Below, one piece after another: positions 1 to 39,041 of a stretch of DNA of 39,041 bases. Each line of letters begins with the position of its first letter. Position 1 is the first letter of the stretch. The position numbers and the translations under genes were made by a program. The DNA is taken from IMG/VR virus record IMGVR_UViG_3300032303_001112, positions 1-39,041 of that record, one strand, 5' to 3'. Below the pieces are notes generated by a model. That model had not been told where the DNA came from and searched no databases. It worked only from the letters and a program-made list of their open reading frames with translations. The stretch is from a virus (Duplodnaviria > Caudoviricetes).

Positions 1-123
1 ATCGTATCGAGTGCGTCCTTACACCAGTAGGGAGCCGCATCTCTAGCTTTGTTTGCATCTGGTCTTTCCATGAGTCTTTCAGCGTTACGACTTGTCACCA
101 CTCTGGGTTGAGTTGTCGCGCAT
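1..123. repeat. Terminal overlap, identical to 38919-39041 (circular contig)
   Basis: Exact 123-nt direct repeat at both ends; it falls inside a gene that reads across the junction. Confidence 0.97.
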
Positions 124-191
124 CCCGCGATTGCAAATCCAATAACTGACAGCATCGCGATCTTTGTCGGCTTCTTGAATAATTTTACCAA
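1..191 (-). CDS. Putative lipoprotein, o-spanin (Rz1)-like; continues across junction to 38876
   Basis: Manual translation MVKLFKKPTKIAMLSVIGFAIAG-C-ATTQPRV...IGNAK* (TTG start 191, alternative ATG 155): basic N-region, hydrophobic core, lipobox IAGC; overlaps 85..270 in another frame; stop overlaps portal ATG. Confidence 0.7.
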   Translation of the reverse strand, partial: MVKLFKKPTKIAMLSVIGFAIAGCATTQPRVVTSRNAERLMERPDANKARDAAPYWCKDALDT

Positions 192-270
192 AGTCGCGAG
201 CTTTTCTATCCGGAACCAACTTATCAATAATGCTGATAAGTCCACCGAGAATGCTGAAGAGGAATCCCAT
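85..270 (-). CDS. Small protein with hydrophobic N-terminus, possible i-spanin/lysis accessory
   Basis: MGFLFSILGGLISII N-terminus; overlapped out of frame by a lipoprotein gene, as in Rz/Rz1. Confidence 0.55.
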   Translation of the reverse strand: MGFLFSILGGLISIIDKLVPDRKARDFGKIIQEADKDRDAVSYWICNRGMRDNSTQSGDKS

Positions 271-279
271 CTCACTAAC

Positions 280-444
280 TCAATAGACTCCCATCTTGAA
301 CTTTTGCTTGGCGGCTGAGTTATCCACTAAATTAGGATATGGGCGGCCTGCGGCTTTAGCCTTTTGCTTGGCGTATGCCTTTGCCTTCGGCGAAAGGGGC
401 CGAGATGACTTGTTGGGATTTTTCTTGTCCCAAAATTGCTTCAT
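280..444 (-). CDS. Small basic phage protein (AKAAGRPYPNLVDN motif)
   Basis: Manual translation, 54 aa, Lys-rich; ATGA overlap with upstream holin-like gene. Confidence 0.75.
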   Translation of the reverse strand: MKQFWDKKNPNKSSRPLSPKAKAYAKQKAKAAGRPYPNLVDNSAAKQKFKMGVY

Positions 445-611
445 GAAGAAGGAGCGTCTTTAGCTAGAATCAAACCAATCCCTGCGGTGATAGCGGCAAT
501 TAGAGTTCCGAGATCGGGGATGGTTCCAGTCTTTAGGAATGCCAACGCCGCAGAACCAACTGCCACAACAATGCTAAGGACACCCGTGGTTGTAGTTTTA
601 ATGTTTTGCAT
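441..611 (-). CDS. Putative holin, 56 aa, two hydrophobic segments
   Basis: MQNIKTTTTGVLSIVVAVGSAALAFLKTGTIPDLGTLIAAITAGIGLILAKDAPSS; GGAGG upstream at end of terL. Confidence 0.7.
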   Translation of the reverse strand: MQNIKTTTTGVLSIVVAVGSAALAFLKTGTIPDLGTLIAAITAGIGLILAKDAPSS

Positions 612-616
612 TTATT

Positions 617-2017
617 TTATCCTCCAATATCAAAGCCAGCACACGCAGGTTCCCCTTCCGAGTATTCCTGCATATCGCTCCATTGATCTGAACCCGTATT
701 GCCGGAATCAAAGACCGCAAGATTATTTTCGCTTCTAACGCAACAAACCCCACAAACGGCATCCCCGCGATCCGGAGAGCATACCCCCCGCCTCCGCATC
801 TCGTCTTTGGACTCCAACCCCAACTTTCCTGAGGAGGCTATCTTAGCCTTACGGGAGCATAGTTGGGCATCCAGTATTTCATCAGTAGGAAGGATGATTT
901 CAGCCCTTTCGATCTGTCTAGCTGTCTCCCACCACATCTCAGAGCTTCTATTGACGTAGTTATCAGAGTAGGCCCTAGCCCCAAAGTTCACCCTCTTAAT
1001 AGCCCACCCCTGTTCCCGCATCCGGTCATTCATAGGCTTACCTAGTCCCCCGTCATCAGCCCAAACATCGTTAGGCTTTAGATTGGCCTTCTTTAGCTCT
1101 ATAATGGCTTTGCCTACACTTCTCATGGTATCCGAGTCCTTCCACCCTATCAGGGGCTCAATCACGTTCCCGCGCCTTATGGCGATCACCGTTTCATCAC
1201 CGCCACCTGCCCAATCAATAAAAGCCACCGGAGCCCCCTCCTGTTTCTTCGGAGGGTTAGATCGGCAGTTATGAATCTTAGAAAAAGTGAATGGGCTGAT
1301 CCCGTCATCCTCCCCCATGAACTCAGAGAAGATCATGCTTCTAATAAAGGGGTTGTCCCGTCCATGTTGCTCAATCTGCATATCAATCCACTCTTTCTTG
1401 ATATGGGGGCAGTCATAGGCCGATACAGAGTAGTTCTTCCAATACTTGCGTTTCCCTAGGAAGCATTGCGCGAACTCCCCGTCCATGCCTCCGGTACTGC
1501 TCATAGCAAGCCAAGCCGTAGGCTGACATCGTTCCGCCGCCCTCCAAATGTCGGTGGGTATGCTTTTAGCCTCGTCAAAGATCATAAGGAGCTTGTCGTT
1601 GTGCCAACCCTCAAATCGGTTTGGCTCGTCGGTAGAGAACCCAATAGCCTTAGATCCGTTAGGGGCAGTTAGGTCAGTAGCGTTGAGGGTCCAACCCTTT
1701 AGCTTATCCCTCCATCCGGCGAGCCTTTGCCAAAGTTGCTCCTTCACCTGACGATAGACTCCGGCTGTGGTTACGACTTGGGACTTGGGATAGACCGTAC
1801 ACCACCAAAGAACTAGGGGAGCCGCCAAACAAGATGTCTTTCCGGAGCCGTTAGCCGCCTTCAAAGCCACCCGATTGCCTAGGCCAACATCGAGAAAGAC
1901 TTTCGATTGCCAAGGGTGGAGGTCGATGTCGAGTAGCTTAGAAAAGCCTAGGGGGGTTGCTAACAGTTGCTCCTGCGTGAGCTTGGCCGGAAGTTGGGAA
2001 GGATCTGTTATGGGCAT
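617..2017 (-). CDS. terL: Terminase large subunit
   Basis: Walker A AANGSGKT, Walker B LLMIFDEA, nuclease motifs IDWAGGGDET and SPDRGDA. Confidence 0.95.
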   Translation of the reverse strand: MPITDPSQLPAKLTQEQLLATPLGFSKLLDIDLHPWQSKVFLDVGLGNRVALKAANGSGKTSCLAAPLVLWWCTVYPKSQVVTTAGVYRQVKEQLWQRLAGWRDKLKGWTLNATDLTAPNGSKAIGFSTDEPNRFEGWHNDKLLMIFDEAKSIPTDIWRAAERCQPTAWLAMSSTGGMDGEFAQCFLGKRKYWKNYSVSAYDCPHIKKEWIDMQIEQHGRDNPFIRSMIFSEFMGEDDGISPFTFSKIHNCRSNPPKKQEGAPVAFIDWAGGGDETVIAIRRGNVIEPLIGWKDSDTMRSVGKAIIELKKANLKPNDVWADDGGLGKPMNDRMREQGWAIKRVNFGARAYSDNYVNRSSEMWWETARQIERAEIILPTDEILDAQLCSRKAKIASSGKLGLESKDEMRRRGVCSPDRGDAVCGVCCVRSENNLAVFDSGNTGSDQWSDMQEYSEGEPACAGFDIGG

Positions 2018-2065
2018 TTAGAGGGGGGTCGAGTTTTTTGAATTTTTTTTGGAAGGGGGATATAA

Positions 2066-2722
2066 TTAGAGTGGGTGGGCGAGGGGGGTGGTGGGCGGGG
2101 GCGTGTCGGGGGTTGGCGGGTTCGGCTTGGGATATTTCCTCGGCCTCCCAAGTCGTTGAGGTTTAACATCCTTCACAACCTCCGCAGAAATCTCCACGGC
2201 AGGAACGGCAACCCTTCCCTCTTGTGATGGTGTCCCTCCTTCAGTATAATTAGTGGGGACTAGAGAAGAAGGGGTGGTGGTGTCGGGTAATTGTTGGGGA
2301 GCTAATTGATTACCCAAGAGAGAACCCCAAGCCCCCATCAGCTTGCCTATCGTGTCATCGCCTAGGGCGAGAATTTGCATACTCGAGCCTTGCCCACTAG
2401 GTACATAAGCAGGGGCAAATTCTTCCTTTGCCCTTCTCTCTAACAACCATTGGGAGGGCTTCTCTGAAATCTTGGCGTGACGCTCTATATTGCTAACTTG
2501 GCTACGGACAAAAAAAGAGTGTGCCTCTTCCATCATTGGGGCGAACTCGGGGTGAAGCCCTGCCCACTGCTTACTTGTCCCATACGGAACTCCACAAAGG
2601 GGCGAAGCATACCGCAACGGAAGCCCCCGCTTAATCTGATTACATATCTGACGAGCCTTTGCGATTGACCACCGAGCAGGCCTCCCCACCTTTCCGCTAA
2701 CCTTGTGAGGCTCTATGTTCAC
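2066..2722 (-). CDS. terS: Terminase small subunit (putative)
   Basis: VGRP N-terminal motif, HTH-like segment, WLLERR motif, directly upstream of terL; Pro-rich tail. Confidence 0.8.
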   Translation of the reverse strand: MNIEPHKVSGKVGRPARWSIAKARQICNQIKRGLPLRYASPLCGVPYGTSKQWAGLHPEFAPMMEEAHSFFVRSQVSNIERHAKISEKPSQWLLERRAKEEFAPAYVPSGQGSSMQILALGDDTIGKLMGAWGSLLGNQLAPQQLPDTTTPSSLVPTNYTEGGTPSQEGRVAVPAVEISAEVVKDVKPQRLGRPRKYPKPNPPTPDTPPPTTPLAHPL

Positions 2723-2729
2723 TCACCCT

Positions 2730-2780
2730 TCCCGTATTGCTAAAATAAAACTTGTCAATCCTTCCGCCGGAGTTACGGGA
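2730..2780. promoter_or_regulatory. Symmetric divergent promoter-like dyad TCCCGTA-N15-TTGTCAA-N15-TACGGGA
   Basis: Dyad centred at 2755; both strands read TTG(A/T)CA-N16-TACGGG; the leftward copy ends 8 nt before the terS GTG. Confidence 0.55.
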
Positions 2781-2785
2781 GCAAA

Positions 2786-3010
2786 AAGAGTAGGGAGAAC
2801 ACAAAGCCCGAAATGGTATCCGATCCTCGCAAGAAAGACCGAAAAGGGGCGAGCGTAGGTAGAACGGAGCTAGCCTCACGCCCTGCTAGCTTAATAATTG
2901 GGAGCGATCCCAGCGATTCTCACGCCTACCTCAACGGCATTGGTAATAATGGATACCGCACCTAGAGAAAACCGCCCAATCCCTCGAGGATGGGCGAACT
3001 ATGCCCACGC
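2786..3010 (+). ncRNA. Candidate structured non-coding RNA, family unknown
   Basis: Nested stems 2815-21/2951-57, 2851-64/2917-32, 2868-74/2885-91, 2899-2903/2908-12 (GCGA loop), 2973-82/2988-96; no credible ORF. Confidence 0.55.
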
Positions 3011-3133
3011 AAACCCTCCCCCCTTTATTATTATCATATATTAAAAAAACCTAACCCCCTCCCGTTAGGTTGCATCGTGTAAGCCCTGCCCTCCTCTCTC
3101 TCTTCCCCTCATCCTCCGTGGCTCGCTGATCGT

Positions 3134-3196
3134 GGAAGCGTAAGCCTTGCCGTTGATTGCTTCCGCTTTCTTTTTTTTTCTTATTTTTTTCTTTTC
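3134..3196 (+). terminator. Possible intrinsic terminator
   Basis: GGAAGCG...TGCTTCC stem followed by about 30 nt T-rich tract; loop longer than typical. Confidence 0.45.
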
Positions 3197-3363
3197 AGTT
3201 TGTGTAAGAAGCCTCCGTTTATTCTTTTTATTTGATAAGCCCCCGAAAATAAATCCCCTCTCTCCCATTAGCTTAACTAATCCTAAAAGCCCTTTTCCCC
3301 TCTGAGGCCTCCCGCGATTGCCCCTGCGTTACATAAGCCTAACTAATTACCGCTTTGAGAGTA

Positions 3364-3394
3364 TTGACGGAAGCGGTTGCAAAGTGTAACAAGC
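3364..3394 (+). promoter_or_regulatory. Early promoter TTGACG-N17-TAACAA overlapped by GTGTAACAAGC motif
   Basis: Near-consensus -35; ATG at 3401 lies 8 nt past the -10 with no SD (leaderless-like). Confidence 0.55.
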
Positions 3395-3400
3395 ATAAAT

Positions 3401-3814
3401 ATGAACAACACAAAAGCACAAGCAATCGAAGCCAAGAAAGCCAAGATGAAACAACTCGCGGAACAATTCGCGAAGATGACGGAAGCCGAGAGAGTGGAAC
3501 TATCCAACCAACTCGGAAGCCTCCGAACCATCGAAGGCCGACCTCTCTCCTTCAAAAACTCCGCCCTCCTTTACTTCCAGAAGAAAGGGGTATCAATCGT
3601 CGGAGGCTTTCAACAATGGAAGAAGGCTGGACGAATCGTGAGGAAGGGAGAGAAAGCCCTAGCGATCTTTTGCCCCGCCTCCCGCAAGACTGAAGAGGGA
3701 CAACCCGCCGAGGATTCTCTCTTCTTCTTTACTGGAAGCGTTTTCGATATTAGCCAAACCGAACCCCTTACCCCATCAGAAACCCTAACCCGTTCCCTTG
3801 TGGGGAATGTGTAA
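3401..3814 (+). CDS. ArdC-like ssDNA-binding domain protein (N-terminal domain only)
   Basis: SFKNSALLYFQ...GGFQQWKKAGRIVRKGEKALAIFCP...VFDISQTE signature. Confidence 0.85.
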   Translation: MNNTKAQAIEAKKAKMKQLAEQFAKMTEAERVELSNQLGSLRTIEGRPLSFKNSALLYFQKKGVSIVGGFQQWKKAGRIVRKGEKALAIFCPASRKTEEGQPAEDSLFFFTGSVFDISQTEPLTPSETLTRSLVGNV

Positions 3815-3846
3815 GAAGCAACCACAACCAAAGGAGAACCCAACCA

Positions 3847-4056
3847 ATGACAACCCAAAACCAAATCCAAGCTATGAGGAAAATACTCGACGCAGTAATC
3901 GACGCAGTGAAGGCCAACCCAACAGGAACCCCCGAGGGCTCCCTATATGCCGTCCTAATGGCTCAAGGATGCTCCCTCAATCAGTTTCAAGCGATCATAG
4001 GTGCATTATGCACCGCCGGAAAAATCAGAAAAGAAAACGGACTCCTCTTCGCCTAA
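3847..4056 (+). CDS. Small hypothetical protein, possibly winged-helix
   Basis: AAGGAG RBS; 69 aa. Confidence 0.7.
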   Translation: MTTQNQIQAMRKILDAVIDAVKANPTGTPEGSLYAVLMAQGCSLNQFQAIIGALCTAGKIRKENGLLFA

Positions 4057-4089
4057 CCCCAACCCAAACCAAAGAAAGAACCCAAACCA

Positions 4090-4608
4090 ATGAACACCAC
4101 AACCGAAACAACCCCCCGTATCTATGTCGGGACTTACGAGAAGTACAACAACGGAAGCATAAAGGGAGCTTGGCTCGACCTTGAAGGCCTAGACAAGGAT
4201 TCCTTCTATGACGCTTGCAAAGAACTCCACAAAGACGAGGCCGACCCCGAGTATATGTTCCAAGACTTCGAGGGTTTCCCCCGCCGATTCTATGGGGAAT
4301 CATCCCTCGAGGATGGCTTATGGGCTTGGCTCGAGCTTGACGAGGAAGAACGGGAACTCCTCGAAGTAGCTTCAGAGGCCGTGGACTCTGAGGACATAGA
4401 CGATGCTCGAGAGAAGTTTATGGGAAAATATGACTCAGAAAAAGATTGGGCTGAGAACTACCTCGAGGATACGGGAGAACTTAACGAGATACCCGAACGC
4501 CTCCGGTATTACTTCGACTACGAGGCCTATGCCCGAGATGCCCGACTTAATGGGGATATATGTTTCCACGAACATAACGGCGAAACTTGGGTTTTCTCTA
4601 ACCACTAA
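4090..4608 (+). CDS. ardA: Antirestriction protein ArdA (DNA mimic)
   Basis: RIYVGTYEKYNNGSIKGAWLDL, DPEYMFQDFEGFP, YYFDYEAYARD; highly acidic. Confidence 0.95.
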   Translation: MNTTTETTPRIYVGTYEKYNNGSIKGAWLDLEGLDKDSFYDACKELHKDEADPEYMFQDFEGFPRRFYGESSLEDGLWAWLELDEEERELLEVASEAVDSEDIDDAREKFMGKYDSEKDWAENYLEDTGELNEIPERLRYYFDYEAYARDARLNGDICFHEHNGETWVFSNH

Positions 4609-4639
4609 GTGTAACAAAACCCCACAAGGAGAACCCACA

Positions 4640-4711
4640 ATGGACTTAATTTTCATCCTCTTCCCCATGTTTGCCGTACTAGGCCTAGGAGCTTGGACGC
4701 TGAACAAATAA
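4640..4711 (+). CDS. 23-aa membrane peptide
   Basis: MDLIFILFPMFAVLGLGAWTLNK with AAGGAG RBS. Confidence 0.65.
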   Translation: MDLIFILFPMFAVLGLGAWTLNK

Positions 4712-4736
4712 CCCAAACCAAGAAAGAACCCACCAA

Positions 4737-5162
4737 ATGACCCAAACCTTACTACCCCTAAACCCTCACGCCTATTGCGGAGAGGACATCGCGGAGGCCT
4801 TTGGACTAAACAAACTCCCCGCCGAGATTGTAACCATCATCCCCAAACATTCCCCTTGGGGACAGATAGACCAACACGAGGTCTTAGCTAGGGGTATTAT
4901 CGAAGTATATACCCCCAGCCACGGCGGAATCTATCTAAGCAAGGAGCGTCAGAAGATGCTCCCCGAATGGGCAAAGAAAGTCCCCGCCTCCTATTGCCCT
5001 AAGCCGGAGTGGTGGGAGGAGGATTGCGAGGCCTTAGTTCCCCTCTACTGCTTCTATGACGAACTCCCAGCAAAGAGGAGGGAAGGAGTATCAAAAGAAC
5101 TGCTCCTAAACTGGATTAAAAAAACCTCTTACTTCTTCCCGAATGGAGTGGCAACCCTATGA
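4737..5162 (+). CDS. DUF7007-like protein
   Basis: SPWG...GIIEVYTPSHGGIYLS...WWEEDCE motif. Confidence 0.7.
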   Translation: MTQTLLPLNPHAYCGEDIAEAFGLNKLPAEIVTIIPKHSPWGQIDQHEVLARGIIEVYTPSHGGIYLSKERQKMLPEWAKKVPASYCPKPEWWEEDCEALVPLYCFYDELPAKRREGVSKELLLNWIKKTSYFFPNGVATL

Positions 5163-5293
5163 CAACCCTAAAAATCATTGACCAACTACTAAAAGGAAAC
5201 CACCTCGAGCCTAAAGAACTGAGGAAGGCTTGGCTCATAGTGGAGGATCTGAAGGAAATCCTAGAATACAGAACCGCAGGAGAATCCAAATGA
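5159..5293 (+). CDS. Hypothetical protein, 44 aa
   Basis: ATGA overlaps at both ends. Confidence 0.6.
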   Translation: MTTLKIIDQLLKGNHLEPKELRKAWLIVEDLKEILEYRTAGESK

Positions 5294-5505
5294 CCACCAC
5301 CGACCAACTCCTAGAGCTTGTTATGAATGACGCAGAGATGGAGAGAATGACTAGGCCTACCACTTGGGAGGAGCGAGTGACCCAGCTTGAGGAGGAAGGC
5401 CTGACAAGGAGTGACGCACAAGGAGCGGTGGATGTCGAAATCCTAGAAGGATGGAGGCCGACAGACTTTCAACCTTGGATGCTCATTCCGGAGATCAAAC
5501 CATGA
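5290..5505 (+). CDS. Hypothetical protein (EEEGLTRSDAQG motif)
   Basis: AGGAG RBS, ATGA overlap, acidic. Confidence 0.7.
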   Translation: MTTTDQLLELVMNDAEMERMTRPTTWEERVTQLEEEGLTRSDAQGAVDVEILEGWRPTDFQPWMLIPEIKP

Positions 5506-5786
5506 CCCCCGCCTTCTCTGTCCCTAGATTGCGGAGCAATCGGCGGAACAAGACCTCAGGCTTGTTTCACATCCAATCCGACACCGGAGAGATTTTCGGA
5601 GAGTTTCGCTCCCACCGCTCCGCCCATTCATTCATCGAAAGGAACGGACTGGAATGGGAACCCCTCCTTATCGTTTCGGCGGAGAGTGTAAGAAGCCTCT
5701 ACAAGTTTTGGATGCCCTTACCCCTCCCCCTCTCAGCCCTGCAAAGAACTTCCCTCAATTCACTAGCTTGCGGAGCAAGCGAGTGA
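5502..5786 (+). CDS. Hypothetical protein
   Basis: GGAG RBS, ATGA overlap. Confidence 0.55.
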   Translation: MTPAFSVPRLRSNRRNKTSGLFHIQSDTGEIFGEFRSHRSAHSFIERNGLEWEPLLIVSAESVRSLYKFWMPLPLPLSALQRTSLNSLACGASE

Positions 5787-5819
5787 GCAAAGCGAACCCC
5801 TAAACAAAGAAAGAACCCA

Positions 5820-6089
5820 ATGAAGAACCAAAAAACAAAGCACTACATCGCAACCATAAACGAAATGAATGGGGATATGGAATACGACACCAAGTACCTA
5901 TTCAAAACCTCCGAATGCCCCGACAAGTACAACGACAAGGTGGCAAGCACTTGGAGGGGTGAGGGTGATGGATATGACGAAGAGGCCGGAGGCTACTGGT
6001 CAGATAATAGCCTTATGTCGGCAGGAGAGTGGAAAGAAATCCCCGCCTCTCACTTTGCAATCCTCAAAAAGTATCTCGCAGTTTTATAA
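5820..6089 (+). CDS. Hypothetical protein
   Basis: AAGAAAG leader, 89 aa. Confidence 0.7.
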   Translation: MKNQKTKHYIATINEMNGDMEYDTKYLFKTSECPDKYNDKVASTWRGEGDGYDEEAGGYWSDNSLMSAGEWKEIPASHFAILKKYLAVL

Positions 6090-6108
6090 CCCAAGAAAGG
6101 AAACCCAA

Positions 6109-6339
6109 ATGACACCATCAAGAACCGAAATCGAAAGAACACTACAAGCCGAGAAAGCCCAGCTTGAGAAAGCGGAACAACTCAACAACGACTCATTCCC
6201 CGAAGCGGAGTGCGTTGGCGAGTTTGAGCGAGGCAACATCACCGGATGGATCGAAGCCCTTGAGTGGGTACTCAACCAGAAAACCGGAGAGAACCGCAAG
6301 TACCTATCAGTATTTGAAATACTAGAGGGGAGAAAATAA
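6109..6339 (+). CDS. Hypothetical protein (GWIEALEWVL motif)
   Basis: AGAAAGGA RBS before ATG 6109. Confidence 0.7.
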   Translation: MTPSRTEIERTLQAEKAQLEKAEQLNNDSFPEAECVGEFERGNITGWIEALEWVLNQKTGENRKYLSVFEILEGRK

Positions 6340-6343
6340 ACCA

Positions 6344-6553
6344 ATGAGATACTCCGGAAAAGTAACAGACATAAGGATTCCCTGCACATTCTGGAATCCG
6401 AAATTCTCCAACAAGCTGAAGGAGAACAAACAAAACCTGCAACAGATCAAAAACCTTATATGCGATCTAATGCTCATCAAACCAAGTGCAATCAAAGTGA
6501 CAGCATATAGGCACGAATGGGAAGCAAGGGAAGCAAGGGAGGCAACCAAATGA
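6344..6553 (+). CDS. Hypothetical protein
   Basis: Tight operon packing. Confidence 0.55.
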   Translation: MRYSGKVTDIRIPCTFWNPKFSNKLKENKQNLQQIKNLICDLMLIKPSAIKVTAYRHEWEAREAREATK

Positions 6554-7053
6554 ACTGCAAAATCAAAGAGATATTCGACCGACTAACTAAGTTAGATAAG
6601 GTTGAGATTCTAAAACTAAACAAGACCTACACCAAAAATGTCCGTCTCTACGGAGAGGATGACAACGACACCATCAGCGATCTTGAGTCGATCATTCGAC
6701 CCAAGGCACTCGCTTACGCTAGGGATGTAATTAAGAAGGATGGCATCCCGAAAGACGGAGAGGGTTGGGCATTCCGCCCAAGTATCCTCGAAGATACAGA
6801 CGAGGATATTGAGGTAATGATATGCAGAACGGAGGATGGAAAATTCAAGCCCTCCACCTGCTCCCCAGCTTGGGAGGCTAAAGGCAACTCGGTAGATGAT
6901 GGATGCGGAGTTAAAGACCCAGCCGAGGCGTTGGCTTGGGGACTCACGGAGGCCTTCGCCTACTACCTCGCCGGAGACATCACCCACCTACGCAACGGGA
7001 AACACTTCCCGCAGAATGAAATCCACATACCAACACGGAGTAAAGTTAAATGA
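6550..7053 (+). CDS. Hypothetical protein
   Basis: GGAGG RBS, ATGA overlap. Confidence 0.7.
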   Translation: MNCKIKEIFDRLTKLDKVEILKLNKTYTKNVRLYGEDDNDTISDLESIIRPKALAYARDVIKKDGIPKDGEGWAFRPSILEDTDEDIEVMICRTEDGKFKPSTCSPAWEAKGNSVDDGCGVKDPAEALAWGLTEAFAYYLAGDITHLRNGKHFPQNEIHIPTRSKVK

Positions 7054-7226
7054 CAACCCAATCCATCCTTAATTCAATCCGCAAATCAATCGAGGAGGAG
7101 AGCGTTAGTTTCGATCAGATTATTCAGCTTGAATCCATCGCTCAATCTAACCCCAGCCTACTTGCCGATGATCCCCGCCTAGCTGAATGGGCAGGGATGC
7201 CGGAAGAGAAATGGAGAAACCTATGA
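7050..7226 (+). CDS. Hypothetical protein, 58 aa
   Basis: Manual translation MTTQSILNS...AEWAGMPEEKWRNL; ATGA overlaps. Confidence 0.6.
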   Translation: MTTQSILNSIRKSIEEESVSFDQIIQLESIAQSNPSLLADDPRLAEWAGMPEEKWRNL

Positions 7227-7387
7227 AGGAATACACAATCTACGGAGTCCGTCAGTATAGTGCCTATATTATGGCAGAGAGCGAGGAGGATGCCATGCGA
7301 CAAGCCAAGGCCATACCCCTCCATGAATGGGAACCCAACGAAATCTCCGGCGAGGAGATTCTTCCAAAGGAGGCGTGCGAAGTATGA
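7223..7387 (+). CDS. Small acidic protein, DpnD/PcfM-like pattern
   Basis: MKEYTIY...IMAESEEDAMRQA. Confidence 0.6.
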   Translation: MKEYTIYGVRQYSAYIMAESEEDAMRQAKAIPLHEWEPNEISGEEILPKEACEV

Positions 7388-7485
7388 GTCCCGACCTCCT
7401 CAAACTCCTCGACACCATAGTAAGGATTGCCATCCCCCTAGTTTGCTCAAGTCTAGTGTTGGCAATGTTTATTGGGAGAGATTAA
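7384..7485 (+). CDS. 33-aa membrane peptide
   Basis: AAGGAGG RBS; one hydrophobic helix; ends GRD*. Confidence 0.6.
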   Translation: MSPDLLKLLDTIVRIAIPLVCSSLVLAMFIGRD

Positions 7486-7490
7486 CTACT

Positions 7491-7598
7491 ATGATGATCG
7501 CTATGACCGGACGCGAAATAGACCACCTCCTAGGAATCATCACCCCGATAATCACAGTGATTATTCTCGGAATGGCTTGGTATTGTCAGAGAGATTAA
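7491..7598 (+). CDS. 35-aa membrane peptide
   Basis: One hydrophobic helix; ends QRD*. Confidence 0.55.
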   Translation: MMIAMTGREIDHLLGIITPIITVIILGMAWYCQRD

Positions 7599-7621
7599 AC
7601 CCAAACAAAGAAAGAACCTAT

Positions 7622-7843
7622 ATGAAAAAGAAATCAGCAACGATAAATAGAACAGACTGGATTGATAAGTTGATGTCAAACGGATTCATAGAAGTCCATC
7701 CCAAAGGAGGAAGGCCTAAGCCAAGGCATAGGCTTTTCATGAACGCAACAATCGCAGGACACTCAGTAGTGGTAGAACCAGAGCATCCGGCGTTTAGAAG
7801 TTGGACGGATATTCAGAAACACATTGATAGGCAGTTAAAATAA
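7622..7843 (+). CDS. Hypothetical protein
   Basis: AAGAAAG leader before ATG 7622. Confidence 0.65.
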   Translation: MKKKSATINRTDWIDKLMSNGFIEVHPKGGRPKPRHRLFMNATIAGHSVVVEPEHPAFRSWTDIQKHIDRQLK

Positions 7844-7844
7844 A

Positions 7845-7979
7845 ATGACCACACTAACAGATTGGATTATGGCCGGAGCAGGGTTGGCGATAGGAAGGCT
7901 AATCGTAGCTACTGCCGTTATAGTAATAGTCACCGCACTCTTGGCCGTATTCTTTATTATTGAGGAGAGAACCAAATGA
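7845..7979 (+). CDS. 44-aa membrane protein
   Basis: Manual translation with long hydrophobic stretch. Confidence 0.6.
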   Translation: MTTLTDWIMAGAGLAIGRLIVATAVIVIVTALLAVFFIIEERTK

Positions 7980-8125
7980 GCGTCACAGAAATTCTTAAAC
8001 CAATTAGCAAGACCGAACTTGAGAAATGGAAGATTGAGGAAAGCCTCTTTCGCAATTCCACAGCACCAAGTCCGGCAACTATAATTCAATCAATTCAAGA
8101 TCGACTTAAGGAAGAAGCAAAATGA
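7976..8125 (+). CDS. Hypothetical protein, 49 aa
   Basis: GAGGAG RBS, ATGA overlaps. Confidence 0.55.
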   Translation: MSVTEILKPISKTELEKWKIEESLFRNSTAPSPATIIQSIQDRLKEEAK

Positions 8126-8529
8126 ACAACACATTCCAAATCACCACCACCTACCGACTCAAACAACTCGAAGATAAGCTAGCCGACACCACAGAAACCT
8201 TATCCCTTTTAGGACATAGGGTAACTCGACTAACGCTAGCTATCGAGAAAGCGGAGAAGCTAATAGCCAACGCGAAGGACATTCATATTGCCGTTGTCCC
8301 TCCGCCCACCATCGAGATCAGCCCATCCATCCTTAACGCTAGTCACCGGAGAGACTTGCGATCCGTCACGGAGAGATGGGCAGTATGGAAGAAGATGTAT
8401 AACGCAGGCATCCCGCCCTCTGAAATCTCCCGTAAGTTCAACTGCGATCACGGATCAGTCCTCTACGCAAAGCGGAAAGGATTCAAACCAGCTTGGAGTT
8501 GTAAGGAGAAAGAAGCCCTTGTAGCCTAA
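8122..8529 (+). CDS. Coiled-coil plus C-terminal HTH (DnaA-C-terminal-like) protein
   Basis: GIPPSEISRKFNCDHGSVLYA resembles DnaA domain IV (IG..F.RDHTTV). Confidence 0.65.
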   Translation: MNNTFQITTTYRLKQLEDKLADTTETLSLLGHRVTRLTLAIEKAEKLIANAKDIHIAVVPPPTIEISPSILNASHRRDLRSVTERWAVWKKMYNAGIPPSEISRKFNCDHGSVLYAKRKGFKPAWSCKEKEALVA

Positions 8530-8533
8530 TCCT

Positions 8534-9007
8534 ATGAAAAAGATTCTCCTCTATGGCATACTCATCGCGGGGTTAATTGTCGCAGTCTCGAGGCCTACGC
8601 TATCCAACAAAGACCAGACGCAGGCTTGGAAGGATTATCGTGATAGACAAGCCTACGAGAACTCAATCTATAAGGCAGGTGAGGCGGAGAGAAATAAGAA
8701 GAAGGAGTACGCCTCGATCATGCTAGATCCCGAGGAGAAGTGGATGGCAGAGACTCGCTATAAGTATCGGCAGAAGCCAATCCCAAGGGGGCTGACTCCT
8801 ATCGCACAGGAAGAGTTTGATGCTCGATCTGCTAGGGAATACAGGGAGCTAGGGTTTGATGATAGGCCGACGAGATGTGGGCATGAGTCAAGAGAGGTAG
8901 ATCCATATCCCTACCAGAACGACAACTCCGGCTTATACTATCAGCGTACTCTTGTCGGAGATAACGCAGGGGATTGGTCGATTCAGTTTGTGAATGGGCC
9001 GAACTAG
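8534..9007 (+). CDS. Exported or membrane-anchored hypothetical protein
   Basis: MKKILLYGILIAGLIVAVS signal/anchor. Confidence 0.7.
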   Translation: MKKILLYGILIAGLIVAVSRPTLSNKDQTQAWKDYRDRQAYENSIYKAGEAERNKKKEYASIMLDPEEKWMAETRYKYRQKPIPRGLTPIAQEEFDARSAREYRELGFDDRPTRCGHESREVDPYPYQNDNSGLYYQRTLVGDNAGDWSIQFVNGPN

Positions 9008-9138
9008 CGTAACAACTTCCCGATACATTCCACAATCGTGACGATCAGATAGACCAACGCCACGCATAGCCAGAACGCAAGCCATACCGCAACCACCGCT
9101 AACACAAACCCAACGACACACTTAAAGAGGAGAACCAT
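9004..9138 (-). CDS. Small membrane protein
   Basis: AGGAGG RBS, very hydrophobic 44 aa. Confidence 0.55.
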   Translation of the reverse strand: MVLLFKCVVGFVLAVVAVWLAFWLCVALVYLIVTIVECIGKLLR

Positions 9139-9352
9139 TTTTCCTCCTGTATGTCTTGGACTTGCGTAGAGACTTACCCTCACGCCGCTCATTGATATAG
9201 GCTTCCCACTCAACTCTTGCCTCCTCTGCTTCTTCGATTGTCTTGTAAGGCCCAAACCCTATCGCCGGAGGCCTCCCGCCCATGATGAATCTCGGCCCCA
9301 CCGGATACCCTGCGTCCGTAACTAGATCCAGATTTGAGACGGAGAGCTTCAT
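9122..9352 (-). CDS. Hypothetical protein
   Basis: Operon packing; GPYKTIEEAEEAR motif. Confidence 0.6.
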   Translation of the reverse strand: MKLSVSNLDLVTDAGYPVGPRFIMGGRPPAIGFGPYKTIEEAEEARVEWEAYINERREGKSLRKSKTYRRKNGSPL

Positions 9353-9778
9353 TTAGAAAGGCCTGAACTCCGCTATCGGAATCTGAATCAGTTCCTCCTG
9401 ATCGTAAGAGTCTCTTACGTTGCATGACTTCCGGCCTCCCCACCCACTTCCATACTTCTGTCCATGCCATAAGAAGTAACCATCCCCATCACTCCATCTA
9501 ACAACCAAGAAAAGCGGAGCGTGAAATCTCTCGGAGAGTTGAGTTAGATTCTTCCACTTACTTGCCGATATAAAGAAGGTATCGTGCTTATCCTTGGAAC
9601 AGCTTCTTACACGCATCTCAGCCAAGCCCCATTGATTAAGCGGAGTGCGAACATAGTAATCAAAGAGGCAGGCCTTAGGGGAGATGTCTAACTGATACCC
9701 CATCTTCTCACCCCAATCGTCAGCTAGCTTTGCGTTAGCTTCTCTTTGTTCTGCGGTTTCGTAAAGCGGTCTTGGCAT
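9353..9778 (-). CDS. Putative PD-(D/E)XK-fold nuclease-like protein
   Basis: FDY...AEMRVR (atypical ExK position), FISASKW, FLVVRWSDG. Confidence 0.55.
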   Translation of the reverse strand: MPRPLYETAEQREANAKLADDWGEKMGYQLDISPKACLFDYYVRTPLNQWGLAEMRVRSCSKDKHDTFFISASKWKNLTQLSERFHAPLFLVVRWSDGDGYFLWHGQKYGSGWGGRKSCNVRDSYDQEELIQIPIAEFRPF

Positions 9779-9959
9779 AAGTTCCTGTTAGAAAATCTAG
9801 TTTGAATCCTCGGTCTGTTAGTACATCGAATAGAAGGCAGTTAAGCCTAATGTCTGTAATACCGCGCCGGATCGGCACAAGACTAACTTCTCCATTCTTA
9901 GCTAGCTCGATTGCCTTATCTATATTCAATAGGCCTAGTTCTGTATCCATTATCTCCAC
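9735..9959 (-). CDS. Hypothetical protein
   Basis: Fills gap in minus-strand operon. Confidence 0.5.
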   Translation of the reverse strand: MEIMDTELGLLNIDKAIELAKNGEVSLVPIRRGITDIRLNCLLFDVLTDRGFKLDFLTGTYAKTALRNRRTKRS

Positions 9960-9974
9960 TAATCCCGATAGGTA

Positions 9975-10238
9975 TTACCTCTCTAGGAATATGGGAGTCT
10001 TATCTCCGACAAACGCCCCCTCCACATTGTAGCCAAAGTATTCCTCGGCATCTGTTCTTTTCCACTTGTTATCCCTCATGAGAATCTTGAGGCACTTCTC
10101 TCTGTCATACACAGCAGAGGGAGACTTATCGAAAGCCCAGCCAACACCCACTAGGGCATCGTCGAATCCATCTGCCAACATGATCTCATGGTCACACCAA
10201 TAGTCGTTAATGATCTGCTTTATCTTGTTTATTTTCAT
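9975..10238 (-). CDS. Conserved phage hypothetical protein
   Basis: LADGFDDALVG...AVYD...AEEYFGYNVEGAFVGDKTPIF. Confidence 0.75.
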   Translation of the reverse strand: MKINKIKQIINDYWCDHEIMLADGFDDALVGVGWAFDKSPSAVYDREKCLKILMRDNKWKRTDAEEYFGYNVEGAFVGDKTPIFLER

Positions 10239-11554
10239 AGAGCTTTCGGAACGAACTCCTTAAATGTTTGCTTGTCTCCGTCGAACATCATGTCCACATG
10301 ACCTAAGAATCCGTTCCGGTTCTTAGCCACCTTGAGCTTCCGGATATTCTCGTCCTTCTTAGTTAGTAAGAGAGCAACATCCATGTCCTGTTCGAGATCA
10401 CCGGACTCCCGAAGATGATGAAGGCCTGCCTCACCATCCCCCACCGCATCTCGACTCAACTGACATACTGCCATCACCGGAATGCATAGCTCCTTCGCCA
10501 ATGCTTTGAGTCCATGAGAGACAAGGGCTACCTCCCGATACCTCTCCCTCTCTCTTGTGTCAGGAGAGACTTTACCTAACAGATCAACTATCAGCATCTC
10601 CATCCCCATCCTCTTCCTCCATCGCCTAGCCCTAGCCCTTAGATCGGAGAGACGAATCCTCGCCGGATCTTCGATATAGAAAGGCAAGCCTTCGAGCCGA
10701 TCCCTTGCCGACTGAAGTTGGATCTTATCAAAGTCAGTCATGTTCGAGGCATCCCGCATCTTCCACATCGAAGGCCCCCCAAGATGAGCCAAAGCCCTAT
10801 GACCTAGCTCCCTCGCACTCATCTCTAACTCAACCATCACGATCTTGTGACCCTTCGTTCCCCAATCCTTCTTCTCAGCATCCCACTTATTGCCTGAGGC
10901 GAAGAGAGAAAGTTGGAGAGCAAGAGCGGTCTTACCCTCACCAGTTCGAGCCGCGAGCCCGATCAGTTGTCCGGCCTGCCAACCCCCGCAAATTTGATCT
11001 AGCTTGGGGATTCCGGAGGGGATTCCGGCATATAGGCAACCCCGATTGATTGCCGCTCGTACTCCCTCCAAAGCCTTATCAGCACACTCCGCAATCGTTA
11101 TCGCTTGAGAAGGGGCATCCGTCTCCACCTCCCGCATCGCCCCCTCCAATGATGTCGCAATCTCTATCGAAGGCTCGGATCTCTCGAGCTTCATCCTCGC
11201 CTCCTCGATTGCCCTATTGATGGAACGAAGGCGGGATAGTTCCTTTAGCTTTCCGATATGAGAGTCGGCCTGACTAGCAGTTGTGGGCATCGCACTAGAA
11301 ATATCAATGATGAGATTCCTAGTTGTCTCGTTAGTAGAAGTGGCAAGGAGAGAGGCACAGTCAACAGTCCTGCCGGAGTTGATCTCTTCAGCCATATAGG
11401 TGAAGAGGCTTTGAGCTTCCGGCAGGAAGAAGTCCTTTGCCTGAACCTCATCCAGAATCCTTTCCTTCTCCCCAAAGTCATGGGCTAGAGCAGAGAGGAT
11501 AGCCTTTTCGACAGGCCCCCAAGTTGCAGAGGAGAATACAGTTAATGCACTCAT
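10235..11554 (-). CDS. dnaB: Replicative DNA helicase, DnaB family
   Basis: Walker A AARTGEGKT, LEMS, LIVD, CQLSR, LRESGDLEQDMD, AKNRNG. Confidence 0.95.
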   Translation of the reverse strand: MSALTVFSSATWGPVEKAILSALAHDFGEKERILDEVQAKDFFLPEAQSLFTYMAEEINSGRTVDCASLLATSTNETTRNLIIDISSAMPTTASQADSHIGKLKELSRLRSINRAIEEARMKLERSEPSIEIATSLEGAMREVETDAPSQAITIAECADKALEGVRAAINRGCLYAGIPSGIPKLDQICGGWQAGQLIGLAARTGEGKTALALQLSLFASGNKWDAEKKDWGTKGHKIVMVELEMSARELGHRALAHLGGPSMWKMRDASNMTDFDKIQLQSARDRLEGLPFYIEDPARIRLSDLRARARRWRKRMGMEMLIVDLLGKVSPDTRERERYREVALVSHGLKALAKELCIPVMAVCQLSRDAVGDGEAGLHHLRESGDLEQDMDVALLLTKKDENIRKLKVAKNRNGFLGHVDMMFDGDKQTFKEFVPKAL

Positions 11555-11634
11555 GGCCCACCCCATATCGTATCGACAACGACTATTAGTATCATGATGA
11601 ACGCGACAATCTGGATGGCCTCACCCCCGCTCAT
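11551..11634 (-). CDS. 27-aa membrane peptide
   Basis: MSGGEAIQIVAFIMILIVVVDTIWGGP; ATGA overlaps with both neighbours. Confidence 0.55.
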   Translation of the reverse strand: MSGGEAIQIVAFIMILIVVVDTIWGGP

Positions 11635-12674
11635 GCCGAACATAATTGCATCGCCTTTCTGACAACTCTTTCCGGCTCTATCCCAGCCAAGACGTTGCAC
11701 ATTTCACTTCTGTTACACGGACCACCCTGAGGCCACTTCAGCCCACCAATTCCATGATGATTACAAGGAGAGCAATCTCCTCCGGCTTGAATGAAGAAGT
11801 TCCTTGGATTCCCTAGGGTTGCTCTCTTGGTATAATGAAACGATCCGTAGAGTCCTAATGTAGCTACATCCAAAGCGCATCCAAAGTGGATAAACGCTGA
11901 GTCCGGAGCTATGATTAGATCGCAGGATTCGAGCAAAGCCACCGACTCTTCGAGTGTCCATTTCTCCATTGAACCATTGAGAACCAAATCCGAGTGACCA
12001 ATAACACTCGTAGCCTCCGGCTCGTCGAACAACACCACCTCGACTCCTTTCTCTATCAAACCAGCTATAACCTCGGACATATAGGGATAGCTCCTGATCT
12101 TCGATGAGGCCTTCATTTGAATACCGACTCTCAGCTTGGCCCTCTTGGGATAACGAATAAGCATATCCCCGACCAACGCCTTATCGTTCTGATACTTCAG
12201 CCTAAGAGGAAGATCATAGAATCCGGCCTTAGCCCCAAAGACATGAACCGCATGAAGATCGTGATCCTCTTCAACTGAGTTCGTTAGATTCAAAACTGCA
12301 TCCCGCTTTAATAATTCAGAATGCGGTGCTGGATAGGACAAGTGGCTACATAAAGCATGAACCCCCAACTCGCTTCTGTTGGAACAACAAACTTCTAACT
12401 TAACCTCCGGCCACTCAGCCTGTATCGCCTCTATAAGCGGAGTGATTAAAAGAATATCTCCTATGCCCCCCGCCCTCAGAATGGTCAGAGTCTTTCCGTT
12501 ATAGTCGGCATTGCGATCATACGCAGGCAACTCGCATCCCTCGACGGAGGCAAGTCCATCCAGACGCATAAGCAAAGCCCCAGCCGCCCTTGGCTCCACC
12601 ACATAACTAACCCCAGCCTTCAAGGTTGTAGTCTTATCGTAGGGAATATCAATTTCAGGAGTTAAAATTCTCAT
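11631..12674 (-). CDS. Glycosyltransferase, GT9 (ADP-heptose:LPS heptosyltransferase)-like
   Basis: ILRAGGIGDILLITP and CDLIIAPDSAFIHFGCALDVATLGLYG; Cys-rich C-terminus. Confidence 0.85.
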   Translation of the reverse strand: MRILTPEIDIPYDKTTTLKAGVSYVVEPRAAGALLMRLDGLASVEGCELPAYDRNADYNGKTLTILRAGGIGDILLITPLIEAIQAEWPEVKLEVCCSNRSELGVHALCSHLSYPAPHSELLKRDAVLNLTNSVEEDHDLHAVHVFGAKAGFYDLPLRLKYQNDKALVGDMLIRYPKRAKLRVGIQMKASSKIRSYPYMSEVIAGLIEKGVEVVLFDEPEATSVIGHSDLVLNGSMEKWTLEESVALLESCDLIIAPDSAFIHFGCALDVATLGLYGSFHYTKRATLGNPRNFFIQAGGDCSPCNHHGIGGLKWPQGGPCNRSEMCNVLAGIEPERVVRKAMQLCSA

Positions 12675-12871
12675 TCTGTTGGATACCTATTGTTTCCGGA
12701 GTAGTCACAGAACTTTTGGAAGGATTTCTCTGAGCAGTCATCACTATCCTCCTCATCTTCCTGTACGTCTTTGCGTGCGTCCCCGTAGTTACTGAAAAGC
12801 CAAGGATTTTTCTTAGCCATATCTAGCCAATCCTTTTCTCCCTCAGTTAATTCTTCCTCTGGTTCTTTCAT
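12671..12871 (-). CDS. Acidic hypothetical protein
   Basis: ATGA overlaps; D/E rich. Confidence 0.6.
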   Translation of the reverse strand: MKEPEEELTEGEKDWLDMAKKNPWLFSNYGDARKDVQEDEEDSDDCSEKSFQKFCDYSGNNRYPTE

Positions 12872-13185
12872 AGATCGTCTAGCTCCGCAGGAAGTTCGCC
12901 CTTTGCCACTCGCGCTCTGATCGTCATCGCGGCCATAAGATTCCAACAAGCAGCCGCAAGATGATTCTCATCCGGTTTGTTAGCCATATAGGAGAAGGCA
13001 TGACGTAAAGCTGAATCCATGATCCGGCTTATGGGTTGACCCAACTCCCAATTCCGATCCCCGTACTTTTTCGCACCCTCCTCGAAGTGAACAGCAATCT
13101 CATGAATTGCTTCCGGAGGGATGAGATCATATCTGCCTTTCCCTTGCCGATTATCCCGTACTGATCCTGTTTTGAACTTTTCCAT
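12868..13185 (-). CDS. dATP/dGTP diphosphohydrolase domain protein (DUF5664)
   Basis: KGRYDLIP...GAKKYGDRNW...SALRH...HLAAACWN. Confidence 0.9.
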   Translation of the reverse strand: MEKFKTGSVRDNRQGKGRYDLIPPEAIHEIAVHFEEGAKKYGDRNWELGQPISRIMDSALRHAFSYMANKPDENHLAAACWNLMAAMTIRARVAKGELPAELDDL

Positions 13186-13187
13186 AG

Positions 13188-13403
13188 CTACTCCTTCTTT
13201 GCCTTCGATTGTTCCTCTTTATGTTTTTTGTGGGACTTAATCAGATCGGCTAAAATCCTTTCAGCCGATCCAACCTGAGTGCGAATCTCTTTAACAAGGT
13301 GATTGATTGGATGATCTGACTTTTCTGAAAGTTTTTTCAGGTTGACCGAAACCCCAATCATGATGTCCCACATCCAGTCGAGCTTTCTCTCGATATGCTT
13401 CAT
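13188..13403 (-). CDS. Hypothetical protein
   Basis: Operon packing. Confidence 0.6.
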   Translation of the reverse strand: MKHIERKLDWMWDIMIGVSVNLKKLSEKSDHPINHLVKEIRTQVGSAERILADLIKSHKKHKEEQSKAKKE

Positions 13404-13651
13404 TTATCTAACTCGACCTTCTCAAGACTCTTGGCCTTCGCCCACATAAGTAGTTGTCGGCTGATACTTGACTTCATTAGTGGGCTGAAGTTGACGTTCT
13501 TTATTGTGGTTTCTTTCTTAGTTTTCTTTTTGTTCATTAGTTCGCTTATCCCCCTTGTTAAGATTTCCCCTATGGAAAGCCGATGTATCGACCCTCGACA
13601 GAAGTACGATGGTTCATGCCCGTCATGAATTGTGATTCCTTTGAATATCAT
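13400..13651 (-). CDS. Hypothetical protein
   Basis: ATGA overlaps. Confidence 0.55.
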   Translation of the reverse strand: MIFKGITIHDGHEPSYFCRGSIHRLSIGEILTRGISELMNKKKTKKETTIKNVNFSPLMKSSISRQLLMWAKAKSLEKVELDK

Positions 13652-13860
13652 TTCTTGTTTTTCCTTTTGGTTCGGCTTTGCCAGAAGAAGTCGTTGTAAC
13701 TTTTGGAGACAAGCCCCCTCTTGGCTAAGAAGGCCTCGAGCTTCTTCTTGTCCTCGCGAGCCATGTCTCTTGTGTACTTGGAGTCATCAGGGAACCCACT
13801 CATGCCAATTTCAGGAGCCTCCCCCTCGAATCCATCCGGCCAATCTTGTGATGTATTCAT
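13648..13860 (-). CDS. Hypothetical protein
   Basis: Operon packing. Confidence 0.55.
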   Translation of the reverse strand: MNTSQDWPDGFEGEAPEIGMSGFPDDSKYTRDMAREDKKKLEAFLAKRGLVSKSYNDFFWQSRTKRKNKK

Positions 13861-14140
13861 CGTTGATTAGAGGCCCTGCAAGTCGGATGACCTTGATTCC
13901 CATGAGACAAGCCTCGTTATACTTTTCGCAGTCCTTCCAGTAGCCGACACCCGAGGTATGCCTCGCCTTTCCTCCAAGCCAAATGCCCCCTTCAATTTCA
14001 ATATGAATTGGGCCAAGTCGGGGAGAGTCGTATCGGAAGTCAGCCTTCCACTTTCGTTTAGGATGGAATCGATACTCTTCTTGCAACTGCGGCCCCGAGT
14101 TTGCTTTCCACAAAAGAAGAAACTTTTCTCGGGGCCGCAT
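13811..14140 (-). CDS. Vsr/DUF559-like endonuclease
   Basis: EYRFHPKRKWKADF...IEIEGG...RH...DCEKYN. Confidence 0.8.
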   Translation of the reverse strand: MRPREKFLLLWKANSGPQLQEEYRFHPKRKWKADFRYDSPRLGPIHIEIEGGIWLGGKARHTSGVGYWKDCEKYNEACLMGIKVIRLAGPLINDEYITRLAGWIRGGGS

Positions 14141-14160
14141 TGCTTCACCTCTATCTCCGC

Positions 14161-14388
14161 TTAAAAATCAAAGTCTGCTTCAGGCTCGTTGGCCTTGGCA
14201 GGAGCTTTGGGTTTCTGGTCAACCGAAAGGGAGATGAACGTCCCCTTCTGACCCTGCTTCTTCCATCCAGCGATCCGGATCTGGTTCCCACCGATCAGGA
14301 TGTTCCCCTTGAAATCAGGGGCCTTCTCATTCTTCTTATCTCTTTCAGGGAACAGAACACCTGATCCCTCTCTAGGTTCGTATGCCAT
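14161..14388 (-). CDS. Small DUF736-like (putative ssDNA-binding) protein
   Basis: SGVLF...KAPDFKG...IAGWKK...FISLSV with acidic DFDF tail. Confidence 0.7.
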   Translation of the reverse strand: MAYEPREGSGVLFPERDKKNEKAPDFKGNILIGGNQIRIAGWKKQGQKGTFISLSVDQKPKAPAKANEPEADFDF

Positions 14389-14432
14389 TATTATTTAACT
14401 ACTTCAGGTTGCAAAGGCTTGTTACACTTTTG

Positions 14433-15200
14433 CTACGCTGAAATATCCTTTATGCGTTTCGCCAACCGAAGAAGTGCAACATACACTTCCCATTGCCTTT
14501 TCCATGAGGTCAGATGGCGGGTTTGATGGACTCCTTTTGTTTTGTCGATACGCACTAGGAGTAGGTTGCGTATCGGAAGCCTGCGGTAGTTCTCCTCAAA
14601 CAAGGTTGCATAAGCCGCAACCTGATAATCGTAAGAGTCGTATAGGCCTCCACTTGTTTTGAAGTCCACAAGAGTCAGATCTTCATGCTCGTCTAAGCCG
14701 ATGAGGTCAATCGTTCCTCCAAAGCGATAGCACTCAGATACCAACTGCATCTCTACCGCTACCGGACGGAGGCCTGCCCCCTCGAACCACTTGCGGTAAG
14801 CCCCGAATGCCACTTGAGCAGACTTAACCTCATCCCCGTCACAATCGGAAAGATCAGGCTCCCAGCCAAGGAGATCGCATTGACAGAGGAAGTGGGCAAT
14901 AGTCCCTATTCTTCCTGCCGTTTTTAGTTCCTTGTCCGGACTCTTGCCCTCCCTGCCCAACTTAGCCCCCCAATGCACTAGGGCAGGCTTTGGGATGTAC
15001 TGCAAAGCCCTCGTAGTCCCGTCCACCTCGGTCCCATCCTTCAGAAAATACTTCTGATGGGGCTCGTTAAGATCCAGCTTAACCGCCTTATGCTCCTTTT
15101 GGGGTAAAGTGATTCCGTACTCAGCAAACCTCTTTTGAAGGTGTGCCGATACCTCGCCAATCTTCTTCTTCTTTATCCCTTTTGGGCTATTTTTAGTCAT
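14433..15200 (-). CDS. PD-(D/E)XK exonuclease (recombination)
   Basis: GTIAH, FGGTIDLI, VDFKTS, QVAAY motifs. Confidence 0.85.
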   Translation of the reverse strand: MTKNSPKGIKKKKIGEVSAHLQKRFAEYGITLPQKEHKAVKLDLNEPHQKYFLKDGTEVDGTTRALQYIPKPALVHWGAKLGREGKSPDKELKTAGRIGTIAHFLCQCDLLGWEPDLSDCDGDEVKSAQVAFGAYRKWFEGAGLRPVAVEMQLVSECYRFGGTIDLIGLDEHEDLTLVDFKTSGGLYDSYDYQVAAYATLFEENYRRLPIRNLLLVRIDKTKGVHQTRHLTSWKRQWEVYVALLRLAKRIKDISA

Positions 15201-15201
15201 C

Positions 15202-15882
15202 TTACACGCTCGCAATTCGCTTCTTCTTCCACACACTTACTGCCTTAGCGAGCTTGTCCACCTTGGATGCCAACTCCTTAATCAGCTTTTCCGGAAGCCT
15301 TACCCAATCTCCCTGAACATCCGTAGAATCAAACTGCCTTCCCTGATCCGCCAAGAACTCCACAAGATCGGAGGAAGTAATGTCTTTGTTGGCTATTAGA
15401 AAAGCCTCAACCTTTTGAATGGAGTCGGCAGAGGTAAGATTCTCAGCAGGAATCTCCATCTTAATGATCTTACTATCCTGTTTAGGCTCCTCCTTCTCCC
15501 CGCCAACTACTATTAACTCCTCATTCTTGATCGCCCCGCACTTCACCATCTCGTCGTAGGAAGCCCCGCCACCTAATCCCATCGCGGCTAATGCCCTGCC
15601 AATCGCTGAAGTCTCCGCATTCTCAAGAGCGGCATTCGAGTTTATATTTCCCTCCCATTTAGCCTGAGAGTGACCAACGAAGTAGCGTTCCGGCTTCTCC
15701 GTATCGGGAGTAACCCTCGCCTTCATGATGACACGATCAGTTGGATCACCAATAATCTCAGTGACGATAGAGCATCGTGGGTAAGATTGAATTAGTACCG
15801 CAATCCGGCCTTCTACCAGATTATAGGTTTTCCCGCCTCGAATGTTAACCGACTTCAGGTTCATAGTTTGATTCATTTTCAT
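15202..15882 (-). CDS. Putative single-strand annealing protein (Rad52/Sak-like)
   Basis: ALENAETSAIGRALAAMG motif, paired with exonuclease. Confidence 0.7.
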   Translation of the reverse strand: MKMNQTMNLKSVNIRGGKTYNLVEGRIAVLIQSYPRCSIVTEIIGDPTDRVIMKARVTPDTEKPERYFVGHSQAKWEGNINSNAALENAETSAIGRALAAMGLGGGASYDEMVKCGAIKNEELIVVGGEKEEPKQDSKIIKMEIPAENLTSADSIQKVEAFLIANKDITSSDLVEFLADQGRQFDSTDVQGDWVRLPEKLIKELASKVDKLAKAVSVWKKKRIASV

Positions 15883-16171
15883 TTGTGCTTTCTTGGTTTG
15901 GGTTTTGTTTTGGTTTGACCGACAAATCTATCACCCGACCTAGGACATCCAGAGTCACCCTCTTTTTTCTTTCCGGACGCTTCCCGTTAACGAGGCAGGC
16001 CTCAACCCAACTTCTATGGGTTAAGCGATTATTCCCTTTGCAACGCCGGACATTATTTCGCCACAACCAGACCTTCGCGGAAGATGGTTTAATGCCTAAG
16101 AAAAGAGCGACATCGCGAACATTCCACCATTCCTTTTTGAAATCCGCGCTCTTTTGTACTACACTCTCCAT
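15845..16171 (-). CDS. Excisionase/Cox-like HTH protein
   Basis: WWNVRDVALFLGIKPSSAKVW; divergent from regulator-integrase. Confidence 0.7.
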   Translation of the reverse strand: MESVVQKSADFKKEWWNVRDVALFLGIKPSSAKVWLWRNNVRRCKGNNRLTHRSWVEACLVNGKRPERKKRVTLDVLGRVIDLSVKPKQNPNQESTNENESNYEPEVG

Positions 16172-16285
16172 ACGGACTGACTAGAGATTGTGGAGGCAAA
16201 CCACAAGCAGTATGTAACTAGCCTTTGGAAGTATTACTTTGCCTTTGTATGCCTATAAGATATTCTTATTATCTTACTCTGGGTA

Positions 16286-16324
16286 TTGCACACTCACCTA
16301 CGCACCATGTAATCTTCTTACATG
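16286..16324 (+). promoter_or_regulatory. Promoter TTGCAC-N18-TAATCT with overlapping palindrome CATGTAA-N5-TTACATG
   Basis: -10 ends 6 nt before ATG 16322 (leaderless-like); inverted repeat 16306-16324. Confidence 0.55.
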
Positions 16325-16564
16325 ACACAACCCATAAAACATCGGGCTCCCTCAAAGAGAGAGGGGGGCCTTTCAGACACCATCGGATTTAGAGCCCCGA
16401 AAGAAACTCGAGAAAAGCTCGATAGGATTTCTAAGCTACTAAATTATTCTTGTAATCTCGTAGTTATTGAGGCTGTCAATGCAGTCCATGACATGATCTT
16501 TACAGGACCGACACACACTCCGGCAATCGTCCTGCGAGGACGAGCATTAAAAGACATCGTATAA
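16322..16564 (+). CDS. Ribbon-helix-helix regulator, putative repressor
   Basis: TIGFRAPKETREKLDRIS...SCNLVVIEAV fits the Arc/CopG pattern. Confidence 0.7.
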   Translation: MTQPIKHRAPSKREGGLSDTIGFRAPKETREKLDRISKLLNYSCNLVVIEAVNAVHDMIFTGPTHTPAIVLRGRALKDIV

Positions 16565-17593
16565 ATGGCCTCTCTCTTCCGGAGGAATGGCTTTTGGCAT
16601 CTTGGATGGCAACAGGATGGCAAATGGAAGCAAGCAAGTACAGGGTTTCGGATTGAAGGCAAAGCCCCTCCGATTGAAGTTCACGAACTCCGCCTTCGCA
16701 AAGAGAAGGAGATAGCCTGCATCGCAGTTGGGTTGGAATACGTCAAGCCCATCACAATCAAAGAGGCGATTGCGGAATGGACTGAGATTGACCGAAAGAC
16801 CGCTAGGCATGGCACATTTGCAAACCACCAATCCACCGTCCCCAAGAGATTAGCTCGATTCAATGACAAGCTAGTGGCCCACTTCAACGAAGCAGACGCT
16901 CAGGAGATAGTGGCCTCGCTCAATTCTGAACCCACATCCTACTCCACGAAGAGATCCATGTTTGCCTCATTCTCTAGCTTCTGGAAATTCGTTATGGCAA
17001 AGGGATATTCCAAAGCTCAGTTCTTCTCCTACTCCATGATGAAGAAGATAAGCGGAGATCGTAACCCCCGCAAAGAGCGCAGAGGGTTGACCTACGAAGA
17101 AGAAGAGAAAATCTTCTCCCACCTATCCGGATGGGGGCTGACCTGTGCCAAGATTGCGATCTGGACGGGGGCTAGGATCTCGGAAGCCGTAAGGGTAAGA
17201 ATGGAGGACGTAGATTTTATGCAAGGCGAGATACGCTTTAGAGAGAAGAAGCAAGGGGATAGGCCTATTGTAAAGTCAATGCACCCCCACCTTACCGATT
17301 TCCTAAAGAACCTCTCCGTTGATGATTATCCGCCTGAGAATGCTAGCGAGTGTGCCTTGCGGGATCGCTTCCGGCAGGCAGTGGCTAAGGCAGGAGTCCC
17401 AAACGCTACCTTCCATTGGCTCCGGCACACGTTGGCCTCAAGATTGTTTGAGGAGGGGATTGGGGAGAGGGATGCGGCGGCGATTTTAGGCCATACGCAG
17501 GCAGTCCATAAAGTGTATGCTCATGCCTCCCGCGAGAGGCTAAAATCGAAGTTGTCTAAAATTAGGAACGTCGGGTTTTCGTCGGGTAACTAA
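16565..17593 (+). CDS. int: Tyrosine integrase
   Basis: TGARISE, HWLRHT, LGH, catalytic Y in VYAH. Confidence 0.93.
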   Translation: MASLFRRNGFWHLGWQQDGKWKQASTGFRIEGKAPPIEVHELRLRKEKEIACIAVGLEYVKPITIKEAIAEWTEIDRKTARHGTFANHQSTVPKRLARFNDKLVAHFNEADAQEIVASLNSEPTSYSTKRSMFASFSSFWKFVMAKGYSKAQFFSYSMMKKISGDRNPRKERRGLTYEEEEKIFSHLSGWGLTCAKIAIWTGARISEAVRVRMEDVDFMQGEIRFREKKQGDRPIVKSMHPHLTDFLKNLSVDDYPPENASECALRDRFRQAVAKAGVPNATFHWLRHTLASRLFEEGIGERDAAAILGHTQAVHKVYAHASRERLKSKLSKIRNVGFSSGN

Positions 17594-17780
17594 CGAAAAA
17601 CGAGCTATTTTATGCAACCATTGGCTACACAAGGCAACCGTTAATGAGCAATTTTCTCTTAAAATTATATAGCCAAGTGTGTAACAGTGACATCATCATC
17701 CTTACGCTCAATTAGACTCAATGTTTGAAACTGCTTATTTATCAACTACTTAGGTTAAAGTTGTCGGGTTTATGTCGGGT
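17570..17780. other. attP region with paired arm-type repeats
   Basis: GTCGGGT at 17570, 17581, 17763, 17774 (two pairs, 11-bp period) flanking an AT-rich spacer between convergent int and endolysin. Confidence 0.75.
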
Positions 17781-18514
17781 CAACTAGCGAATAATTCACC
17801 CTCTTGCTTACGTCGAAGTTGAACTCCTTTGAGTGGTGAACGAAGTGCCATCTGTTTAATAAGACCTGCAATCGGACGAGTGTTTCCACGCTCAAGATTA
17901 TCATAAACCTCCTTCATTTCAGATCGAGTTGATCCTATCAAAGAAGTTCCTCGGTTAAAGGTTAGGCTTACGAGTGCAGTCTTTTGCCTATCATTTAGAG
18001 CGTCAAAGTTCGGCCAAAGTTTGTAAGCCTTCATCAGCCAAGTAGGGAGGGTGACTTTAGTGAATTGAGCTAGGGCAACCTCATAAGAGATAGAAACACC
18101 CACAACCCCACGATGCTTCCCAGCCGCTTCCCTACCCTTTAGTCCCGATACGGAGGCTAGCTTCTCAGCATCCTCCTCTGAGATATATCCCTTCCAATCG
18201 GCCTTAATCTGATCCGGAGTGTAGTAGCCTAGGTCGTAGCCAACTCCAACGGTTAGGCCGGAAGCATCATTCACGGGATTCAAAGGGGTAGTTAAATATC
18301 GGTTGTAGTACCTAGGCCCACCAGTTTCCCATTCAACGATCTTCTGGATCAGATCACGGGGAGGCAACCATCCTCGGTAGGTAGTAGTCGTAGCGCGAAC
18401 TGCCTCCGGCTTTGGGGCCTCCTTCGGCTTCGCCTCATCCTCCGCCCTTTTCTGTTCTACGATTTGCTTAAACCAACCCATGCCTCTCGCTAGTCCATCT
18501 GTTACTGATCTCAT
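17780..18514 (-). CDS. Endolysin, pesticin/lysozyme-like muramidase
   Basis: WETGG..YY...SGLTVGVGYDLG, ALVSLTFNRG, RRKQEGELF; GGAGG RBS. Confidence 0.85.
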   Translation of the reverse strand: MRSVTDGLARGMGWFKQIVEQKRAEDEAKPKEAPKPEAVRATTTTYRGWLPPRDLIQKIVEWETGGPRYYNRYLTTPLNPVNDASGLTVGVGYDLGYYTPDQIKADWKGYISEEDAEKLASVSGLKGREAAGKHRGVVGVSISYEVALAQFTKVTLPTWLMKAYKLWPNFDALNDRQKTALVSLTFNRGTSLIGSTRSEMKEVYDNLERGNTRPIAGLIKQMALRSPLKGVQLRRKQEGELFAS

Positions 18515-19146
18515 TTTAGTCCTCCGTTGTTTGGTCCTGTTGCCCACACCACCAATGAATATCGAGTCCCCCACCACACGGGGCAGGCTTTATGAAGCAG
18601 ATAGCAAGGGAACAACGTGGCCGATCCCTGCTCTCTAGCCCTTTTCTTTTTGTGCCATTCGTGAGCCTTGATCTTCAGCGATCCGCCCAAATAGGAGTCC
18701 GGCTTACAAAGGTTGATAACCATCGCAACCTTCCGCACATCTCCGGCGGCTCCGTTGTCAAAGTGCCAATTATAGAACTGAAACTTCTTATAGATTGTAA
18801 ATTGAAAGGTGTGGGAAGGAGACAAGGAGAACCCATAGACCTTGCCTCCAATTACGCTTAGGACTTTATCCAAGCGGTCAAAGACCCACTCGGTAGAACC
18901 CGTCCTAGCAACCCACGAAATACTGCAATTCCGGCCAAGAACTTTCTTGTCGCTCCCGCCCTTCGTACCAAGGCCCTTCGTAACATCCCCTGCCAACCCA
19001 AGCTCAATTATCTCTGAGCATTCAGCCGGAACAAAGACATTCGGAATCGTGATCGCATCACATACAGTTGTCTTGGGCTTCTCCACCACTTCCTGCGGAA
19101 ACTCAAAATTCGTAACGATTGTCCCGCCGGAGGTTGTCTTTGTCAT
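18511..19146 (-). CDS. 2OG-Fe(II) oxygenase (PKHD/prolyl-hydroxylase type)
   Basis: YNWHFD (HxD), YLGGSL, LLHK, GTRYSLVVW. Confidence 0.9.
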   Translation of the reverse strand: MTKTTSGGTIVTNFEFPQEVVEKPKTTVCDAITIPNVFVPAECSEIIELGLAGDVTKGLGTKGGSDKKVLGRNCSISWVARTGSTEWVFDRLDKVLSVIGGKVYGFSLSPSHTFQFTIYKKFQFYNWHFDNGAAGDVRKVAMVINLCKPDSYLGGSLKIKAHEWHKKKRAREQGSATLFPCYLLHKACPVWWGTRYSLVVWATGPNNGGLK

Positions 19147-19523
19147 ATTGTCCCAAGAATTTTCCAATCAGATCCCGTCCTGATATGGCACTTCTTATTT
19201 TTGCAAAGACACTCATTTGTCTTGAAAACCCAATAAAGATCATCCTCTAACCCCACGCAAACGATCAGGTCGCAAGAGGACTTTGTGTACTTACGCTTTT
19301 TAAGGTTCCCGTTGGAAGTCATGAACTCGTACCTATCTATTTTCGGCTGTCTGCGAGTCGAGCATTTGACCTGAATGCGAATGAACTTCTCGTTCTTTTC
19401 GGCAACAAGATCATATCCGTTGCAATCCTCTAGTGGGGCCAGAACGGAATAGCCGGATTGCAGTAGAGCAGTCGTGACCCTCGCCACACCTACTGATCCG
19501 ATTTGACGGTTTGATAGTTTCAA
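19143..19523 (-). CDS. PD-(D/E)XK endonuclease (homing-type)
   Basis: GYSVLAP...YDLVAE...RIQVK. Confidence 0.8.
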   Translation of the reverse strand: MKLSNRQIGSVGVARVTTALLQSGYSVLAPLEDCNGYDLVAEKNEKFIRIQVKCSTRRQPKIDRYEFMTSNGNLKKRKYTKSSCDLIVCVGLEDDLYWVFKTNECLCKNKKCHIRTGSDWKILGTI

Positions 19524-19558
19524 GTCGGGGTTCTTGCACTAGGGCTTGTATATGCTAG

Positions 19559-22500
19559 TTACACTTTATCGTCAATAAGAGTGTTGTACCTTTTTAACAC
19601 CCTCATCATCAATGCTTTCTGAGTCTCATTGTTCTTGTCGATCCTCTTCTGGATTGCGGGATTGTCGCTCTTTTCGAGAATGGCTTTTAGGCGAGTTCTC
19701 TCTGTCCGGAGTTCTTTGAGTGACTGCTCCGTGGACTTAATCATTTCAACCATCTTCAATTCGGCGGAAGCGGAGGAGCGAATCTCAGAAAGTCTTTTCG
19801 TGTCTCTTGTTGTCTGAGCAAGTTTAACCTCATCTGAAACTGTTAGAATCTCTTTCCGCAAATCCTGATAGCGAACTGTGTCAACGTAGGAAGGTACTGC
19901 CCCATAAACCTTACGAGTCATCGGAATGTCTCCAACAACATCAGCCCACTCCATCTCCCCCTGACTCGCCTTGAATGCCCCCCTAGGAAGATTGAAAAGC
20001 CTCTCCGCAAACTTGCCAGCCGATCCGGTAAAGAAGTCAAAAACCTGTCCAATGGTTTCAGGACTGACATCGAGCCCACCCGCCCTCACCTCATTCCCTC
20101 CCGTTAGCTCATTGATCTTCTGAGCGATAGCTTTTGGAATCGGTCCCACATTACTCCAATACCTCTGTGATTTTGGAGGTGGAGTCGCGTCGAATGGGCT
20201 TGGGGTAGGCATTATAGGCCTTCCGGAATAATCCATGTTCAATGCGTAGTCCGTAACTGGACTTAGGAGCGTGGGGGAAATTGTCTGAAGCAAGGACTTG
20301 GATGCTCCTAATGGGTTGAAGTTATCGAGCATAGCTCCGGCTAACTTTGCTAGAGCCTGAGACTTTGATGCTCCCGCGCCGAAGGCCTCCTTAGGGCTAA
20401 CCTCGCTCAACAACTGTCCCGTATAATCCGCAACCGAATACCCGTATGGCATAGGGATCTTGAAATACTGACCCTCGGATTCCGGTTTCATGATAATGAA
20501 ATTGGTTTCCTTAATGTACTGCGGAATCTTGTCGTAATAGGATTCTCCCGTTTCGTCCTGACCCCCGATAATCCGGTTCACCATTGACCTGAAGTATCCT
20601 GCAACCATAACCCCCGTAAGAATCTTCCTTACTTTTGGACTTGTGGCTACCGCTTGAAAGATACGAGCGGTTCCTTGGATGTTTGCATTTGCAAATAGGT
20701 AAATTGAATTAAGCAGAGGTCCGGCAGTGCCTTTCCTAGTGAAATTGACCGTGATATTCCTAGAGACATAAGCGGCTTTCTGGACTGAGTACCCGTTTTC
20801 CCTGAGCGTGGAGTATGTCGCAAGCCTTGTGGCATTCTCAACGGCTGAGTTCAACCTAGCCAACTTATCGAGAGCAACCTTGAACACCTTTGTTGCGTTT
20901 CTGTATGCACCATCGCCTAAAGCACCTTGAATATCCTTCTGAGTTGCGGCAATGTCCTTCAGCCCGAAGAAAGTCATACGGCCTCCGGCCTCTTTGAACT
21001 CCCTGTAATACACATCCATCTTTCCGTTAAGATCCGGCTTGCCCATTTCAGCGCGATAGGTTGCCCTCATCGCATCGGGAACGCTCTTGATTAGCCCTGA
21101 GGCCAATCCCTTTGCATTCTCTCCGCTGATATTGACTAATGCAGTTTGTAAATCTCGAGCAAAGTTAGCCACGACAAACTCCGGCGAGGCCTGTGTATTC
21201 ACATACGCAAACCACCTATTCATATTTGAAAGGAATTGGATGATGGGACCAGTTGTAACGCTTGCCCTGTTCTTCAGAACATCTGCAAGTTTGGGATCGT
21301 TAATCCTAAGGTACTTAGTTTCACCATCTTCTTTGTAAGCAATAATGTCTTTGTCGTTTGCGTTGCCAATCTCACCCTTTTCAAGAACTTGGATTATCCC
21401 GTTGTCTTTATACTTAGTAGCAAACTGAGCCGCAGTCTGCATGACCCGATTCTTCTCTGCCCTGATAATTGAATCCCTGTGAAGCTGAAGAGAGTAAGCC
21501 AGCGGATCGGGAGCTATCGTAGTTCTTCCTTTGGCAATCTTAATATCGCTACCCCTTACGTCATAACCAGCACCAGTACCAAGAGATCCTTCAACCTCAA
21601 CATCCGTACCACCAGCTTTCCCAGCCAAAGGGACATAATCGGTGTATCTATTGGAAAGAAGATCGTAAGTATCGCCGGAGATTAGACCACCTTCCCAAAG
21701 ATTGCGAAGCGTGTCCTTATTAAGTGAAACTAGCTTTTGACGGATGGGCTCCATCTTCCTCTGAGCCTCCCTTGAGATTCTAGGATTATTCCCTTCAATC
21801 AGAGTTGATATATCTACATCCGTTAAGCCACTGCCACCGTCCGGCTTGTTAATGTCCCGCTGGGCGATTACAGTATTCCGCTCCCTACCGTGTTTGGCTT
21901 GGGCGTATAGCTCAAAATCCTTGCGATCCACTCCACTGTTACGCAGTTCATCCAATAGGGGAGTAGCCTTTGTATCCTCAAAATTGCTAATCCTCTCCCC
22001 GACTCTTCCGTGATAAAGTTCTTCCCGTTGTTTGATGTTTGCATTTTCAGCGATAGGAATCCCAGCCTTTGTGCTTACCTTCTTTTGCAGGCTCTCCACA
22101 TCTACAAACTTGTCTTGGAATAACCTGCGGAAATCATTCAGCCTTTCGGATAAAACATTCTTAGCCCCCTGCACTCTCTCCCTTAGGGATGGGCTAGCCC
22201 CTGTCTTTGCAGTTCCTTCCTGCCTATAAAGAGCAATCTTCTGATCTAGCGTCATTTGAGGTTTGGTTGCGGATAGCTTTGCGTTCCGAACCTTAACGCC
22301 CCGCAAATAGTTACCCTCCTGATTCACTGCACTATCGGCAAATATGATTGAATCGGCCTTAATTGTCCTAGTCCCAAACTCATCCGGACCCGTGATTGTC
22401 CTCGAGAAATTATCCTCGTCGATTCCGGTTACTTCAAAGACGTTCTTACCGCTGTATATATTATCCCCGATCTGCAAATCAGAAGTCTTATATGATGTCT

Positions 22501-24133
22501 GCCCCTCTTTTGGCTTCAGAATCGCTGAACTAAAAGCCTGCCTCTGCTTATCATTGAAATTTATTTTATTGTTTATATCAGATGCTTTCTTTCGGGATGT
22601 AATCGCCTTATCAATCGCACCCCACAATGCACCGCTCGTCCCGTCCCCTATCCCCAACTGCTCATAAGCAGATTGAGCGATTTCATCCACCGGAGTAGTC
22701 CCGCTAAGTAGCTTCTTATATGGCCCCTTGAAATCCGGCATACCATCGTACTCTGCGGGAGCCTTCGTTTCCTCTAGTCTCCTGATGGATGAACCGGTTT
22801 TCTTTCCGTACAATGCAATGTTCTTGTCGCGGATTGCCTTGCCCTTGGAAAGCATCCCGCCCTGCTCCTCTATAAAATCAATAATGTCGTAACCATTCTC
22901 GCTAGGCTGGATCATTTCCTCGCTAAAAGACTTGGAAGGCCTTTGTTCTTCTCTCAGCAATCTCTCTTTCAATGCCCTAACTTCATCCAGCCTTTCCTTG
23001 TAGTAGGACGGATTGCTTGGCTCATCCTGATCGAACTTTCGAGTCTCCTCATCCAACCGCATCTGTAATTCCATCTCAGATTGATCTAGGCGAGTAAGTC
23101 TGCCCTTCTTGAACGGAGATATAACTAGCTCGGATCTGTCGATGGGTTGAGCCTGATCCTGCGGAACATCCACTTGAGGAGTCTGAGGTTCCGGTTGAGC
23201 CTCCTGTTGAACCTCCGGCTGAGTGACTTCTGCCTGAGGAGCCTCTGCCCCTACATTCCTCCTAGCCTGAATAGCCTCCGCCACTCTTTCCGAAGGAGCG
23301 GTTGCCATCCTGCCTAGTCTTGTCGGCTCAGTATTTAGGGCTCCGACTACGAGGCTTGCGCCTAGTCTTAGAGGGTTAAAGTCTCCCTGCTGAAATTGAT
23401 TAAAGGCCTCCATGCCTCCCTGAGTTCCAGTATTGAATGCAACATTGAGAAGGTTTGAGGCCTGCTCCCTAACGGCAGGATTCTCCATCGCGTCCTTAGT
23501 AATCTCTCCGGAGATGATCTGCTTTGCAAAGGCTCCGGCTTTAACGAGGTTGCTAGGGCTAGGCCTAAAGAAAGCCACCGAAGGAGCTGCTTGTCCCACG
23601 AAAGAGGCTACGGGTTGTTGTTCTGCATCCTTCTTAAATTGATCGTTAATCGCCTTCTTGGTTTCGGGAGAAAGCATCTTGTCCATGCCGTATTCCTGCA
23701 AAGCCTCCGCGCCCATCGAAGCGAGAACACCACCCGCAAGGCCTCCGATTGCCGCACCTACGGGTGCGGCTGGACCAGTCATTGCGGCTCCAACTGCGGC
23801 TCCGGTTAGGGCTCCACCAACAATACCAGCACCAGTAGGAATCGCGGAACGTGCCGCTCCTCGCCCTAGGGCTCCAACAAAAGAAGAATCGCCAGATGGA
23901 GGAGTTTGCGCTTCGTCCATAGGAAGTAGAACTCCGCGACCACCAACCTCATTCGAGCCTACAATATCGTCAAATAGCCCTACTGATTTTTGCGAGGCGA
24001 TAGGGGCATCTACCTGCGGAGTTTCAGCTTGAGGCTTCTCTTCAACCCCTACTATATCGTCAAATAAACCCTGAGGCCTCGGAGCTTCCTCCGGCCTTTT
24101 CCTCTCTTCTAATATATCGTCAAAAATGCCCAC
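19559..24133 (-). CDS. Large internal virion/ejection protein with LPD38-like C-terminal region
   Basis: 1524 aa; VNFTRKG, YDKIPQYIKETNFII...FKIPMPYG; G(I/L)FDDI N-terminal repeats; position after tail genes. Confidence 0.75.
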   Translation of the reverse strand: MGIFDDILEERKRPEEAPRPQGLFDDIVGVEEKPQAETPQVDAPIASQKSVGLFDDIVGSNEVGGRGVLLPMDEAQTPPSGDSSFVGALGRGAARSAIPTGAGIVGGALTGAAVGAAMTGPAAPVGAAIGGLAGGVLASMGAEALQEYGMDKMLSPETKKAINDQFKKDAEQQPVASFVGQAAPSVAFFRPSPSNLVKAGAFAKQIISGEITKDAMENPAVREQASNLLNVAFNTGTQGGMEAFNQFQQGDFNPLRLGASLVVGALNTEPTRLGRMATAPSERVAEAIQARRNVGAEAPQAEVTQPEVQQEAQPEPQTPQVDVPQDQAQPIDRSELVISPFKKGRLTRLDQSEMELQMRLDEETRKFDQDEPSNPSYYKERLDEVRALKERLLREEQRPSKSFSEEMIQPSENGYDIIDFIEEQGGMLSKGKAIRDKNIALYGKKTGSSIRRLEETKAPAEYDGMPDFKGPYKKLLSGTTPVDEIAQSAYEQLGIGDGTSGALWGAIDKAITSRKKASDINNKINFNDKQRQAFSSAILKPKEGQTSYKTSDLQIGDNIYSGKNVFEVTGIDEDNFSRTITGPDEFGTRTIKADSIIFADSAVNQEGNYLRGVKVRNAKLSATKPQMTLDQKIALYRQEGTAKTGASPSLRERVQGAKNVLSERLNDFRRLFQDKFVDVESLQKKVSTKAGIPIAENANIKQREELYHGRVGERISNFEDTKATPLLDELRNSGVDRKDFELYAQAKHGRERNTVIAQRDINKPDGGSGLTDVDISTLIEGNNPRISREAQRKMEPIRQKLVSLNKDTLRNLWEGGLISGDTYDLLSNRYTDYVPLAGKAGGTDVEVEGSLGTGAGYDVRGSDIKIAKGRTTIAPDPLAYSLQLHRDSIIRAEKNRVMQTAAQFATKYKDNGIIQVLEKGEIGNANDKDIIAYKEDGETKYLRINDPKLADVLKNRASVTTGPIIQFLSNMNRWFAYVNTQASPEFVVANFARDLQTALVNISGENAKGLASGLIKSVPDAMRATYRAEMGKPDLNGKMDVYYREFKEAGGRMTFFGLKDIAATQKDIQGALGDGAYRNATKVFKVALDKLARLNSAVENATRLATYSTLRENGYSVQKAAYVSRNITVNFTRKGTAGPLLNSIYLFANANIQGTARIFQAVATSPKVRKILTGVMVAGYFRSMVNRIIGGQDETGESYYDKIPQYIKETNFIIMKPESEGQYFKIPMPYGYSVADYTGQLLSEVSPKEAFGAGASKSQALAKLAGAMLDNFNPLGASKSLLQTISPTLLSPVTDYALNMDYSGRPIMPTPSPFDATPPPKSQRYWSNVGPIPKAIAQKINELTGGNEVRAGGLDVSPETIGQVFDFFTGSAGKFAERLFNLPRGAFKASQGEMEWADVVGDIPMTRKVYGAVPSYVDTVRYQDLRKEILTVSDEVKLAQTTRDTKRLSEIRSSASAELKMVEMIKSTEQSLKELRTERTRLKAILEKSDNPAIQKRIDKNNETQKALMMRVLKRYNTLIDDKV

Positions 24134-24136
24134 ACG

Positions 24137-25036
24137 TTAGGGAAGGTTGACTCCCATTTGGGCCGCACGATCCTTAATCTTTTGCCGTTGATCCGGCGTT
24201 TGCGCTCGAGACATTGCACTTAAAGCCTGTTGACGTACCGATTCAATGTCCTGTTGAGGCTTGGCTTGCGTAGCCTGCATTGGCTGGGGCGTTTGCCCAA
24301 CTACCGGAACATTCGCCACATCCCGCATTAACATTCCCTGCGATTGCTCGACAGCGTAAGGCCTTGCGTACTCTGGTGTTGATTCGCCCAAAGGAGCGGA
24401 GGAATCCACAATCGCACTAGCCATCCCATAGGGGTTGTATGAGGATTGTGGTTGAGCCTGCTCCTGATCCCCAACATATCCCCCGTATCCGGCCTGAGAC
24501 TGCGGAACCTTCATAGTTACTGTTTCAGTCTCTCCGGTATCCATTCCGCTTTCGTCAAGAATCTTGCGTTTCTTTGTTACGGTAGCCATTCCAGATTCAG
24601 AGGGATCTTTCCCATTCAAGAAATCCGCCAAGTCTAAAGCCTTGGCCTTTGCGAAGTTCCCGTCAATAGATCGGTAGGTTAGCTCTGCTCCTTTAACTTT
24701 CCTGACATTATTTAAGTCCTGAAGCCTTTTTGCCAAGACCTGACTCTCAATCATAAACTGTTTTGCTTCTTCAGGATTTTCTAGCGCAGACTTCTGGAAC
24801 CTTTGCTCCATCATTGTTTTCTGGAAACTTGTTTCGCCAATAGTTTTATCCAATTCACCTAGCTCAGTGATCCCAGCATAAACATCTTCCCTCCTGCGAT
24901 TGGTATCGCGGTACTGTTGCATCTGCTTCTCGTAGTATTTTTGCTTGAGATCCATCTCCTGATTCATTTGCTTCTCGGCAAGATCGTCCTGTTGCGACTG
25001 ACGGACGATTCCATACATATCTCTAAATAATCCCAT
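24137..25036 (-). CDS. Putative internal virion/ejection protein
   Basis: Gln-rich helical; AAGGAG RBS; synteny. Confidence 0.6.
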   Translation of the reverse strand: MGLFRDMYGIVRQSQQDDLAEKQMNQEMDLKQKYYEKQMQQYRDTNRRREDVYAGITELGELDKTIGETSFQKTMMEQRFQKSALENPEEAKQFMIESQVLAKRLQDLNNVRKVKGAELTYRSIDGNFAKAKALDLADFLNGKDPSESGMATVTKKRKILDESGMDTGETETVTMKVPQSQAGYGGYVGDQEQAQPQSSYNPYGMASAIVDSSAPLGESTPEYARPYAVEQSQGMLMRDVANVPVVGQTPQPMQATQAKPQQDIESVRQQALSAMSRAQTPDQRQKIKDRAAQMGVNLP

Positions 25037-25047
25037 ATAGTTCTCCT

Positions 25048-26550
25048 TTAGAACAAGACTCCGCCGATTCCCGTAATCCAAGACAGAGGGCTATTCTTCT
25101 GTGCTGTTGCGTAAGTGCTGGATAGATAACCAAGTTGTGCGTTGTATTGGCTCGTCTGATTCCCGTACACACCAAGGGCAAAATCTTGGGCAGTCTTTCC
25201 GGCGTTAGGATTGATGTTCACACCCTGCGGAATCGGAGTCTGGATCGTCGGAGCCGCGCCCTGACCCAATGCACCAAGTTGTCCACCCTGCGTAACGATG
25301 GGTTGAAGTCCGGCATAGCTTTGAAGGTTTGCTATCCCCTGCTGAGAAGCCGCATTCCTCTGTTGAACTGCCGCAAGCTGATTGCCGTAGGCCTGTTGAG
25401 CTAGCTGATTGTTCGCGGTGTTTGCGCTGAGTTCATTCTGATACATCGACTGTTGAGCCTGATTCCTCTGCCCAAGAGAAGTCTGCTGATTCTGGAACTC
25501 TTGTTGGGAAATGGCATTATTAACTGAGTTGGCAGTCGAATAATTCATGTAGCCTTGTTGGGCTAGCTGATTGGATTCCTGCCGAATGGCATTTGCAATG
25601 TCGTAACTGCTCTGTCCGGATTGGAGATAGCCGACAACATCAGAACGAGCCTGACGAGCCATTTCCGTCTCTGCGCCGGAACGGGTTAGAATTTCTTGAG
25701 CGGTAGGAGCATTTCCGTAAATGTTGCCTCGAGCGGTTTGAGCCCCGCGAACAGAGTTATTCAGCCGACGAGCCTGCTCATCAGTTAGCTTGCCATTATT
25801 AAAAAGATTCTCGCCTAGCTGACGCTCAATCTCAGCCCTGCCTCTTGCGGCATTTCCTCCACCTGCGTTCTCATCTCCGGCTTGGAATTGAGGTCCATAA
25901 GATTGACGGGAGAGAGAAGGCCCATCTTTTGCCATCTCATAGCTAGGTCCTGTCGCATTCTGCTTAAATGTTGGACCGTCTGATACCCCCTCAAACTTTG
26001 CATCGGCAACCTTCTTTCCAAGAAGCTCTCGGTTGGCGAATCCGGTTGGATCTACGGCCTGAAGCTGGTTTCTCGCCTCGGTTGCAAATTGCGAACCATA
26101 CTGCTTCTGAAGATCGAGCGCGGATTGAGCATTTACTTTCTGCTCTGCTCTTTGAAAGTCTGCCTGAGCTTTCGCAACATCGACATCCGACTTGCCCTTA
26201 AAATCAATTACTGCCTCGCCTTTTGAAACTTCAACTGGTTTTTCGTATCTTTCTCCCTTGTCGTTAAATGTCTGATAATAGGTTATATTACCCTTATCAT
26301 CCGTCTTAGTTGTGACACCAAAAGCAAGTGCAGTCCCGCCAAGTTTAGCGGCCTGCTCAATTTCCTTCCTAGCTCCCAAGGTCTGAACATCAGCCAATAC
26401 CCCTGCCCTGTTTGCGGCGGCATAGTCAGGGGGTGGAGGAGGGGGAGGTGGTGAAGGTGGAGATCCACCATAAAATACCATGCTCTGCCAAAACATTCCT
26501 GAATAGGAATGCGCCCACTTGGGGTTAGAAAGTCTTTGCTCTAAAAACAT
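25048..26550 (-). CDS. Putative DNA-transfer/pilot internal virion protein
   Basis: GGSPP..PPPPDY N-terminus, Q/A/G-rich, amphipathic C-terminus. Confidence 0.65.
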   Translation of the reverse strand: MFLEQRLSNPKWAHSYSGMFWQSMVFYGGSPPSPPPPPPPPDYAAANRAGVLADVQTLGARKEIEQAAKLGGTALAFGVTTKTDDKGNITYYQTFNDKGERYEKPVEVSKGEAVIDFKGKSDVDVAKAQADFQRAEQKVNAQSALDLQKQYGSQFATEARNQLQAVDPTGFANRELLGKKVADAKFEGVSDGPTFKQNATGPSYEMAKDGPSLSRQSYGPQFQAGDENAGGGNAARGRAEIERQLGENLFNNGKLTDEQARRLNNSVRGAQTARGNIYGNAPTAQEILTRSGAETEMARQARSDVVGYLQSGQSSYDIANAIRQESNQLAQQGYMNYSTANSVNNAISQQEFQNQQTSLGQRNQAQQSMYQNELSANTANNQLAQQAYGNQLAAVQQRNAASQQGIANLQSYAGLQPIVTQGGQLGALGQGAAPTIQTPIPQGVNINPNAGKTAQDFALGVYGNQTSQYNAQLGYLSSTYATAQKNSPLSWITGIGGVLF

Positions 26551-26574
26551 TGTTTTTCTCCATGTAATGCCACA

Positions 26575-26997
26575 TCAGGCAGTGGCAAGTGTTAGATTCC
26601 TCATGCAATAGGAGTTCATGCGGTCAAACATATCGACCCCGAACTTCCTGATTTTTCCATTCTTTAGCTCTCTGCGATAAGCAACAAAAGGCCTCCGCCC
26701 ATACTTCGACCAAAGAAGATTAAATAGTGAAGAGATTACAACCCCTTGATCTGCAACCACTAGCTCAACCCATGTGCAATTACCTTCAGGATCATGCTTA
26801 TATGGCTCAAGACCATCCTCTGCTTGATTCAAAAACCTTACGCAAGCAACTCCCTTGATCTCGTCTCCGTCCATTGCGATTCCGCATAGCTCATTATTCA
26901 TGTACCACTGAATAACATTGGTCGTTTCAGTCGCGTTCTCCCACCCCTCCATTCGAGTGCTAACCCAATCAGCCGCCATTGATGCTGTTACGGTCAT
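26575..26997 (-). CDS. Hypothetical protein, possibly acetyltransferase-fold assembly factor
   Basis: Position between tail tube and ejection genes. Confidence 0.5.
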   Translation of the reverse strand: MTVTASMAADWVSTRMEGWENATETTNVIQWYMNNELCGIAMDGDEIKGVACVRFLNQAEDGLEPYKHDPEGNCTWVELVVADQGVVISSLFNLLWSKYGRRPFVAYRRELKNGKIRKFGVDMFDRMNSYCMRNLTLATA

Positions 26998-28595
26998 AGC
27001 TCCTCACTCACAAAAGCATCTAAGAACGCACTCACAATCACGGCTTGGAGATTTAGCTTTCCGGAACTGCTTTCCACCAATACCTGAACGCCCCTAACTG
27101 GTTGATTCCCAAGAAGGCTTCTAGCCCTTCGCTTTGACCTTTGATTCCTTAGTACGGCATTTGCGTTTAGGACAAATGGAATGATTAGGGCTCCTAGCCC
27201 ACCGGAGAAAGCGGAACTATCTATGTTTGAGAAGGCGGCTACTGTACTTCCATTCTCATCTACCAATGATACAGAACAATATGCCGTACTTGAATAAAAC
27301 TGCACCTCAACATTGTTGAGGCTTTTGTAACTCATCATGTCGCTAAAAGTAAATTCCTTGGTAGTAATACTTGTTCCGATTGCAGAACCAGAATCAGTAT
27401 AATCAGAGGCTACCTCGTTATCATCCTTAACCCACTCCCTCCATTGCAGAACTGATCCGGTTGGAGTGGCTAGCACTAGGCAGTTGGAGGGGGTATTTGT
27501 GTAATGAGCAAACTCGGAAGCCTGAAAGTTTGTCCATTTACCGCTCCAAGATTTGTGAACTGTATTATAAACAATAGAGCAATTATTGACTACGGAAGTG
27601 CTAATTGGTACGGATAGGATATATCTATTTTTATAGTAAGTTGCAGAGGCCTTGGAGATGTAGGTCGTATTGATTTCCTGAATGGTGGAATCAATTATTT
27701 TGGAAAGTGGCTCGCTAATTTCCTGATCGTTTCCCTGAAGGATTCTCTGCATACTCCTGACTCCATCTTGAGCCAACCAGTAAAGATTCGCGCCCACCTG
27801 AGCAACCGTTCTATTGGCTACGCATCCCACCTCCGCACTTACAATCTCAATAGGCCAATTAGCTATTGAAGCCGCAGTCGGGTCAGTTTCGATAACGTAG
27901 GTGGAGTTTTGCTTGAAAACCACAAGCCGGAAACCAGTCCAAGAGGAAATAGCCGTGATGGGCTCTCCGTCTCCTCCAACCCTGAAAGAATCCACGCTAG
28001 ACCATGCGGCAGTACCCTCAACGGAAAGCAGGTCCGACACATAGATTGTGTCAGGCTCCGCAGTCCTAATAGCGAACATTCTGTTGGTATGAGAGCAAAG
28101 CAACTTAACCCCTGTTGGAGCGTTAGCCCCCGCAGGGATCGAGGCAACAGTTGTCCCGTTAAAACTTTTTAAGTCACTTGTTCCATCGCAGAAGTAGAGT
28201 TTGTCGGAAAGTTGGGCGAAGCTCACCACATTGTCGGAAGCGTTTGTCAGGTAGGAGGACGAGTCTTGTGTCCAAGATCCGCTACCAACAACGCCACTAT
28301 ACCAGAATATCTTCCTATTCTTTGCTATGACGATTTGATTAGTGGTTCCTGTGTCAAAGTAATAAATCCCTTGGATATTTGCAGTACCCTCTGGAACGGC
28401 TGACGATGACACCGAGGCAGTCCCCCTTCTCGTCACCGCATTACCAACTCTGTCTATATCCACATTAACAAACTCCGACCCCTGAGAGGCATCTAGTAGC
28501 TTTGATGCTGATATATTATTAACCCCACCCGTGAATGAGGAGGTTGTATCGAAGAGGATTGGATCATCCAATCCTGAGTTTGATACGATGGGCAT
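26994..28595 (-). CDS. Tail tubular/nozzle protein (beta-propeller; P22 gp10/T7 gp12 analogue)
   Basis: FTGG..N start, beta-rich repeats, VGCVANRTV; synteny. Confidence 0.75.
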   Translation of the reverse strand: MPIVSNSGLDDPILFDTTSSFTGGVNNISASKLLDASQGSEFVNVDIDRVGNAVTRRGTASVSSSAVPEGTANIQGIYYFDTGTTNQIVIAKNRKIFWYSGVVGSGSWTQDSSSYLTNASDNVVSFAQLSDKLYFCDGTSDLKSFNGTTVASIPAGANAPTGVKLLCSHTNRMFAIRTAEPDTIYVSDLLSVEGTAAWSSVDSFRVGGDGEPITAISSWTGFRLVVFKQNSTYVIETDPTAASIANWPIEIVSAEVGCVANRTVAQVGANLYWLAQDGVRSMQRILQGNDQEISEPLSKIIDSTIQEINTTYISKASATYYKNRYILSVPISTSVVNNCSIVYNTVHKSWSGKWTNFQASEFAHYTNTPSNCLVLATPTGSVLQWREWVKDDNEVASDYTDSGSAIGTSITTKEFTFSDMMSYKSLNNVEVQFYSSTAYCSVSLVDENGSTVAAFSNIDSSAFSGGLGALIIPFVLNANAVLRNQRSKRRARSLLGNQPVRGVQVLVESSSGKLNLQAVIVSAFLDAFVSEEL

Positions 28596-28605
28596 TTACT
28601 TACAG

Positions 28606-29331
28606 CTATCCCAAGAATGAGGACTTCGATCCGGAATAGACTGGATAATCCCAATCGGATCTCGACCACTCGCCTGAGTCCACCGCAGTTACAGTTAAAT
28701 TGTAAGCCGACTGACCTCTTTCTATGTTTGTAGCAACCTTAATTTGAGCCACACCGTCCCCGTACATCATCTGCGCTTTTGAGTATTGTCTGTCTCTAGT
28801 CAACATATCGCCTTCAGCAAATGCTAAAAGAGCATTGTCGATCCCGTTAAGCGCGGGACTGTCTGTATCATTAGTTATGTTGCGGGTTTGAAATTGAGAT
28901 GATCCGTCTATGATACGCAACTTGATCTTACCAAGAACAGATAGGGCTTTTGTCTCAGAAGGGGTTTGGACAAGCCTGAGTTGACATACTCCACTAGCGG
29001 TTTTGGGAAGAGTTACAAAGCCGAGTGGGGTTCCGGTGTTATCAAAAAGAGTAGGATCAATCGCATATACCGCTTCATATTGAACTGGTCCAAGAGTCGT
29101 GTCAGACCATCTTACAGCTACAATCTGGTCAATGGCCGTGTTGGAGATAGTTACATCCTGAGTGCCGGAAGGTACGGTTTGAGTTGAGGTTCCCAATGTA
29201 TCCCTCCAAAGCTGACTTGACCAAATTAACTCATACCTCCGAGCAAGGAACTCCTTGCATTGAGATACGGAATCGGCATCGGTTTTTCCGATCTTCCCCG
29301 TAACAAAGGAAGCCATATCGGATAGGTTCAT
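28606..29331 (-). CDS. Head-tail adaptor/tail tubular protein A
   Basis: Size and position immediately before nozzle gene. Confidence 0.65.
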   Translation of the reverse strand: MNLSDMASFVTGKIGKTDADSVSQCKEFLARRYELIWSSQLWRDTLGTSTQTVPSGTQDVTISNTAIDQIVAVRWSDTTLGPVQYEAVYAIDPTLFDNTGTPLGFVTLPKTASGVCQLRLVQTPSETKALSVLGKIKLRIIDGSSQFQTRNITNDTDSPALNGIDNALLAFAEGDMLTRDRQYSKAQMMYGDGVAQIKVATNIERGQSAYNLTVTAVDSGEWSRSDWDYPVYSGSKSSFLG

Positions 29332-29489
29332 TATTTATCGGAACCAAGTTCGCTTGGCGAACTCTGTGAGCTTTGATCGGTTGCCTGTTTCCTGATGCTT
29401 TCGATCAAAGAGAACACTGCCTCATAAGGTGCGCGACCAAGGCAGGCTAGGATCGTGTTTATTTCTTGTGTGGATAGATTAAGGTTCAT
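29331..29489 (-). CDS. Small tail-associated protein, 52 aa
   Basis: MNLNLSTQEINTILACLGRAPYEAVFSLIESIRKQ. Confidence 0.65.
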   Translation of the reverse strand: MNLNLSTQEINTILACLGRAPYEAVFSLIESIRKQATDQSSQSSPSELGSDK

Positions 29490-29508
29490 TTATGCCCAAG
29501 TTGTGTTT

Positions 29509-29631
29509 TTATTCTTGTTGTTGCTTTGAGTTAATTTCAGCCAAAACCGCCTCATAACTTATTTCGTTCTCGTTCTCTTCAAAGTATTTAACCTCGCCAG
29601 TTGTGCAGTTTGATTCTATTCTTGCTATCAT
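29509..29631 (-). CDS. Small tail-fibre-associated protein, 40 aa
   Basis: MIARIESNCTTGEVKY directly after fibre gene. Confidence 0.55.
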   Translation of the reverse strand: MIARIESNCTTGEVKYFEENENEISYEAVLAEINSKQQQE

Positions 29632-29634
29632 AAA

Positions 29635-31302
29635 TTAGCTTTCGTATAGGATGTTGGCAGTGCCAGATCCATCAAATGTGTCGGATGCTGTAAGGGTTAT
29701 GCGAACTCGATCCAATACGTCTGACAATGTTTTTGATCCGCCACCAGAAGTAATGGTAACTGTTGATGTAGCGCATTTGCCAGAGTGTGATGCTATCCAG
29801 ATATTCCCAGAAATGTTAACAATAGTAATTAGTCCAGAATTTACGTTTGCCCCTGAGTTTGCTCTCCATATAAACCCATCAGTGCTACTGGCTCCATTTG
29901 AACCACCATTAGCAACTTGTAATACAGAAGATGAAAGATACCCAGTGTTTTCAATTCCTCCAGAATCTCCAATTTGAACTAAAATATCCGATACCCCAGT
30001 AGTGCTTACTTCATTAAGAATTACTGTAATTCTTTTAACCCCACTAGGAATTGAAGTAAAATCAACCGCTGCTCCACTGCTTGCTGCAACTGCTGTTGCC
30101 CTTGAGATTGCTGACACTGACTGCCAACTTGGAGCAGATGACGCTCCATTGCTTACTAATGCCTGACCGCTAGTTCCGTAGTTAGCTCCACCGATACCGA
30201 TTTGACCAGCAGATGCAATGCGGAGGCGTTCTGTTCCACCATCGCTAAACGCAATCGTGTCGGCGGCAGGGAAGAAGATGCCTGTGTTGGTATCACCAGT
30301 AGGGATGATGGCTGGGGAGGCGGCGGTTCCTGCCTGAGTCGTAATTGGTGATGTGGCTGAAAGAGTAGTAAATGAACCCGCTACGGCAGTGGTTCCTCCA
30401 ATAACCGCATTATTGATGGTTCCGCCTGAAATCTGAGGGCTTGTCAGGGTTTTGTTTGTGAGCGTGTCTGTTGTAGCCCTTCCGACTAGCGTATCCGTTG
30501 ATGTTGGAAGAGTTATGGTTCCTGTGTTTGTAATCGTTGCTATGACAGGGCTTGTGAGGGTTTTGTTTGTGAGCGTGTCTGTTGTGGCTCGTCCTACAAG
30601 CGTGTCAGTAGAATTTGGAAGCGTAAGAGTCCCTGTATTTGATATAGAGCTTATGATCGGGGCTGTCAGGGTTTTGTTTGTGAGCGTATCCGTAGTTGCC
30701 CTACCTACGAGTGTATCCGTAGTAGTTGGGAGCGTTATGGTCCCCGTGTTTGAAATAGAGCTAATTACTGGCGTGGTTAGAGTTTTGTTAGTTAGCGTCT
30801 GCGTATCGACAGTAGTAACAAGTGTCTTTGTGGCGGGGATTGTTGTTCCGTTAATTGTTGACGTGGCAGTGATGGCTCCGGTTACTCCGAGGGTTCCTCC
30901 GATTGTAGTGTTACCAGTAACGCCAAGAGTTCCGGCGAGAGTTGAGTTTCCTGTAACACCGAGAGTCCCTGCGAGAGTTGAGTTTCCTGTAACACCGAGA
31001 GTCCCTGCGAGAGTCGAGTTTCCTGTAACAGCAAGAGTCCCGCCAATGGTAGCATTTCCCGTAATCGGGAAATCAGAGGCAGTTCCGGCCTTGATTAAGT
31101 TGGATGCAGATACTTTCTTGAGCGCAGTAGCCGAGGCATCATATACAAGAAGCAGGTCGTTAGCCTGATCTATTGATGTCTCAGCCGATCTATTTGTAAT
31201 CGCTTCCGGCTGAATAGACGCATTCCCCTGAATGTTGTTCAGCTTAGTTGCCGTTACTGTATCTCCATCCGAAAAGCTCTGCGTTGTTGTAATTTCTGCC
31301 AT
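29635..31302 (-). CDS. Tail fibre protein
   Basis: VTATKLN anchor, Thr/Gly-rich repeats, ERLRIASAG, YGTSGQALVSNG. Confidence 0.85.
   Translation of the reverse strand: MAEITTTQSFSDGDTVTATKLNNIQGNASIQPEAITNRSAETSIDQANDLLLVYDASATALKKVSASNLIKAGTASDFPITGNATIGGTLAVTGNSTLAGTLGVTGNSTLAGTLGVTGNSTLAGTLGVTGNTTIGGTLGVTGAITATSTINGTTIPATKTLVTTVDTQTLTNKTLTTPVISSISNTGTITLPTTTDTLVGRATTDTLTNKTLTAPIISSISNTGTLTLPNSTDTLVGRATTDTLTNKTLTSPVIATITNTGTITLPTSTDTLVGRATTDTLTNKTLTSPQISGGTINNAVIGGTTAVAGSFTTLSATSPITTQAGTAASPAIIPTGDTNTGIFFPAADTIAFSDGGTERLRIASAGQIGIGGANYGTSGQALVSNGASSAPSWQSVSAISRATAVAASSGAAVDFTSIPSGVKRITVILNEVSTTGVSDILVQIGDSGGIENTGYLSSSVLQVANGGSNGASSTDGFIWRANSGANVNSGLITIVNISGNIWIASHSGKCATSTVTITSGGGSKTLSDVLDRVRITLTASDTFDGSGTANILYES
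30440..30800. repeat. 111-bp tandem repeat (TLP..TDTLVGRATTDTLTNKTLT units)
   Basis: GGGTTTTGTTTGTGAGCGT recurs every 111 nt. Confidence 0.9.
30910..31045. repeat. 36-bp tandem repeat (NSTLAGTLGVTG x3)
   Basis: Near-identical GAGAGTTGAGTTTCCTGTAACACCGAGAGTCCCTGC units. Confidence 0.9.
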
Positions 31303-31313
31303 ATATTTTTCTC

Positions 31314-31610
31314 CTAGTGACCTGTAAGACGGGATTTGATCCAGTCAAAGACAAATGAAAAAATAATGCTTATCGCGGTAGCCGCCCCCAATATCTTTGC
31401 CCAAATGTTTTCTATCGCGCTAACCCTCATTGAGATACGCTCAACCCACTCCCCAAGATTGCAGGCTTGCTTCTCTACAATATCGCAAATATGTTTCTGC
31501 CGATCCTGCATAGAACGCTGAACTTCCTCGAGACGAGCAAGCCTCTCCTTCATCTCCATAATCGCGTCCAGCATATCAATCCCCATGACGCTAATCATCC
31601 TTCCTGCCAT
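31314..31610 (-). CDS. Coiled-coil protein with C-terminal TM helix
   Basis: RLARLEE coiled coil; ILGAATAISIIFSFVF. Confidence 0.65.
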   Translation of the reverse strand: MAGRMISVMGIDMLDAIMEMKERLARLEEVQRSMQDRQKHICDIVEKQACNLGEWVERISMRVSAIENIWAKILGAATAISIIFSFVFDWIKSRLTGH

Positions 31611-31860
31611 TGCCCTCTAGGTAGGAGACTGCGACTGCAATATGGATAATAGCTCCGGTTAAAGTCTCTGGATTACCGAGATCCTTTCTAACCTTTGCGT
31701 AAGAAATTAAATGTTTCGTGCGGGGATCATACCCCAACTCTCCGGCATCTAGGTTGTGCATCTTAGATAGCTTGATTGCTCTCTCTAATATCTGAGAGTT
31801 AAGCCTTCCTAGGAATAGCTTTGCCCAAAGCCAAAAAAGAAATCTTTGGAATATAGTCAT
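31591..31860 (-). CDS. Hypothetical protein
   Basis: ATGA overlap. Confidence 0.55.
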   Translation of the reverse strand: MTIFQRFLFWLWAKLFLGRLNSQILERAIKLSKMHNLDAGELGYDPRTKHLISYAKVRKDLGNPETLTGAIIHIAVAVSYLEGNGRKDD

Positions 31861-32030
31861 TTTTTCCACCAGTCTGCTGAGTATTTTGCCATAGATTTAA
31901 TTACCTTCTGAGCCTCAGATACGCTGGTCGTTAGATACACAGAAGGCTTCCCGTCGATATATCCAAGAGAGATAAAGCCTTCGTCGAGAAGGTATTGCAA
32001 CGTCCTTACAACTTGATCCTCCTTAGTCAT
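31857..32030 (-). CDS. Hypothetical protein, 57 aa
   Basis: MTKEDQVVRTLQYLLDEGFISLGY...SADWWKK; overlaps both neighbours. Confidence 0.6.
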   Translation of the reverse strand: MTKEDQVVRTLQYLLDEGFISLGYIDGKPSVYLTTSVSEAQKVIKSMAKYSADWWKK

Positions 32031-32155
32031 TTGACTTTTCCAGCATCTTCAGCCGCACCCATATCGCTATATCTAGGCAAATCTGTATTAATTTGTTTTT
32101 GAGGAGAGCACGAAGATAGAAACACACACAATAAGATTAAATTTATAAACTTCAT
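32027..32155 (-). CDS. Small lipoprotein, 42 aa
   Basis: MKFINLILLCVFLSS-C lipobox. Confidence 0.65.
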   Translation of the reverse strand: MKFINLILLCVFLSSCSPQKQINTDLPRYSDMGAAEDAGKVK

Positions 32156-32156
32156 A

Positions 32157-32912
32157 TTAGTTAAATGGATAAGAATTGCCAATTCCAGCATTGTAAAGGT
32201 TTGAAATTGATGATTCTGACAATTCTTGATTCCAAATTCCGATCTCATCAATTTGGAAATCTTTCCCAACCAAATAAGTTCCATCAGCATTTGAATTTAT
32301 GGATAAGTTTTCAGTAGGAATATTTGCATAATTTCCAGATGAAGAGATAGAACCATCTAATGCTCCATCAACATAAACTTTAAGTGAGCCAGTTCTTTTC
32401 CAAGTGAAGGCTGTATGATGCCAATTTCCATTATTGATAGGGGTTGAACCTTCCACTCTGTCATATTCTGGTACTCCACTCCAATAAATAGTTCCATATA
32501 TTCTTCCGTCTGCAAACACATCAAGTCCGATTGCTGACCCCTCATAGTTGTATCCAGTAGCCTGATCCAGTAAAAAGATTTCATCTTCTCGTGTTGTTTT
32601 TACCCAAGCTGAAATGCTGTATTCATCTCTTGACCCATTAAGAAATGTACCGCTTCTTGAGAAATATGTTAAATCATCTCCACTAAAATTTGCACTTCCA
32701 TTTATTATGCCAGTTCCCAAAGATACGCCGCCTTCTCCATTTGGTGCGGAAAGTGCTCTGGAATTACCAGATGAATCAACAAGCGAAACTCCTCCGCTTC
32801 CGTTATTATCAAGTTTCCAATATGCAAGAATGCCATTTTTAAGACCTAATTGAACAGACGGGAAGCGAAACCCACGCCGATTCATTATTCCGCTGGGTGC
32901 AAGCAAAGCCAT
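32157..32912 (-). CDS. LamG/concanavalin A-like lectin domain virion protein
   Basis: LAYWKLD, YSISAWVK, WHHTAFTW, LKVYVDG, IDEIGIWN..LS. Confidence 0.88.
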   Translation of the reverse strand: MALLAPSGIMNRRGFRFPSVQLGLKNGILAYWKLDNNGSGGVSLVDSSGNSRALSAPNGEGGVSLGTGIINGSANFSGDDLTYFSRSGTFLNGSRDEYSISAWVKTTREDEIFLLDQATGYNYEGSAIGLDVFADGRIYGTIYWSGVPEYDRVEGSTPINNGNWHHTAFTWKRTGSLKVYVDGALDGSISSSGNYANIPTENLSINSNADGTYLVGKDFQIDEIGIWNQELSESSISNLYNAGIGNSYPFN

Positions 32913-32913
32913 T

Positions 32914-33753
32914 TTACGAGCTTAAAATATAGTAGTTCTTACTTGCAGAAGAACATATCACATTGACTGCATCAGTCGGAACAAATCCAGATTCAAAAAC
33001 AATACCACCTCCGCTTTTTGCAACAAACAGGTGATTAGTTGTCGCAGTTGCGCCAAAGTTAAAATACATATCTGTATCAGAAATATTTTGAATTAGAAGA
33101 TATTGACGGGTCAAGTTGGAGGCTAAGGCTTGCGCCGAGGTGCTTGCGGTTGCAGATGTAGATCCAGCCGTAACAGTAAGCGTTCCGTTTCTTGGGCGTA
33201 CTTGCAATGCAGTTGTATTTGCGCCAGTATTTGCAAGCGTAACCTGTAATGGGTTTGCAGATCCTACGGCAGATCCACCCTGATAGTTTTCAGCCTGCGT
33301 TTTAAGATTTGTCGCAGTACCCTGTACCACACTAGCATTAAGGTTGGTGGCTGTTGCCTGAGCAACAGTGAACGATCCAGTTCCAGCGTTCGCAGTAACA
33401 GTCCCGCTGACTGGCTGAGTCGCCTGCCAGAATGTTCCAGATACCGGTTGAGTTGCAGGAAAGTTGCTAACACTAACTGAAGAACTTCCGAATGAGGTTA
33501 CTTGGTTGCCAGATCCGTCCACAATCTGCACCGATAACGCTCTTTGAGAGCCCCTAGCAGAAGATGTGATAGCGTTTCCGGTTCCATCTCGAACATCCGA
33601 CAAGACACCGTTAGCCATGTCTGCTTTGATAAGAGCAATGTCGGCCTGCGTTGTCGCAAGAAGCGATTCAAGCCCGTCCGTATTAACATTGATGGTATCC
33701 GCATCAATCTTTACGTCATTTAGACGGCTATATAGCTCTTTAATGCTAGGCAT
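32914..33753 (-). CDS. Putative virion decoration/fibre protein
   Basis: NFPATQPVSG repeats, RQYLLIQN; T/S/A rich. Confidence 0.65.
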   Translation of the reverse strand: MPSIKELYSRLNDVKIDADTINVNTDGLESLLATTQADIALIKADMANGVLSDVRDGTGNAITSSARGSQRALSVQIVDGSGNQVTSFGSSSVSVSNFPATQPVSGTFWQATQPVSGTVTANAGTGSFTVAQATATNLNASVVQGTATNLKTQAENYQGGSAVGSANPLQVTLANTGANTTALQVRPRNGTLTVTAGSTSATASTSAQALASNLTRQYLLIQNISDTDMYFNFGATATTNHLFVAKSGGGIVFESGFVPTDAVNVICSSASKNYYILSS

Positions 33754-33756
33754 TGC

Positions 33757-34017
33757 TTAGGCCTTGTATGCGACTACTTTTCCACTCGTAAGAGTAAATG
33801 CAGTGAACTTCCCGTAGATGGTTGCTCCCGCCGGAAGAGGTAGCGATGTAGTTGCATCACCATCCCAATTCGATGCCGTGAGCAAAGCAAACACGCTATT
33901 CTCAAGAGCAGTGATAGCCCCAAAGTTTCCGGTGATAGCAGTAGTGCTATTCTCGTAAGTGGCTCCGTTCGTTCCGCCTTGCCTCGTATCTTTACATAAT
34001 TCTTTAATTGAACTCAT
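33757..34017 (-). CDS. Small putative virion protein
   Basis: LPAGATIYGKFTAFTLTSGKVVAY. Confidence 0.65.
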   Translation of the reverse strand: MSSIKELCKDTRQGGTNGATYENSTTAITGNFGAITALENSVFALLTASNWDGDATTSLPLPAGATIYGKFTAFTLTSGKVVAYKA

Positions 34018-34023
34018 ATTTAT

Positions 34024-34272
34024 TTAACTCCAATCCCAAATCTTTTTAATCCGGCTTTTGGAATACTTCCGGTTCTTGAGTTTCCCCTTTTCTTCAAACT
34101 CTCGATAAAACCTTCGTGCGCCCTCTGACGAAGAACTAGGATCGGGAACGCTACGGTGGATATAGGGGGCGGAAGGGACTCGTTTGAGCCCCTTCCGTTT
34201 ATCCCTATTTTCGACAGAGACGATCTCCTGAACAATTTTCCCATCCTTGTTTTCATACAAATAGATGGGCAT
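34024..34272 (-). CDS. FmdB-like small protein lacking the cysteines
   Basis: MPIYLY start typical of the FmdB-like family. Confidence 0.55.
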   Translation of the reverse strand: MPIYLYENKDGKIVQEIVSVENRDKRKGLKRVPSAPYIHRSVPDPSSSSEGARRFYREFEEKGKLKNRKYSKSRIKKIWDWS

Positions 34273-34278
34273 ATCAAA

Positions 34279-34611
34279 TCAGGCGTTGCCTGCGTCTGCT
34301 TCTTCAGCCATTGAGCGAATATCTTCCTCGCTCTTTTCCTCTTCTCCCTCATCAGGAGTTAAGTTGGCCTCAAAGATTTCAATGGTTGCGCCCTTATCGT
34401 CGAGCTTCGAGACTTTGCCTTTGAGAGCGACATAATCACCCTCTTTGGTTCCATCGGGGAGCTTTTCGGTAGGTACGTCCAAGGACATACCCAAATCTTC
34501 TTTCTCCAAAGAATAATCGGAGGCTTGAGATTCGGGCTTGGAGGAGCCGCCCATTTCTGGGCGGCTCCCCTTTGCCTCGGGACTAGCTATAATTAGTAGT
34601 CCTTTATTCAT
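34279..34611 (-). CDS. Acidic hypothetical protein
   Basis: Follows capsid gene. Confidence 0.65.
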   Translation of the reverse strand: MNKGLLIIASPEAKGSRPEMGGSSKPESQASDYSLEKEDLGMSLDVPTEKLPDGTKEGDYVALKGKVSKLDDKGATIEIFEANLTPDEGEEEKSEEDIRSMAEEADAGNA

Positions 34612-34615
34612 TTAC

Positions 34616-35614
34616 TTAGGCGAAACGAGACTTGGCCTTGATGACCACGGCACGTTTAGCATTCAGCAACTTCGCGGCGTAGAAGCATTTCCATCCGGCC
34701 ACGGTTGTTTGATTCAGCGGATCCGCTTTATCAGCCTGATTGTTCAGGATGATGCGGGGGCTGAAGGGGGAATCCCCAGCAATTTTCACCACACCAAACG
34801 CATTCGCGCCGAGTACAACAGTGCTGTAAATAGATCCAGCAGAGTTATACGTTCCGGAGGTAGTGCCTTCGATGAAGGGGTTGGTATGTTCGGCAATACG
34901 CACACCGTAGAAGGAACCGAGGGTTCCAGCGGGGAGCGAACCAACCTTGTTTTCAACATTGCGATAGACCGTGTTCAGGAAGTCAGTGTCCCTAAACAAG
35001 TCCCGACTGATCTGAGGCGGAACCAACGCAACGTATTGACCATTCAAAGGATTAGCTTTGTTGGCTTTCAACGCAGTAACCGCATCCATGAGATCCTCTG
35101 CATCCAAGAAGGCGGAAGCCGCCGCAGTGGAGTTGAGGGTCGCGAAGGAAGCAATGCCTTGACCAAAACGGACCGTGGTGGAACTGCCACCAACGTCAGT
35201 TCCAGTCACCAACTGATCGCGAGAGAGGTCATCAGCCTTGAGAGCCGCTTCCTCACCCATTGCGCCAACCGCTTCTTTGAGAACGTCAAAGAGGGAAGTC
35301 ATTGATAATACGTCACTTATCTTTACAGCTTCCCCATATTGGGTAAGCGAGACAGCAACGCTATTCAAGCCAACTTCGCGGAAGGTGCTAATAGGCGTAC
35401 CTTCAGTTAGAGTCTGAACGTTGGACGAAGCCGGAACGGTATCGTACTGGAAGAACTTAACGGACTGAGATCCGATGTTCTTAGGCAGGTCAACCTGTTG
35501 GGCGTAGTCGTTTAGTTTAAGTGTTTCTTTAATACGATCAACCAACTGCTTGCTCAGGTAAGCCTGAAAATAGCTTCCGAGTGTAGCAGGGTTGGAGCGA
35601 GTCATAGTAGCCAT
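34616..35614 (-). CDS. Major capsid protein, N4-gp56-like family
   Basis: LPKN.G..VKF, LTEGTP, LTQYG, G.FYGVR, DPLNQ...GWK. Confidence 0.9.
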   Translation of the reverse strand: MATMTRSNPATLGSYFQAYLSKQLVDRIKETLKLNDYAQQVDLPKNIGSQSVKFFQYDTVPASSNVQTLTEGTPISTFREVGLNSVAVSLTQYGEAVKISDVLSMTSLFDVLKEAVGAMGEEAALKADDLSRDQLVTGTDVGGSSTTVRFGQGIASFATLNSTAAASAFLDAEDLMDAVTALKANKANPLNGQYVALVPPQISRDLFRDTDFLNTVYRNVENKVGSLPAGTLGSFYGVRIAEHTNPFIEGTTSGTYNSAGSIYSTVVLGANAFGVVKIAGDSPFSPRIILNNQADKADPLNQTTVAGWKCFYAAKLLNAKRAVVIKAKSRFA

Positions 35615-35619
35615 GATTT

Positions 35620-36633
35620 TTAATCTCCTACGAGAACACCAGAATCAGAATCCACTGCCATACTGCGAAGGAAGGCTTCCTGTTGACGGGAATCCATCTC
35701 ATCGAAGGATTTCCGCTTGGCAGGTTTTTGGCTTCCACTAACAGATAGCGAGGTCTTTTTCCGAAGGTCCCCGTTTTCCTTTCTTAAAGATTCAATTTCA
35801 GTCCTCAACGCTTCCGACTCCTCCGCCGCTTTTTGCATTTTCGCAATCTGAGTGGCATAGACGAATCCGTTTGGCGTTGAATTGATAAGGTTTCGCAACG
35901 ATTCATCTTCGCTCTTGAGAATAGAGATTACTCTCTTTCCAAGATCCGATGACTCGTCCTTGAGTTCAGGATTCTCAGCGATCATGCGGTTCACGCTTGA
36001 ACCCCATGTTTCGTTAAAATCCTTGATCTTCCGTTCACCACGTTCCGCATCCATACGGATCTTCTGTTCCAGCTTGTCAGCCTGAACTCGAGCGGCTTTT
36101 GCAAGATCATCCTTACCCTCTTCCTCCCATTCACGGGCAAACTTGCGAAGTTCCTCCGGCTTGGCCGGACTTGTTGGATCGGAGGCCTTCTCGGCTTCTT
36201 CGATCTTTCTTTGGAACTCTGCTTGGATTGCACGAACTTGGGCTTTTTCAGCTTCCAGCTTTTTCCAGCTTTCAGCCAATCGAGCCTCTTCCTTTACCCG
36301 TTTAACGTCCTTAACCTCGGTCTTTTCGCTTGAGGGTTCGGAGGCGTTGAGAGACTTGGTTGCATCATCCGATACAACCTTTGAATCTTCTTTTGTTTCT
36401 TTTGAGTCAGCCGATTCTAACGAATCTTTAGCTTCCTCGGTTGTTTTAGGTTTTTCTGAGGCCCCTTGGTCCTGCGTAGCGAGTGCAGGCGATTCCGCTT
36501 TCGGCTTGTAAGGAACTCCGTCTGCTTGCGAAGCAAGCTCGCGAATCATTTCCTCAGTTACCGATTCTACCTTGGAGGAGTCTGCTGGTTCCACAACCTG
36601 CTCGACTCCGATGTTGTTGCTCTCCTCTATCAT
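35620..36633 (-). CDS. Capsid scaffolding protein
   Basis: Charged coiled coil directly upstream of capsid. Confidence 0.75.
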   Translation of the reverse strand: MIEESNNIGVEQVVEPADSSKVESVTEEMIRELASQADGVPYKPKAESPALATQDQGASEKPKTTEEAKDSLESADSKETKEDSKVVSDDATKSLNASEPSSEKTEVKDVKRVKEEARLAESWKKLEAEKAQVRAIQAEFQRKIEEAEKASDPTSPAKPEELRKFAREWEEEGKDDLAKAARVQADKLEQKIRMDAERGERKIKDFNETWGSSVNRMIAENPELKDESSDLGKRVISILKSEDESLRNLINSTPNGFVYATQIAKMQKAAEESEALRTEIESLRKENGDLRKKTSLSVSGSQKPAKRKSFDEMDSRQQEAFLRSMAVDSDSGVLVGD

Positions 36634-36661
36634 GGTTTGTCAGGTATCCTTCCCGTTTAGT

Positions 36662-36991
36662 TTAAGGCCGTAGTTTTTCGAGGAGATCAGAGACAGCCTC
36701 AGGCTCCGAGTCCTCGTTAAAATCTTCAATTTCCGATGAAGCTAGCCATTCGATAAAGACCAGTGCTTCCCGAAAACCCACTGCTTTTCCGGATTCAAAC
36801 AATCCGCCGCCCTTGAATACTGCGCTTATATCCTTACGAGTTGCCGCATTTCGCAGACAGGTGATGAACCGCTTGCCGGAGGCAGATTCAAAGAACAACT
36901 TGGTTGCGGTAGTGTCCTCCTGTTTCCAGTTGACCGATACCTCTCCAAGTTCTTTCCAGAGGCGTAAGACAGTTTTTAGTTTGTGCAACAT
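36662..36991 (-). CDS. Hypothetical protein between portal and scaffold
   Basis: Synteny. Confidence 0.65.
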   Translation of the reverse strand: MLHKLKTVLRLWKELGEVSVNWKQEDTTATKLFFESASGKRFITCLRNAATRKDISAVFKGGGLFESGKAVGFREALVFIEWLASSEIEDFNEDSEPEAVSDLLEKLRP

Positions 36992-37007
36992 ATATTATTT
37001 AGGCTTG

Positions 37008-38879
37008 TTACATCATTCCGGCCTGCGGAGCCGATTGGGTTGATGTTAAGCCCTGAGGCATCTGCCCCTGACCCTGAGCCTGCATTTGACTCTGCATAGC
37101 CTGAGCCTGCTTGCGGAGCATCCCACGAATCTGTCTTTCAGCATTCTTATCGGTCTGACCTAGGCCTTGTAGGTGTGCCTCTAGGTGTTGCCCATACAAC
37201 TGTTGAGACTGCTGAGATCCCCCGCCCTGCTGACTGAGTAGCTGAATCCTGCCAAGAAGAACTTCGAGATGGGCTTTATGATCGTCCTGAGGCTTAACCG
37301 CAACCGGATAACCACTCTCCATAATAAGATTCTCTTTAGCCTGTTCCTCTTTCTCGTCCTGACCACGGAGATTAGGATCAGTCAGAAGTTTCCCAACCAA
37401 AGCGGGATCGTCGATCTCAAGAACCGAGCGAACCAAGGAAGGCTGATCCACATAGGGATTACCCGACAAGAGTTGCATCCGGCTAAAGGCCTTTTGATAC
37501 TGGACTGCTTTATTGATTCCATCTGCCGATCCAGAGGGATGAATTGCGTATTCAACCTCCAAGGCTTCCGGAGGGATTGTCCCGAAGGCTTGATTGAAAT
37601 AGTAGTTAAGAGATTTTTTACCAAACTGACAAAGAACCGAGTAGGCCTGACGATAGACGTAGCCTAGCGAGATCCGGAAGATTCTCGCACGAAGATCCGT
37701 GGACTGACCCATAAGGGCTCCAATCTGAGAAATCTCAGTAGCGGTACGGGCATTCTTCATTCCCTGTTGTTGCCCCATACCAAAGTCCGGCATAGAGGTC
37801 AGGTACTCAGAAATCATCCGTTGGTTAATCATCTCTTGGTCAAAGCTGATAGGAGGTTGCGGCATCGTCACCGGAGATACGCCAACGGGAAGAATTGTCG
37901 CAGGACCAAACTTCAAATTGTTGGAGTTAGGAATGTCCTGCTCACAGCGGAAGAGGGGGCGATTATAGAGAGTCATTGCGTCAGCCTTTTCGTTCATCAG
38001 CTTGCACATATAGCTCTCGAAAGGAGCCACGATCTCGCAAAGCCCACGACTCGAATAAACGCCCTTGTCCTTAATCTCCATGACGAAAGGAACGAAGGGC
38101 ATCTGACCATGCTTATAGGGAAGTTCAAACGAAGGCCGGATGTCATCCTCGGGAGCTAGAGGGCTGAATGTATGAACAAGAATCTTGCCCTCTTCATCCC
38201 TCTCATAAACTTCCCAAACGATAACTTGATCTTCCTCTGCTCCAACCGTGATTCCTTCACGCCTTAACTTGATATTCTCGAGCGTCGAAAGACGGGTTCC
38301 CTCACCTGTACGGCCCTTGATCTTGCGGATCAATTCCTCGTCCTGATTGTATAGCTTGTTGGACTTGTACTGATTCAGGCTCATCTGGATCACATGGCAC
38401 AGACGATCACAATTCTTTACGTCTCTCGTATAATGCGGAACGATTGCGAACACGGGGTCAACGGAATCAAACCGAACCGACTTTGTATCTTCGTCCCAAG
38501 AAATCTTTAATAGGTTCAACCCGCTCATCAGGGTGTGGTCGATTGCAGTCAGAATCTCACTCTCGAAGTTGCTCTCCTGCTTAATACAATAATCAAACCA
38601 ACGGGAGATGCCCTGAGTAATTCCATTTGTTTGAGGTGTGGATGGAACAAACGAAGCGATCACCTCGTTGGAGAAAACCTGTTGATAGTAGAAAGGCTTT
38701 AGCTTGTTAATGATTGAATCGGCCAACGGATAGTGAAGGTCAGCCTGCCAAGGCAATTTCTTTTTGCGGCGGAGTCCGGAATGGCGCATCTCATACCAAA
38801 TCCTCTGACGCTCCTCCCAACCAGTACGAGCCCTTATGTCGTCGAGCAATGCTTTATAGAGATCGTTACGTTCCATCAT
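37008..38879 (-). CDS. Portal protein (podovirus type)
   Basis: 623 aa; PYKHGQMPFVPF, RTATEI, Gln-rich barrel tail; follows terL. Confidence 0.88.
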   Translation of the reverse strand: MMERNDLYKALLDDIRARTGWEERQRIWYEMRHSGLRRKKKLPWQADLHYPLADSIINKLKPFYYQQVFSNEVIASFVPSTPQTNGITQGISRWFDYCIKQESNFESEILTAIDHTLMSGLNLLKISWDEDTKSVRFDSVDPVFAIVPHYTRDVKNCDRLCHVIQMSLNQYKSNKLYNQDEELIRKIKGRTGEGTRLSTLENIKLRREGITVGAEEDQVIVWEVYERDEEGKILVHTFSPLAPEDDIRPSFELPYKHGQMPFVPFVMEIKDKGVYSSRGLCEIVAPFESYMCKLMNEKADAMTLYNRPLFRCEQDIPNSNNLKFGPATILPVGVSPVTMPQPPISFDQEMINQRMISEYLTSMPDFGMGQQQGMKNARTATEISQIGALMGQSTDLRARIFRISLGYVYRQAYSVLCQFGKKSLNYYFNQAFGTIPPEALEVEYAIHPSGSADGINKAVQYQKAFSRMQLLSGNPYVDQPSLVRSVLEIDDPALVGKLLTDPNLRGQDEKEEQAKENLIMESGYPVAVKPQDDHKAHLEVLLGRIQLLSQQGGGSQQSQQLYGQHLEAHLQGLGQTDKNAERQIRGMLRKQAQAMQSQMQAQGQGQMPQGLTSTQSAPQAGMM

Positions 38880-39041
38880 TTTGCGTTTCCTATTTTAATT
38901 TGTGTCTCTAAATCAATAATCGTATCGAGTGCGTCCTTACACCAGTAGGGAGCCGCATCTCTAGCTTTGTTTGCATCTGGTCTTTCCATGAGTCTTTCAG
39001 CGTTACGACTTGTCACCACTCTGGGTTGAGTTGTCGCGCAT
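38876..39041 (-). CDS. 3' part of junction-spanning lipoprotein (see 1..191)
   Basis: Frame continuous across the overlap; TGA at 38878-38876. Confidence 0.7.
   Translation of the reverse strand, partial: CATTQPRVVTSRNAERLMERPDANKARDAAPYWCKDALDTIIDLETQIKIGNAK
38919..39041. repeat. Terminal overlap identical to 1-123
   Basis: Exact match. Confidence 0.97.

Follow-up and report, generated by a model that had tools for sequence, protein, structure and literature searches.

Between the terminase genes and the first early genes of the phage considered here there is a gap (positions 2723–3400), and the question is whether it harbours a gene of its own. The window, that is, the whole stretch of DNA analysed, is a complete virus record of 39,041 bases with terminal repeats. 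It contains terminase, head, tail-fibre, helicase and integrase genes, and the presence of the integrase means that the phage is temperate. On one side of the gap lies the gene for the terminase small subunit, terS (2066–2722, minus strand, assigned with PHROGs), with the large subunit next to it (617–2017). On the other side are the first early genes, encoding a protein with an ArdC N-terminal domain (3401–3814) and ArdA (4090–4608), which start a plus-strand gene cluster that is patchily distributed among the relatives. A sequence-only reading of the locus had proposed a structured, non-coding RNA on the plus strand of this gap, and the motifs it quoted are all found where it placed them, with CCTAC at 2925–29.

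Among cultured phages, those of Akkermansia have the TerL most similar to that of the window, and at 31–34% this gives a weak hint to the host. A TerL search of a genome collection yielded a single product, a 1,140-base contig in a Flavobacteriia MAG with a 99% identical TerL; this contig is probably mis-binned and hence no evidence for the host. Elsewhere in the window there is a small ribbon-helix-helix-like ORF (16322–16564, recognised by eye) directly ahead of the integrase, and a gap after the integrase (17560–17785) is flanked by repeated GTCGGGT words and resembles an attachment site. The phage also carries a family 9 glycosyltransferase (11631–12674) and a 2OG-Fe(II) oxygenase (18511–19167), the latter without a counterpart in G003, an element-less relative discussed below.

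Folding against shuffled controls, the check named beforehand by the sequence-only reading, failed on the single sequence. Namely, the region 2786–3010 folded alone has a z score of −1.28 on the plus strand, with 24 of 200 shuffles equally good, and of −0.32 on the minus strand. Rfam 15 gives no match in the window at the gathering threshold, the best sub-threshold overlap being DUF805b (14.6 bits versus the 35.6 needed, E 0.36), and ARAGORN finds no tRNA or tmRNA genes in the genome. Since neither single-sequence folding nor these searches gave anything, the case rests on the relatives.

The relatives were gathered by TerL and TerS searches, and their loci belong to one group of uncultured temperate phages. 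A profile search places the element in 34 of 56 TerS loci (L132–L187). Two of the 22 element-less loci were dropped, one being a distant protein and the other having only 34 bases upstream, which leaves 34 of 54 informative loci. Some contigs are present in both collections, and with the duplicates removed there are 22 distinct copies, 49–99% identical, which sort into a few related subtypes and all sit on the strand opposite to terS, immediately upstream of it. In the genome of the window the element is single-copy. A model of it, R1, retrieves all 22 copies and gives no match in 15 element-less loci of the family or in three distant loci. Beyond the phage group, nhmmer matched only the known clade among the 110 and 79 stretches returned by two pattern scans of viral sequences, and R1 applied to 100 other loci returned just short P1 matches forced by the search pattern. 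R1 was also run on element-less relatives and on the surroundings of terL in two Akkermansia phages, neither of which yielded a match, and blastn against 50,697 phage records gave no match to the element.

Over the 22 copies, the mean folding z score is −1.97 for the plus strand (11 of 22 below −2) and −0.96 for the minus strand (2 of 22 below −2); the three long copies, like the window's own copy, fold no better than shuffles. A 50-pair structure drawn from the alignment has 82.5% of its cells paired and two-sided changes at 28 of the 50 pairs, compared to 30–48% paired when it is slid along the alignment. It is important to note that this structure was drawn from the same sequences on which it was scored and is thus biased in its own favour. 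RNAalifold, run without the drawn structure as input, yet on the model-fitted alignment, gives 26 pairs, 17 of them compensatory, and recovers P2, P4, P5 and part of P8. A permutation test that takes the tree into account was applied to 25,651 column pairs, and four of its top five are proposed base pairs: 2830–2849 (E 0.01), 2902–2909 (0.01), 2900–2911 (0.11) and 2871–2888 (0.23). The fifth, 2859–2991 (E 0.11), is no base pair, and an E of 0.01 is reached by two pairs only. Covariation among the terS-upstream homologues, which had been named as a further check, is thus found for several stems.

From the alignments and R1, the structured RNA gene is placed at 2786–3006 on the plus strand, with ends predicted from the promoter spacing and the limits of conservation. 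Its first stem, P1 (2793–2809), is short, with three pairs in 22/22 copies, and closes an 11-nt conserved loop, nRRACAYwAAG; in other copies the stem is longer and covaries. The 5′ strand of P1 can alternatively pair end to end with the 3′ tail in 20–22 of the 22 copies, and the 5′ GGG has the neighbouring strand or this tail as alternative partners. P2 (2819–2860) consists of a core stem, 2826–30/2849–53, with five pairs in 22/22 copies, four of them with two-sided changes, and a lower stem beyond a C-C mismatch. The core is followed by a conserved 8-nt bulge, AWGAMAGA (2831–38), and above it by a 2-bp stem with a GAANA loop (2841–45; GAANA in 19 copies, GAAA in 3). The sequence-only reading missed this covarying core stem, which is excluded by a long helix, 2851–64/2917–32, in the window's own minimum free energy structure. 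That helix had been proposed as part of the fold (GAG-GTAGG/CCTAC-CTC), but it is paired in only 41% of cells and is not conserved, and its AGAA/TTCT part reaches 50%. The outer GGTATCC/GGATACC pairing, at 59% and 82% paired, could not be confirmed either.

The central part is a predicted three-way junction (2865–2915) composed of P3 (2865–66/2914–15), which is weak (73% paired, no two-sided change), P4, the conserved linker UAAUAAU (2892–98) and P5. Here the two hairpins seen earlier hold up well. P4 (2868–91, AGCTAGC/GCTAGCT), which carries a CGCCC loop, and P5 (2899–2912, TGGGA-GCGA-TCCCA) both covary, with 97% and 91% of cells paired, respectively, and the P5 loop is of GNRA type in 19/22 copies, in four different spellings. 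As to the further GNRA loops that had been suggested, GAAA at 2841 is a true apical loop, whereas GCAA at 2829 forms no loop in the conserved fold. The word CTCACGCC does occur twice, but the second copy (2919) is not conserved, and only CGCCC in the hairpin loop is kept.

The 3′ half of the element is poorly resolved. P6 (2924–38, 56% paired) and P7 (2942–57, 83% paired) are tentative hairpins, poorly aligned and absent from the RNAalifold consensus; they are visible copy by copy, and P7 is swapped for a longer domain in 3/22 copies. P8 (2973–96, 90% paired) contains an invariant GGGC and is followed by a tail, the region extending to 3006. For the GGGC, either the P8 strand or the P4 loop is a possible partner, and the pairing with the P4 loop can form at four positions in 21–22 of the 22 copies, never with two-sided variation. 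The long variant, with its enlarged P7 region, occurs in three separate TerS lineages. In its representatives L137, L140 and L165 the inserted domain, inspected by eye, repeats the P1-loop word GAGRACAYA, which might give this variant two instances of a single binding motif.

The GNRA and GAANA loop patterns point to an RNA of the plus strand, and the G-U pairs, the four GNRA spellings in one loop and the better folding of the plus strand argue for RNA rather than DNA. A protein product does not explain the region. No ORF is conserved, the window's 50-codon ORF (2813–2965) having its ATG in 9/22 copies, with stops or frame shifts elsewhere. We consider it very likely that the element is a conserved, covarying, non-coding RNA gene. 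The earlier proposal of a structured plus-strand phage RNA outside Rfam is in this respect borne out by the covarying stems, the strand preference in folding and the lack of an Rfam match.

Ahead of the element lies a promoter-like dyad (2731–2779), with the palindrome TTGTCAA (2752–58) and TACGGG 16 nt away on each side. It points leftward into terS and rightward into the element, and beyond these two the genome has no further instance of the full pattern. The palindrome, TTG(N)CAA, is 30 bases from the terS start. The rightward TA box is present in 22/22 element-bearing copies versus 0/20 element-less loci, and the dyad noted by the sequence-only reading is confirmed. The leftward TA box, in contrast, is found in 22/22 element-bearing copies (spacing of 15–17 allowed) and in 19/20 element-less loci (16 bases). 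We infer that transcription starts at the dyad in both directions, the rightward half being the promoter of the element. The spacing of 16 nt is common to the terS and element sites and is 17 nt at the early site discussed below. Because the element's promoter-like site is of the terS class and mirrors that of terS, its expression would be late, in line with the link to late expression suggested before. The promoter-like boxes (2731–2779 and 3364–3392) are −10-like and begin with TA but do not end in the T of the sigma-70 consensus, so that promoter function and late timing are only predicted; the missing T may reflect a property of the host's polymerase.

Some 160 nt beyond the element's end, after a C-rich trailer, there is a terminator-like hairpin with a double T-tract (3135–3197, plus strand). 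A hairpin with a T-run is found 150–265 nt downstream in 19/20 copies with enough flank, and a terminator scan of the window did not call the one at 3135–3197. The double T-tract is equally present in 20/20 element-less loci. The T-rich element described earlier thus indeed lies downstream, but it is not specific to the RNA and may have another job. A separate promoter-like site, TTGACG-17 nt-TAACAA (3364–3392, plus strand), precedes the early genes. Its exact pattern is found 300–400 nt past the element in 16/20 copies examined, and similar sites are seen by eye in element-less loci. In L143 and other element-less loci, a different rightward site, TTGACA-17-TAC, lies ca 60–100 bases upstream of terS and directly precedes the double T-tract.

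Two repeated words were also observed in this part of the genome. GTGTAA(C/G)AA occurs mostly in the early region (+3202, +3384, +3809, +4609, +5686, −9612 and −14427), one copy sitting within the early promoter-like site, and is possibly an operator or promoter word. AAGCC occurs seven times on the plus strand of 2721–3400 and its complement not at all, compared to 89 and 72 in the whole genome. AAGCC-like repeats also run through the gaps of element-less loci, and they are possibly a packaging or terminase-binding site.

Contigs from RNA libraries cover 2796–2976 and 2814–2960 (two libraries labelled lake water, from two studies), and the same studies contain capsid-region contigs of relatives. 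These contigs carry no strand, ends or level and could originate from DNA. The flanks 2464–2745 and 3028–3779 are uncovered in the RNA libraries and the two contigs end differently, so the transcript is not delimited. They lend weak support to transcription of the element.

The element was also compared with known RNA families. In eight other copies, Rfam gives no match on the element at E up to 1, and there is no match to any Rfam ribozyme, to C4 or another antisense RNA family, or to the Rfam CRISPR-repeat families, the last bearing on a Racr-type mimic. A descriptor of the HDV-like fold (nested double pseudoknot, catalytic C first in J4/2) matches 0/22 copies with the usual L3. With any L3 it gives scattered matches with no common placement; an invariant C follows P8, and the other helices are missing. 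Kinship with RNase P RNA, an idea that arose from the order of motifs seen by eye, was rejected as well: RF00010 gives no matches at E up to 10 (controls detected in 11/14 cases), R1 scores at most 2.9 bits on E. coli rnpB, and the summed alignment has p 0.45 against dinucleotide shuffles. A laxer test gave z of ca 4 in 2/22 copies and was not upheld. GOLLD and ROOL fail on size, family model and tRNA neighbourhood. For a put-type antiterminator a double hairpin of ca 65 nt, close to where an early transcript begins, would be expected, and the element has ca 220 nt and up to eight stems. A phi29-type pRNA should be essential and universal, and the element is absent from G003 and from 20/54 informative terS loci. 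Likenesses to tmRNA tag ends, boxA/boxB, c-di-GMP riboswitch words and tRNA D-loops found no support. We found no description of the element in the literature searched. PMC10690425, a catalogue of viral RNA candidates, gives lengths of 29–151 nt, and part of the element may already be among these candidates. Taken jointly, we have high confidence that the element represents a previously uncatalogued family of structured phage RNA, new, stand-alone and likely late-expressed, within a narrow known range.

The distribution of the element bears on its function. The relative G003 is 98% complete and shares TerL (82%), portal (78%) and capsid (83%) with the window, yet it is without the element. On a TerS tree of 40 rows the absence requires eight changes, seven of which are forced by well-supported branches. 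The anti-restriction genes beside the element are equally patchy, and no protein gene of the window clearly co-occurs with it in the eight genomes compared, three of them partial. Judged by this pattern, the element, like the adjoining early genes, is accessory and can be exchanged as a module, and an essential role in packaging is excluded by the distribution. The earlier suggestion of a packaging-associated RNA does not survive, in its essential form, the existence of near-complete relatives that have the same terminase, portal and capsid without the element; for a replication primer, also suggested, nothing was found in favour.

The mechanism that we tentatively favour, with a probability of roughly 0.35, is that of a stand-alone folded RNA of ca 220 nt, made late, which would bind a protein in trans, most likely a host factor involved in defence or in RNA binding for which it would serve as decoy or ligand. 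The dyad would be a late promoter firing both ways, transcripts would terminate near 3170, at the T-tract, and lose their C-rich trailer by trimming. The GNRA-type loops would hold the fold compact, and those conserved segments that remain unpaired, namely the P1 loop, the P2 bulge and UAAUAAU, would present a surface that binds the host protein. The decoy step is proposed from the distribution and by analogy, and catalysis or ligand binding fit the invariant unpaired bases equally. The phage would benefit in some host strains only, which could explain why versions with and without the element coexist and are exchanged by recombination. Reported precedents for phage RNA decoys are Racr (PMC10651486) and pseudo-ToxI (PMC3475682), which like the proposed role are accessory phage RNAs directed against host defence. 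They mimic a known short host RNA, whereas the element, a long single-copy sequence, is unlike any known RNA.

We regard it as rather unlikely that the RNA, made along with the late genes, assists virion assembly in a dispensable role, by binding to the prohead, portal or terminase, or that it is packaged into the virion and delivered to the next host upon injection. The mirrored terS promoter-like site, the predicted three-way junction and the complementary P4 loop and GGGC, which could link monomers, would all suit such a role, but the element is absent from G003 and is scattered over the TerS tree. Phi29 prohead RNA (PMC5066667) resembles the element in size, in the predicted three-way junction and possibly in having complementary segments. 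That pRNA, however, is essential and known only from phi29-like phages, while the element is optional and its phage has a two-subunit terminase. The loops of the pRNA interlock by complementarity; in the element the P4 loop could pair with the invariant GGGC, which is also predicted in a stem, and no loop-loop covariation is seen, nor is there an Rfam match. A cis-acting antiterminator or leader switch of the HK022 put or Bacillus EAR type, taking the polymerase through the T-tract into the early genes, is unlikely. According to PMC8632103, put works in such a manner, and put and the B. subtilis EAR are, like the element, structured RNAs located after a phage promoter and before a terminator-like site and early genes; the several competing GCCC/GGGC pairings are also switch-like. 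On the other hand, put is only a third as long as the element, the promoter-like site of the element is of the terS class, and element-less relatives retain the same layout. Decoy and antitermination were both among the earlier suggestions, and the decoy or ligand is preferred because the element has the look of a self-contained unit and a separate promoter-like site precedes the genes that follow.

The many invariant unpaired bases and the junction with its conserved linker could also be those of a new class of catalytic RNA, self-cleaving or processing, and phage intergenic regions are known to hold ribozymes (PMC10879173). With the Rfam ribozyme families, the HDV-like descriptor and RNase P RNA all negative, we find this quite improbable. 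The immunity RNAs P4 CI and P1 C4 act as base-pairing regulators. That the element does so too, its loops binding phage or host messages, would be compatible with a temperate phage and with the conserved loops, and the window contains a 7-nt complement of the P1 loop near 3200. This complement is, however, lost in divergent copies, no C4 or other antisense family matches, and control could instead be exerted by a protein, for which the ribbon-helix-helix-like ORF ahead of the integrase is a candidate, so we hold such a regulator to be a little more improbable still. Finally, there might be no functional RNA in the gap at all; it could contain a site that acts as DNA, in packaging or as an origin, or the pairing could be due to chance among related sequences. 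The single-sequence z score of only −1.28 would agree with this, as would the AAGCC word, which is repeated throughout the gap and includes invariant P1 letters. The compensatory changes, the GNRA spellings, the strand bias and the dedicated promoter half speak against it, and such a site would be dispensable in close relatives; we judge it very improbable.

Two further comparisons place the element among phage RNAs. GOLLD and ROOL are, like it, phage-borne, multi-stem orphan RNAs; according to 10.1101/2024.12.08.627333, one strain can do without ROOL, and the level of GOLLD increases during lysis. They measure 650–800 nt or more, whereas the element has a far simpler fold and a genome without tRNA genes. 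As far as can be judged, the element behaves like these two or like the decoy RNAs, yet it belongs to none of them. The cabRNA, as reported in PMC10686824, is likewise a structured phage RNA tied to terminase genes. It arises from within these genes and triggers host immunity, while the element is a separate gene on the opposite strand, under its own selection.

It is doubtful, although conceivable, that the element defines a new functional class, namely a compact folded RNA, transcribed off the back of the late promoter and traded among phages as a counter-defence cassette, which during assembly would put a defence protein of the host out of action, or be virion-borne, or be a ribozyme of new fold. 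Few phage RNAs of this size have a covarying multi-stem fold, and most are without a known job. The close relatives with and without the element constitute a natural experiment, in which the promoter half is present only together with the element, and at ca 220 nt the RNA is convenient to transcribe, to probe, to assay for catalysis and to use as bait. A protein partner, if there is one, would add an RNA-based route of host takeover or counter-defence, and self-cleavage, if it occurs, would add a ribozyme class.
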